Assembly (NCBI GenBank): GCA_024704765.1
Contig: JAKMXF010000321.1
Coordinates: 186,001 to 250,000 of the forward strand
Length of the DNA stretch: 64,000 bases
Origin: Oopsacas minuta
Taxonomy: Eukaryota; Animalia; Porifera
Direction of reading: 5' to 3'
In this document: positions 1-64,000 of the stretch, piece by piece
Layout of the letters: every line of letters begins with the position of its first letter
Position numbering within the stretch: the first letter of the stretch is position 1
Notes under the pieces: generated by a model
Database searches by the model: none
Told to the model about the DNA's origin: nothing
Seen by the model: the letters and a program-made list of their open reading frames with translations, nothing else
Program-made: the position numbers and the translations under genes

Positions 1-123
1 AATCGATTTGACATAGAAACGAATAAATATGTTAGTTATAACAGCATTCCAAAGGAAGAAATGGTATCTAAGGACTTCAACCAATCTGTTAAGCGGGATT
101 ATAAAGTGTCACCTTGTTTGTAA
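1..123 (+). CDS. 3' end of an unidentified CDS entering the window (…NSIPKEEMVSKDFNQSVKRDYKVSPCL*)
   Basis: Frame 1 is open from base 1 to TAA at 121-123, followed by AATAAA at ~139. Too short to identify. Confidence 0.35.
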   Translation, partial: NRFDIETNKYVSYNSIPKEEMVSKDFNQSVKRDYKVSPCL

Positions 124-377
124 ATAATTTTGTTGTTGAATAAATACATTTTTGTTTGTTTGTCATTTATTAAAACTTAAACGTAAATAAATATATCAAT
201 TCACACCTGTAATTCACATTTTGAAATATTAACCAAAGGGTGTGAAAATATGATTAATCATGTGATAAATAAGTGTATATACACTTGAAAATAATTAAAA
301 TTTCTGATGTCAGGTAAACATATGTATATTTTGTAAATATTAATAAACCTCAAAAAATCAAAACAAATGAAATTTTT

Positions 378-1490
378 TTAATTATTGACATTACTAACAA
401 GACTTTCAAGATGTTTTGAAGTGCTATTTTTAATTGTACTTGAGGTGTATGTGAATCCTGGGGTTCTGGTTGTCCTCTTCCGTGCGACACATCGACACTT
501 TGTTACCACCCAACCACGTACAGCTCTTGTCATAAATAAGAACAAAATTGCATTCGCCCATCCTTGCCCTGGGTCTCCAATCGCTTGTAAATATATCAAA
601 AAAGTGAAATATTCGCAATATTCCGGCAAAGATTTGATAGGTGAGGGAGATTGGAATTGTATCACCCATCGAAAATACCCCCAAAATCTCAGAAATAAAT
701 AAGCAATTGGAATTAAAATTAGTTTCAGATCCTGTTCTGTTGATTTCCACATTTTGGATTTAATTCTGTGATAAATGAGATAAAACAGAGCTATCAGATT
801 TAGAATTGAAATTGAAACTAAAGCGATCATATCCCATATTTTACCAGTCATCAGTTCACTGAAATTGTGGATCAAGCCCTCATTTTCATGGTTTTTATGA
901 TATCCGACAAAGCACCATCCTGCACTAACAGTGTCAAATCCAGGCCCAAGCCGGTTCAGTATAAGCGCCAGAACTGAAACTATAAAAGGGAATATAGTTC
1001 CAATAGCAACTAAAGTACGAAAAACGCATTTCTTCCCTAAAGTTTGCTTTTGAATTGTAATAAGCAGAACAACGTGGATTGCAAGGATTGTGGTCCAGAA
1101 GTATGACACTAACGAGAAGAATACATTGAACGCTGATTGTGCGACACAATAATATTTTTGAATGTCAGATTTATTTTCGTAACATATTGAATAACCAGGA
1201 TCAGCCAATGACCATATATGGGCTGTCATAAAGAAAAATGCATTGAAGAAATCTGCCACTGAAATGAAGAGTAGGAAATAGCGCGCAATCGTCCTTAAAT
1301 CCTTCATAATGTAGAAACTTAAGACAATCAAAAGGGCGCCAAACATGGAGGCCAAATCCGAAACAAGTCCAATTGCAAAAATAGGCCTTTGTAGACATGA
1401 CCCATTCTGGAAATTGTCGATTGAAGAACTATTTTGGCAAATTATGTTGTCGAAAATCCAAAAATGTTCTATCCAGTTGTCTTTCAGCAT
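378..1490 (-). CDS. GPR157: GPR157-like / cAMP-receptor-like 7TM GPCR, intronless
   Basis: Seven hydrophobic segments; motifs LLFISVAD, CVAQSAF…FWT, GWC, LMTGKIWD, LIPIAYLFLRFW and QAIGDPGQGWANAILF match GPR157/Dicty_CAR-type receptors. Confidence 0.8.
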   Translation of the reverse strand: MLKDNWIEHFWIFDNIICQNSSSIDNFQNGSCLQRPIFAIGLVSDLASMFGALLIVLSFYIMKDLRTIARYFLLFISVADFFNAFFFMTAHIWSLADPGYSICYENKSDIQKYYCVAQSAFNVFFSLVSYFWTTILAIHVVLLITIQKQTLGKKCVFRTLVAIGTIFPFIVSVLALILNRLGPGFDTVSAGWCFVGYHKNHENEGLIHNFSELMTGKIWDMIALVSISILNLIALFYLIYHRIKSKMWKSTEQDLKLILIPIAYLFLRFWGYFRWVIQFQSPSPIKSLPEYCEYFTFLIYLQAIGDPGQGWANAILFLFMTRAVRGWVVTKCRCVARKRTTRTPGFTYTSSTIKNSTSKHLESLVSNVNN

Positions 1491-1844
1491 AATTCCCTAG
1501 TTACCGATAATATACTTAGTTATGCTATATATCATATTCACCTATTTTATTGTAATTGATCATCTGTAATTCTGTATGCAGGCTGATGTAGTAGGCTTTG
1601 TATGAAGTAAACTGGAACTAATTAATCCATAGTTGCTATAATCTAATTTAGTGTCACTTCTTTCGATAGTGGCATATCAAAAACTCCTTTGTGGATAGTT
1701 ACATTATCATAACACCTCTGATGTTGGGCAGTTTCGGCCTCATGCCCCCAAGCACGCCTCTCTTGGACTTGAGGGTCTTTGGGGATGTTTTAGTTTCATA
1801 AATAGAACTTTTTACTGTGCGGGCTAATACTATTACATTACTAT

Positions 1845-2440
1845 AGTGGCTGAGTTATAAAATGGTGGACTTAGTATGTATATATGTTTTCGCTCTGCTG
1901 TTCACACCTTTAGAGATTAAGACACCAAATGGCATATATACTCGTAGTGACATCTAGATGTGCATCTGACATTTGGAAAATTTCTAATGTGTATATTTTC
2001 ACACCTTTTGACACTTCTGTATTTTAGCCCAATCAGATTGTAGGGTCTTACAATTAGCCATTAATGCATAAAATTAGTTCTGGTGGAGTGTTAGTAATGT
2101 AATTAGCATTGTAATGTATTTGTATTGATGTAGACTGTAATTCTATTGGTCAATACATTATATTAAATATATATACACTGATTTATCATATGATTAATCA
2201 TATTTTGTTGTTGACACCTTTTAGTTAACATTTCAAAATTATCCTAGAGATTAGCTTCCACTTGTTAAATAGGAGTAAACAGGGACGTAGAATTCCATTT
2301 CAACATTTTAACATGTCTAACAAGATTAGTAAAATTCAATTTTATCTTTCTTTACTATAATTTAGTAAAGTGATATAATTTCAATAATCCATTAGAATTA
2401 ATTTAGTAAAATTCAAGTCGGCACAGACGGAAAATTTAGA
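1845..2440 (+). mobile_element. ~600-bp dispersed non-autonomous repeat, copy A
   Basis: Near-identical to 59385-59843 (same strand) and 53809-54274 (reverse); partial copies at 36905-37130 and 62388-62670. Confidence 0.85.
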
Positions 2441-2505
2441 TTTTATAAATAGAGATGAAATACTACTTGTCACCTTATTGAATAATTTTTTGACTAGCAG
2501 CTGAT

Positions 2506-5500
2506 ATGGCGACACTTTATACACCACCTGACTTCAGTATAGGAGATCAGGTCTCTGTCAACTTAGAGTTGGATGTATTTCAAGCCTTGCAAGGCGGACA
2601 TAGTAGATGGAAACCGGAAATGGCCAAGTGTATGGGCAGAGTTGGAAATGTGTTAGGAATGGGTCCTGGATATGTAGAGGTGAGTTTGTTATAAAAATAG
2701 TTTATAGAGGACATATTGTGGCATGAAGTGCTATATTTTACACATTTCTCTTGATAACTGAATTCTTGGAATGTGTTGGAAATTTTGTGTCCACTTTTGG
2801 CAGTGCATGGCACTCAAAAACTGGACAAGTGACTGTATTTATATTTCTGAGAATATTTCTATGTTTTGTGGCTTAAGTGGTTTAATGTGTCACACTTCTA
2901 GGTACAATTCTCAAGTGAAAAATGGCAACTACATCCAGCTGCTTTGTCAAAAATGGAAAGTTTTCAACCCGGGAATCCAGTAAGGGTCTTAGACGACGAA
3001 CAGTCTCTAAGAGATCTTCAAAAGGACCATGGAGGTTGGGTCACGGCCATGGCCAAGTCCCTTGGGCAGGAAGGGATCGTTCGTAAAGTGTACCCTGATA
3101 AAGATGTCCGCGTCGAAGTGGGCGGAGCCACATGGACCTTCAATCCTTTGTGTCTCAAACCTAAATTCCCGAATCATGTCAAAGCCCAATCATCCAAGGA
3201 CATAAGCAGTTCCTTGTCCAACGCTTTTTTCAACGCATGCGGGAAAGGAGACCTCACCGCAATGGAAAATTTATTGAAAGTTGGAGGGAAAATGGATGAA
3301 GTGGCGGTTAGTTTATTGGAACTGAAACTAAGTATTATATAGTCAAAGCGGTCACCATTTTTGGTCCATAACTATGTCACTAACACCTGTCTAGACTGCC
3401 ACATTTTATAGCTGCCATCACAGAGTCCACTTTTCGCAAGTTTTGACAGTATATTCACAAAACTAACTATTATCTTTATATTTATAATATGGAACTAACA
3501 CTTATTTGGTTCCAATAGAAGGGTGGCAGAACAGCACTTCACATAGCCTGTATAGAATCAAAAGCAGATGTCGTGGAATTCCTACTCGCCAGGGGTTTGG
3601 ATTCTAATAAAGTGGACAGTGAGGGTAAAACACCTTTACACTTATGTGTCGAAGGTAATGCAGGTGGTCAAGTGGCACAATGTGTCGCAGCACTTTTGAA
3701 ATCAGGCTGTAACCCAAACGCGTTGGATAAAGAGGGACGGACAGCTCTCTGGATGGCTTCAGAACGTGGCGTTGAAGAGGTGTGAAATCTTGAAATATTA
3801 TATATCCATAAGTGTTAAAATTGTGTCGTTATAGGTGATAAGGGCTTTAATGAATTCAGGACGTGGATTACCAGATTTGAATGTCCAAGACCTGACAGGT
3901 GACACACCTCTCCACCTTGCAGCAAAGTCAGGACACCATGGCATAGTGGACCTGTTACTGTTAAATGGCGCAAACCCACAACTCACAAATGTCAGAGGTT
4001 ATAATTGTATGCATTTAGCAACTTTAGGTGATCATGAAAAAGTTATTAAAGTAGTGGCACAGCGGGAGAAGGAACTTCTGAATCTCAGGGACTCATCTGG
4101 TTTGGCGCCTATTCATTTGGCGCTCTTTGGTAACAGAACTAACAGTTTAAACGTGAGTATTGACCAATCAGTTTATTGCTTTTATTCATTAATCCATAGT
4201 TTATAAATTACAGCAGAGATTAGCGCCTAAAATTTAATGTTCCCCGCTCAAAATATCTAATTGGCGCCTAAATACACCAATCAGTTTATTGCTCTTAGAC
4301 ATTAATCAATAGTTTGTTACACTAAATTATAACAGATATTAGCGCTTAATATTCATAATTCCCCGCTCAAATATCTAATTATGGCGCGTAAAGTACAGTG
4401 GAATCTGTAGGTGACGGCCGCCTGGAGGTACCAACCGGAAATATTTCACACCTAATTATTCTATTTTTAGACACTATTGGAATACAAAGAATTGGACAAG
4501 GACATTTTATTTCTGGACGGTGAGACCCCATTAATCATTGCGTGTAAAGAGGCACAGTACCACTTCGTAGAGCCACTTGTAGAAAAGGGCGCCAGTATTT
4601 CAGTGGTGGATCAACATGGCAATATGCCACTTCATTGGGTTTGTGCGCCAGCTAAACCATTCCTGTACCAACAAGAAATAGAAAATACTTCTGAGATAAA
4701 ACTTATCTGTGATTCTATGAAGAAAACTAAATATAGAGGTAAGTCAATAAATTGTGCCGCATGCCACTTTGTGACACAATTTGGTCAAATACCGCGCCAT
4801 TTATCTATGATAACTATTTCATCCAATGAAATCTCTTTCTACAAATAGATATGATACATCTAGCAGCTGCAGCTTATTTGATAAAACACGAGGCGCCATA
4901 TGACATCACAAACCACTCAGACAAAACCGCGCTCGATTTATTATCACCAGACTCCAGAGAGTTCCTTGAGCCATATACTTTTGACATTCGACAACTTCCT
5001 GATTGTATCCTTTGTGAACAGGCGAAGGCTATATACAAGAATGAGCCATGTGGCCATGTGACATACTGTAAAGTTCATGCAACGGTTAGTTACACAATTA
5101 CACCACTTAACACGTCACTATTTCAGGCCTCCCTTTATTAATTTGACACTATACGACCCCCTGTGTACGGATTGTAATCCTAGCAACCAATTGAATGTAA
5201 GGTATTTCACTTCTATATAGCAACCATATTGTTGATTAGCATATGTTATTAGGCGCCAATTTGGCATAATAGTTATGTAATAGTGAATCCTAGCAACGAC
5301 TATACTAGAAAGGTATTCACAAATTTGTAATTTATATCCTCAGAATATTATCTTATTTGTCTGTCTGTCTGTCTGTTTGTTTGTTTATTTGTTTGTTTGT
5401 TTCTTTATTTGTGTTTTCTTTATTTGTTTGTTAGTTTGTTGGTTGTTTGTTTGTTTATTTGTTTACCTATTCCTCCTATAGCCGGGTATCAAATGTGTCG

Positions 5501-5775
5501 AGTGTCGCCAGAAGATAACAGCTTATGTATCCCTCCTTCCCATAATTGGTCCAGAAGAACCCATGGAACCGGAACAAACAGAACAACAGCCCGCCTCCCT
5601 ACCTGACAACAAGAAGGAATGTAGTATATGCTATGAGAACTGTAGTGATGACAGGAAAATGGTGGCATTTGATCCATGTGGGCACACTTCTTGTAAGCCA
5701 TGTTCTGAGAGATTGGAAGACTGCCACGTGTGTCGCCACTTAATAACCAGAAAAATTGTTTTGCATATTATTTGA
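2506..5775 (+). CDS. MIB-like: Mind bomb-like E3 ligase (2 MIB REP/SH3-like repeats, ankyrin repeats, 2 RING-type fingers), ~651 aa; exons 2506-2679, 2902-3306, 3519-3779, 3835-4152, 4471-4738, 4849-5084, 5482-5775
   Basis: All six introns are GT-AG and phases are consistent (1956 nt). REP motifs LQGGHSRW…MGRVGNV and LQKDHGGW…LGQEGIVRKVYPDKDVRVEVGGATWTFNPLCL; ankyrin TPLH repeats; C-terminal CSIC…PCGH…C..C…CHVCR. Confidence 0.85.
4164..4392. repeat. Diverged ~110-bp tandem duplication in intron 4 of the MIB-like gene
   Basis: Two units, each ACCAATCAGTTTATTGC…TTAGCGC…TCCCCGCTCAAA…GGCGC. Confidence 0.65.
5358..5465. repeat. (TTTG)n/(TCTG)n microsatellite in the last MIB-like intron
   Basis: Visible tetranucleotide runs. 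Confidence 0.7.
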
Positions 5776-8110
5776 CTAAAGGATTGTTTGTGTATGTGAA
5801 CTGGAATTTTTAGAAGCTATGAGTAATTATAATTATAATTGGTTCCAGTTTATAGTTCCATATTGAGACGTGTAATATATACTTTAATTAATTAATTAGT
5901 TAGAGGTGCTATTTGTGTCCCAAAGCGACAATATGAATAACCAATGAGATTTAGAGAATTTTATTTGTTAAGGATTCAACCAATCAATTTCTTTGTTCTG
6001 TTCTTAGAAATATTTATAGTTCCAGTTAGAACGCGTATATTATTTCACACCTGACTATTGACCAATAGAATTATAGCTATTGTATGGCATGACTTGTGTA
6101 AATTGATTTTCTCACTCAAAGGTTTTAACAGCTCATGATTTTAATAATTATTAGTTCCAGTTTATAACACCTTGTCGATGAGACACGATAAATGAATAAC
6201 TCGTATAAATTAATTCAATTAGCAATCCAGGATATACATTATCAGACCCAAATTAGTTTTACTGCGGGAACCCGCCTAAATATGTAATAAATTCGTGCAA
6301 AGTGATGATGACGTATTAAAATATTTCATTACCTTTGGGTGTATTGAGGGTTATTGTGGAGTTTCTAAAGTGAACCTTAAAATCAATTCCCGCCTAAAAT
6401 CAGAAATTTACCCGCCCAAAAACACAAATTTACGCGCCTAAATCAGAAATTTACTCGTTTTTCTTGCCTAAAACTAAAGCCTGAATCTTCAAATATTTAA
6501 TTCGTCAAAATTCTCACTTTTTTAAGATGAAAATACTTTTAGCAATGATTCTACCAAATATTCTGTAATCACTGTTAATTGAGAACCATCACATTTACCC
6601 GCCTAATCTGTCACTTAGTCATGCCATCTAACTAAAAACTTAAAATCATCCAAAATAGTTTTGTTATTGTAACTACAATTCATGTTAGCCCCGATCATAT
6701 TCTTAGAAACTTACCAACAGAAGCCAATTGGTGTGTCCTATGAACCCAACCATTACTTTACAATAATAGCTATAATCTAATTAAGCAGAGGACTAATATT
6801 AATTGGCTATTATTAGAGACAATGTGTGAAATTGTGTCGGCTCTCATGAACTCTTTATAGTTCCAGTTCTGGGTTATTAATTAATACTTCGGAGTACTGA
6901 TGTATTCGTCTCTTGATATACTTATTAACTCAAATAATTAGGACACATACAATTGTGGCATGCTATGGTTGCGTGTGGATATTGAGATTCAGTTACATGA
7001 CACTTGTTTCTGGAATTTATCTGATAGATATTCGGCACCAACTGTATAATAGAAGGTGTTAAAATTGTGACATTTTGCAATATTTGTGGATATTTCTGGT
7101 GGAATTGGAAAATATTGAAAATCTTGAGGATTTGTAAAATGAGTCGACACTTAAGTCAATTCTTCTTAAAGTTTCCCGCTCAGGTGGCTTAAATCATTAA
7201 TGACATAATTGAGCAAGGAAGGCTCTAAAACTACCTAACACCTCTATAGTGGCACATAATTAATCTGACAAATGGAGGCCAAAATATGTAAATTTATCAA
7301 AATTCTTATTTCATTAAATATGAATAATTAATTTGAAATTCTAAGAAGAATCCACTTCACACATTTCTTAAATTCTATCAGCTCCAATAGCCAATCAAAA
7401 TTCGTACTCTATTGTTAACCAACTATAAACCTTACAAGATGTCAGAAGCCAATATGGAACTAAGAATCCTTTGGTTCTGGTTTGCATATGGATCAACCAA
7501 TCAGTGTCTGAGATTTTTAGATAATATGTTAATGATCCTTGTTATTGTTTACTTTCTAAAGTGGCAGCCAAATAAATAAATTTGTTGACATAATAAAAAT
7601 AAATTTTATGAAAAATATGGTTAATCCGTTTGGTGCCATGTGGCAGAGAAATAGAATCCATTTAATGGATTATACAAAGTATTTGGTAAATTTGTGGCAC
7701 TAATGCCACTTGGACGATTTATTAAAAGTGAAGTCATATTTTGTTATATCATATTGTTAACATATAAGGCAATCAAAAGTTATGCTATTAAGTGACTATA
7801 ATAGGAACTATCTACCTAATTAGTTCCTTATTAAGTCAAAAAATAATTTGGATAAATTAGTATTTTAGGCGCCATTTAATTGTTCCTCAAATCTCCCGCC
7901 AATGGCGGCCATTCTTCTAAATCTCCCACCAAATGGCGCGTAAATAAGTTCCAATTTGAATAGCATTGTATTTAATGTGATGTGTAGATACATAAGTGAT
8001 AAATGGAATTCATTTAGTAATTAGGCTTATACGATAAAACGCTAAAATATTAAAATGACATAATCGCATTTGTTACTAAAAATAACTCCAAATCTGATAA
8101 AAGCTAGCTG

Positions 8111-11100
8111 TTAAGTAGGAGGAAAGAAGGAATGATCTTTCGTTAATTTGGCGCGTCTCCTCTCTGGGCTCACGGATCCCAAATAGTTGCTTGAGGGGGC
8201 ACTCAGTCCAGGTGTTATTGGCGGCGACACATCCCTAAACACACCATGAATGGCACGCTCATAATAGTGGGTTAAATTCTCCATACGTAACATACGTGAC
8301 ACTACAATCGGTCGTTTTTGGACATCGTCCCAGATATCCTTGTTCTCCGGATTGGGAGTCGAGCAACCGATTAGCGTTGGGCCAAATACTCGCCCCAGGC
8401 TTGCGTCTGACATGTGGTTACGATGTGACTGCTCTGCCACGTGGCGTAAATGTGTGATAATATATGATAGTGTCATCTGATTGGCTTTGGGTAACCTCGC
8501 GAAAAGATCACTCAACGCATCTTGTGCCTACAAATCAAACTAGAACTAATTTAGTTAGTTCCAATTACACATTTTGTAATTACCTGGTCTTCAGACATGT
8601 CTGCCACTTTTACAAAACTGGGCTGTAGATCGTGTGTCACAAGTGGTTCATCAAGGTTTAACAAAAATTTTTTCAGAGCTGAACAGATCACATTTATATC
8701 TTCAATGCCATCTAGCCGGGGAAGGTGTCCTAATCTGAATTGTTCCAATAATTCATTGACCTCTCTGGTGGAACCATTCACACGGTATATCCCGCCTTGA
8801 TCCAGCCCACGGCCCTCAACCTAATATGGAACTAATTAAGCATAGTTCCAATAACAATTCAATTAAAATAGAAAGATGTGTTTGTCAGAAGTGTTAAGAT
8901 GCTTAAATATACATTTGGCTAATTGTCCCTCTTGGATTTTAGGCATATATATATGCCATTTCCCGCCCAAACATGCAAATTTTAATATCGAATAAACCAG
9001 TGCTCTTGAATACAAGCAGATACAATTGGAGGAATTTTGAGTTTACTTCTTGTGCAATACGATTCTAAAATGTTGTCACCTAGAGATGTACCACCAGGGC
9101 TCTTAGTTGAGAATCCTTTGCAAGGTGCGGACACTTTTCCTTGACACTCTTTATGTGATAACATGGCACAATCGCGACACTTTAGCGCCTTATTCCCGAA
9201 ATTAATTTTTTTCTGACATCCGTCGCATTTTTCCACTTTGATCACAGTTTTAGTTACCCAAGTATGTGGTCTTTTGGGAGACATCTTTTTCGGTGTTTTG
9301 GGTGTTCGCACGGGGTAAGCTATTAAAAAATGGAAGAATTATATATGTAGATTGAAAGGCTGGATTTGCACCGTATGGGCCTTGTTAACCAGTGGCGGTG
9401 CTATGGTGTGACAACGGGGCATTTGTCATTTTTGGCCCCGGCCAGTTTATGCCAAATCCTGCCACAATTTAACCCCAGCCCGATGGAAGGAATATTTTGG
9501 AAAGGTGTGAAAATATGATTAATCATATAAATCAAACACAGAAAATTGCAGAGTATACACATCGAAAAATCATATTTCAGACATTTCATAAATACCCATA
9601 AAACTTACGGAATATTTTAGGGTTAGCATTGAAAATAGGATGTTCATCGGAACTAGAGGCAGTAAACCCGGCTGAATTAGTTTCAGAACTAGATTCAGTT
9701 CCAGAACTAACGTAAAATTGTTCTAGAAAGTTCCCTTGAGGTACGCGAGATCTCAAATGTTGAATACTCGGTTTCCTTCTGCCTTTCATTGCAGGTGGGC
9801 GGGAAAACTCAGCGAGCTTTTTAATTGGTTGTTGAATAGGCGGGAGATTAGGCCTATTTCTGATGTTATTGTATTCTAAAAATTCGACCAAAGCTTCTTC
9901 AGATTTTGTACGTTTTGACAAACTCCTGTGCATATTATCGGACAGTCTCTTTGAGCTGAAAGACATACGATGAGATGGTTTTCGGTATCTCATTTTACTT
10001 CTTAATATTGTCATATCTAAGTCAGAATCCGCCACCTGGAAAATATACAGTGAAACTTCCAAAACTGAACACCTCTCGTATGTGAACATTTGGCTGTCCC
10101 CAGGGTGTTTGCTGGCAATTACAGTCAACTCCCGTATATCGAAGTCTTAAATTGTATAAATATGGTCCCAAAAAGGCGCCAAAATGTTCTAACTATTTCC
10201 CGCTTAAACACAATAATTACCTCTAAACTTCCATCTGTCAAAGAGACACTAAGAGACAAACTTTCTGTTCCAGAAGTAGAGTCCTCAGTAGAAGAAATGT
10301 TGTCCCTAAAATTCTTATCATTCAGGAAAGGATCGAACCTCTTATCTCGTAATAGTAGCCCCGAGTACTTGACATCAGAACATAGGATATCTCGCATTCT
10401 GTAAAACTAGAAACAAACAAATATAATTACAGTAGACCCCCACTTACAGTGTGACTCTATTAAGCAGAGTCTACTGTATATTCATGTATGTCAGTGGTTC
10501 CTAACCTGGGGTCCATGGGTCCCTTGGAGGTCCACGGACGATAGCAGGGATCCATAGAATGTGTTATAATTTGTATAGGGTGCCCACGGGTGAACAAGGT
10601 TGAGAAGCGTTGGTGGAAATTTTAATTATAGTATATGCATATTTTCGCGTTTTCCATAGCAACCAAACTGTATCAGTTAATTTTATTATCTGGTAAAGCG
10701 GGAAACTTTTAGAAAGAGCGGGAGAAATTTTTGGCGCCTAAAATATTTCAGCCCGCACTCACGAGCCTAGACAATTTTTCTATCATACAGTGATAATATC
10801 AATATCGGCCCCCAAAATTGAATAGTTGCTCACTTCAAGGATATGAAAATATCGACATACTGTAATTCAAATTCCAATTCACCATGTTAGTAACTAGGTA
10901 ACTTACCCTTCCAACTTCCTCCTGCATTTGTTTCATTTTCATCTCAGCCTGCTCTCTCAGCCAAAACTGTTCGTCCAATCTCGCCCTCACATGTTTCAAA
11001 GTTATTTCTAATTTCTCACTTTTTGTTTTTTCTTGACTCAAAACTTTTTTCAATTTTCCAACTTCTCTCTCTTTTGATTCGTTAACTTGACTCAACATTG

Positions 11101-11203
11101 AGTGGTCAGATAGGTACCGAAGGAAGTCATTTTCGGCGCCAATACAAAGTGGCTCAAATGCGTCACAGATGTCATCAAACGCGTGTACAAGTCCAGTGGT
11201 CAT
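8111..11203 (-). CDS. RACGAP1: Rac GTPase-activating protein 1 (MgcRacGAP/CYK-4); exons 11203-10907, 10406-10221, 10035-9609, 9319-9003, 8820-8584, 8527-8111
   Basis: N-terminal coiled coil, C1 domain (HTWVTKTVIKVEKCDGC…CRDC…H..C) and RhoGAP (GIYRVNG, ALKKFL, N.MS..SLGRVFGPTLIG). Four introns are GT-AG; the fourth donor is non-canonical (see findings). Confidence 0.9.
10047..10165. mobile_element. Two pogo/Tigger-like MITE fragments in RACGAP1 intron 2
   Basis: TACAGTGAAACTTCC… resembles 49023-49160 and 60120-60232; TACAGTCAACTCCCGTATATCGAAGTCTTAAA matches the end of the 28337-28437 MITE. Confidence 0.6.
10430..10476. mobile_element. 47-bp pogo/Tigger-type micro-MITE
   Basis: TA-CAGTAGAC…GTCTACTG-TA; related ends at 21084-21111, 25528 and 35420. 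Confidence 0.7.
10492..10612. mobile_element. hAT/Charlie-like MITE family member
   Basis: Termini CAGTGGTTCCTAACCT…AGGTTGAGAAGCGTTG. Related segments at ~18030-18145, 21525-21620, 24800-24900, 35805-35900 and 57750-57910. Confidence 0.6.
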
Positions 11204-11765
11204 CTCAGTAACTAAGCTGTTTGATTGGTTAATAGAAAAGTGCGGGAATTTATAGGATTGTAAGCTATAAGACAGCTGTTCAATGCAAATATTGAATTAA
11301 CCAGGGATAACTCAAAAACTGGTTCTATTTTCAACTATGAATATGGAACTAACTTTAATACCAGCGTAACGTAATTGAACCAGGGATAACTTATAAGATT
11401 AATATATTAGCAGTGACATATTTTATGAGAATTATTCATATGATTAAAAAGTGTCAATATACTATCCATGGTTCGAATTGAGTCATGATGGTATAGTAAT
11501 ACACATTTAGAAGACAATTTCTGTTAGAAGACAATTTCTGTAGAATATAATCCATAGTCAATCACGACATATTTGTACCAACTGTCTAGAAGCGGGACGT
11601 GACACTTTTGGGGATATTTTGTGACAACATTTCCCGCCAAAAAGTGTCAAAATGTTGATAAAATGAGTTAATGTGTATTGTATGATAGTAGAGTAAATTG
11701 TAAAGAATGATTTTGGTTGTTAGGGAAGTGTATTTTCTAATCGAACAAGTTACAAATATGAAATA

Positions 11766-13013
11766 TTACAAATGAATACATGAAGATATTCTGAGTTGAA
11801 ATTCGGTTTCTAAGTTAGACACAACAACTAAATTTAACTCATTTGTTAGAGCTAATGCTAAAGAGCTGTAGAACCCTGTTCCATCATTCTTTTCTACTTG
11901 TATAGTTCGTATATGATTTCCTTCTTTTGAGAATATCTTGATAGCTTTACTACTCCAATCACTGATAAGAATACTCCCTGCTGGGTCCAGACAGAAGAAA
12001 TGAGGGTCAGTAATTCCCATCAGGCTACCCCTTGATATAAGAGAGCGGAGTCTCTCTCCTGTGTGAGAGAAGACATGGATACAGGGATTGTCTTTACAGA
12101 GCACGTATACCTCATCAGATGTTAGCTTGATGTCAAGAGGTCCCCTGATTTCCTGTTCAGTGAGGTTACGCATATAGACCAGAGAACTGTTGAGGATTTG
12201 TATTCTATTATTACCACCATCTGTCACGTATACATATCCGGTAGAAGATACAGAGAGGCTATAAGGGAAGTTAAACTCTCCAATCTGATTTCCCTCATTC
12301 CCTACCTTATTGATTAGAGAGTAATCATTCCCCACTTTGAAGCAGAGCACTGCATGTACTCTTGTATCTGTGATATACACATATTCCCCGTGAATAGCAA
12401 TACCGTATGGACACTCCATGTCCTGGTGAGTAAAGCTATCTAGATAGTCTCCTTGCTCAGAAAAGATGGAGATACGTGCATGTAATGGGAATAATCCACC
12501 CACTGTAACAAATATATTATTGGTAATAGGATCAACAGTGGCAGCATTAGGACCATACAAATCACCACGAGCTTTCCCTTCCTTCCCAACAGCTACTACC
12601 TGTCTTATGTTATCATACTTGGATACAACCTCCTCCTCTATGACCTCTCCCAGTCCTGCAATAAGTTCCTCTAGGGGTTCGGATTGTGCTCTGAATACAA
12701 TATGGGTCTCAGGTTGGGGGGTATTTAACTCTGTTAGTTCTTGCTCTATTTCAACAAGCACTCTCTCTTGTAGCTCTCGGAGCTCGTTCAATTGGAGACG
12801 ACGCTCCGTGTCGGCCTTCAAACCGACCAGTTGTTCAAACTTGTTAATGCGGGTTAATGGTCTAGCTGCCTTATCGTCACGCAGGTCATGATACGCGGTA
12901 ATGAGGGCTAATCGTCTCTGATTGAGGCGAAGAATCAGACCATCGAATAGCTGGTTGATTCGTGTCTCGATATCGTCTACGGGGGCTATTCCTGGGGTGT
13001 TATAGTTTGCCAT
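11766..13013 (-). CDS. Coiled-coil plus NHL-repeat beta-propeller protein (TRIM71/NHL-like, no RING or B-box), intronless
   Basis: NHL motifs PYGIAIHGEYVYITD, GEFNFPYSLSVSSTGYVYVTDGGNNRIQIL and PHFFCLDPAGSILISDWSSKAIKIFSKEG. Confidence 0.85.
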   Translation of the reverse strand: MANYNTPGIAPVDDIETRINQLFDGLILRLNQRRLALITAYHDLRDDKAARPLTRINKFEQLVGLKADTERRLQLNELRELQERVLVEIEQELTELNTPQPETHIVFRAQSEPLEELIAGLGEVIEEEVVSKYDNIRQVVAVGKEGKARGDLYGPNAATVDPITNNIFVTVGGLFPLHARISIFSEQGDYLDSFTHQDMECPYGIAIHGEYVYITDTRVHAVLCFKVGNDYSLINKVGNEGNQIGEFNFPYSLSVSSTGYVYVTDGGNNRIQILNSSLVYMRNLTEQEIRGPLDIKLTSDEVYVLCKDNPCIHVFSHTGERLRSLISRGSLMGITDPHFFCLDPAGSILISDWSSKAIKIFSKEGNHIRTIQVEKNDGTGFYSSLALALTNELNLVVVSNLETEFQLRISSCIHL

Positions 13014-13304
13014 TTATTGTTATTTGTTTCTAAATTATGAAAACAGAAAAAAGTTATTGAATTGCTATAAACAAATATTTTTGTGTCTTATAAGTCCTAA
13101 CTAAACTGTGACATCTCTAGTGTCACTAATGTCAATCTAATTATTGGATAATGAAACTAAACTACAATTATTTCCATAAAAGAATTTTCTAAAATTATAA
13201 CTGGAACTAATTAGTATTTAAATAATATCAACACCCCTAAATGTATCAATTATCCAATTTTCATGTGAATTAGACTTTTCTATAACATAACATAAACAAA
13301 ATTA

Positions 13305-13718
13305 TTAGTTCTTATCCTTAGTTCCAGTTTCAATCCTAACTAAAGTAGCAGGAATAGGTGGAGCTATAAAATAATTATCATTTTTACGCGGGGAATTTGA
13401 CATAACTTCCGTTTTGGTAGGAATTTCCCGCTCAAAATCTCCTCTCATAACTATCGACCGGTTTTCATTTAGTTGATACAGCGGCTCGACATCTGATAGG
13501 TCAATTTCGAAGAGCCTATTACAGAACTCAATCCCGTTTCGTATATACATAGCTTGTAACTCATCGTCCGTAGTCCATCTTTCCGAATTATTGTTCTCCC
13601 GTAAGAGTGATAGTTTTTGGAGGTGTTTGACCATTTGGCGCTCTTTTTCATTTGGAGTTGTTGACTCAAATCGACACAATGACGCGACACATAACTTCCT
13701 TATGGAACTAAGTAGCAT
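13305..13718 (-). CDS. GATC: Mitochondrial glutamyl-tRNA(Gln) amidotransferase subunit C
   Basis: Basic/hydroxylated presequence-like N-terminus; L..IDLSDVEPL…MRGD…VMSNSP…YFIAPP is the GatC signature. Confidence 0.75.
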   Translation of the reverse strand: MLLSSIRKLCVASLCRFESTTPNEKERQMVKHLQKLSLLRENNNSERWTTDDELQAMYIRNGIEFCNRLFEIDLSDVEPLYQLNENRSIVMRGDFEREIPTKTEVMSNSPRKNDNYFIAPPIPATLVRIETGTKDKN

Positions 13719-14720
13719 TTTTCACACCTAATTATGAATATGTTCTTATAAAACAATTTACTAACCTGGAACCATGGACGACAGCAGGGTCCATACCCAT
13801 AGAGGCCATTTCTTGGACTATTGGTTCTGGAACTAATTAAATGTCCTTTACAGAAGGTTCCATATGTAATCAATAATATTTGTCACTTGACAAGCCTGTT
13901 TATAGAATATGGAACTATGAATCATTTTAATATTTATAGAATTGTATATTACTACATTGTTATAGTTCCAATTGCAACTTTATATAATAACGCCTCGACA
14001 CAATTATTATGGTGACAAAATGATGATTGGCAAAAAGGAGTTGCATCATAAATCGACCAATCAAATTAATTTCTATTCCAATACTTTGAATAAACTATTT
14101 ACAAGCTTAGCCAACCAATTTTAAGAATGCAAATGCGACACAATTTGAACACTTAAAAGGACACTTTTAGGTGTTTGGTTTCTGTAATTAATTGGCTGTA
14201 ATTAGGTGACACATTTCAAATTGTGGCATTCTAAAATCTGTAGACAATACTATAGGACATCTGTACCCACAAATCTGATTGGGTAATAAAGTATAGACAA
14301 TAGAACCTACAAATTCATTGTTCATTTCACTCATTAATAATATGGAACTATCTTAATTAAATTGATTCAAAAAATCGGATTAAACACTTCAACCACAACT
14401 TCCAAATTCTCTTTGAAATTATCTCAAAATATGTTTCAACAAACCACAAACACCAATCGAAAGATAGCATTTTATCCAGTTCAAAGGTATCAGGCAAAGT
14501 TGTAATATGATTGGACGTATAAGTTACAAAGTGCTTGTTAGAATGTTGAAAGTGGGATGTTGCCCAATTAGCACCACCTCAGAGTAAGAGGAGAGATAAT
14601 CAAGATTGCGTATAGTTACCAAATCAAGTCATTGCAATGTTCTATTTGGTTGTATTACCCAATCAAATTGCCTGCAGCTATAAATACAGAATGCATTGCA
14701 ATTTGGATAAAATTGCAAAA

Positions 14721-15566
14721 ATGGAAATAACGATTTCTTGTAACGAAAGTAAGAAAGCCATCGAGGCCATTTTGGCGCGCGATGAGAACCACTTTTGTGC
14801 CGACTGTGATGAACCAAATCCAACTTGGGTGTCACTAACATGGGGCTGTTTTATTTGTGACAATTGTGCGGGGGCACATCGATCCCTTGGACCCGAGAGC
14901 TCATTTTTAAAGTCAGGGACCAATGAGATATTTTCCCAACAAGAAGTAGATTGTTTAACACTTCAAGGAAATGTACACGCCAATCAAATCCTAGAGTATC
15001 ATGTGCCGGAAGGTGTCGATGTGCCACATGGCGCAAATGATAAGTGGCAGAGAAGAAAGACTTATATTCAGAAGAAATATGAAGATTTAAGTTTCATAAA
15101 ATTGGAAGGCAGAGAGAGAAAATCGGTAAAACGTGAATCAATAATTTTCGAATCATTCGAGGACAATTCTCTGCCATTTGAAGACCACTTTTTGGGCATC
15201 TTGGACGTCAAAATATTGTCAATAAACAATCTCCCAAAGTCAAAATTTGGAAATAGTGGCATTTATGCCATCACAAAGATTGGTACTCAACAGTCAAAAA
15301 CAGACGCAAAGGATTTTAAAGAAGAAATAAAATTTGATGAAAAGTTCGTATTTTCTTGGGACGGAAAAGAGGAGATGAACATCAAAATATGTGACAAACA
15401 GAAAATCACAAAATGTAAATTTTTAGCGGAAGTGAAACTACAACTAAACGTGCTTTTGGAAACAAGGTCCAGACAGTTGAAAGGAACTTTCCCGCTCTAC
15501 ACAAAGAGCAACAAATCAGCTGGTTCCATTGAACTAGAAATTAATTGTATGTCACTTTTTGATTAA
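14721..15566 (+). CDS. ArfGAP plus C2-domain protein, intronless (ORF open from 14637)
   Basis: ArfGAP zinc finger CADC-x16-CDNC-AGAHR with the catalytic Arg; C-terminal C2 fold (FLGILDVKILSINNL…F.FDEKFVF…IKICD…LAEVKLQL); TATAAATA at 14680. Confidence 0.85.
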   Translation: MEITISCNESKKAIEAILARDENHFCADCDEPNPTWVSLTWGCFICDNCAGAHRSLGPESSFLKSGTNEIFSQQEVDCLTLQGNVHANQILEYHVPEGVDVPHGANDKWQRRKTYIQKKYEDLSFIKLEGRERKSVKRESIIFESFEDNSLPFEDHFLGILDVKILSINNLPKSKFGNSGIYAITKIGTQQSKTDAKDFKEEIKFDEKFVFSWDGKEEMNIKICDKQKITKCKFLAEVKLQLNVLLETRSRQLKGTFPLYTKSNKSAGSIELEINCMSLFD

Positions 15567-18324
15567 TTTTGTATTTTTCTCAATTAATTAAGCGCCAAAA
15601 TATTAATACCAACAAATGAAATTATATTTTTAGACAAATTTTTATTTATTGTAATATTAGAGAAGATAATTCGGCGCATAAAAAGATAATCTCCGCCAAA
15701 ATTGTATTGGCGAAAATTATGGCGCCTAGCTTTATATTCCGCCCAAATTATTCATATGAATTTCTGGCGCATAAAAATTTAATTCCCGCCAAAATTACAA
15801 AATAAAAATTTTGGCGCCTATAAGTAGAAAATTGCGCGCCTGAAATATTTTACTTAAATTTCTTGAATTTAGCAATTAATGCCAAAATGGAACTAAGAAG
15901 TAACACTAATGAATTAAAGAATGTTTAAGCGCATATTTGAGAGAAATCTGACAAATAAAATTACGATTCATTTATTGAAATGTGACACAAATAAAAATAA
16001 GTTTTCTAAAGTAAATTTCGTCATTTTCAAATTTAAAATATTTTCAGGAATTTAGGAATATTTCTCGTTGCTATGCTATGATATTAACCAATCAAATATT
16101 AATATTCCAAATGACACAATTAATGTAGCAAAACTAAAAACAATAATTTTCTGTGCTTGAACTGACCAATCATTTACTCGCCATATGTTCTAGCTAATTT
16201 GAATTTCAAAGGAATTGATTGGATAAGCCATTTCTTTGATAAAAACTAATTTGATTGGTTAAAATGATAAATCAAATTATAAATAACGAGACGCACTTTG
16301 TTGTTGTTTTGTTTTTGTAAATAATCGCAAAACAACAAACAATAAACAAAAGATCACAAATACATATATCAGGGGTCCTATCTGTGATCCAGTTTTGTAA
16401 TTTAATTAGTGTAACCTTTGTTCTTGCGTCAAAACAAAAACGTAATTTTCATAAAAGAACTATGTGTGAAAAATAAAGTAACCAAAATTAATAATTATTA
16501 ATAAACTGATGGCATAGATCTGTAACGAATAAGTTCGAATCAATATGACAGCAGGAAAGTTAGTTCCAGTTTGAAACTTGTATCTAATTAAGGAATCCAA
16601 CACTATACTTAAAGTTTCTCATACAGGCACGTAGTTCTGACGAATTCATTGGTTGATTACCTTGTATACGTTTTACTGCTTCAAGTTAAGGAAAAATTAA
16701 ATGTGCGCCAGATTGCGCCATTCATCCGACACAAAATTATGGCATGTTTGGCGCCTAAATCTAAATAGCCTACACACTGTATGTTAATATATTGTAACCA
16801 TTTGATTGGGTTTTAGCCAAAATTTATGTTTGTTATCATTATTAGAAAATTGTAGAAATGCTGAGAACAATTGGAACTAAGCCACTAAGGCAATTTCAAT
16901 ACGGAGCTAAAGAATTACTAAAAACGTTTCCTTGGATATTTTCTATTAATAGACATATGATTTGTAAGTTATTTAGTAAATAAATTTCCAAAAAGTCAAC
17001 GTAATTATGATTCAATAATTAGCTTAACAAATAATTCATATTATTAATCAACCCAAATAAGCTGAAAACAGAATTATTTTCACTGTAACCTAAACTCAAT
17101 TTCGATTGGTTTATAACTTCAGATTTTAGGCGCCAAATGATGAATATTTCAAGACTAATTTGTTGTTAAGTTATGCTAACATAATAACTAAGCACTGAGT
17201 TAGTAGTGCAGATTATAGGCGCCATTTAATCATATGATAAAGTGACTTATTGTGCAATTAGCGAAATGAAATGTTATTAACATAACTTATGGCCAGAAAC
17301 ATGAGGAAATTGTGTCTCTATAGTTACCTAAAATATGTGAAAATATACGACATCATGCTCAAAACTACATAGTTAGATTTGCTTAATCATAATGCTACTT
17401 TCGTATTAAACAGCTGCCATTCTGTCCAATAGAAATTAAATTATAATTGTCATACACCAAAAACCGCCAAATTAGACTAAAACGCGCCAAAATAAAAAGT
17501 ATTCATAAATAATGCGCCAAATTACAAACCTATTTTTAATTAATTGAATTAAAAATGACACTTTGTTGTTGATAGACAAAATACCATAATTGTAATTCTA
17601 AATATTTTCAGAGTAATTCGTAGCAACTAAAATCACACAGCTGATTAACTGATAAATACGCCGGGAAATAGTAAATAATCGCGATATCATGGATTGGCGC
17701 TTGAAAGATATTGAATTTTATTGGCCACTTAGAACCATCTGCTTAAATTCGAATATACTTCAAAGAATTTAATTTATCAAATTACAAATTGTGGCATCAC
17801 ATAAGTCTTAACCAAGTGGCACAAATCTGACACTAATTAGATTACTCTCAGGTCAAATTAAGAGCTGTACTTTAATTGAATTTCGATTATAATTACAAAT
17901 TCATTGGAATTCTTAATGATATATCTAATTAACATATTAGCTTAATAAGTTGTAAATACGACCACATTCATGAACTAGACAAAAGTGTTAAAACCTAGAA
18001 ACCTTTTAGAATACAAATTTGGACCATATTTAGCATCCTAGGGGAAAATCTAACACCCCAATAAAACAGTAACCCAAAACCTTTCTCACTCGTGGACCCC
18101 TTATACCAATTTTAACAATTTCTGAGGAACTGTGAATCCCCTACTGTCGTAAATCAAATAACATATCTCCGCATATATAATTACCAACATATAACTAACA
18201 TTCCTTAAGATACATAAACAACACAAACTAGTGCCTTAATATCCTAAATAACCACACAACTACAATAGGCAGCTAGCATAAAAATTGTTACTATTTATCA
18301 TGCCACTTTTCAACCACTTAACAC

Positions 18325-25923
<7,599 letters not shown>

Positions 25924-27619
25924 TTTCAAATGTGTTACAATACAAACTCAAAAACTAACAAACTGTAAACAAATTTGTATTTATACTTTTGCAGAAATAA
26001 AAGTGGCAGCTAATTAATATTAGCAACAACCAATCGAATTACGTAATTTCTTGTTGTAAAATGTTACAATTTGATTGGCTAATAAATATTCAAAAACTTT
26101 CGATTTTGAAACTGAAAGTATTTTAAAATTCGCAAATTTGTTGTGTGAAAATATCAAAAGTTTGTAAACAAATAAATAAAATCTTTTCATAAACAAACGA
26201 TTTTCATTAAAAGTAAAAGACTTAAAAATGGAAAAGGGGAGATTTCCATTTTATACTTAAAATTTGGTTGATATTATTGGTCAAATTATGAACATATAGA
26301 AAACAGGATGTGATTAGAGTGGCGTTCAGATGGTTCGGTTTCAGTTTCATCATATATTATCATTAGTTTATTGTTCAATAATTGTCCACTTAAACAAATG
26401 TAAAATTGAGTAAAAGGAAACTGAGGTTGGAAACTAGATTATATAGAAAATCGTCAATTATAGAATGGCGCGTAAAATGATCAGATAAACTTCAAAGTGA
26501 GTGAATATTAATGTTCAAATGTGTGATTTAGGCGCGTAATAATGCGCCAAAGATTACCCGCGGAAATTCATTATAACCAGATTCTGCCGCCGAAAATTAC
26601 TCCATAATTTAGGCGCTAAAAATTTTTTCGACACATTCTTTAGCAAGGACATATATACATATTTATGTGCATATGAATATTAAATATTTATGAATAAATG
26701 TGTTCTACTAAGTGTGACCAAAAATTAATAATTGAATCTACAAAAATAAAAAAAAGAATTATTTGAAGCCTAATAATACAGAACTTAGCTGAATTAATGA
26801 ATTCCATCAAGGTCTTAATTGAATGGTTGACCAGTAAGTGAATTTCAGCTGCCTTGACAGCAGATATATATATACACATGTTATTACTTACAAGTATGCA
26901 TATATTATATTTGGTGTTAGAAGCCTTGTGTCACATTCTATAAACTTTTCAAATCCGTTTTGGGAAGGAAAGGATTTTGAAGGGATTTCTAACGTTTTGA
27001 ATATCATTTATACGTCACCCATAATCCAAGAATGGTATCACAACAATAGGAGTATTGTTTTGGCGGGCTTCTAGGCCACAATCTAGGGGAACTGTCACCT
27101 TTTGGGAGGGAGGCCTCAGTATTTGGTCCCCGGAAACACCCAAAAATATTTGTCACTATGCATATAAACCCCCCAAAAATCTCGGAGAATTAAGCTTCAG
27201 AACTTCTTAGAGAAATATCATAATTTATCACTCAAAAAATTCATCATAAGCTGTATTATGAAAATTATTAAATTTAATATTTCATCTTGTTCAGGAAATT
27301 ATAAGGTTCAATAAAAATGATAATTTAAATTCCTAGAGAAGCCCAAATCCTGTTGGCACAGTGACACGTAAGCGGACTGTCCTGCTTTTTCGGGCACATA
27401 TGGAGTGTCATGTTCCGCTTAATCGTCTCAAAAAAGATTTTAGGCGCCAGACAATCAAGTGTGCCACTATATTCTAGATGGGTCGATTCATAAAATTGAA
27501 CATTTATGTCCAATTTTGCGTGTCTTTTCTATTAGTAGACAAATAAACATAAACAAACAACTCTCTATCTATGGATAAAATCACAAGTTAGTCAATACCT
27601 AACTTCATGCAAATGGGAA

Positions 27620-29394
27620 CTAATAATATCTGTATAGTTCCTTTCTCACAATCCCTCCTTTCTTTTCTATGTCTGCTATTATAAAGTGGTTGGCTAACGT
27701 ATAGAACTCCTTTCTTTCTTGAAAATTTACTATTACTTTGCCCCAATATGATAAACAACTTTTAAGAGTGTTTGTTAATTTCTCCTGTTCAAATATTTCA
27801 GACAAGACGAATGAGCAAAATGGCGCTTGAAAATGGCCTAACTCGAATTCCCCGAGACATTTCAATATCCTAGTGATACGCAAGTAGTTATGGAATGACG
27901 AATTTAAGAGCCTATACTGCTGCTTTTGGTGTTTATCTGAGCGGCCAATTTTACCTGTATCTTTATTCGCCAGTTTCATGCCAAAGAAATCCAGCATTAG
28001 CTCATAACTCCTTATAAGCCTATTTTGAAATTTCTGCTTTTCTGGTTCGGATAATAATTGTTGTATTTCATGTTTTTGTAATGGCTGTGCGTGGTGGTTT
28101 AGGCCCTGTTCCTGGATAGGAAATAGCCATTGAATGTATCCATGGTGTTGTTCAAGGAGGTCGTAATCACTCCACCATTTTTTGTGTATGTCATCTATGT
28201 AATCGCCGGATGGTTGCGATGGTAACCTGTTTTGGTAGAATTCTAAATTTAGATTGTAATCTGGATGGTCTGTTGCCTTTGGATATCCGTCTAAGTACCT
28301 ATAAAATGACCAATTTGACACTTATAGTTCCAAATACAGTCAACACCCGTTAGATCGAAGTCTTAAATCATACAAACATGGTCCCAAACCGTCAGAGTAA
28401 CATATCACTTGAGCTTCGATATGACGGGAATTGACTGTATACTACTGTATTTCTCGCTCAATTATCCGATGATTATTGAGCGGGAAGTATTCCTAAAGGA
28501 AACCTTATGAACATACCTTTCTGTATCTTCGGTTGCCCAGTAACCTCCCATTAACTTCTGCAATTCTTTAGAAAGCGAACTTACGAATTGTTTCCATTCT
28601 TTTTGAGTTCTCTCTTTAGTCATTCTAAGTCCCTTATCACTTGGAGAAATACTGGCGCCTTCAGTGCCACTTTCCTTACTCACACCTTTCGGGCTACTTT
28701 TCACATCGCCACTATTTTTGGCTCCTTTTTTGGGTGTTTTATTAGATTTTCCACCAGTTTGGAATTCCCCGCCCGAATCATTGTCTTCATGGCTATTTTT
28801 AGTATCTACTTTCTCTGCAACTGGATCTGAATCAGTTTTAGTGGTATATCCAGTTTGATCTTCCTCTCCTGTATCTACAGTATTCATTGGCTCATTTGCA
28901 TGTTGTGTTTCCATTGGTTCATTATACACGGGTACTGGTTCTTTACCCGAAGTTTCAATTGGTTCATTATACACGGGTACTGGTTCTTTACCCGAAGTTT
29001 CAATTGGTTCATTATACACGGGTACTGGTTCTTTACCCGAAGTTTCAATTGGTTCATTATACACGGGTACTGGTTCTTTACCCGAAGTTTCAATTGGTTC
29101 ATTATACACGGGTACTGGTTCTTTACCCGAAGTTTCAATTGGTTCATTATACACGGGTACTGGTTCTTTACCCGAAGTTTCAATTGGTTCCGATTGGGCG
29201 CCAGTTTCCATCTTTTCATCTTTGGCATTTTCATCAAGTTTCGAAGATTCTTCATCGTTTCTTACGGAACTGACATCCATTTCGCTGCCATTCTCTACAG
29301 CCACTGGGCCACTTTCTGTAGCCCTTGGTTTTTCATCACAGGTGTTAACTGGCGCAGTGCGAACATCAGTTTGTTGTTGTGGATTTGAAGACAT
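27620..29394 (-). CDS. OGFR-like: Opioid growth factor receptor-like (OGFr_N domain); exons 29394 (or 29505)-28517 and 28298-27620
   Basis: The GT-AG phase-2 join gives WATEDTERYLDGYP; LE..HGYIQWLFP…GLN, MLDFFG and HNYLRITRILKCLGE are OGFr_N signatures. Confidence 0.88.
28337..28437. mobile_element. 101-bp pogo/Tigger-type MITE in the OGFR intron
   Basis: TA-CAGTCAACACCCGTTAGATCGAAG…CTTCGATATGACGGGAATTGACTG-TA. Confidence 0.8.
28916..29190 (-). repeat. Coding 45-bp tandem repeat x6 (EPIETSGKEPVPVYN)
   Basis: Essentially identical 45-nt units. Confidence 0.95.
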
Positions 29395-29848
29395 AAAATA
29401 GTGGAGAGGAGAAAAACTGAAGTTCGGTCTTTTAAAATATTTAGAACTTACATAACTGAAAATTATAACAGCTATGATAAACCCAAATATCACACTTAAC
29501 AACATTTTGGCGCTCAATGAATGCCTATTTTTACTTCTTATATTGCAATACTGGCAATATATAGTTATATAACCTTTGTTTAACTTTCAATGAAGACATA
29601 TTATGTATCATACAAGCAATCTCCAATTTTTGGTGACATAATATCTATTAGGCTAATTCTGCAATAAATATTTTGCCTCAAACAATAGTTCTCGTATTGT
29701 TAATGAGAAATATCAGCATAGTTAACCGAATTATATCATATTTGATAATAATGTGACTTATACAAGTCTAATAATGCCAAAATCTTACATTTAGAGGTTA
29801 ACCTACACGTATAATACATTAAAATAGATAAAGTATGATGTATTATAC

Positions 29849-29900
29849 CAGGCTTGGACCGGGTCATCGGGCCAGGAAATCATGACCCGGTCCAAGCCTG
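29849..29900. mobile_element. 52-bp hAT-type micro-MITE
   Basis: Perfect 19-bp TIR CAGGCTTGGACCGGGTCAT with an 8-bp TSD TATTATAC on both sides. Confidence 0.85.
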
Positions 29901-30213
29901 TATTATACGTTATACGCGTATTATAACCTCCCCCAAACAATTTGTACTTCAATATCTAATTTAATTAAGAATAGTGTTGGTGACGTGCAATCAAGGTACA
30001 CACGAGGTCAAAAAATTGGAAATGAACCTTTAAGTAATATTATCTTCTGATAGATAATATTATCTAAATAGTGTCTATCTAGCATTCTCATATCATCCTC
30101 ATGTTACTATGCAAATTTCGTAAAGTTTCATATGATATGTGTAAAGATATGATATGTGTAAAGATATGATATATATTTGATATTTTAATATTAAAATACA
30201 AAATAAATTCTAA

Positions 30214-31348
30214 ATGGCGGTACAGCTACAAGAAAGAACTTCGCCCGCACTGGAAAAACTTGATTTTAGTGATAAACAGCTGACTCATTGGCCATCTAAA
30301 GACCTACCCTTCAACCTGACAAAGTTATGCCTAAACTCAAATTCTTTGATACAAGTTCCAGATGAAATTGCGAAACTTTCACACCTAAAAGAATTTGATA
30401 TTTCGAATAATCTTATTCAGAAAATATCAGAAAGTTTCGGCAGTTTAGAATTCCTTACAATATTTACGGCTAAAAATAATAAAATCGTGGAATTACCCGA
30501 AAATCTCTCCAAACTGAGAAAATTAAAATCACTGAATTTGGCGGGTAATTTGTTACAGAAAATCCCCATTCAAGTTTGTGATCTTGCCCGCCTAGAATCT
30601 CTCCATTTTGGTGGTAATTTGATCAATGAAATTCCTCCAGAAATACAGCATATTGAAAGGTAAGTTTGTCTTAGTTACGTATTTGCCAAATGGAATGTGA
30701 CTTAGTTTCATACAGGATACATTTCCTTTTTGAATTTTTTCTATTTTTAGGCTTCAATATCTATATTTGGGAGGTAACCAAATAGAGAAAGTACCAGTAG
30801 AAGTGGGACAACTCCGTAACCTGCTCTCTCTGAACCTCTCCTCCAATCGAATCACAGTGTTACCCCGTGAATTGGACCAATTAAAGTCCCTCGAGTCTCT
30901 CCTCTTGCACCATAACCTCCTCCATTTTCTCCCAAAAAATATAATCAATTTAGAAAACCTATTGGAATTATCGTTACGACACAACCCATTGGTCCATAAA
31001 TTCAAACTCAAAGTGGAAAAACAAGTCCCATCATTAGTGGAGCTAAGTTGTTATATAATAAAGAAACTTCACATTCCATATGAAACTATAATCCCCAAAT
31101 ATTTAACTAATTATCTTGATGGTTCCAAAGAGTGCGACAATCCAAATTGTGATGGAGTCTATTTTGAAACCAAAGTTAAGAAACTACAATTCGTGGATTT
31201 TTGTGGCAGATATAGAGTCCCACTTTTGGAGTACTTGTGTAACTATTGTGAGTACCCATCGACCCTCGATGGGTTCAGTTCTAGCGGCTCAGAGGATGAT
31301 GAACCCACCAAGGCCTCTTTAAAGAAAATAATTATGGAAAATTTGTGA
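30214..31348 (+). CDS. LRRC58: Leucine-rich repeat protein 58; exons 30214-30659, 30751-31348
   Basis: LRRs followed by the LRRC58 C-terminal motif VPSLVEL…CDNPNCDGVYF…FVDFCGRYRVPLLEYLC; GT-AG phase-2 intron. Confidence 0.9.
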
Positions 31349-31644
31349 TTTTGCGGGGGTTTTGTGATTCTTTTTTGTATTATTTTGTTCATTCATTTTA
31401 TTCATCTCTTCTGCTTTTGTGTGTAATTATGTCTTCTTTTCTTGTATTTATATTTATTTGCCAATTTACTCAATCTGTTATATTTTGATTTAAAATTTAC
31501 AAACCTATTAGGTGACTAAAATGGCGCATAACTGCCAACTGTGCCACTTTGGGAATGTCTGCTCAAAATTCCAAATGTAGTTCAGTATGTGATTTATTTG
31601 AAAACACCTGTTGGCGAATTTCTCCTTATCTGCCATTCATTGTA

Positions 31645-31773
31645 CAGTGTATATAGGTTATAAGAACACCCTTAGGAGTAGCAATGCATGTTCTTACAAC
31701 CGGTATAATATACAGGAATATATGAGAACCGATTTCCAGATGATGGTGCTTATATCCGGTATGTTCTTATAAC
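31645..31773. mobile_element. pogo-type MITE (GGTTATAAGAAC family)
   Basis: Paralogous to 33329-33452, 20092-20177 and 61120-61235. Confidence 0.7.
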
Positions 31774-31819
31774 TCACATATTATAGTCCAATTCCTTTTA
31801 GCTTAAAACTTACTAAGAA

Positions 31820-32182
31820 ATGCCGCCTAAAAAGAAAGATCCAAAGAAGGACCAAAAAGGAAAACAGCCTCAAAAAAAGGCGCCATCCTCAAAATCAGGC
31901 GGGAAACCCAAGAAAAAGAAATGGTCTCGTGTGAAGCAGCGTGACCACTTGAATAATATGCCATTTTTCGATAAAGTGTCATATGCCAAAATGAAAAAGG
32001 ATGTGCCATATAAATGTGTCACCCCAGCTGATTTGAGTAGCCGTTATAAAATCCGGGTTTCCCTCGCCCGCGCGGCGCTCAAAGAATTAGAAAGTGAGAA
32101 CAGAATACGCGCCATAACTAAACATAACGGACAACTAACTTATACTAGAACTACAGCTGAAAAACAGCCGGCAAAACAGTAG
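31820..32182 (+). CDS. RPS25: 40S ribosomal protein S25 (eS25), intronless
   Basis: MPPK…GGKPKKKKWS…RDHLNN…FDK…VTP…KIRVSLARAALKEL…KH..Q..YTR. Confidence 0.9.
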   Translation: MPPKKKDPKKDQKGKQPQKKAPSSKSGGKPKKKKWSRVKQRDHLNNMPFFDKVSYAKMKKDVPYKCVTPADLSSRYKIRVSLARAALKELESENRIRAITKHNGQLTYTRTTAEKQPAKQ

Positions 32183-32285
32183 CTGATTGGTTGAATCTTT
32201 AGTAGAAATCTTAACATTTAGTAATAGCATTAGTTTGTTTATTAGAAATGTGTTGTTGTTGATTTTGTGTTTATCATATGGATTA

Positions 32286-32490
32286 TTTTGACAAAAATGG
32301 TCATCCTATATGCTTATTAGTTATTCAACCATGGATGCTGGATTTAGTTGATCTGTTTGGATGTTGTCTGGGTCATTTTGAGGTACTCCTCGCTTGGTTG
32401 GAAGAGATTTGTGTATAACATAAAGTAAACAAAATCCTCCATCCATGGTTAAATATCTAATAAGCAAAATTCGGGCTATTTTGTCAAAAA
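32286..32490. mobile_element. MITE-like inverted-repeat element
   Basis: Arms TTTTGACAAAA…GCTTATTAG.TATT.AACCATGGATG and the reverse complement; right half also at ~20380-20465. Confidence 0.6.
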
Positions 32491-32996
32491 AATGGGATTT
32501 TTATAAGAGACTTTACCCCCAGGTTTGAGGATTGGAATTTATACACCAGTCTTATGGATTGATCCCTGAACGCACCCCCATGGTGAAGTTATTGAAAGGT
32601 GTAAAATCCATAACCTCAGTTCATGAGGTGACCGTTGTTGATTAAATATACATATGTATATATCTATTTTTGTGGTAAAATTTGGGTTTTACAAACTGAC
32701 CTATAATCCGTATGTCTGTTAAGTAGATTATATGCATATATGTTATATGTTTGTATAACCATATGAAATTCATTATGGAAACACTGATTTATAACCAATC
32801 AGATTCTACCTTGACTGGGAACAGATTTCCTCGAACCATATAATTAGGCATTCATTTTAGATGTATATTTTCACACCTTTTGAAACATAGGCTTATGATT
32901 GACTCTCATAATTATGGCGCCATCAAATCGTACCTCCTTTGGTGTTAATTTAATATAAATCAGCTGTTTGTTGTTACTAATTATAGTTCTTTAATA

Positions 32997-35900
32997 ATGG
33001 TGGACTTGGCGGGTTTACAGCACAAAGACACAATGACACGTCAGTCAAACTTAGGAGATTTACTTTCTGGATTACACAAAAATACCATTCAAGTGGCTGA
33101 ACTAAGTTCTGAAGATAAATACGATTTAGTTTCAGTTCTGATTGACAATGTTAAGAATTCAAATCCGAGATTAGTTCTTCCTTCTTTGGAATGTTTACAA
33201 GCTCTAGCTGACACCTCCCTGGCTACTGAGCTTAATTTATTGAATAAGAACATCATAGGTAAGAGGATATTGTATTAGTGAACCATGGATAATGGATAAT
33301 CTCCACTGGAAATATTTTCTGTTTAATATAGTGTATACTGGTTATAAGAACATCCTTAGGAGCAGCAATACAGGTTCTTATAACCGGTATAATATACAGG
33401 AATATATGAGTACCGTTATCCAGATGGTGGTGCTTATAACCGGCATACTCTGTATTGTCTTACCCTCGACCTGCGGTTCACATTATCTCAGAATTTGCAT
33501 TACAGTCTATGGAAGAGGGTCCACAGATTGTTAAAATTGTTATAGGGGGATGACCTCCATGTTCCGCTCCTTTTGTTGCCCATCTCAATTTCTATGATCT
33601 CTGGTTCATATTAATCTAAGAAATATTTCAAAAATGCCACATTTTCCACATTTAACACCTTTTTAAGATGGATATTTCATATTTTATCGAAGTTATTTAT
33701 TATTGTTTATTACAGGTGTTTGTCGAGAGAAGCTATCAGATTCTCACGATAACGTCAGACAATCTGTCCTCAATTTCCTGCTGACAATGATGTCCCCTTC
33801 AGTTGGACTAGGCACCCAAGGGGTGTTACAACAACTAGTGGGACCAACTCTTACACACAAGAGTCCTAAAGTCCGAGAAGAGGGATTGAAATTAATCAAA
33901 ACATCTTTTAATATGTTCCCATCTGAATTCAAAATTTCAAGGTAACATACGAAAGTATAGAACAGCGATAAATAGGGTGTTAAGGAAGCCAAAAATGATA
34001 CCAGTGCCTGCCAAATTCCAAGTTAGTTGGGTTCATTTAATGGGACTAGGAATTCATATTCAGTTCCCAGAGGTTCTCCGTTTCCACAGGCCCAGTTTGT
34101 GGAGATTACACTGTAGATATATTTGTTTAGAGTTTAGCTTATTGGACTTAGTAAGGTGATTTAACACCTTTGAAATTTAGGCGAGTAACCACTTGGTGGG
34201 GGCCATTAAACCCGTGAATGGTGTGCCATATTTTGGACCATATGACCTCATGTCCAATTCTCATATAACATAGATATCTACAAAACTAGTTGCTAATTAA
34301 CAAATCGTATCCTTGCTCATACGCTATTTAGCTATCGGCAAACACTTCTGTAGTTATTCCCGTTATTTGAAGTCATTCCAGATTCCCCAAGACTGATAGT
34401 AATAAACAGCCATAAGATGTAAACATCAACATATTTATGGCTGTGTTCGTCACATTTGATTATTGTATTCTTATAATTATAAGATCTTATAAGTTACTTA
34501 TTTCTGAGAATATAATTATTATACATAGTGTAGCCTCCACAAACGAGGCCTGTGGAAACGGAGATAATATACATAGAGCGATATCCTAGTCCCATAGAAA
34601 TGAATCTCCACACCCCACAGGGAAATTTGCAGAAATGAGTAACATTTTTCGTTGTCCCTGCAGTGTAATCGCCACAACCCCCGTTTGTGGCGGTTACACT
34701 ACTATAGTCCAGGGTATATTTCTCCACTCGTATTTATCGTAAGTGGCAGGTTCACAATTTGCCATTCTAACTTATAATTAGCTATAATTCTAATTGCCTA
34801 TTATTTCGTATTTATACTAAACCTTCCTTCCACAACCAATCTATTTCCATCTAGGTATATCCAGCAGATATTCATTATGCTAAGTGACAGTGCTGCTCCA
34901 GTCAGAAACATGGCTACTGATATTCTCATTATGAGTTATATCAAGTTTGGTGATAAAATTAAAACCGATCTTCTAAAGGCTCAAATTCCTGAGGACAAAC
35001 GGAAGAAATTATTGAAAGTGAGTTTTAATTTACTTCTGCTCCATTGAGAAGAACCTCAGTTCATATAGGGAGATACTTTAATGGCATGGAGGTTGCATGG
35101 CGTCCGTCTGTCCTTCCCCACGGCTCTGAAAGTCTGTCCGAATTGTATGAAATGAGTACATTAGGTGATCATAGTTACCAGCCCTTCTTACAAATTTCCC
35201 CGATTTTCATTGTCTAATCTTTCAATATTTTCCATGTATTTTACATTATTCCGTTATTATACCCGAAAATATCCAGAAATATTGGGAATAGCAAAATTTC
35301 CAAAGATTTCTAATTATACCGGTACAAGACGTGAGATAACCTATGGAGTGTGTTTTATATGAGTAAATAATTTTGTGAAGTGGAATTTATCAACCTCCAA
35401 ATTCCCTTTTCAAGATACAATAGACTCCGCTTAATAGGGTCACATCGGGATCAGAGGCCATTTGACCCGATTACCCGGAGTATGCTGTATTAATTTTAAT
35501 TAGGATTTCCAAAATATTGACTCAGATGACACCCCACAAATTCCCAATAATGCCTCCAGCCAATCAGAACAGAAACAGCATGAGGGACTAAGGCCTATGA
35601 TATCAGTAGAAGGACAGCCTATGCTATTCATTGATAATGTGTCCAATAGTTCTTTGGATTCTGAGGAATCTACCAAGAGTGCGCCTATTAAACCAGTGTC
35701 CAATCAAAAGAGGGCAGGAGGTATTCTGTTTATACTATATTTATATTAGTTGTTAGATTTGGGTAATTGGACAGACACCAACACAAACAAACAAACAGAT
35801 CCCATGCTGGGGTCCATGACCCTAGGTGGTCCATGGACGACAGCAGGGGCCCACGGTATCTCAATATTTGTATTGCAATCTATGGGAGGGTCCACAGGTG

Positions 35901-38900
35901 AAAATAACCAACAAATAAACAAACAATCCCATTATAATCCTAGTTAAAATTGAGAGCATATATTCATATTCACACCTTCTAGGCGGTCTAACAGTAGAAG
36001 ACTTTGAACAATCCTTCCTAGAAGTGAATGACGTATACATATCCTCAGAGACAGAGCTTGAGAAACAAATATCTAAATTAATTGCAAGACTAGACGTAGA
36101 ACCTGAAGAATGGGAATCACGTATCACTGCCTTAAAACACCTCCAGGGGACAATTAAGACCTGCACTCCTAAGTATCCCTCTTTCCCCCAGCAGTTACGC
36201 AAGCTAGACGGGTCTATGAATGATTGTCTAAGAGACCTGAGGTCCCAAGTAGCTAGGGAGGCCTGCATAACTCTAGCTTATATGAGTAGAGAAAATGGGA
36301 AATCTATTGAGAAGAGTTTTGAGTATTTGATTACTCCCTTATTGACTATTATACAGAATTCTACGAAGGTTTGTTTACTTGTTTATATGATTGTTTGTTT
36401 ATTTAATTAATACGTTGTTTAGTAGTTAACAAGTTTTTGAGTTGTGTTTTCCTGCCAATTTTCGATTTCCAAAAAATTTATGTATTTTTGTTTGTTCCTT
36501 ATTTGTTTATTTGTTTGCCTATTAATTTACTTATTTGTTTGTTTGTTTGTTTAGATAATTAGCTCATCAGCTGATCTCTGTCTTCAATACTGTCTCCTGA
36601 ACACTCAGACTACTAAAGTAGTTCCTCTAATCTGTAGACAGATGGAATCTAAAGCTGCAATAGTTAAGAAGAGATGTGCTGAATATATTCTTATTATGTT
36701 ACAGAACTGGTCTGTAAGTAAACAAATGAACAACAAACAAACAAACAAACAAACAAACAAACAAACAAACAAACAAACAAACAAACAAACTAACTAACTA
36801 ACAAACTAACAAACTAACTAACAAACTAACTAACAATCAAACTAACTAACAAACAAGCTAACAATCAAACATACAAATACACAAACAAGTATACAAGCCA
36901 AAAAATTCAAATTTCAGTCTGTGCCGACGTATTTTCATTGTAAGTGTCAAAATCGAATTCTACGTCCCTGTTTACCCCTAATTAGCAATCTCTAGGATAA
37001 TTTAGAAATATTGATAAAAAGGTGTGAAACTATGATTAATCATATGATAAATCAGTGGAGTTTATCGATCAATATAATTACAGTCTACATTCAATACAAA
37101 TACATTACAATACAATGCTAATACAATAAATAAATAAATAAAACAAACTAACATTTTATATTTTGTTGTTATTTACATATTTGTTGTTAAGATACCTCCC
37201 TTAAAGCCCCATGAATTATCCCTCTCAGAGGCGTTAAAGAAGGGTCTGACGGACGGAGACCCCAACTGCCGGGAATTCAGTAGAATGGCTTTCCCCTTCT
37301 TCAACAGAAACTTCCCTAATTCTGGATCTAAGCTGCTATCTGGGTTAAGTTCCAATTTACAGAAAACTTTAAGAGAACTGACGCCTGAATCGGAACTATC
37401 TCCAGGATTTGGTTCCTTACTCAAAACCAGAAGTGGTATTCCTAAAATGGGGAGTAGACCTTCCAGTAGACAAGGGTCCGCACTTAGTTTAAGGTAGTTT
37501 GGCGCCTAAACCACTTGCAGTCAACTTTTGACACCTTTTTAACAAGTACATACCTTTCTTGTATTTCTGTTGCTAGGTCTACTGTATCTGAAACTAACCT
37601 CAGAGAAGCAGAACCCCGTACTCCAGCGAGAGAAGAGAGAACTCCCAGGCATAAACTTGACATACCTCCTACTCGTGCCATGACCATATCGGGTCCAAAA
37701 CCTAAACTGAGGCCCGGTCTAGGAGGATTGAGATCCTCTTCCGCTATGAGTGTGGACAGGGAGGAAGGGGACGAAGGTATAAAGAACGACAGTTTTAAGC
37801 TCAGACCTATCACCGGAGGGAGTATGCGTATCAAGAAAAATAGTGAGTTGTTATATATTCATTTAACACAAAGCTGTTTTCACATATGGCCCCCTGCTGT
37901 CTTCTGTGCATCACCAAGGGGTCCATTGGGAACTGTTGCTAATAATATCAGCCTGCACAGCTGGATAATCCTCATATCTGTGTCAGCGACACACTTATTA
38001 CCTTTCCTCAGGGGGTTTTTGAAATATCGCTTAGATATTTGTTAATATTTTATTCACATACCGAATTTCATGTTCCTAACTCTAATCAGCTCCTCAATAA
38101 TCAATAAATAAACAAAAACAAACAAACAAGTAAATAAACTAACTAACAGACAGGCAGACAAACTTTAATTATTTACAGGTTCGAATGCAGTAATACCAAC
38201 TCCAGTTACACCAAGCCAACCTCGTAAGATCCAATCTTTGGCTAATAAAAATAAAACAAGGACCAAGGAGAGTACGCCTGAGACAGGGAGGAGTAATATG
38301 GATGGTAAGACTGATTCTAAGAATAGTAGACGGAGCCAATCAGCTGATTTCTTGAGATCAAAGGAGAGTGAGAAGAATAAGAGGTAAGTAAATCAGAGGT
38401 GTCTAATACGAGTATTTACATACAATTTAGTGAATATTATGTAATTTGAGAATTTCCAATTTAGTCCTGAACCTATTCCATTGGATAAACTCAATCTCCC
38501 AGACCTAGTAAAGCAGATCAAGAGACAACAGTTTGCGGATAAAAAGACGGGGATTGAGGGTCTCCATCAGCTGATTAACTGCGGGGAGTACACATTATCC
38601 CAAGATGAGGTTATGCTATTCAAGGACACGCTTAGATGGTTGTTCCCAGAGTCCCACGCTAAGTTATATGTCCAATTCTTAGACCTACTCATAGACTTCA
38701 TTCAGGTGTTAAAACATTAACATGTACCTATCTCCCCAATCCGAAGCTTTATCTTGCAGGCTTTCTCCTGGGATGCCACTTATTACCAGTTCAGCTGGGG
38801 GTGTTAGCGTCCAACAAAGTGATATCCCAGGAGAGTGCCTGCAAGAAAAGTGTCAGCACAGAATTCATGCATAAGGCCATACTGTTAATGAGAAACTTGT

Positions 38901-41821
38901 TTCAGCTGGATTGACTTTATTCATAGAATATATTATAAATACTAAAGTCAAAGATACTTCTATTGTACCCTAGCTAGTTCATACACCTCTTGGTTGAAAT
39001 ACATTGAGTAAATGGCGACAATAATAACAATAATAAGAATAATGACAATATTAGTGTGGTAGCCAAATCAGATGCGGGCGGTGGAGCTTAAACATGTTTC
39101 CAACTAACAGTGGCCTAAACCTGTACGTATGTAGAATTGACCTCTGAACACACCCCGAGGTTATGAAAGGTGTGAAAACCCTCAGTCCGGACTGGGGGAA
39201 TGGAGTAGACAACAACAAATATGTAAACAATGAATCATATGATTATTTAGGTGTATAAATTGTATGCAGAACAATGGGTAAACTTTATTTTGATGAAGTT
39301 ATTACACAGACTTGGAACTGAAACTATGTCTACTGTTAGAGATAAAATTAATAAAGTTTTAGATGTCATTATGGTGAGTTTGTTTGTTTATTTGTTAGTT
39401 TGTTAGTTTGTTTGTTTACTTGTTTACTTGTTTATTTACCAGCTCAACTTTGATAAAGAGCGTGTCTTCACCAGTTTATGGCGTATACTAACAGACGCTA
39501 CACAACCCCTCAGTCTTAAAGGAAAGCAATCTTACTGTGAATTCCTACGAACCTTAACTAATCATGCTGATGGGACTGTTTTTATGGTATCAGCTGACTC
39601 CGGGCGGGCTTTTGAAGCTTTAGTTAAAATGGCAAACGATCCTAAACCAGAACTATCCCGTCCCAGTAAGAACGCGCTTTCATCACTCTTCACACTTAAC
39701 TGTGCCACATTCAGTTCACTATCTGAAAATATGTCAAGGACAGACAGAGAGATGTTAACCACTCTCATGAGGGACACAAGTGAGAGCCCTCCTGCTGACC
39801 TAGAGGACTTCTCACCTAATGCTAATATGGCGCTAGGACAATTACTAAAAGGTGTGATAATATATACAATCAATTCCCGCTTATATCGAAGTGTGAAATT
39901 GTACAAATATGGTTCCAAAGCGTCAAACTAACTTATACTCCATCAGTTATATCTAAGTAATTACTGCAATCCTTTGAGCTTCAGTAACTGGAGTTGGCAG
40001 TGTTTGTCTATTTCAAATTGTTACAATTTTCCATTTCTTATCGGTGTTACAATGGCCTTCAAGATATGTGGCATTGCCACTTTCATAGGTGTGAAAATAT
40101 TATAGTACAACTCGGATAAGACTTAGCACCTACTATCCGCGTGTACGTCTTTAGCTGAGTACATACTACATTGTAACATCCACATACGGGGACACATGGG
40201 AATGGGGAACTTCTGGAAACGGAGTGAAAATAAATAGAGCGAATTCTTAGTCCTATACAAATGAACCTCCACACACTGGGTAGTATTATTCGGCTCCCCT
40301 AACACCTCGTTTGTGAAGATATTATGTTAATCTAATTAACAGGTTACAGCACAGAATCTGATAGGCGGATCAGTGAACCTGTCCTATTGATACCATCTAG
40401 AGTAAGGAATGATAATGAACAATTAAATAGCAGACGAATTTGCTTGACACCTGTCTTAGGAGGTGTTAGAAAATTTGATACTCAAAAAATGCGGGGAAGT
40501 TCTAAATTCAACAAACCAAATACCTCGCTCGACTCTAAGTAAGTTATTATTATAACATTCTTGTGTGTTGCTATGCAACGTGTATAGATATGTACTGTGT
40601 AGATTCTACTTATCCTTAGTTTTATTGGAACTAATAATGTTTTTTGTTTTTGTTATTGTTACAGAATAAGAGCTGCCAGATCAGAACCTGCTAGTCCGAC
40701 AGATGACACTTTATTGTCAAGTTACTCTCTCCCTCCTGCGAGCCAACTCAGAGCTCTCATGCTAAAAGGTATGTAAATACAACAAACAAACACACAAACA
40801 AACAAACAAATAAACACCCTATTAACTTATAGATCCATCTTTTGAGAACTCATCCTTGGAACCTGAACTAATAGAAGAGTCTCCTTACAGTAATCCCATC
40901 CACTCAGCCATAAAAGAATACCAGATGAGTGAAGTAATGGAAGACAAGGTGTCAAATCTTATACTAATACTAACAATAATACAAACAAATCCTGATGAGA
41001 TATGGATAGATAACATGGAGGTGTTACTCAGGATCGCTATGGAGGCTATGAGACTGTATGAGTTCCCAACTATCACCATTACATCCGTTAGGATTATTAG
41101 AGAGTTCTTAAAGAGAAAAATTCCAAGGATTAAGCAATATACTAAGGTGTGAAGTTGTTATTTATAATTGTGCCATTTGTGTTGAGATAGAATCTAATGC
41201 CTAACCTGAGGTCCCTTGGTGGTAGGGGGTCCATTTTATTGGTGTCTTTTCGACACATTTTGCTGGTAACTCTTTAAAAAGAGCGCTAAAATTCGTTAAA
41301 TTCCTTTTAACTTGTCTGAAAAGGTGTCAGAATCAATTACAGTAATTGAATAATAAAAATTTCACACTTTGATAATCATATCTCTCCAGGAACTGGTCCA
41401 ATTCCTTGTTGACACCTATCCCAACCCAAAAAGTGATATCGCCAGAAGCTGTGAAGAGATTATGAATCACATTGCTGGAAACATCCACCCAGACATCACA
41501 TTTGAGATGTTAGCCCCCACTATCGCGATTGAGCAAAACGAATCTCTCCTCTGCGCCATTGGAAAACATAAAATACTCCATAAAGTGGTTCCCGACACCT
41601 CACAGGCCATTCTTAATGCTCACCTCGCCACTTTTTGCCCTATCCTGATACAAAATTACAAACACCCCGATCCAGCCATCCGCAAAGCAAGTTGTTTCGT
41701 ACTAGTTGTTCTATACCGGAAATTAGGTATGAAAGTATATGAATACTTCAAAGATCTTACGTCCGCTCAAATGAAATTACTAACACTTTACATGTCCAGA
41801 AGTGTTGAGGAAATGAAGTGA
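32997..41821 (+). CDS. CLASP: CLIP-associating protein (CLASP); 16 exons: 32997-33258, 33716-33941, 34855-35017, 35504-35720, 35983-36368, 36555-36713, 37192-37493, 37577-37842, 38179-38383, 38465-38705, 39251-39373, 39443-39851, 40343-40538, 40665-40768, 40833-41146, 41390-41821
   Basis: TOG1 HEAT repeats, TOG2 (EEWESRITAL…LRDLRSQVAREACITLAYMS), S/R-rich linker, TOG3 and C-terminal CLIP-binding domain (HPDPAIRKASCFVLV…KLLTLY). All introns are GT-AG with consistent phases. Confidence 0.9.
33329..33452. mobile_element. pogo-type MITE in CLASP intron 1
   Basis: Closely similar to 31645-31773. Confidence 0.7.
34020..34620. repeat. ~90-bp imperfect inverted arms (34020-34105 / 34533-34615) in CLASP intron 2
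   Basis: CTCCACAAAC…GGCCTGTGGAAACGGAG…CCTAGTCCCAT.AAATGAA in opposite orientations; a third arm at ~40213-40285. Confidence 0.55.
36718..36890. repeat. (AAAC)n/(AACT)n microsatellite
   Basis: Long tetranucleotide run right after the exon-6 donor. Confidence 0.9.
36905..37130 (-). mobile_element. Partial, diverged copy of the ~600-bp repeat in CLASP intron 6
   Basis: GAATTCTACGTCCCTGTTTAC…TCTCTAGGATAAT…ATGATTAATCATATGATAAATCAGTG. Confidence 0.75.
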
Positions 41822-43091
41822 TTTATGACACATTTATCAACCCAATTATTTAGAATCTGACACTCTATGTGGTGAGTGGTGTATTTTTTGTTCAGCCTAA
41901 CTACTGTATTGGTATTTGTTATCTAATTGAAACGGTTTATATATTTCAAAATGTTTAGTTTATGAACAGGGCCTGGGGGCGTTGATTATTCATATTTTAA
42001 CACCCTTGGACAGCTGCCATAACATATAATCACATACTACATATCATGAAAATATTCACCAATTCTCCTAACGTGCTTCTGTGACGTATTATGTCCCAGT
42101 TTCCATGGTTACCTCGTTGGTATTTGTTATGTTCCGGTTTCCATAGTTACCTCGTTGGTATTTGGCTACACTCCTAAGCGAGTGAGGCATTTTTCTAGAG
42201 AGCTACTGTTCTCTACAATCCCATGGGCACATATTGGTATTGATGCCATATATATCTATACAGTGTAACCTCAATGAACAGGGTGCTAGAGACGCCGAAA
42301 ATTGCTACCCCGTGTCTGGAGGATCATTTGTTTGCGACTAAAATTTACTTAATATATTTTTCACTCCGTTTCAAAAATTCCCAATTTCCACAGGGGCCTC
42401 ATTTGTGGAGGTCGCACTGTATTTTACAACAATGCATATACCAAATATTTTCAGGTATTATTTACCTTGATGTATTGTTAGTTCCACTTTCAATTCTATT
42501 TTAAAATAATAGAAACAAATTTTCATGTGCTGTATAGAGTATTTACATATTTTAATATCAATCCTTTTTTGGGTAAAATTCTTCACTTTCAGTTACTTTA
42601 ATTAATATAACAAACTCATGAAAATTTACAAATTATAATTTCTATTTCAATGTGCATATCAGCTGTTTTACAGTGTTTTACAGATTTGGAAATTCCATTT
42701 TAAATGGGCGGGCGTGATACAAAGTATGACAATTGGAGATAGTAAGTTAATTGGAAATATTTTGAATATAAGCTTTTGAAGATTATAAATTTCATACATT
42801 TTGTCAAGGCAACACTTGTAATTTTACATACGCATTATATACAAATTTTCATTTTTGTGTTTTCAACCGTTTTCAATATTTCCCGCAAAAAGAAAAATGA
42901 AAACTTCGAATAATTTTTAGGACCCGCTACAGATATTTTTTGAAAAGTTAAAATATTATATTTTCAATGTCTAATTTGTTTGTTTGTTTGTTTGTTTGTT
43001 TGTTTCTCCAATTTTTGGAATAGTTTGTTTACCAGGGAATATGTAAACAAATTTCAAAATTTTTCATTTATACCCTTAGCTATACAGAGTA

Positions 43092-43844
43092 ATGGCTGGT
43101 CCACAAAGCGATATAGCTGATTGGTTGAGAGATATACCTATTATAACACGCTACTGGTTCCTATCATCTATCGCGGTACCAATTTTAGGAAAAATTGGCC
43201 TGTTACCCCCGGTCTACTTGATCCTATCATGGGATGCGATCACGAAGTTCCAAATATGGCGGTTCATTACGTCATTTATTTTCTACCCAATAAATCCAAT
43301 GACAGGCTTCCATTATTTGATAAATTTATTTTTCCTGTATTCTTACTCTGTCCGTCTGGAAACTGGAACTTTCGAGGCACGTCCATCCGACTATCTATTC
43401 ATGCTAATCATCTTTGCTGTGTGTCTTATTGTCGTTGGTCTCCTCCTCCCCATTTCGCTCCTAATGGACCCATTGATCCTCGCCACTATTTATGTCTTTT
43501 GTCAACTCAATCCGGAAATGATTGTGACCTTTTTCTTCGGAATTCAGTTCAAAGCAATCTACCTTCCATGGATACTAGCATTATTTAATTTTATCATAAG
43601 TGGACAGTTCATTATGGAACTACTGGGTATTGTCGTGGGTCATATTTATTTTTTCCTAAAGTTCAAATACCCCGTCGAATTTGGAGGTCCTGACTACCTA
43701 CAAACACCTCAATTTATACAGAATTTGATGCCTAATAATAGGATGTTAAGAGGAGGATTTGGGAGAGCACCGACACGACAAGAGGAGGCCAGAGGGAACT
43801 GGAACCCCTTCCAAGGGCAGGGGGCAAGATTAGGAGATGATTAA
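43092..43844 (+). CDS. DERL1: Derlin-1, intronless
   Basis: IPIITRYWF, FQIWR, GFHYLINLFFLYSYSVRLE, YLPWI, GHIYFFLKFKYP and the SHP-box-like FQGQGARLG. Confidence 0.95.
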   Translation: MAGPQSDIADWLRDIPIITRYWFLSSIAVPILGKIGLLPPVYLILSWDAITKFQIWRFITSFIFYPINPMTGFHYLINLFFLYSYSVRLETGTFEARPSDYLFMLIIFAVCLIVVGLLLPISLLMDPLILATIYVFCQLNPEMIVTFFFGIQFKAIYLPWILALFNFIISGQFIMELLGIVVGHIYFFLKFKYPVEFGGPDYLQTPQFIQNLMPNNRMLRGGFGRAPTRQEEARGNWNPFQGQGARLGDD

Positions 43845-45371
43845 TTATGTACCTGTTTGTTGTTGTTGTTGTTAAATAAACTTTTAGATTCTATAGTGTA
43901 TATGCTTAATTGTTTGCACGATCTTAAAAATTAAAGTTATTATTTATTTTTATTTTAAGCGGGTTATTTAGCGCTCAATTTAATGACCATGAAATATTGA
44001 ACGCCTATAATACGCGCCTAAATATTTAGGCGCTGAAATGACTAAATTCTCAAAACTGATTGGCTCAGTTGTTATAAAGGCACAATGCATTTAGCTGTAC
44101 TCCGAAATATTATTCAAGTCACCCAAGAAACGAAAATTATGAACTTTTGGGACATGACAAATAAAATCGCTATTATCTTCCAAGGGTCCGCGTCTCCTCC
44201 CCATAGAAGTCTCACTGCAACCCCAGTAGAACTTGTCAGGAGACAAGATTGCAATGAACAAAATTCGTAGCGATTTGACGCGATTGACGATAATTGCTTT
44301 GAATATAACTTATCGTCACATTTCTGCTTTGTATCAAAATAGTAGATTGCATAATTCGCTAGATAGGGACAATATGATTAATTAGAGACAATATTTGGAT
44401 CTAACGTGTCCGATTTAATGGGTGTCAGCTGGATGATATTTTCTAAATACAACAAAGAATAATATATTCAAAATTATTCAATTGGTTGGAATTTGATAGT
44501 ATAGACTTTCAGTTTTGTCTTCAGTTATATTCAATTAATTATTCAAAGTATGTTTCCCTAAATTATACGAATATCTAGTTTTGTATTTGTTGAAGTTTTG
44601 CCCCCACTTATGTGTCGCTTACGATAAAGAACAAGTGGTGCATGTATAGTTTCTTTTGACCACTTTAAAGAGTCCTTAAGTATCAATTGGTACCCGCGAT
44701 CCGCCTCATGGAGACGATTGATAAGAAATTTTTGTGATAACTAATTCTGACATCTTTCTACTTTGATTATTACATTTATTATATGAAAATTTACAATCTG
44801 TGCCAACAATGATATTAAATTGACACAAGTATGTTTAGCTTCTTTGCTCTGTGCGGACCGCGAAAATTGGAACAAAAGAAACACAAGTATAGACGTGTTT
44901 CTTTCGCTATAATAATTGGGTCAGAAACATACAAATAGAGTTAAACAGCTCCAGTCAATCGGATCAACCCCTTATTCTACTTAATAGCTTCAAAATGGTC
45001 TGGTCCCGAAGCCACCCATTCATATACAATTATACATACTTGTAAACCTGAGTGAAGGAAAGCTGGACAAAAGTACTAACATCGCATGACTAGCTTATTT
45101 GCTTTAGACTGAGCTGGACAATTAAGGTTATTGGAAAGTTTTGGCGGGACATTAGTCTCAACATATCCGAAAAGGCGGGACATTCCGCTAAACAGGGATA
45201 GTTGTAATTATCCGCATTTAAACTGAGTCTTTATTTAAGATATTTAGAATAGTTGTCATTCATAAATATTTGAATCAAATTGATGGCAAATAGCAAAATA
45301 ACCGCACTGCAGGCAGAAAGACAAAAACATATATAGATGGTAACTAAGTTGGTGATTGGAATGTAGCATAT

Positions 45372-45719
45372 TCAAATTTTTGGGGGTGAGGCGAGGAAGG
45401 TTCTTATCTTGTACAGCTCAACCTCCCTATGTAACTGGGACTTTTGTTCGGATAGTTTGTCCTTAATGTCTGAAAGGGAAACAATACTATCTTCCAACTC
45501 TTGGAGTTCTCTCTCTTCCAGGGCCTTCGATCTTTCTCGTTTCCTAATCTTCTTAATTCTCTGAACTTCTTTCAAAGTCAAATTAGTTTCCATTAATCTT
45601 TTTCGCAGATCGATACAAGACAGAAAAACTATCTCATCAAGTGTTATACCGAAACTAACTAGAAACTTCAAATCGTTATCCATTCTAATTTGTTTGTTGT
45701 TTCCAGTTTGATTCAACAT
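45372..45719 (-). CDS. Small CNC/Maf-like bZIP protein with shortened basic region (copy 1; likely start at 45683)
   Basis: EHR-like ITLDEIVFLSCIDLRKRL…LKEVQRIKKIRKRERSK followed by a Leu zipper (L-x6-L-x6-L-x6-L); TATAAATA at 45732-45739. Confidence 0.7.
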   Translation of the reverse strand: MLNQTGNNKQIRMDNDLKFLVSFGITLDEIVFLSCIDLRKRLMETNLTLKEVQRIKKIRKRERSKALEERELQELEDSIVSLSDIKDKLSEQKSQLHREVELYKIRTFLASPPKI

Positions 45720-48694
45720 TGAAGTGGCCAGTATTTATAGTTCCAATTTAAATTATCTCATTTTTTACTTTAAGCATTTTATTAGGGAAAATACCAAAAC
45801 AAATATATTTTAAGCAGAGCCTCTGACTGGTAGAGGTAAATAGTATTTAATTATAGCGGTAGACGTGTCGCGCTACCTCACCTCTAGTGCTGCCTACGCC
45901 CTTGCTTCCTACTATACGCGTGAAAACACCTTGCCCAATGTCCTACCCCCCTGGCAACTTCTTTGACCCCATTAGGTAAAATATCCTAGCGACGTCCCTG
46001 TATTCCACACGTGTACCTAGAATTGAGTATCCAAAGCACCACAATCATATGATTATAATATTGTAATCAAATATTTAACGTTACTCTGTGGACAATAAAA
46101 ATTCAGTAGACATCTGCAAATTATAATTTCCATATTTTTAGTGATTCTATGACAATGAAAGCTTTATTTATTCAACATTTACTATGATTATTGTGAATTT
46201 CCATTTATGGAAAATGCTTAATTTTAAGAAATTGATATCAATTTATGTACTCATGAGACAATTTATATTAATTAGTTTCAGTTTCGGTGCCAGCTATGAA
46301 TTGAGGGAGGTATTTGAGGTAAGATTATGTGAATTAATTATGCAAAACAGGCTCGTAGACAATTTTCAAGAGTGCAGGAGGAGCTTATAACATCAAATGG
46401 GAGATTATTTGTTATTCAAATACAGGAGAAGTTAATGGTAACAAAACTGTGGGTGCTTAAGCCTCCAAGCTCTCTCTCCCCTGTCTACCTACGGCTTGCA
46501 TAAAGACTGAATGTTTTTATTTGCACGCTATCATTTAATTCCGAGTAATATGTTGTGTCAGTATAATTGAGTAAGAACATTTGGGTTATGTCCTGCTGTT
46601 CAGAAATGTCCTACAAGTATTCAAATGTTCGAATTTGTCCTTCTCCTATATTGGGCTTTATCCTACAAATTTGCTGCTCCAGTGTCTTTTAGGTTGTCTG
46701 AAGCATATTTTTTCCTTAAGACATATCCCAAACAGATTGTTTACAGCATCACAGGACAAAGTTCTCCTACAAACCCATATTGCCTCTCATGATATTGGAT
46801 ATTTGGCCATTATTCTGACGTTGTTTGTCCGTAATTGATTGAGGAACTGGTAACAGTTACGATCTTGAAATTTGGCTCATGTGTGGAATGTGATTCACCT
46901 AGGGAGAATTTCTAATATCTAAGAGATATCTCCACAGCTCTCTGGGATAGGTGACAAATATCTCAACCCAATCAGATTTGAGGGTTCACTCAAATTAATT
47001 GTGCCTTGCTTTAAGGAAGTTGGATGGAATTTCTAACTAATTATTGGAATTAATCTCTACTTGTGTCTTCTTTGAAATTGCTTATCAGAAGTTTGACTAA
47101 ATTAGTTTTGCAGTTAATAAGATTTATGGTATTTGATTTATCAAATATTCTGGTTATGTTCCTTTTCGAAAATTTGAGTCGGAAGGTGGAGCGTGCATTT
47201 TATTATCGCACAATACAGTCAGGATCGCTTATTTGAATTTTATTGTGAATAATACCAGCGACAATAAAATAATTTCCATAGCCGTAAGCGGGCTCACACA
47301 TATATTTTGTATTAGCTCCATAGGGGCAAGAACCAAGCGATGGGGCTCAAGCCCTGCCCCCGGGTTCTGTCCCTATGTCGCGACTCTTGTGGAATTGTCC
47401 CGCGCGATGTTACTCTGTTAAAGTGTCAATTACCGGATCGGCTTTGGGAGATTATTTTAACTTATAAAAAACAACTAACAACCATTGCCTTCCAGAAACA
47501 GTTAAATGAATCCAAAACTATACAAAAGGAATCTAACTCTATTGAATTCTACGCATTCATTTTTGTCGATCTTCCCAATGAACAACATTATAAGCCAGAG
47601 CTATTGGCTTCTGATTTGTATTAGAAACCAATCAGCTGATTACTTGTATAACAGGATTAATCAGCTGGTGAATTCGTGAAATTTCGTAGCCTTAATTTTT
47701 CAATTTTCAAAGAAATATTTTCCGAGAAAATTTATGTTTTCAGAAACTTATTTAATTTGTATTGAATTTCTGTCTTTGTTTTTTCTAATTGAATAATGGC
47801 AGCCTTGGACAAGTTTCCCAATGCATAAACAACTACATCTAAATAACAAACAAACAAGCAAACAAATACGATTATTACCTCCCAAACAAATATATTTTGA
47901 GCAGAGCCTCTGAGGCCCTGGCCTTATTGGTCAGGGAATGTTTGAGATGTCTGGATTTCTTTTAGGAATGGACCAATAAGATTTTAACCTCGATGAACAT
48001 ATGCATATTGAAGGGTGGTTCAAATGGATGTACCGTATTGAGGGAAATACAGAAACATCTGCGGCTCTATAAATTCAAACTTAAGAATTGGCTGTGCATA
48101 GGGTCCCAATGTGTCCAACTTATGAGTATTGGTTTTTATGAAATATTCATACAACAAACTCTTTCAAAATGATCCGCCTGTTCAATAAAAATGATGAAAT
48201 TACATAATAGGACAATCCAAATTATAGTTTCAGTTTTGAGCGTACCAGGCGGTGCTATAGTTCCAGTTCTATTCTCTGAATTGGTAGGATCTGGAAAATA
48301 ATTCCGTAGCTGATATTTTTTGGAAAATATCTTAAATAATTTAATCAACACCAAAACTGGATTTTGCTGAATGGCTCTTTATGCTTTTTCTAAATACGTA
48401 TTCGTTTAATTACCAAATATCTTGTGTTGTATTACTAATTCAATTTCTTGTTTCTGTAATTCTAAAGTCTATGGCTCCGAATTGGCCGTAAGGAGTATGA
48501 CCGTTGTGATTTGGGAATAATCTATGCTGACAGAAAATTGGGAATACTTCTTACAATCAAGTGATAATCTTTGTCTTAGATATTCAATATTTCCAATTTT
48601 CAAAGTAAACACATTAACCATTGAATATATGACTTATGGTGTATTAGTGAGATATTTATCCATCTATTTGGATATTTGATTTTTGATCTTCCCA

Positions 48695-48843
48695 CAGTAA
48701 AGTCTCGTTAATACGAACACGGTTAAGGAGTACACATCTGTTCATTTTATCAGTCCCCTTCGATGCCATCCAATGTTTGGATAATACTTTAAGGTGTACA
48801 ATTTTGGTGGTCCCCTCGTGTACCTATTAACGAAAGTCTACTT
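48695..48843. mobile_element. Tigger-like MITE
   Basis: CAGTAAAGTCTCGTTAATACGAACAC…GTGTACCTATTAACGAAAGTCTAC. Confidence 0.55.
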
Positions 48844-49648
48844 TAATTGGAAAGTGTATTTTTAGCGGTCATATCTACGTATATGCACACTATTGATAAT
48901 GATTAATTGGACACGTTTTTTCAGGACATATTGTCTTATTTATCGATGGAATTACGTAGTTGCTGATCCTCCCAGGATTCCTGGATTATCTAAGGAAATA
49001 TTCCAAATAATTACTGAATTGCTACAGTAAAACCTCCCAAAGGTGAACACGCCTTTTCTCAGTCCCAAATGTTTTCAATTGCTATACACAATCTCATAAA
49101 AAGTAAACACCTCTCATTTGTGAACATTTAAGTCCCCAACGAAGAATATTTATTTGTTACTCAAAAGTATGTATTTTCAAACGAGGATTTGATTCTGGTT
49201 TGAGAATTCCAACACATTTCGATCCTTAATACTCACTTTTTGTAATTTTACAAAAAGTATACATAGAAACTTAAAATATTAGAATTTTCAATAATTACGA
49301 TTATTTAAGTCTTGTAATTATACCCAAATTTTAATAAATTCAAAATCACCATCCTCAGGGTGTCACTTACTGAAGGTTTTTCATGTAGAATTAAATATAA
49401 TTCTTGGAATTATTATTTTGAGTTGTTAAGTATGAAATATTGTCTCCCAATTCGTTGGCACTTACCATCAAGACTGTCCAATCCTAGGGGCACTATTCAT
49501 CGATTCTGTCCCCCCCCCTGTGGGTCCAATTGTATCAATATAAGCCAATTAATCTATAAACAATAATATTATTCCATTCATGAATGAGATATGAATAATA
49601 AAGGGAGAATACACACACGACTAATAGTTTAATTACAAATACACACAA

Positions 49649-51611
49649 TTACTTCTTGAAAGAGTCAAGGAACTTTTTCACGATTTTCTGTACTTGTTTG
49701 ACTTCCAAGCTTGGTTCGATTTCGGAGGAGGAGATCGTTGATCCGCTGCATACGTTAAGCATCTGACAGACTTGGCTCGGGTCTAAGATATTCGATAACT
49801 TAGACTGAATATTCATTATTGTTTGCTGTATTTTGTAACAGAAATCATACCCGAACATTCCACATAGTTGGTTAATAATATAGTTACCAGTTGAGAGTGT
49901 TAAGTTTATGACTTTTAGTTGCATTTCAGCTACTGAAATAGCGATTTTACATACAGAGCATGCGTTAATGTTGTTGTTATTGTTGTTATTGTTGTTGTCA
50001 CCCTGGATTAAGGCGTCATTTTCTGCTACTGCCAAGCTGGCGGTCATAATTTGGTTAATTTCCATCTTGAAATTTTCCAGCGTAACATAGTCATCATTAC
50101 AGAGTTTGAAATCTGTGCACAGCTCTTCGCCATCCAATGTTTCGATGAATGATTTTACCATTGTGACGTATTCTACAGCCAGTGTAGCACACTCCTTCTC
50201 CTCTTTCGAATCCATAGTTTCACAGGCCTGTTCCATCAATTTCTCCAACTCCTCACTGCTCAACTGTAAACAAAAACAACAATATAAACAACAAACCGCA
50301 ACACGCCGTTTCAACAAAACATCCCATTTTAAAATGTATCATGAAGTATTTATATTACAAATGAGTAAACAATAACAAAAAGTGTTAATTCAATTATTAT
50401 ATATAGCCATAACTGTTGCCACCACCAAGTAAACTCGAGCTTTCACCTCCAAGGCATGAAAAGCAGGGAGGACATAAACATCCAAGTAAACATAAACAAG
50501 GAAGAGCGAGCAGTAACAAACAAAGTAAGCACAGCCCGACTAAGATCCCGATTAATGAAGCAGGACTGAAATTCAGGAAATCGAAAATGCTGTTATCGTT
50601 CAAATCGTCAGGCCAATCGTCATAGTCCCAATCCTCCCAATCATAATCGTCCTCCTTGCCCCCCTTGTTGTCGTCCCTGTTGTCGTTATTGTCATCTTTA
50701 GCTGAGATGCGGGAAAAGGCGATTAGTAAAATTAAGATCACCCCGGCTAATAATCGGTAATTTCTTTTGAAGCTCATTTGCTAATTTTGCTTGTTAATGT
50801 CTATAATTTCCTTTTCATATAATTATTAATATAGTCACACTAATAACCTACCACCTGTCATATTGGAAAAAAAATTATTTTTCAAGAAAAATTTTGGTGA
50901 ATCTCAATTTTGCCAAAGACATACTTACCAACCCCATTTGCAAATTTTCCTGTATATGAGTTAGAAATCTAGCATTCTTGGCTAATCCATGGTTCCAGGG
51001 AGGGTTGGCAAGTAAGCAAATAATCACCAAATAAGGTGTTAGTGCCCTTTCAACACAGACACAACCATGGATAACATCCAATTTAACCCTACCTCTGCAA
51101 CTGCTGATTTGATTTCGGATATGATATACTGACAGCCTGTGCATTGAATTCCATTCACCAATCTTTGATACTCAGTTGCTTCGATGTACATTTTAGTGGC
51201 TGAGCATAGCTCAAACATCGTGCAAGCGCTTTGCGCGTCTTCGGCATTCACAAAGTCCTCGATTCGACTGTAGATCTTTGCGACACTTTTGAGACACATT
51301 TCGTTTCCGTTGTTGCATATGGTTCGGTCCAACACGCTTAAGATGTCCATGTCCCCTCCGTCGTCATAGAACATATGGAGTTGATTGTAGATGGTGTAAC
51401 ACATACCACATGAAGTCTGCTTGACCTCATCACCCCCAACAACCTCTGAAATGCTTTTCCAAACATTTTTTGCACAATATTCGGTCATGCCACATTTGTC
51501 AGCATTTTCAGCGCTTTGACACCAAAATGATGAGCCATGAAGACAACCGATTGTGCCACCTTGTACTGCCACTAATGACAGGGCCACTAATGCCAAACTC
51601 AACACGCACAT
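49649..51611 (-). CDS. PSAP-like: Prosaposin-like protein (signal peptide, SapA, 3 SapB), ~377 aa; exons 51611-51093, 50263-49649
   Basis: SapA GC.HGSSFWCQS…KCG…YC…VW. The GT-AG phase-0 join reconstitutes the 6-Cys second SapB; short poly-Asn tract before SapB3. Confidence 0.85.
50397..50777 (-). CDS. 126-aa putative type-I membrane protein (signal peptide, D/W-rich acidic ectodomain, TM helix, Cys-rich juxtamembrane tail), nested in the prosaposin intron
   Basis: Coherent signal-peptide/ectodomain/TM/Cys-tail architecture; coding-like composition contrasts with the AT-rich flanks. Confidence 0.7.
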   Translation of the reverse strand: MSFKRNYRLLAGVILILLIAFSRISAKDDNNDNRDDNKGGKEDDYDWEDWDYDDWPDDLNDNSIFDFLNFSPASLIGILVGLCLLCLLLLALPCLCLLGCLCPPCFSCLGGESSSLLGGGNSYGYI

Positions 51612-52385
51612 ATTTGTTGTTTTGTTGTTATTTATGGATGGGAAATGATTGGAAATTTACTTGCTTGTTTAAATAGTACTGTTATCTATCAGCATACAGT
51701 CAATATTGAATCCATAGCTTTTCTATCCAGATGGTTTGAACGAATGAAGCCACTTTGAATGCGACACAATGCGCCATTATCTGCCACCTGACTCATATTA
51801 TTATATAAACAACTTTATTATAGTTATATGCTACGAAACCATTATCGAATGAATCCATTTTTAGTCTCACAATTGACTGCTGCCACTTTTAATATCAAGA
51901 ATATTCTGTTTTATTTTTATTTGTATAGTAAGACACCATCTGTCAACAATTATGGCATATGTGTCTTCACACTTCGATGCTAAAATAACTTGCTAAACCT
52001 TAGTTAATCGATTTGGGCGGGGAATTTGCATTTAGGCGGGCATTTACAATTTCTAGGCCCCATAATTCAATTAGCAAATGTAGAGTGAAAACTTAGGCGT
52101 GTAAATGCGGGCTTATCATACATTTTGGCGGGGAAAGATATTTTTCGAAATTTAGCGCATAAACTATAAATATAACTCCATCTAATAATATAATCCATTT
52201 TGCAATTAATGAAATTATTTATAAAAACAAACAAACAAATAAACAAACATAAATTCCCATATAAGGAATGCTAAGCTTAGCAACTAATAAGGCAACATGG
52301 AATGCAACAAACAACAAAATAGCGATTATAGAAGCAAGCAAATGCATTATAGAATTCAGCAAGGAAATTATTCTTCGATCAGTTA

Positions 52386-52811
52386 TTACTTATCTACGGA
52401 TAATCCAATTACACTACCCAGACTACAAATTACGTCATCCAATTCGACTTTAGATACTTGAGGTGTTGCTACATTCATGTTTTCATTTTCTAAATAATTC
52501 TTTATTAAATAAATTTCCTTTTCTTTCTGTAATTCGTCAATTTCAATCAATAAATCCAATTTCTGTTTTATCAAATTGTCAACACTACATTCCAGAGCCA
52601 TCATCTCGTTGCTTTGAGAGACTTTTGAACGTTCTCGTTTCCTAAACTTGAGAACACGCAATTTCTCATTTTCACTCATTTTTTTGAAATTCAGCTTGTT
52701 TTGCAGTTCTCGACTGTTTAAGAATAAAACATCATTCTCTTTCAATTTGTATTTTTCTAGAATTCTTATATCTCGGAATTTCACATCCTTTACATGCCAC
52801 CTCTTCTCCAT
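52386..52811 (-). CDS. Small CNC/Maf-like bZIP, shortened basic region (type 1, copy a)
   Basis: LKENDVLFLNSRELQNKL…MSENEKLRVLKFRKRERSK plus zipper LECSVDNLIKQKLDLLIEIDEL; TATAAATA at 52872-52879. Confidence 0.75.
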   Translation of the reverse strand: MEKRWHVKDVKFRDIRILEKYKLKENDVLFLNSRELQNKLNFKKMSENEKLRVLKFRKRERSKVSQSNEMMALECSVDNLIKQKLDLLIEIDELQKEKEIYLIKNYLENENMNVATPQVSKVELDDVICSLGSVIGLSVDK

Positions 52812-53808
52812 TTATTATTTGTTATTATTTACTATAATTGGGCATTTTTAGACCAATTATCTCTTTAACTATATTTATATAATTTCTCATATCTCTTACT
52901 GTACATAAATGTAAGAAATGGAATTCTTACATTTGTTATGAGTGCTAAGTTAATTATCAACAGATCATGTGAAGTCATAAATTGTTTCTCATTAAACGTC
53001 AGGAAAGATTTTATTCATATTTTTCCAAACTTATCCATAATTCTTTCGTCACATATTGTGCAATCCAAAATTACTATTTGTATTGTTGAATAATTCAATA
53101 TTTTTATTCCAATAGAGAATGTGATGAGATAATCAGAAGGTTTTAAAATATTTTCAAGACTTTCGGCTGGAATTGTACTTCAATCCGAAACATCGATCAG
53201 CCTCTGGCCTGAGAATCCTACCCCCAATTATGTCAGATACTGGTACCCTCCTGGCTTAGATATACATCTGCTAATTAATTCAAAAAGTGTGAGTAACTTT
53301 GTCTTTGACTTAGATATCGCAGTAATGCTGCGTAAAAAGCGTAATTTAATGCCTAAAATAAATAATCAATAGAATACATGTGACGTTAAAAATATATTTT
53401 TCCAACTTCAAAATAACCATACGCTTTTGTCTCGGATGGTTCATATAAGTCATGGCTCACACAATTATCTTAAATATCAATTTCCTTATATCGGACGCCA
53501 GAAAATCTGTGCTATACTCAAGGGTCATTTTCAATTTTGCTGATGTAAGTAAACTTTTGTAATGCAATAAGGCATGACCGTCTAAACATGGACACACATG
53601 GTTAATCCATAAAATATGCTTAGAATTGTAATTTGATTATTTTTGCTTCTAGACTATGTAGCGTGGTATATGGGTATTGGTCTTCAGCCTTCTTCTTCAG
53701 CGTGGAGTCAATTAGAGCCTTTTTGGGAGTACACCCTGGAACTCGAGTGCCCACCCAGATTTGAATCCACCATGATACAAAAATCTTAAATCATAGTCTT
53801 GTTGGCTT

Positions 53809-54274
53809 AAAATTGAATTTTACTAATCTTGTTATACATGTAAAAATGTAAAAATGTAATTCTACGTCCCTGTTTACTCCTATTTAACAAGTGGAAGCTA
53901 ATCTCTAGGATAATTTTGAAATGTTAACTAAAAGGTGTCAAAATATGATTAATCATATGATAAATCAGTGTGTATATATTTAATATAATGTATTGACCAA
54001 TAGAATTACAGTCTACATCAATACAAATACATTACAATGCTAATTACATTACTAACACTCCACCAGAACTAATTTTATGCATTAATGGCTAATTGTAAGA
54101 CCCTACAATCTGATTTGGCTAAAATACAGAAGTGTCAAAAGGTGTGAAAATATACACATTAGAAATTTTTCAAATGTCAGGTGTACAACTAGATGTCACT
54201 ACGAGTATATATGCCAATTTTGTGTCTTAATCTCTAAAGGTGTGAACAGCAGAGCAAAAACATTTTAGAACTGA
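53809..54274 (-). mobile_element. ~600-bp repeat, copy B (centre of the pair-1 spacer)
   Basis: Reverse complement of 1845-2350. Confidence 0.85.
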
Positions 54275-54303
54275 TTTTCACTATGCTATGTAATATGTGA
54301 GCA

Positions 54304-54311
54304 TGACGTCA
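54304..54311. promoter_or_regulatory. Palindromic CRE (TGACGTCA, within ATGACGTCAT) in the shared upstream region of pair 1
   Basis: Exact ATF/CREB consensus; function not shown. Confidence 0.35.
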
Positions 54312-55090
54312 TCTTTCCATCCTGACCTATGAGCATAGTTGGCCTTTGTATCAGCTGATTTCATTGCATGAAAAGGTGTCCCGCTCACGTTTGCTAATTT
54401 GAATAGTCAGTACTGGCCACCACTATTAGAAGCAGTTTATTGAAACTTTAATACGAATCAGAATTAATGCCATATAAAGTCTATGTTTCATATATTATAA
54501 CTTCCAGTAATAGAGTATGTCTAAAAGCATTACAATGCATAGGATAGAGCATTTTATCTATTTTCTCAGTGATTAGCTAAGATTACGCTTAGGAATGTGA
54601 ACTAACTCTAATTTGTAGCATGTTACCATAGCAAATTTCAAGATTGTAGCTCTTACCAGTTTTTCAATAAATGTGGACACAAAGCTCAAATTTGCACAGT
54701 TGGCAAAATGTTATATAATACACACATGACGTATTGCCATGTCTAACTACCATATGTAACCTGATCGTAACAATATTAAATGACATTATATTTATAGAAT
54801 CGCATAAACTGCAACTATACTTTGATATTGATATATTTGTTAGGAAAATCTTACAGAAATGTAGTATGTACACTGTCTGTAGTACATACAATTCTAATTA
54901 TTAGCTGATGGGAAGTTGCTTGTTTTGTATGTGTTTTAGTTCTTTGTGTTGTTAATACAAAAAGGACTGATGTGAAAGTATGCAAAATTAATAAATGCGT
55001 ATTTTCTTATGGTAAGAAATGTTAAAAAAAATATATATATGATGGGAAGGAAAGATGAGTAAATTAGTAGTAAATAATAACAAATAATAA

Positions 55091-55516
55091 ATGGAGAAGA
55101 GGTGGCATGTAAAGGATGTGAAATTCCGAGATATAAGAATTCTAGAAAAATACAAATTGAAAGAGAATGATGTTTTATTCTTAAACAGTCGAGAACTGCA
55201 AAACAAGCTGAATTTCAAAAAAATGAGTGAAAATGAGAAATTGCGTGTTCTCAAGTTTAGGAAACGAGAACGTTCAAAAGTCTCTCAAAGCAACGAGATG
55301 ATGGCTCTGGAATGTAGTGTTGACAATTTGATAAAACAGAAATTGGATTTATTGATTGAAATTGACGAATTACAGAAAGAAAAGGAAATTTATTTAATAA
55401 AGAATTATTTAGAAAATGAAAACATGAATGTAGCAACACCTCAAGTATCTAAAGTCGAATTGGATGACGTAATTTGTAGTCTGGGTAGTGTAATTGGATT
55501 ATCCGTAGATAAGTAA
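55091..55516 (+). CDS. Small CNC/Maf-like bZIP (type 1, copy b; identical to 52386-52811)
   Basis: Identical 141-aa product. Confidence 0.75.
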   Translation: MEKRWHVKDVKFRDIRILEKYKLKENDVLFLNSRELQNKLNFKKMSENEKLRVLKFRKRERSKVSQSNEMMALECSVDNLIKQKLDLLIEIDELQKEKEIYLIKNYLENENMNVATPQVSKVELDDVICSLGSVIGLSVDK

Positions 55517-55728
55517 TAACTGATCGAAGAATAATTTCCTTGCTGAATTCTATAATGCATTTGCTTGCTTCTATAATCGCTATTTTGTTGTTTGTTGTTG
55601 TTCTATGTGCTGAATTCTTTCGTATATTCTATATATTTGTCGCTTTATTATTTTGTATGCAAATTTCTCGCTAAAAATGAATTAAACTTTTGAAAATATT
55701 TTGAAACCAGAAATCTTATTAGCCAATA

Positions 55729-55976
55729 CACTGCCTGACCAAAAGTATTGGAACACCCTGCCATAAGTAATACCTGAAACAAAGGGTATGCTTACCATAG
55801 TTGTATAAGCTAAAGATGATTTTTTTAATTTTGAACATAAATATATCGTAAAACGAATGGTAACAAGCTATTGTTCTACTTTCTGCAATATCCATAGAAT
55901 CTTTAAACCTATTCTCATCTAATGCCATTTGTGCACAAGTTGTAAACAGTGTTCCAATACTTTTGGCCAGGCAGTG
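55729..55976. mobile_element. Tc1-type MITE, 248 bp
   Basis: TA-CACTGCCTGACCAAAAGTATTGGAACAC…GTGTTCCAATACTTTTGGCCAGGCAGTG-TA (28-bp TIR, one mismatch). Confidence 0.85.
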
Positions 55977-56783
55977 TACCTAGAATGTGAAATATATGGA
56001 ACATTTCAAGGATTTTCTGAGCGGTCCACTATTCCATCATCCTATTTTGTCACATGCACAGGCCCACAGGGCATTTGCCTGGTGTCCCGGTGGCACAATA
56101 CGCCACTTCAGTATGGAGTTAGATGAGATTTGTGAGGGGCGCTATCCATTGACACAAAGTGTTCGCAAGCCGTGCGGTGCAAATTTGTGAAACATGCTTG
56201 TATATACGAAATTCAAATATAAAAGCATTTTGGAGACAAACTAATTGTGGAATTTTACAACGGATCTAATACAAAAGTATCCTCTCTCTCTTTACGCGGG
56301 TCTTTCAGCCCATTCAGCCCATTTTTATATGTGCCCTCCCAAATTGAAACCAGAAATGTCGCCTCAAATACTTAAGCAATGACAAATTATAATTGGAAAG
56401 TTTCAAAACAGATTTGATTATTTATACATAAGTTATTGCTTACTCGGGTAATGCAACGGTTTAATGATGACTATTATGGGATTATTTACCTAATTAATGG
56501 AGGTTAGATATTGATTATTATCTTAGAAACTGCTGGCAGAACAATTCACGCAGACAAAATATCAAAGTTGAAACCGATCAAACTGAATATCAGTATTCAT
56601 GAATAGCAACCTGACCAAATACTGATAAGGTTCGGTTTGGGCCAACCGAATACCGAATACTGATATCCGGTTGGTAACCGAATATTGAACTATTCGGTTG
56701 CAACCTTGCAAAATATAAATATTATGTTTACTCTCATTGCTTGAGATATTCTTTGCATTGAGAGGCCCTTTATTCCATCGATT

Positions 56784-56873
56784 AAAGTCACTCAAAGCAA
56801 CCTGATGCTGGCTTTGGAATGTAGTGTTGATAATTTGTTCATTGTAAGACAGAGCACTGTAGTTAATGAATAA
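56784..56873 (+). pseudogene. Relic of a type-1 bZIP gene (KVTQSNLMLALECSVDNL…*)
   Basis: Matches KVSQSNEMMALECSVDNL of 55091-55516 at DNA level; upstream homology and start codon are missing. Confidence 0.7.
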
Positions 56874-56980
56874 TATACAAATATGTATTTTGTGAATTTA
56901 ATATATTAGCAAGCTTACAATAATAATTAGCAGCGAAATGAAAATAAGTGACATTATTTGAAGATTAATTTCCAAAATTT

Positions 56981-57349
56981 TTAGTTGTTTTCCATTTGGA
57001 TACATTCTTTATGCATTTTCTCCCAATATTCACATTCTTGTGTCATTTTGTCACGTGTCAATAAAAGTTCATTTTTCTCCTCAAGGAGGTTACCAATTGC
57101 CTCCTCCAAGGTGTGAAACTGTCCTCTTGAGAACAACTTGTTCTTTTCACGTTTTCGTATATGTTTAACTCTCTGAACTTCTTTTGCGTTTAGCTGTTGT
57201 TTAGCGATTAATTCCCAAACAAGTTTGTAATCAGCAAATACCAAATCGTAGTATGAAATTCCGAGTATTTGTAAAAGAAAACAATCTTGAGTTGGTAATG
57301 GCCTTGGTTTCCATAGAGACGCGGTTGGAATGTTCTCAGCTGTTGACAT
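56981..57349 (-). CDS. Small CNC/Maf-like bZIP, shortened basic region (type 2, copy a)
   Basis: ISYYDLVFADYKLVWELIAKQQLNAKEVQRVKHIRKREKNK plus zipper; TATAAATA at 57409-57416. Confidence 0.75.
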   Translation of the reverse strand: MSTAENIPTASLWKPRPLPTQDCFLLQILGISYYDLVFADYKLVWELIAKQQLNAKEVQRVKHIRKREKNKLFSRGQFHTLEEAIGNLLEEKNELLLTRDKMTQECEYWEKMHKECIQMENN

Positions 57350-58143
57350 GTTTATTTATTTATTTATTTGTAATTTTATTTGTTGTTGTTTGTATTTACA
57401 ATTCTGAGTATTTATACACAACTTATCAAGTTTCATTATTCATATACACATGTAATTCTTGAATAGCAGACTAATAAGCAATAATGCTTTCAATATTAAG
57501 CTATACGAGTAGATATTGAAAATATACATAGAATTTCAATATCAGTTAGTAACAGACAAAAATTCTTGTTAGTTCTGTATATACTCATATGATATTGTTC
57601 AAATTATATACAATTTGTCGATGGCAAGAAAGTGAAATCGATAATATTTATTTTTTAGTGATAAAACAATGCAAATCGTAAGAGAATAGCGATTTGATTT
57701 GAAATCTTTTCAGAAAGCTTTCTGCTACTGTCCATTGAAGATCACTTAGGGTCCGCAGACTATAGCCCTACTCCACCCAGAAAATCTTACATTTTTCAAT
57801 CCAGGGAAGCCGTTTCCAAACTTTTTCTGGACCCCGATACCAATTTTAACACATTCTATGGACCCCTTGCTGTTGTCTGTTGACTCCCAAGGGACCCCAG
57901 GTTTGTAACCAATGCATAGACTCCAAACTATTACTCTCCATATTCTGGTCATCACACCGTTTTTAAGGTTTAATGCAAAATGTTAAATAATTCACATAGT
58001 TTACAAGTTATTGTTTCTAATGCTGCTGGTCACTTGGAGTGTATCCCAATGGCCTATTGGGTATGTAACTATATCTGATGCGACAGTCTGCTACAATTTT
58101 ATTTGTTCAAGGCACAAAAGCATATTTACTAACACTTTGTAAC

Positions 58144-58174
58144 CAGAGGTGTAGCTAGGGACGCTACGCCTCTG
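58144..58174. mobile_element. 31-bp hAT-type micro-element
   Basis: CAGAGGTGTAGC-TAGGGAC-GCTACGCCTCTG with an 8-bp TSD TTTGTAAC on both sides. Confidence 0.8.
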
Positions 58175-59384
58175 TTTGTAACTGTTTTCCTTGGATATTT
58201 TTTTTCGAAAAATCCTCGATTTTCAAAATTTTATTCTACGCAAATAATATGAATTTCTCACTTTTTATGGGGAAAAAATGACAGAAATATCTAAGAATTT
58301 AATGGATTCATCAATTTCCCTAATGGACTATAAGCCACATCCCTGGATGGTTGGTAAAGGAAACTGATAAGTCAAAATTCAAATTCCGTGAGAATTCTAA
58401 AGTTTCAATTGCGAAGATCCAATACATTAATCGCTAGTTATATTCATCCTTAATATTAGCGCTTCTGTGTTACTCTACTTGCTAGTTTCATAGTAGAATC
58501 GGCTGATAATTTGTATTACATAATTTCCAGATGGAATTACAATCTTATGAGCCTTATAAAGCTAGGCGCGTAAGGATATTTCTCATTTTTAGTGGATATC
58601 AAAGACTAACTTGTATTTGCATTACCAAATCCATTATTAACTGTTTGATACAGAATCTTTGTTACTGTAATTTAATTAGTAGGTTGATTACACATACACA
58701 CATACCTGACCGACCTATCAGTTTCTTAAGCCAATTTTAGCGCCAAAATCGTATTGTAACTATAATTTGTGGACTTTGGTATGCACCTAGCTCGGACATG
58801 ATTCTTCTATGGTCTATTGGGTCCATAGAGTTCTTGATATATGATAGTCTATGAATGACAGTAGGGGGTTATTCAAGCAAAGGAGCTGCACTCCAGCGTG
58901 AGACCCCGCTCTGTGAGCACGATTGAGCGGACAAAATGGTCTACCCCTCTAATTATTACGCGCTCATGCATTTTTCTCAAAGAAAACTCCAAATCTTTCC
59001 AGAGTAATGAAAATATTAATCCCAACAGGATAGTACGAATTTGCACAGACCGCCCTTCTTAGTAACAAAATCGTAAAGTCACAAAGTATTAGACAATACA
59101 TTAGTGATAGAAAATATTACAAATGAGCCACAAATAATATTTCATAAACTTCCCTTCGTAGTGCGCGTCATTGTGTTAAGAGTAAGCTAATTTAATTAAT
59201 ACAAATTGAAAGTATTCTTTAATAAACTACCCTGGAATATTGCTCCTTATTAAACTGTTTTCAGTTTAATTACACGTAACACAGAATATTTTCCCAACAA
59301 AATGATTATCACGATGGACACTTTAGAGGGCTGTTCAAACGCTATGTAATGCTTCAAGCCCCATTCTTTATACTGTACTGACTA

Positions 59385-59843
59385 TTTTTCGCTTTGCTGT
59401 TCACACCTTTAGAGATTAAGACACCAAATTGGCATATATACTCGTAGTGACATCTAGATGTGCATCTGACATTTGGAAAATTTCTAATGTGTATATTTTC
59501 ACACCTTTTGACACTTCTGTATTTTAACCCAATCAGATTGTAGGGTCTTACAATTAGCCATTAATCCATAAAATTAGTTCTGGTGGAGTGTTAGTAATGT
59601 AATTAGCATTGTAATGTATTTGTATTGATGTAGACTGTAATTCTATTGGTCAATACATTATATTAAATATATATACACTGATTTATCATATGATTAATCA
59701 TATTTTGACACCTTTTAGTTAACATTTCAAAATTATCCTAGAGATTAGCTTCCACTTGTTAAATAGGAGTAAACAGGGACGTAGAATTCCATTTTTACAT
59801 GTCTAACAAGATTAGTAAAATTCAATTTTATCTTTCTTTACTA
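59385..59843 (+). mobile_element. ~600-bp repeat, copy C (pair-2 spacer)
   Basis: Near-identical to copy A. Confidence 0.85.
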
Positions 59844-60537
59844 AATAAATATTTAATAGAATAATATTGTTCAATAAATTCTCACCCACAACTATGTAAC
59901 ACTCATTTACCCGTTTATAGATAAACCACAATACGTTAGAATGGGTGTTAAAATTTTGTAATTATGGTATGACATCTTTGGAACAATTTGCACCGCTGGG
60001 TACCGATTCCAACCCCCCCACGAGCACTGGTTCGCACCCAAAGGGCCAAAAAGGCCAAAAAGACAGTAAAACACACATACAGTTTTATTAATTAAGTAAT
60101 ACAACAAGATTCCAAAAGATGAACAACTTGTCTCAGTCCCAAATGTTCTCCATTGCTACACATAATGTCATGAAAAGTGGACACCTCTCGCATGTGAGCA
60201 TTTTGGTTCTCTTACAGGAAGTTTTACTGTGTTAGCACAATTGTTGATTTTAATTCTTCATACTATTTGTTTCTCAGAGGAAACGTTTGAATATCAGAAT
60301 TACCAGAATTTAGCATATTATCTATTGTTAAAGGAGTTTCAGTATACTTTTACTATTTTCGATATCTGCAAATACTTTCTAATTGAAAGTTGTAACTTAC
60401 ACTAACAATAGGACGCTAAGCTACTGGTAATTTTTGGTGGAACAAAAATATTATTTGTTGCTTCATTATAGTAAATAAAATTGTATAAATAGGACAGAAT
60501 ATCAAAATAATGTCAACAGATACATTTAGACAATAAA

Positions 60538-60906
60538 ATGTCAACAGGTGAATATATTCCTAACATAGCTTTATGGCAGCCAAAGTCTTTGCCAAGACAA
60601 GATCAAATACTTTTACAAGTACTCGGAATTTCATACTACGATTTGGTATTTGCTGATTACAAACTTGTTTGGGAATTAATCGCTAAACAACAGCTAAACG
60701 CAAAAGAAGTTCAGAGAGTTAAACATATACGAAAACGTGAAAAGAACAAGTTGTTCTCAAGAGGACAGTTTCACACCTTGGAGGAGGCAATTGGTAACCT
60801 CCTTGAGGAGAAAAATGAACTTTTATTGACACGTGACAAAATGACACAAGAATGTGAATATTGGGAGAAAATGTATAAAGAATTAATCACTTTGGAATAC
60901 AGCTGA
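60538..60906 (+). CDS. Small CNC/Maf-like bZIP (type 2, copy b)
   Basis: Core identical to 56981-57349, termini diverged; TATAAATA at 60484-60491. Confidence 0.75.
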   Translation: MSTGEYIPNIALWQPKSLPRQDQILLQVLGISYYDLVFADYKLVWELIAKQQLNAKEVQRVKHIRKREKNKLFSRGQFHTLEEAIGNLLEEKNELLLTRDKMTQECEYWEKMYKELITLEYS

Positions 60907-61119
60907 TTTTCCAATTTTATCAAATTTTAATGTGCCTGCTGCTTATTGACTGCTAATATTTGCTAATACAGAAACTAATATATTATTTTACAAATACTTC
61001 GCGAAGCAAAAAATGGTGTTTACGCGCCCAATAGACTGCTATACCTATTCTCTAACAGTAGTTGCAATATGTAATTCTTAGATCTCGGTTCCCAAACTTT
61101 TTCACCCCTGTTCCAAATA

Positions 61120-61235
61120 CAGTAGATGCCGGTTATAGGAACATGTCGGTTATAGGAACATGTCGGTTATAGGAACATGTCGGTTATAGGAACATGTCGG
61201 TTATAGGAACATGTTCTTATAATCGGTATTGACTG
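61120..61235. mobile_element. pogo-type MITE with an internal 17-bp tandem array (CGGTTATAGGAACATGT x5)
   Basis: TA-CAGTAGATGCCGGTTATAGGAAC…GTTCTTATAATCGGTATTGACTG-TA. Confidence 0.8.
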
Positions 61236-62387
61236 TAGAACACAGGTCTGTCGTTGATCTTTTTGAATATTTTCCAACCTTCCCAATTGCTGCACACCAC
61301 AATTTTTTGGGACAGCACTGTGGAATCCCTGTGGCTCTTTTTAGCAACTTTTTATGCCAGTGAATATTGAAAGGAACTAATTTTAGAATATTTAGTCTCA
61401 GTAAATATTATCAATTATCGCTTAAAGCCACTTTCTAAAATGGCTCAGATAGAATCGGAACTATGATTATTCACATATATGTATCTTGATTTTAGATGGA
61501 TAATGAAAAATGTCCATTGAGCAAGAATAACCACTTTTCAAAAAGTGGTGATTTAACAATATTTTCATCAGAAAATCGATTAAGAATTAGCATCTTTTAA
61601 ATCAGCTGTTTAGTTCTGCTTACCTTTGTCCCTCATCATAGTGCCTTATATGACGTTTATATCTGTGGCCATAATGCAATTATCCGAATTGTCAACTCAG
61701 CAACTATTTGGATGTAATGTGTAGTTGAAATCGGGGTTTTTGTGTAAAGTGTGAAAATTGTTTATTCGAAATTCCCATATAAAATAGTAGGATTTTTTGT
61801 CTTTTGACTTCGCGTTTTTGACAGTGGAACTCAGATAAGACGTCCCTTGGGAGACCAAAATTAGTACGTACTAACCGAGTGTGCTTCTTACCTGAGTTCT
61901 ACATGTTATAATTCATAGCAAATAATATGCAGCCTTCATGTTTATTCTGTCAATTGATGTATATTAGCTATCAAAAATAATCCTATCTATCACTAGTTAG
62001 AATAATGAAATTTGTCGTTTTGACAGTACAATCAAATGGACAAAATCACCCGAATTCAATTCGTTAATTGTGATCAGGTGTAATGAAATATCATATGATA
62101 TTCAGTATTTTTCATACAAGCATGGTTTGCAATCAATGTTCATCGCAGACTGCCTTCGCCCCCGCTTGTATAGAATTATATTATAGCTACACAACTGTAG
62201 TAATGGAATGTTATGTAGACCAATGAATTTACAGTTTCAGGTAGGCTCATTACGAACCACTAATGTTACCAAGTGACACAACAGTGCATAGTTAACCTAC
62301 TTATAATATGAAAACAATTAAATTGATTGGGCGAGAGTATTTATAACTGATGGTTTTGATTTCAAAGAAATCTTCTATGAGAAATCT

Positions 62388-62670
62388 TACAGTCTGTGCT
62401 GACGTAATTTTACCAAATTTATTGTAATGGATTATTGAAAGTATATTATTCTATTAAATATCTATTTTAGTAAAGAAAGATAAAATTGAATTTTACTAAT
62501 CTTGTTAGACATGTAAAAATGGAATTCTACGTCCCTGTTTACCCCTATTTAACAAGTGGAGCTAATCTCTAGGATAATTTTGAAATGTTAACTAAAAGGT
62601 CAAAATATGATTAATCATATGATAAATCAGTGTATATACTAAGTCAACCATTTTAGAACTGAGCCACTAC
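62388..62670 (-). mobile_element. Internally deleted copy of the ~600-bp repeat
   Basis: Retains both ends of copy A (CAGTCTGTGCTGAC… and …ACTAAGTCAACCATTTTAGAACTGAGCCACTA). Confidence 0.75.
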
Positions 62671-64000
62671 ACTATGTTTGAGGTCTAGGCATTTGTCTCA
62701 TAGAATTTGAGTGATATCGCTTTGGCTTACAAATATGAACAATGAATATATTCCAGATTATAACCAGATAGACTCCGTCATTTAGATAATACATTTATGG
62801 AATTTACTTAGCGGACAGTTATGTGATATTAAAATAGATACGATAAAATTAATTTTGAATATTTCCAAAGATATGATCGAATAGATTAATATATTTATTG
62901 CTGTTTTGTAAAGTTGTTACTTTGCTTTAATGTATATTAATTGGTAGTTTGTACACATTAGTTAGGCGTGTTATTATTCTAATCTATAACAGTAGAAAAT
63001 GCTTAAGAGCTACACTTACCAAAAACATTTGTTACATACAAACTAATGGATGTCACTGCTTTCGGTGCAAAGTGCAATAATAAAATTGATAATAAAATCA
63101 CGCTGTGATTACTAAATGTACCTAAGTGCTGAGATTCTATGTGGCAAGGATTTGTCAAATCAGCTAATTTTCGGGGATATCTTGATCACTAGATTGGACT
63201 TTCCCGAGGGCATGTATGATGAGTGTCATGTCCAGCAAATTGTGTCCATGAGAGAATTGTCCTATTTTAGTCGGTGAGACCATAGTCTATAGTGACTTAA
63301 TACAGAAAATTCATAAGAATTAAGTATTCCTTAGATGTCGAAGAATTTCATCATTTTGAGAGCACTGCAATCAGGGAAAACATTTCTTCATAATGAAACA
63401 AAAAGCTCTCTTCTCATACATTCGATCAATTTTTGTGAATTTAAGTCAAACTGTGTATACAAGAATTAGGGAATTCCAGTTTCAGAATGCGTCAGGATAC
63501 TCGGGAAAGGATCTTCATCAAATCTATAAAACTTTAGAGTTCTGAGAAATGGTATTTGTTAGAATTTGTAAGCCTTAATATGGAACTAATTGACTTACTG
63601 TTGTGGTTTGGAAATAGTTAGATAATTAAGCTAACATACGGTTTACATATCAAATTATTCTTTTGATAAAATGTTTGCTAAGAAAATGCAATTTTGTGGT
63701 GTGAAATGCGATTAATCATATGACTATTATGTGATGAAATGTAGCTAATTTTTCCAAGTTTTATTTGACTACCAAATATTAGAAATTGGAACTATTGCAC
63801 TATAATGAACTCTTAGATAAGGATAATATTGTGTTGAGGTGTGGAAATATGATTAATCCATATGTTAGCCAAATGTTTGCTAGCTCATATTAGATATTTA
63901 CAATTACTAATTGAGTAACAGTGGTGTAACACAGTAACTGACTGTTAGATTTTCCATATGGACCACCGAATTTGTAACTAATGGTATGTTTTGGATTTGC

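What the first reader, a model, noticed from the sequence alone, without database searches (positions are those of the whole stretch)
45372..60906. Cluster of CNC/Maf-like bZIP microproteins that all lack exactly one heptad of the DNA-binding basic region
Seen: five intronless 103-141 aa genes share an EHR-like helical segment, an (R/K)xRKRE(K/R)(N/S)K motif and a Leu zipper. Known: in CNC/Maf bZIPs the first zipper Leu is +18 from the invariant Asn, with the invariant Arg at +8 (NRF2 [24 protein letters not shown]). Seen: here it is at +11 in all three sequence types (KNKLFSRGQFHTL, RSKVSQSNEMMAL, RSKALEERELQEL). The AxxxCR/RK DNA-contact block is absent and Asn is replaced by Ser in two types. 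Inference: a lineage-specific family of dimerisation-competent, DNA-binding-defective (Id-like, dominant-negative) bZIP regulators, or factors with a re-registered EHR-based DNA-binding mode. The same deletion across otherwise very divergent paralogues argues for selection rather than decay.
Basis: partly seen in the sequence, partly recalled or inferred. Interest (0 to 1): 0.85.

Follow-up and report, generated by a model that had tools for sequence, protein, structure and literature searches.

The report
Glass-sponge mini CNC-bZIPs, shortened basic region
Five small intact genes in a glass-sponge genome encode cut-down relatives of the Nrf2/CNC family of gene switches that kept the accessory helices, a short basic stub and the leucine zipper but lost the seven residues that read DNA bases, and this form has been kept by selection in at least three glass-sponge assemblies.

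Summary
Five uninterrupted ORFs lie at the stated coordinates: t1 of 103/115 aa, t2 of 141 aa twice, t3 of 122 aa twice. All share RKRE(K/R)(N/S)K and Leu at +11, +18, +25 and +32.

A family profile hits Nrf2 (E 7e-6), BACH1 and SKN-1. AlphaFold models of t1 and t2 show three short helices plus one long helix. The t1 model superposes on Nrf2 (Z 9.1, 2.2 Å over 101 residues).

Against 20 canonical CNC relatives, only a gap of exactly 7 residues improves the alignment, and it fits best between N+2 and N+11. A canonical-CNC HMM deletes N+6..+12 in every window gene. One caveat: a broader family profile aligns human NRF2 ungapped at an equal score.

The AA and C-R base-contact residues, invariant in 20/20 relatives, are absent in 31/31 family members. 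The phosphate-contacting R-5 and R-3 are kept in 31/31.

The family is probably monophyletic, so the deletion is inherited, not recurrent. Purifying selection is strong. The head-to-head pairs and their gene order recur in three glass-sponge assemblies, with gene conversion inside the pairs.

Whether these proteins act as dominant negatives or still bind DNA in a new way is untested. The scan has noted other mini-bZIP clusters elsewhere in this genome.

The parts
45372..45719 (-). t1 gene: 115-aa ORF, probably 103 aa from the second Met at 45683. It has the CNC-like helices, RKRERSK and a zipper. It is single in this window but forms a head-to-head pair in a related species.
   Evidence: Pfam bZIP_Maf scores 20.6 bits, below the cut-off of 22. 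AF2 pLDDT is 92. VIA gives Z 9.1 to Nrf2.
52386..52811 (-). t2 gene, copy a (141 aa), with a conserved C-terminal motif ELDDVIxSLG.
   Evidence: AF2 pLDDT is above 90 for residues 11-110. The top Foldseek hits are Nrf2, NF-E2 and SKN-1.
55091..55516 (+). t2 gene, copy b, identical to copy a.
   Evidence: The 530-nt perfect inverted repeat spans 52305-52834 and 55068-55597. Run contigs bridge all four repeat junctions.
56981..57349 (-). t3 gene, copy a (122 aa), with RKREKNK (Asn kept).
   Evidence: It scores 38.4 bits against the canonical-CNC HMM, with +6..+12 deleted.
60538..60906 (+). t3 gene, copy b (122 aa).
   Evidence: A 254-nt identical tract (60620-60873 and 57014-57267, codons 28-112) lies between diverged ends.
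56784..56837 (+). 18-codon relic of a t2-type gene.
   Evidence: tblastn gives 83% identity to t2 residues 63-80.

Best explanation
The five genes belong to a multi-subfamily group of 100-140 aa proteins derived from a Cap'n'collar (CNC)-type bZIP factor; it has so far been found only in sponge assemblies, most likely all glass sponges.

Shown: each protein keeps the CNC three-helix motif, the N-terminal half of the basic region (R-K-R-E-K/R-N/S-K) and a zipper of five d positions. All of this forms one continuous long helix. Seven residues carrying the base-reading core (canonical AA at +3/+4 and C-R at +7/+8) are missing, so the zipper starts about 8 residues after position 0. The deletion most likely happened once in the family's ancestor. 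The shortened form has since been kept under strong purifying selection, multiplied into at least seven subfamilies, and arranged here as head-to-head pairs that are homogenised by gene conversion.

Inferred: the proteins enter the nucleus by the basic stub, which fits the K-(K/R)-x-(K/R) import consensus. They dimerise through the zipper with each other or with full-length CNC, Maf or other bZIP partners. Because they cannot make the canonical base contacts, the resulting dimers bind CNC/Maf-type sites weakly or not at all. The proteins would therefore act as dosage-dependent attenuators of bZIP-driven transcription.
For: Kinship with CNC:
- A family profile against PDB gives Nrf2 6.8e-6, BACH1 6.5e-5, SKN-1 8.4e-4 and NF-E2 p45 0.037, against MafB at 0.32. 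The broader profile gives Nrf2 3.7e-6.
- bZIP_Maf is the only Pfam family recurring across members, in 12/20, all below threshold.
- The best full-length hit's cluster includes Oscarella lobularis 'NF-E2 45 kDa subunit-like'.
- The nearest ESM Atlas clusters are all bZIP_Maf, the first one from Porifera.

Fold:
- The AF2 model of t1 has pLDDT 92, with helices 2-10, 15-20, 23-31 and 37-98. The t2 model has the same layout.
- VIA gives Nrf2 Z 9.1 (2.2 Å over 101 residues), MafA 8.1 and SKN-1 7.1, with unrelated rows at 4.9 or below.

Seven-residue deficit inside the basic region. Discriminating columns:
- Family L11/E12 match canonical L18/(E/Q)19.
- The nearly invariant Lys at a-position +22 matches canonical K/R at +29.
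- The zipper-end motif L-x-(R/K)-E-(I/V/L)-E-x-Y-K sits at +32..+40, against +39..+47 in sponge CNC proteins.

Contact residues: A+3 in 19/20 and A+4, C+7 and R+8 in 20/20 canonical relatives. None is present in the 31 family members.

Selection: dS is saturated between species while dN is 0.23-0.41. The paralogue pair in the relative gives omega 0.10.

One origin: the family is one group at 83/86 support once the gap columns are removed.

Expression in a relative: complete-ORF Trinity transcripts exist in Vazella pourtalesii for a t3 orthologue and for another subfamily.

Synteny and concerted evolution.
Against: - No expression data exist for this genome. No run is on record as RNA, and one run's gene-peaked contig depth is only a hint.
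- No dimerisation or DNA-binding test was possible.
- The CNC motif and the R-5/K-4/R-3 triplet are invariant in 31/31 members. In Nrf2 these residues form the phosphate clamp (PMC9756947). That conservation exceeds what a passive zipper-only inhibitor needs and favours some retained nucleic-acid contact.
- With a broader profile, human NRF2 aligns ungapped at equal score. The deletion is therefore a well-supported alignment inference, not a certainty.
- Support for monophyly is moderate and the root is unresolved.
Confidence: 0.5

Rival explanations
1. The proteins are still DNA-binding factors with a new geometry. The deletion moves the CNC-buttressed R-K-R phosphate clamp two helical turns (about 10 Å, nearly the same helical face) closer to the zipper fork. 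Dimers would then grip a shorter or differently spaced site, or read DNA shape or backbone, and the radiation into subfamilies would diversify specificity.
For: - R-5, K-4 and R-3 are invariant in 31/31 members, E-2 is present in 25/31, and the CNC helices are conserved across subfamilies that are otherwise 17-30% identical.
- In Nrf2, R502 and R504 (positions -5 and -3) give a more than 30-fold loss of affinity when mutated, and they are held in place by the CNC motif (PMC9756947).
- After a 7-residue shift, (N/S)0-K+1 fall where canonical (C/S)+7-R+8 lie (read directly from the sequence).
- The t2 subfamily keeps an acidic-hydrophobic C-terminal motif that could be an effector motif.
Against: - After the shift, bulky R/K would occupy the positions of the two invariant alanines, which must pack against thymine methyls.
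- Position 0 is variable (N 11, S 11, E/A/I 8 of the 31 members counted), which is unlike a base-reading residue.
- No MARE/CsMBE-like palindrome occurs in the window.
- The basic stub alone could be conserved as a nuclear import signal.
Confidence: 0.3
2. There is no deletion in the basic region. The family keeps canonical spacing (its Leu +18 equals canonical Leu +18). The C-terminal half of the basic region was rewritten by substitutions into an extra zipper heptad, and one heptad was lost further down the zipper.
For: - The ungapped alignment also puts Leu on Leu at +18, +25 and +32 and Ile on Ile at +15.
- The 30-sequence profile aligns human NRF2 ungapped at E 3.7e-6.
- Three small Maf-like proteins are in register with the family zipper yet keep a basic stretch through +8 (+12 in P0077). 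One of them, P0077, comes from an assembly that also holds family members.
Against: - Placing the 7-residue gap in the zipper (g = 13-34) scores 13-18, against 26-32 for g = 2-11. The fully ungapped alignment scores 6.5.
- Family L11/E12 and the a-position Lys +22 match canonical +18/+19 and +29, not +11/+12 and +22.
- HMMER places the deletion between N+1 and N+15 in 25/30 members.
Confidence: 0.1
3. The ORFs are chance coiled-coil ORFs, decaying pseudogenes or transposon cargo with no host function.
For: - High-copy repeats lie in the spacers between the genes.
- There is no RNA evidence in this genome.
- Pfam scores are below threshold.
Against: - Orthologues of all three types occur in other glass-sponge assemblies in the same gene order next to the saposin gene.
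- dS is saturated with dN at 0.23-0.41.
- Vazella has transcripts.
- The AF2 models are confident and have a CNC/Maf fold.
Confidence: 0.03

Closest known systems
CNC-bZIP factors (Nrf2/NFE2L2, NF-E2 p45, BACH1; sponge 'NF-E2 45 kDa subunit-like')
   Same: Both have the three-helix CNC motif packed on the start of one long helix, the R-(R/K)-R-x-K-N-K N-terminal basic segment, a Leu zipper with a Lys at the second a position, and in sponge members the same zipper-end motif. These are the best sequence and structure matches.
   Different: The family is only 100-140 aa long and has no regulatory or activation regions. It has Glu instead of Gly at -2. Seven residues of the basic region, including the invariant AA and C-R, are missing. 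Asn is often replaced. It falls below Pfam's bZIP_Maf threshold.
SKN-1 (C. elegans CNC protein without a zipper)
   Same: A CNC-family member that dropped one of the three canonical modules. Its CNC motif plus basic start align at E 8e-4, Z 7.1 and 2.3 Å over 70 residues.
   Different: It is the mirror image. SKN-1 kept the whole basic region and lost the zipper, and it binds DNA as a monomer (PMC9756947). These proteins kept the zipper and lost the base-reading half of the basic region.
CHOP/DDIT3 and engineered A-ZIPs; Id proteins for bHLH (recalled from the literature, not tested here)
   Same: These are dimerisation-competent members of a basic-region family whose basic region cannot make the canonical DNA contacts. 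They are the model for a dominant-negative role.
   Different: CHOP has substitutions (Pro/Gly), not a deletion, and is a single gene. Id proteins lack the basic region altogether. A-ZIPs carry an acidic extension. Here a basic stub and an accessory DNA-clamp motif are strictly conserved, and the genes form a large radiation.
Small Mafs (MafF/G/K)
   Same: They are short proteins made of little more than accessory helices, a basic region and a zipper. The fold matches at Z 7.5-7.7.
   Different: Small Mafs keep a complete basic region with the Gly-Tyr signature and bind MARE sites. The family lacks both, and its profile scores are weaker to Maf than to CNC.

Membership tests
bZIP superfamily (Pfam bZIP_1, bZIP_2, bZIP_Maf) | Basic region with the signature N-x2-AA-x2-(C/S)-R (Asn at 0, Arg at +8) | tested here: not met
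   Asn at 0 occurs only in t3. A+3, A+4, C/S+7 and R+8 are absent in all five genes and in 31/31 family members, but present in 19-20 of 20 canonical relatives.
bZIP superfamily (Pfam bZIP_1, bZIP_2, bZIP_Maf) | Heptad Leu zipper continuous with the basic helix | tested here: met
   The d positions are +11, +18, +25, +32 (Leu; 26-30 of 31 members at each) and +39 (aromatic or Leu). AF2 predicts a single helix over residues 37-98 in t1 and 47-112 in t2.
bZIP superfamily (Pfam bZIP_1, bZIP_2, bZIP_Maf) | Score at or above Pfam's gathering threshold | tested here: not met
   t1 scores 20.2-20.6 bits against a cut-off of 22. t2 and t3 have no hit with E up to 10. 12/20 family members hit bZIP_Maf at E below 1, and the best of them (20.6 bits) is below the cut-off.
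CNC (Cap'n'collar) subfamily | CNC motif: three helices packing on the N-terminal basic helix | tested here: met
   The profile aligns across the motif to Nrf2, BACH1 and SKN-1. The AF2 helices superpose on Nrf2 residues 455-558 at Z 9.1 and 2.2 Å.
CNC (Cap'n'collar) subfamily | Phosphate-contacting arginines of the N-terminal basic segment (Nrf2 R502 and R504, positions -5 and -3) | tested here: met
   R-5 and R-3 are present in 31/31 members. Their role in Nrf2 is taken from PMC9756947.
CNC (Cap'n'collar) subfamily | Canonical distance of 18 residues from Asn to the first zipper Leu | tested here: not met
   The equivalent Leu is at +11. A 7-residue deficit is supported in both alignment directions, with the caveat.
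CNC (Cap'n'collar) subfamily | Obligate heterodimerisation with small Maf and binding to CsMBE/ARE sites | not testable with these tools
   No multimer prediction or binding assay was available.
Dominant-negative dimerisation inhibitors (Id, CHOP, A-ZIP type) | Dimerises with DNA-binding partners and abolishes their DNA binding | not testable with these tools
   Only the prerequisites were shown: an intact zipper and missing base contacts.
Small Maf | Basic region with the Maf-specific Gly-Tyr (N-R-G-Y-A) and an EHR | tested here: not met
   No G+2/Y+3 in any window gene. PDB profile E-values for Maf are 0.003-0.3, against about 1e-5 for CNC.

The most novel reading that the evidence does not exclude
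The shortened proteins are not inhibitors but a new class of bZIP DNA binders. The CNC-held Arg clamp, moved one heptad towards the zipper, lets dimers grip a compressed or backbone/shape-defined site. In that case glass sponges would have built a large private transcription-factor repertoire on this altered geometry.
Probability: 0.25. Interest if true: 0.8.

Novelty: new variant of a known kind. Interest (0 to 1): 0.6.

Why it matters
The bZIP basic region has a near-universal fixed spacing between the DNA-reading residues and the zipper. The published survey of animal bZIPs, which included no glass sponge, describes the repertoire as remarkably stable (PMC4736632).

This family is a natural exception. 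An exact one-heptad deletion removed the base-reading core and left the accessory CNC clamp intact. The deleted form was then conserved, duplicated into many subfamilies and kept in conserved head-to-head pairs across glass sponges.

It offers a ready-made natural experiment on two questions:
- What the CNC motif and the N-terminal arginines can do without the canonical contacts.
- Whether animals outside vertebrates use families of truncated bZIPs as dimerisation-based regulators.

Neither the Oopsacas nor the Aphrocallistes genome paper describes this family (PMC10280926 does not mention bZIPs at all; PMC10282587 mentions one bZIP of unknown function).

Tried and rejected
- RNA evidence for this genome: no listed run is on record as RNA. 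Laying the contigs showed three DNA-like runs and one run with gene-peaked depth. Contig depth cannot establish expression, so this is reported only as a hint.
- Pfam on single proteins: only t1 gave a hit, and it was below threshold. t2 and t3 gave none.
- Foldseek E-values are weak (0.03 or worse) even though the top 11 rows are all CNC/Maf. I relied on the VIA Z-scores instead.
- MARE/CsMBE palindrome search in the window: none within 2 mismatches, with 0.66 expected by chance.
- A 116-aa gene next to the canonical Vazella-type CNC gene was checked as a possible family member. It is unrelated.
- A lost partner of t1 was sought by tblastn. None was found.
- Logan contig L001 was checked for a poly(A) tail to see whether it is a transcript. 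It looks genomic.
- Literature searches for a description of this family found nothing.
- Findings look-up by sequence was blank.
- Homo- versus heterodimer preference could not be computed, because no multimer prediction is on offer.

Full report
**What is there.**
- t1 at 45372-45719(-), 115 aa. Orthologues and the database call start at the second Met, giving 103 aa.
- t2 at 52386-52811(-) and 55091-55516(+), 141 aa each and identical.
- t3 at 56981-57349(-) and 60538-60906(+), 122 aa each.

The t2 copies lie in a 530-nt perfect inverted repeat. The t3 copies share a 254-nt identical tract covering codons 28-112, between much more diverged ends. The three types are 25-28% identical to each other. 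They still align without indels from about 45 residues before the basic motif to the end of the zipper. All carry R-K-R-E-(K/R)-(N/S)-K. Counting the N/S as 0, all have Leu at +11, +18, +25 and +32 and an aromatic residue at +39.

**Host and relatives.**
- A t3 orthologue is a complete-ORF Trinity transcript of the glass sponge Vazella pourtalesii in EukProt. A second subfamily is also transcribed there.
- A scan note names this genome as Oopsacas minuta. I did not verify that independently.
- Orthologues of all three types occur in other large sponge assemblies.
- Three assemblies (this window, ERZ25072740 and ERZ26869290) share the same order: t1, a saposin gene with a nested membrane-protein gene, a head-to-head t2 pair, then a head-to-head t3 pair.
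- Within each species the two members of a pair are 75-100% identical. Orthologues between species are 54-69% identical. Together with the identical tracts, this shows recurrent gene conversion between the inverted arms.
- Run contigs bridge all four junctions of the t2 inverted repeat, so it is not an assembly artefact.

**Are they bZIP/CNC relatives?** Several independent lines agree.
- Single sequences are weak. t1 scores 20 bits on Pfam bZIP_Maf against a cut-off of 22. t2 and t3 have no hit.
- A 20-sequence family profile hits Nrf2 (6.8e-6), BACH1 (6.5e-5), SKN-1 (8.4e-4) and NF-E2 p45 in the PDB sequence set, ahead of MafB at 0.32.
- The same profile against 1.8 billion representatives finds 48 proteins. 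About 30 are short family members and the rest are full-length proteins matched at their C-terminal bZIP domain. The best of the long hits belongs to a cluster that includes Oscarella lobularis 'NF-E2 45 kDa subunit-like'.
- AlphaFold2 models are confident (t1 pLDDT 92; t2 above 90 over residues 11-110). They show three short helices followed by one long helix.
- The t1 model superposes on Nrf2 at Z 9.1 (2.2 Å over 101 of 103 residues), on MafA, MafG and MafB at Z 7.4-8.1, and on SKN-1 at Z 7.1. Unrelated rows are at 4.9 or below.
- t2, which has no Pfam hit on its own, also has Nrf2, NF-E2 and SKN-1 at the top of its Foldseek list.
- The ESM Atlas feature search gives only bZIP_Maf clusters, the nearest one from Porifera.
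- The motif R-5 K-4 R-3 x K/R-1 N0 K+1 matches the CNC pattern RRRGKNK better than the Maf pattern RRRTLKNR (read directly).

**Is exactly one heptad of the basic region missing?**
- HMMER with the family profile inserts seven residues in Nrf2 and BACH1 directly after K-N-K-x5. In 16 of 18 long canonical hits the matched span is seven residues longer than in the profile.
- I anchored 31 family members and 20 canonical relatives on the basic motif and scanned every gap length from 0 to 15 at every position. Only length 7 helps (31.65 against at most 8.1). The optimum is at N+7 on a plateau from +2 to +11. Placing the gap inside the zipper gives 13-18, and no gap gives 6.5. The result holds separately for t1, t2, t3 and the remaining subfamilies.
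- Three sets of columns decide it. The family's invariant L11/E12 match canonical L18/(E/Q)19. The nearly invariant Lys at the a position +22 matches canonical K/R at +29, whereas canonical +22 is V/I/L. The zipper-end motif L-x-(R/K)-E-(I/V/L)-E-x-Y-K lies at +32..+40 in the family and at +39..+47 in sponge CNC proteins.
- In the reverse direction, an HMM of the canonical set aligns 25 of 30 small proteins with 7-8 deleted positions between N+1 and N+15. All window genes lose +6..+12. A Maf protein and three Maf-like small proteins align ungapped.
- Caveats: a broader 30-sequence profile aligns human NRF2 ungapped at the same E-value, and five distant members align without the gap. Zipper periodicity makes the edges of the deletion indeterminate.
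- Canonical A+3 (19/20) and A+4, C+7 and R+8 (20/20) are absent from all 31 family members.

**One event or many?** With the gap columns removed, a maximum-likelihood tree puts all 30 small proteins on one side of a branch (83/86; 85% of bootstrap trees). The canonical proteins sit on another (92/93). The position relative to Maf is unresolved. The shared deletion is therefore best read as inherited from one ancestor, not selected repeatedly. At least seven subfamilies exist, and several of them occur within one assembly.

**Selection.** Between species, synonymous sites are saturated while dN is 0.23-0.41. The diverged t2 pair of the relative gives omega 0.10. The core of the window's t3 pair has dS = 0 because of conversion, while its ends give omega 0.44. 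These are functional genes.

**Mechanism.** According to the Nrf2-MafG-DNA structure paper (PMC9756947), Asn507, Ala510 and Ala511 read the TGA half-site. Arg499, Arg502 and Arg504 contact phosphates and are held in place by the CNC motif. R502M, R504M and deletion of the CNC helices each cost more than 30-fold in affinity.

In the family the base readers are gone and Asn is variable (N 11, S 11, other 8 of the 31 members counted). The equivalents of R502 and R504 are invariant, and the CNC helices are conserved.

The proteins therefore cannot recognise DNA in the canonical way but keep a good zipper. That supports a dimerisation-based attenuator role, with the basic stub as an import signal; this is inference.

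The strict conservation of the clamp leaves real room for the rival reading. In that reading, the clamp sits two helical turns closer to the fork and gives a new DNA-binding geometry. I could not test dimerisation, DNA binding or expression in this species.

**Comparison and novelty.** The family works most like a CNC factor stripped to its DNA-binding domain and then shortened. It is the mirror image of SKN-1, which kept the basic region and lost the zipper.
- It fails three membership tests for a canonical bZIP or CNC protein: the signature residues, the spacing and the Pfam threshold.
- It passes the tests for the CNC motif, the arginine clamp and the zipper.
- I found no description of it. 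The Oopsacas genome paper does not mention bZIPs. The Aphrocallistes paper mentions one bZIP of unknown function. The reference survey of animal bZIPs had no glass sponge.
- The scan itself has flagged many other mini-bZIP clusters in this genome. This cluster is one part of a genome-wide radiation.

Noticed in passing
window 56784-56837 (+): An 18-codon relic of a t2-type gene (83% identical to t2 residues 63-80) lies just downstream of t3a, with no ORF around it. It is a trace of past duplication or rearrangement in the cluster.
   Followed up: partly
window 53766-54287, 55680-56027, 56550-56723; also 53841-54260 / 59386-59805: The spacers of the gene pairs hold high-copy repeats. In the DNA-like runs their contig depth is 10-100 times that of the flanks. 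A 420-nt copy, 97% identical and inverted, sits in both pair spacers.
   Followed up: partly
window 52386-52454 and 55448-55516 (t2 residues ~120-141): The t2 subfamily has a conserved acidic-hydrophobic C-terminal motif E(L/I)DDVIxSLGxV. AF2 predicts it as a separate helix at low confidence (pLDDT 50-62). It could be a partner-binding or activation motif.
   Followed up: partly
window 49649-51611; L002 4893-6766; L014 7705-9452: A saposin-type gene (SapA and SapB_2 hits) has a small acidic, Cys-rich membrane-protein gene nested between its two coding parts. The arrangement is kept next to the bZIP cluster in all three glass-sponge assemblies.
   Followed up: partly
window 52431 and 55471: Run contigs carry a mirrored variant (T>G and A>C) at equivalent positions of the two t2 arms. 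It is a synonymous third-position change in Val127, so the arms or alleles are not strictly identical in the sequenced material.
   Followed up: no
window 55068-55753 and 56898-57400 (run X4): One of the four runs from the same sample has strongly gene-peaked contig depth: 313 on t2 and 14,000-83,000 on t3a, against 22-34 in the spacers. The other three runs are even. It may be an RNA library, but none is on record as RNA.
   Followed up: partly
L010 6001-6342 (P0077); P0064, P0066: P0077 comes from an assembly that also holds family members; the source of P0064 and P0066 was not traced. These are small (100-113 aa) Maf-like proteins. They keep a basic stretch with Tyr at +3 (plus Ser+7/Arg+8 in P0077 and Arg+8 in P0066), but replace the invariant Asn with Met, Ala or Leu. 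They form a different kind of mini-bZIP.
   Followed up: partly
L002 16624-16971; beyond the window's end: A fourth type (115 aa, RKREKNK, P0032-like) follows the t3 pair in the related species. A scan note reports another perfect head-to-head pair 471 bases beyond this window's end, so the cluster probably continues.
   Followed up: no
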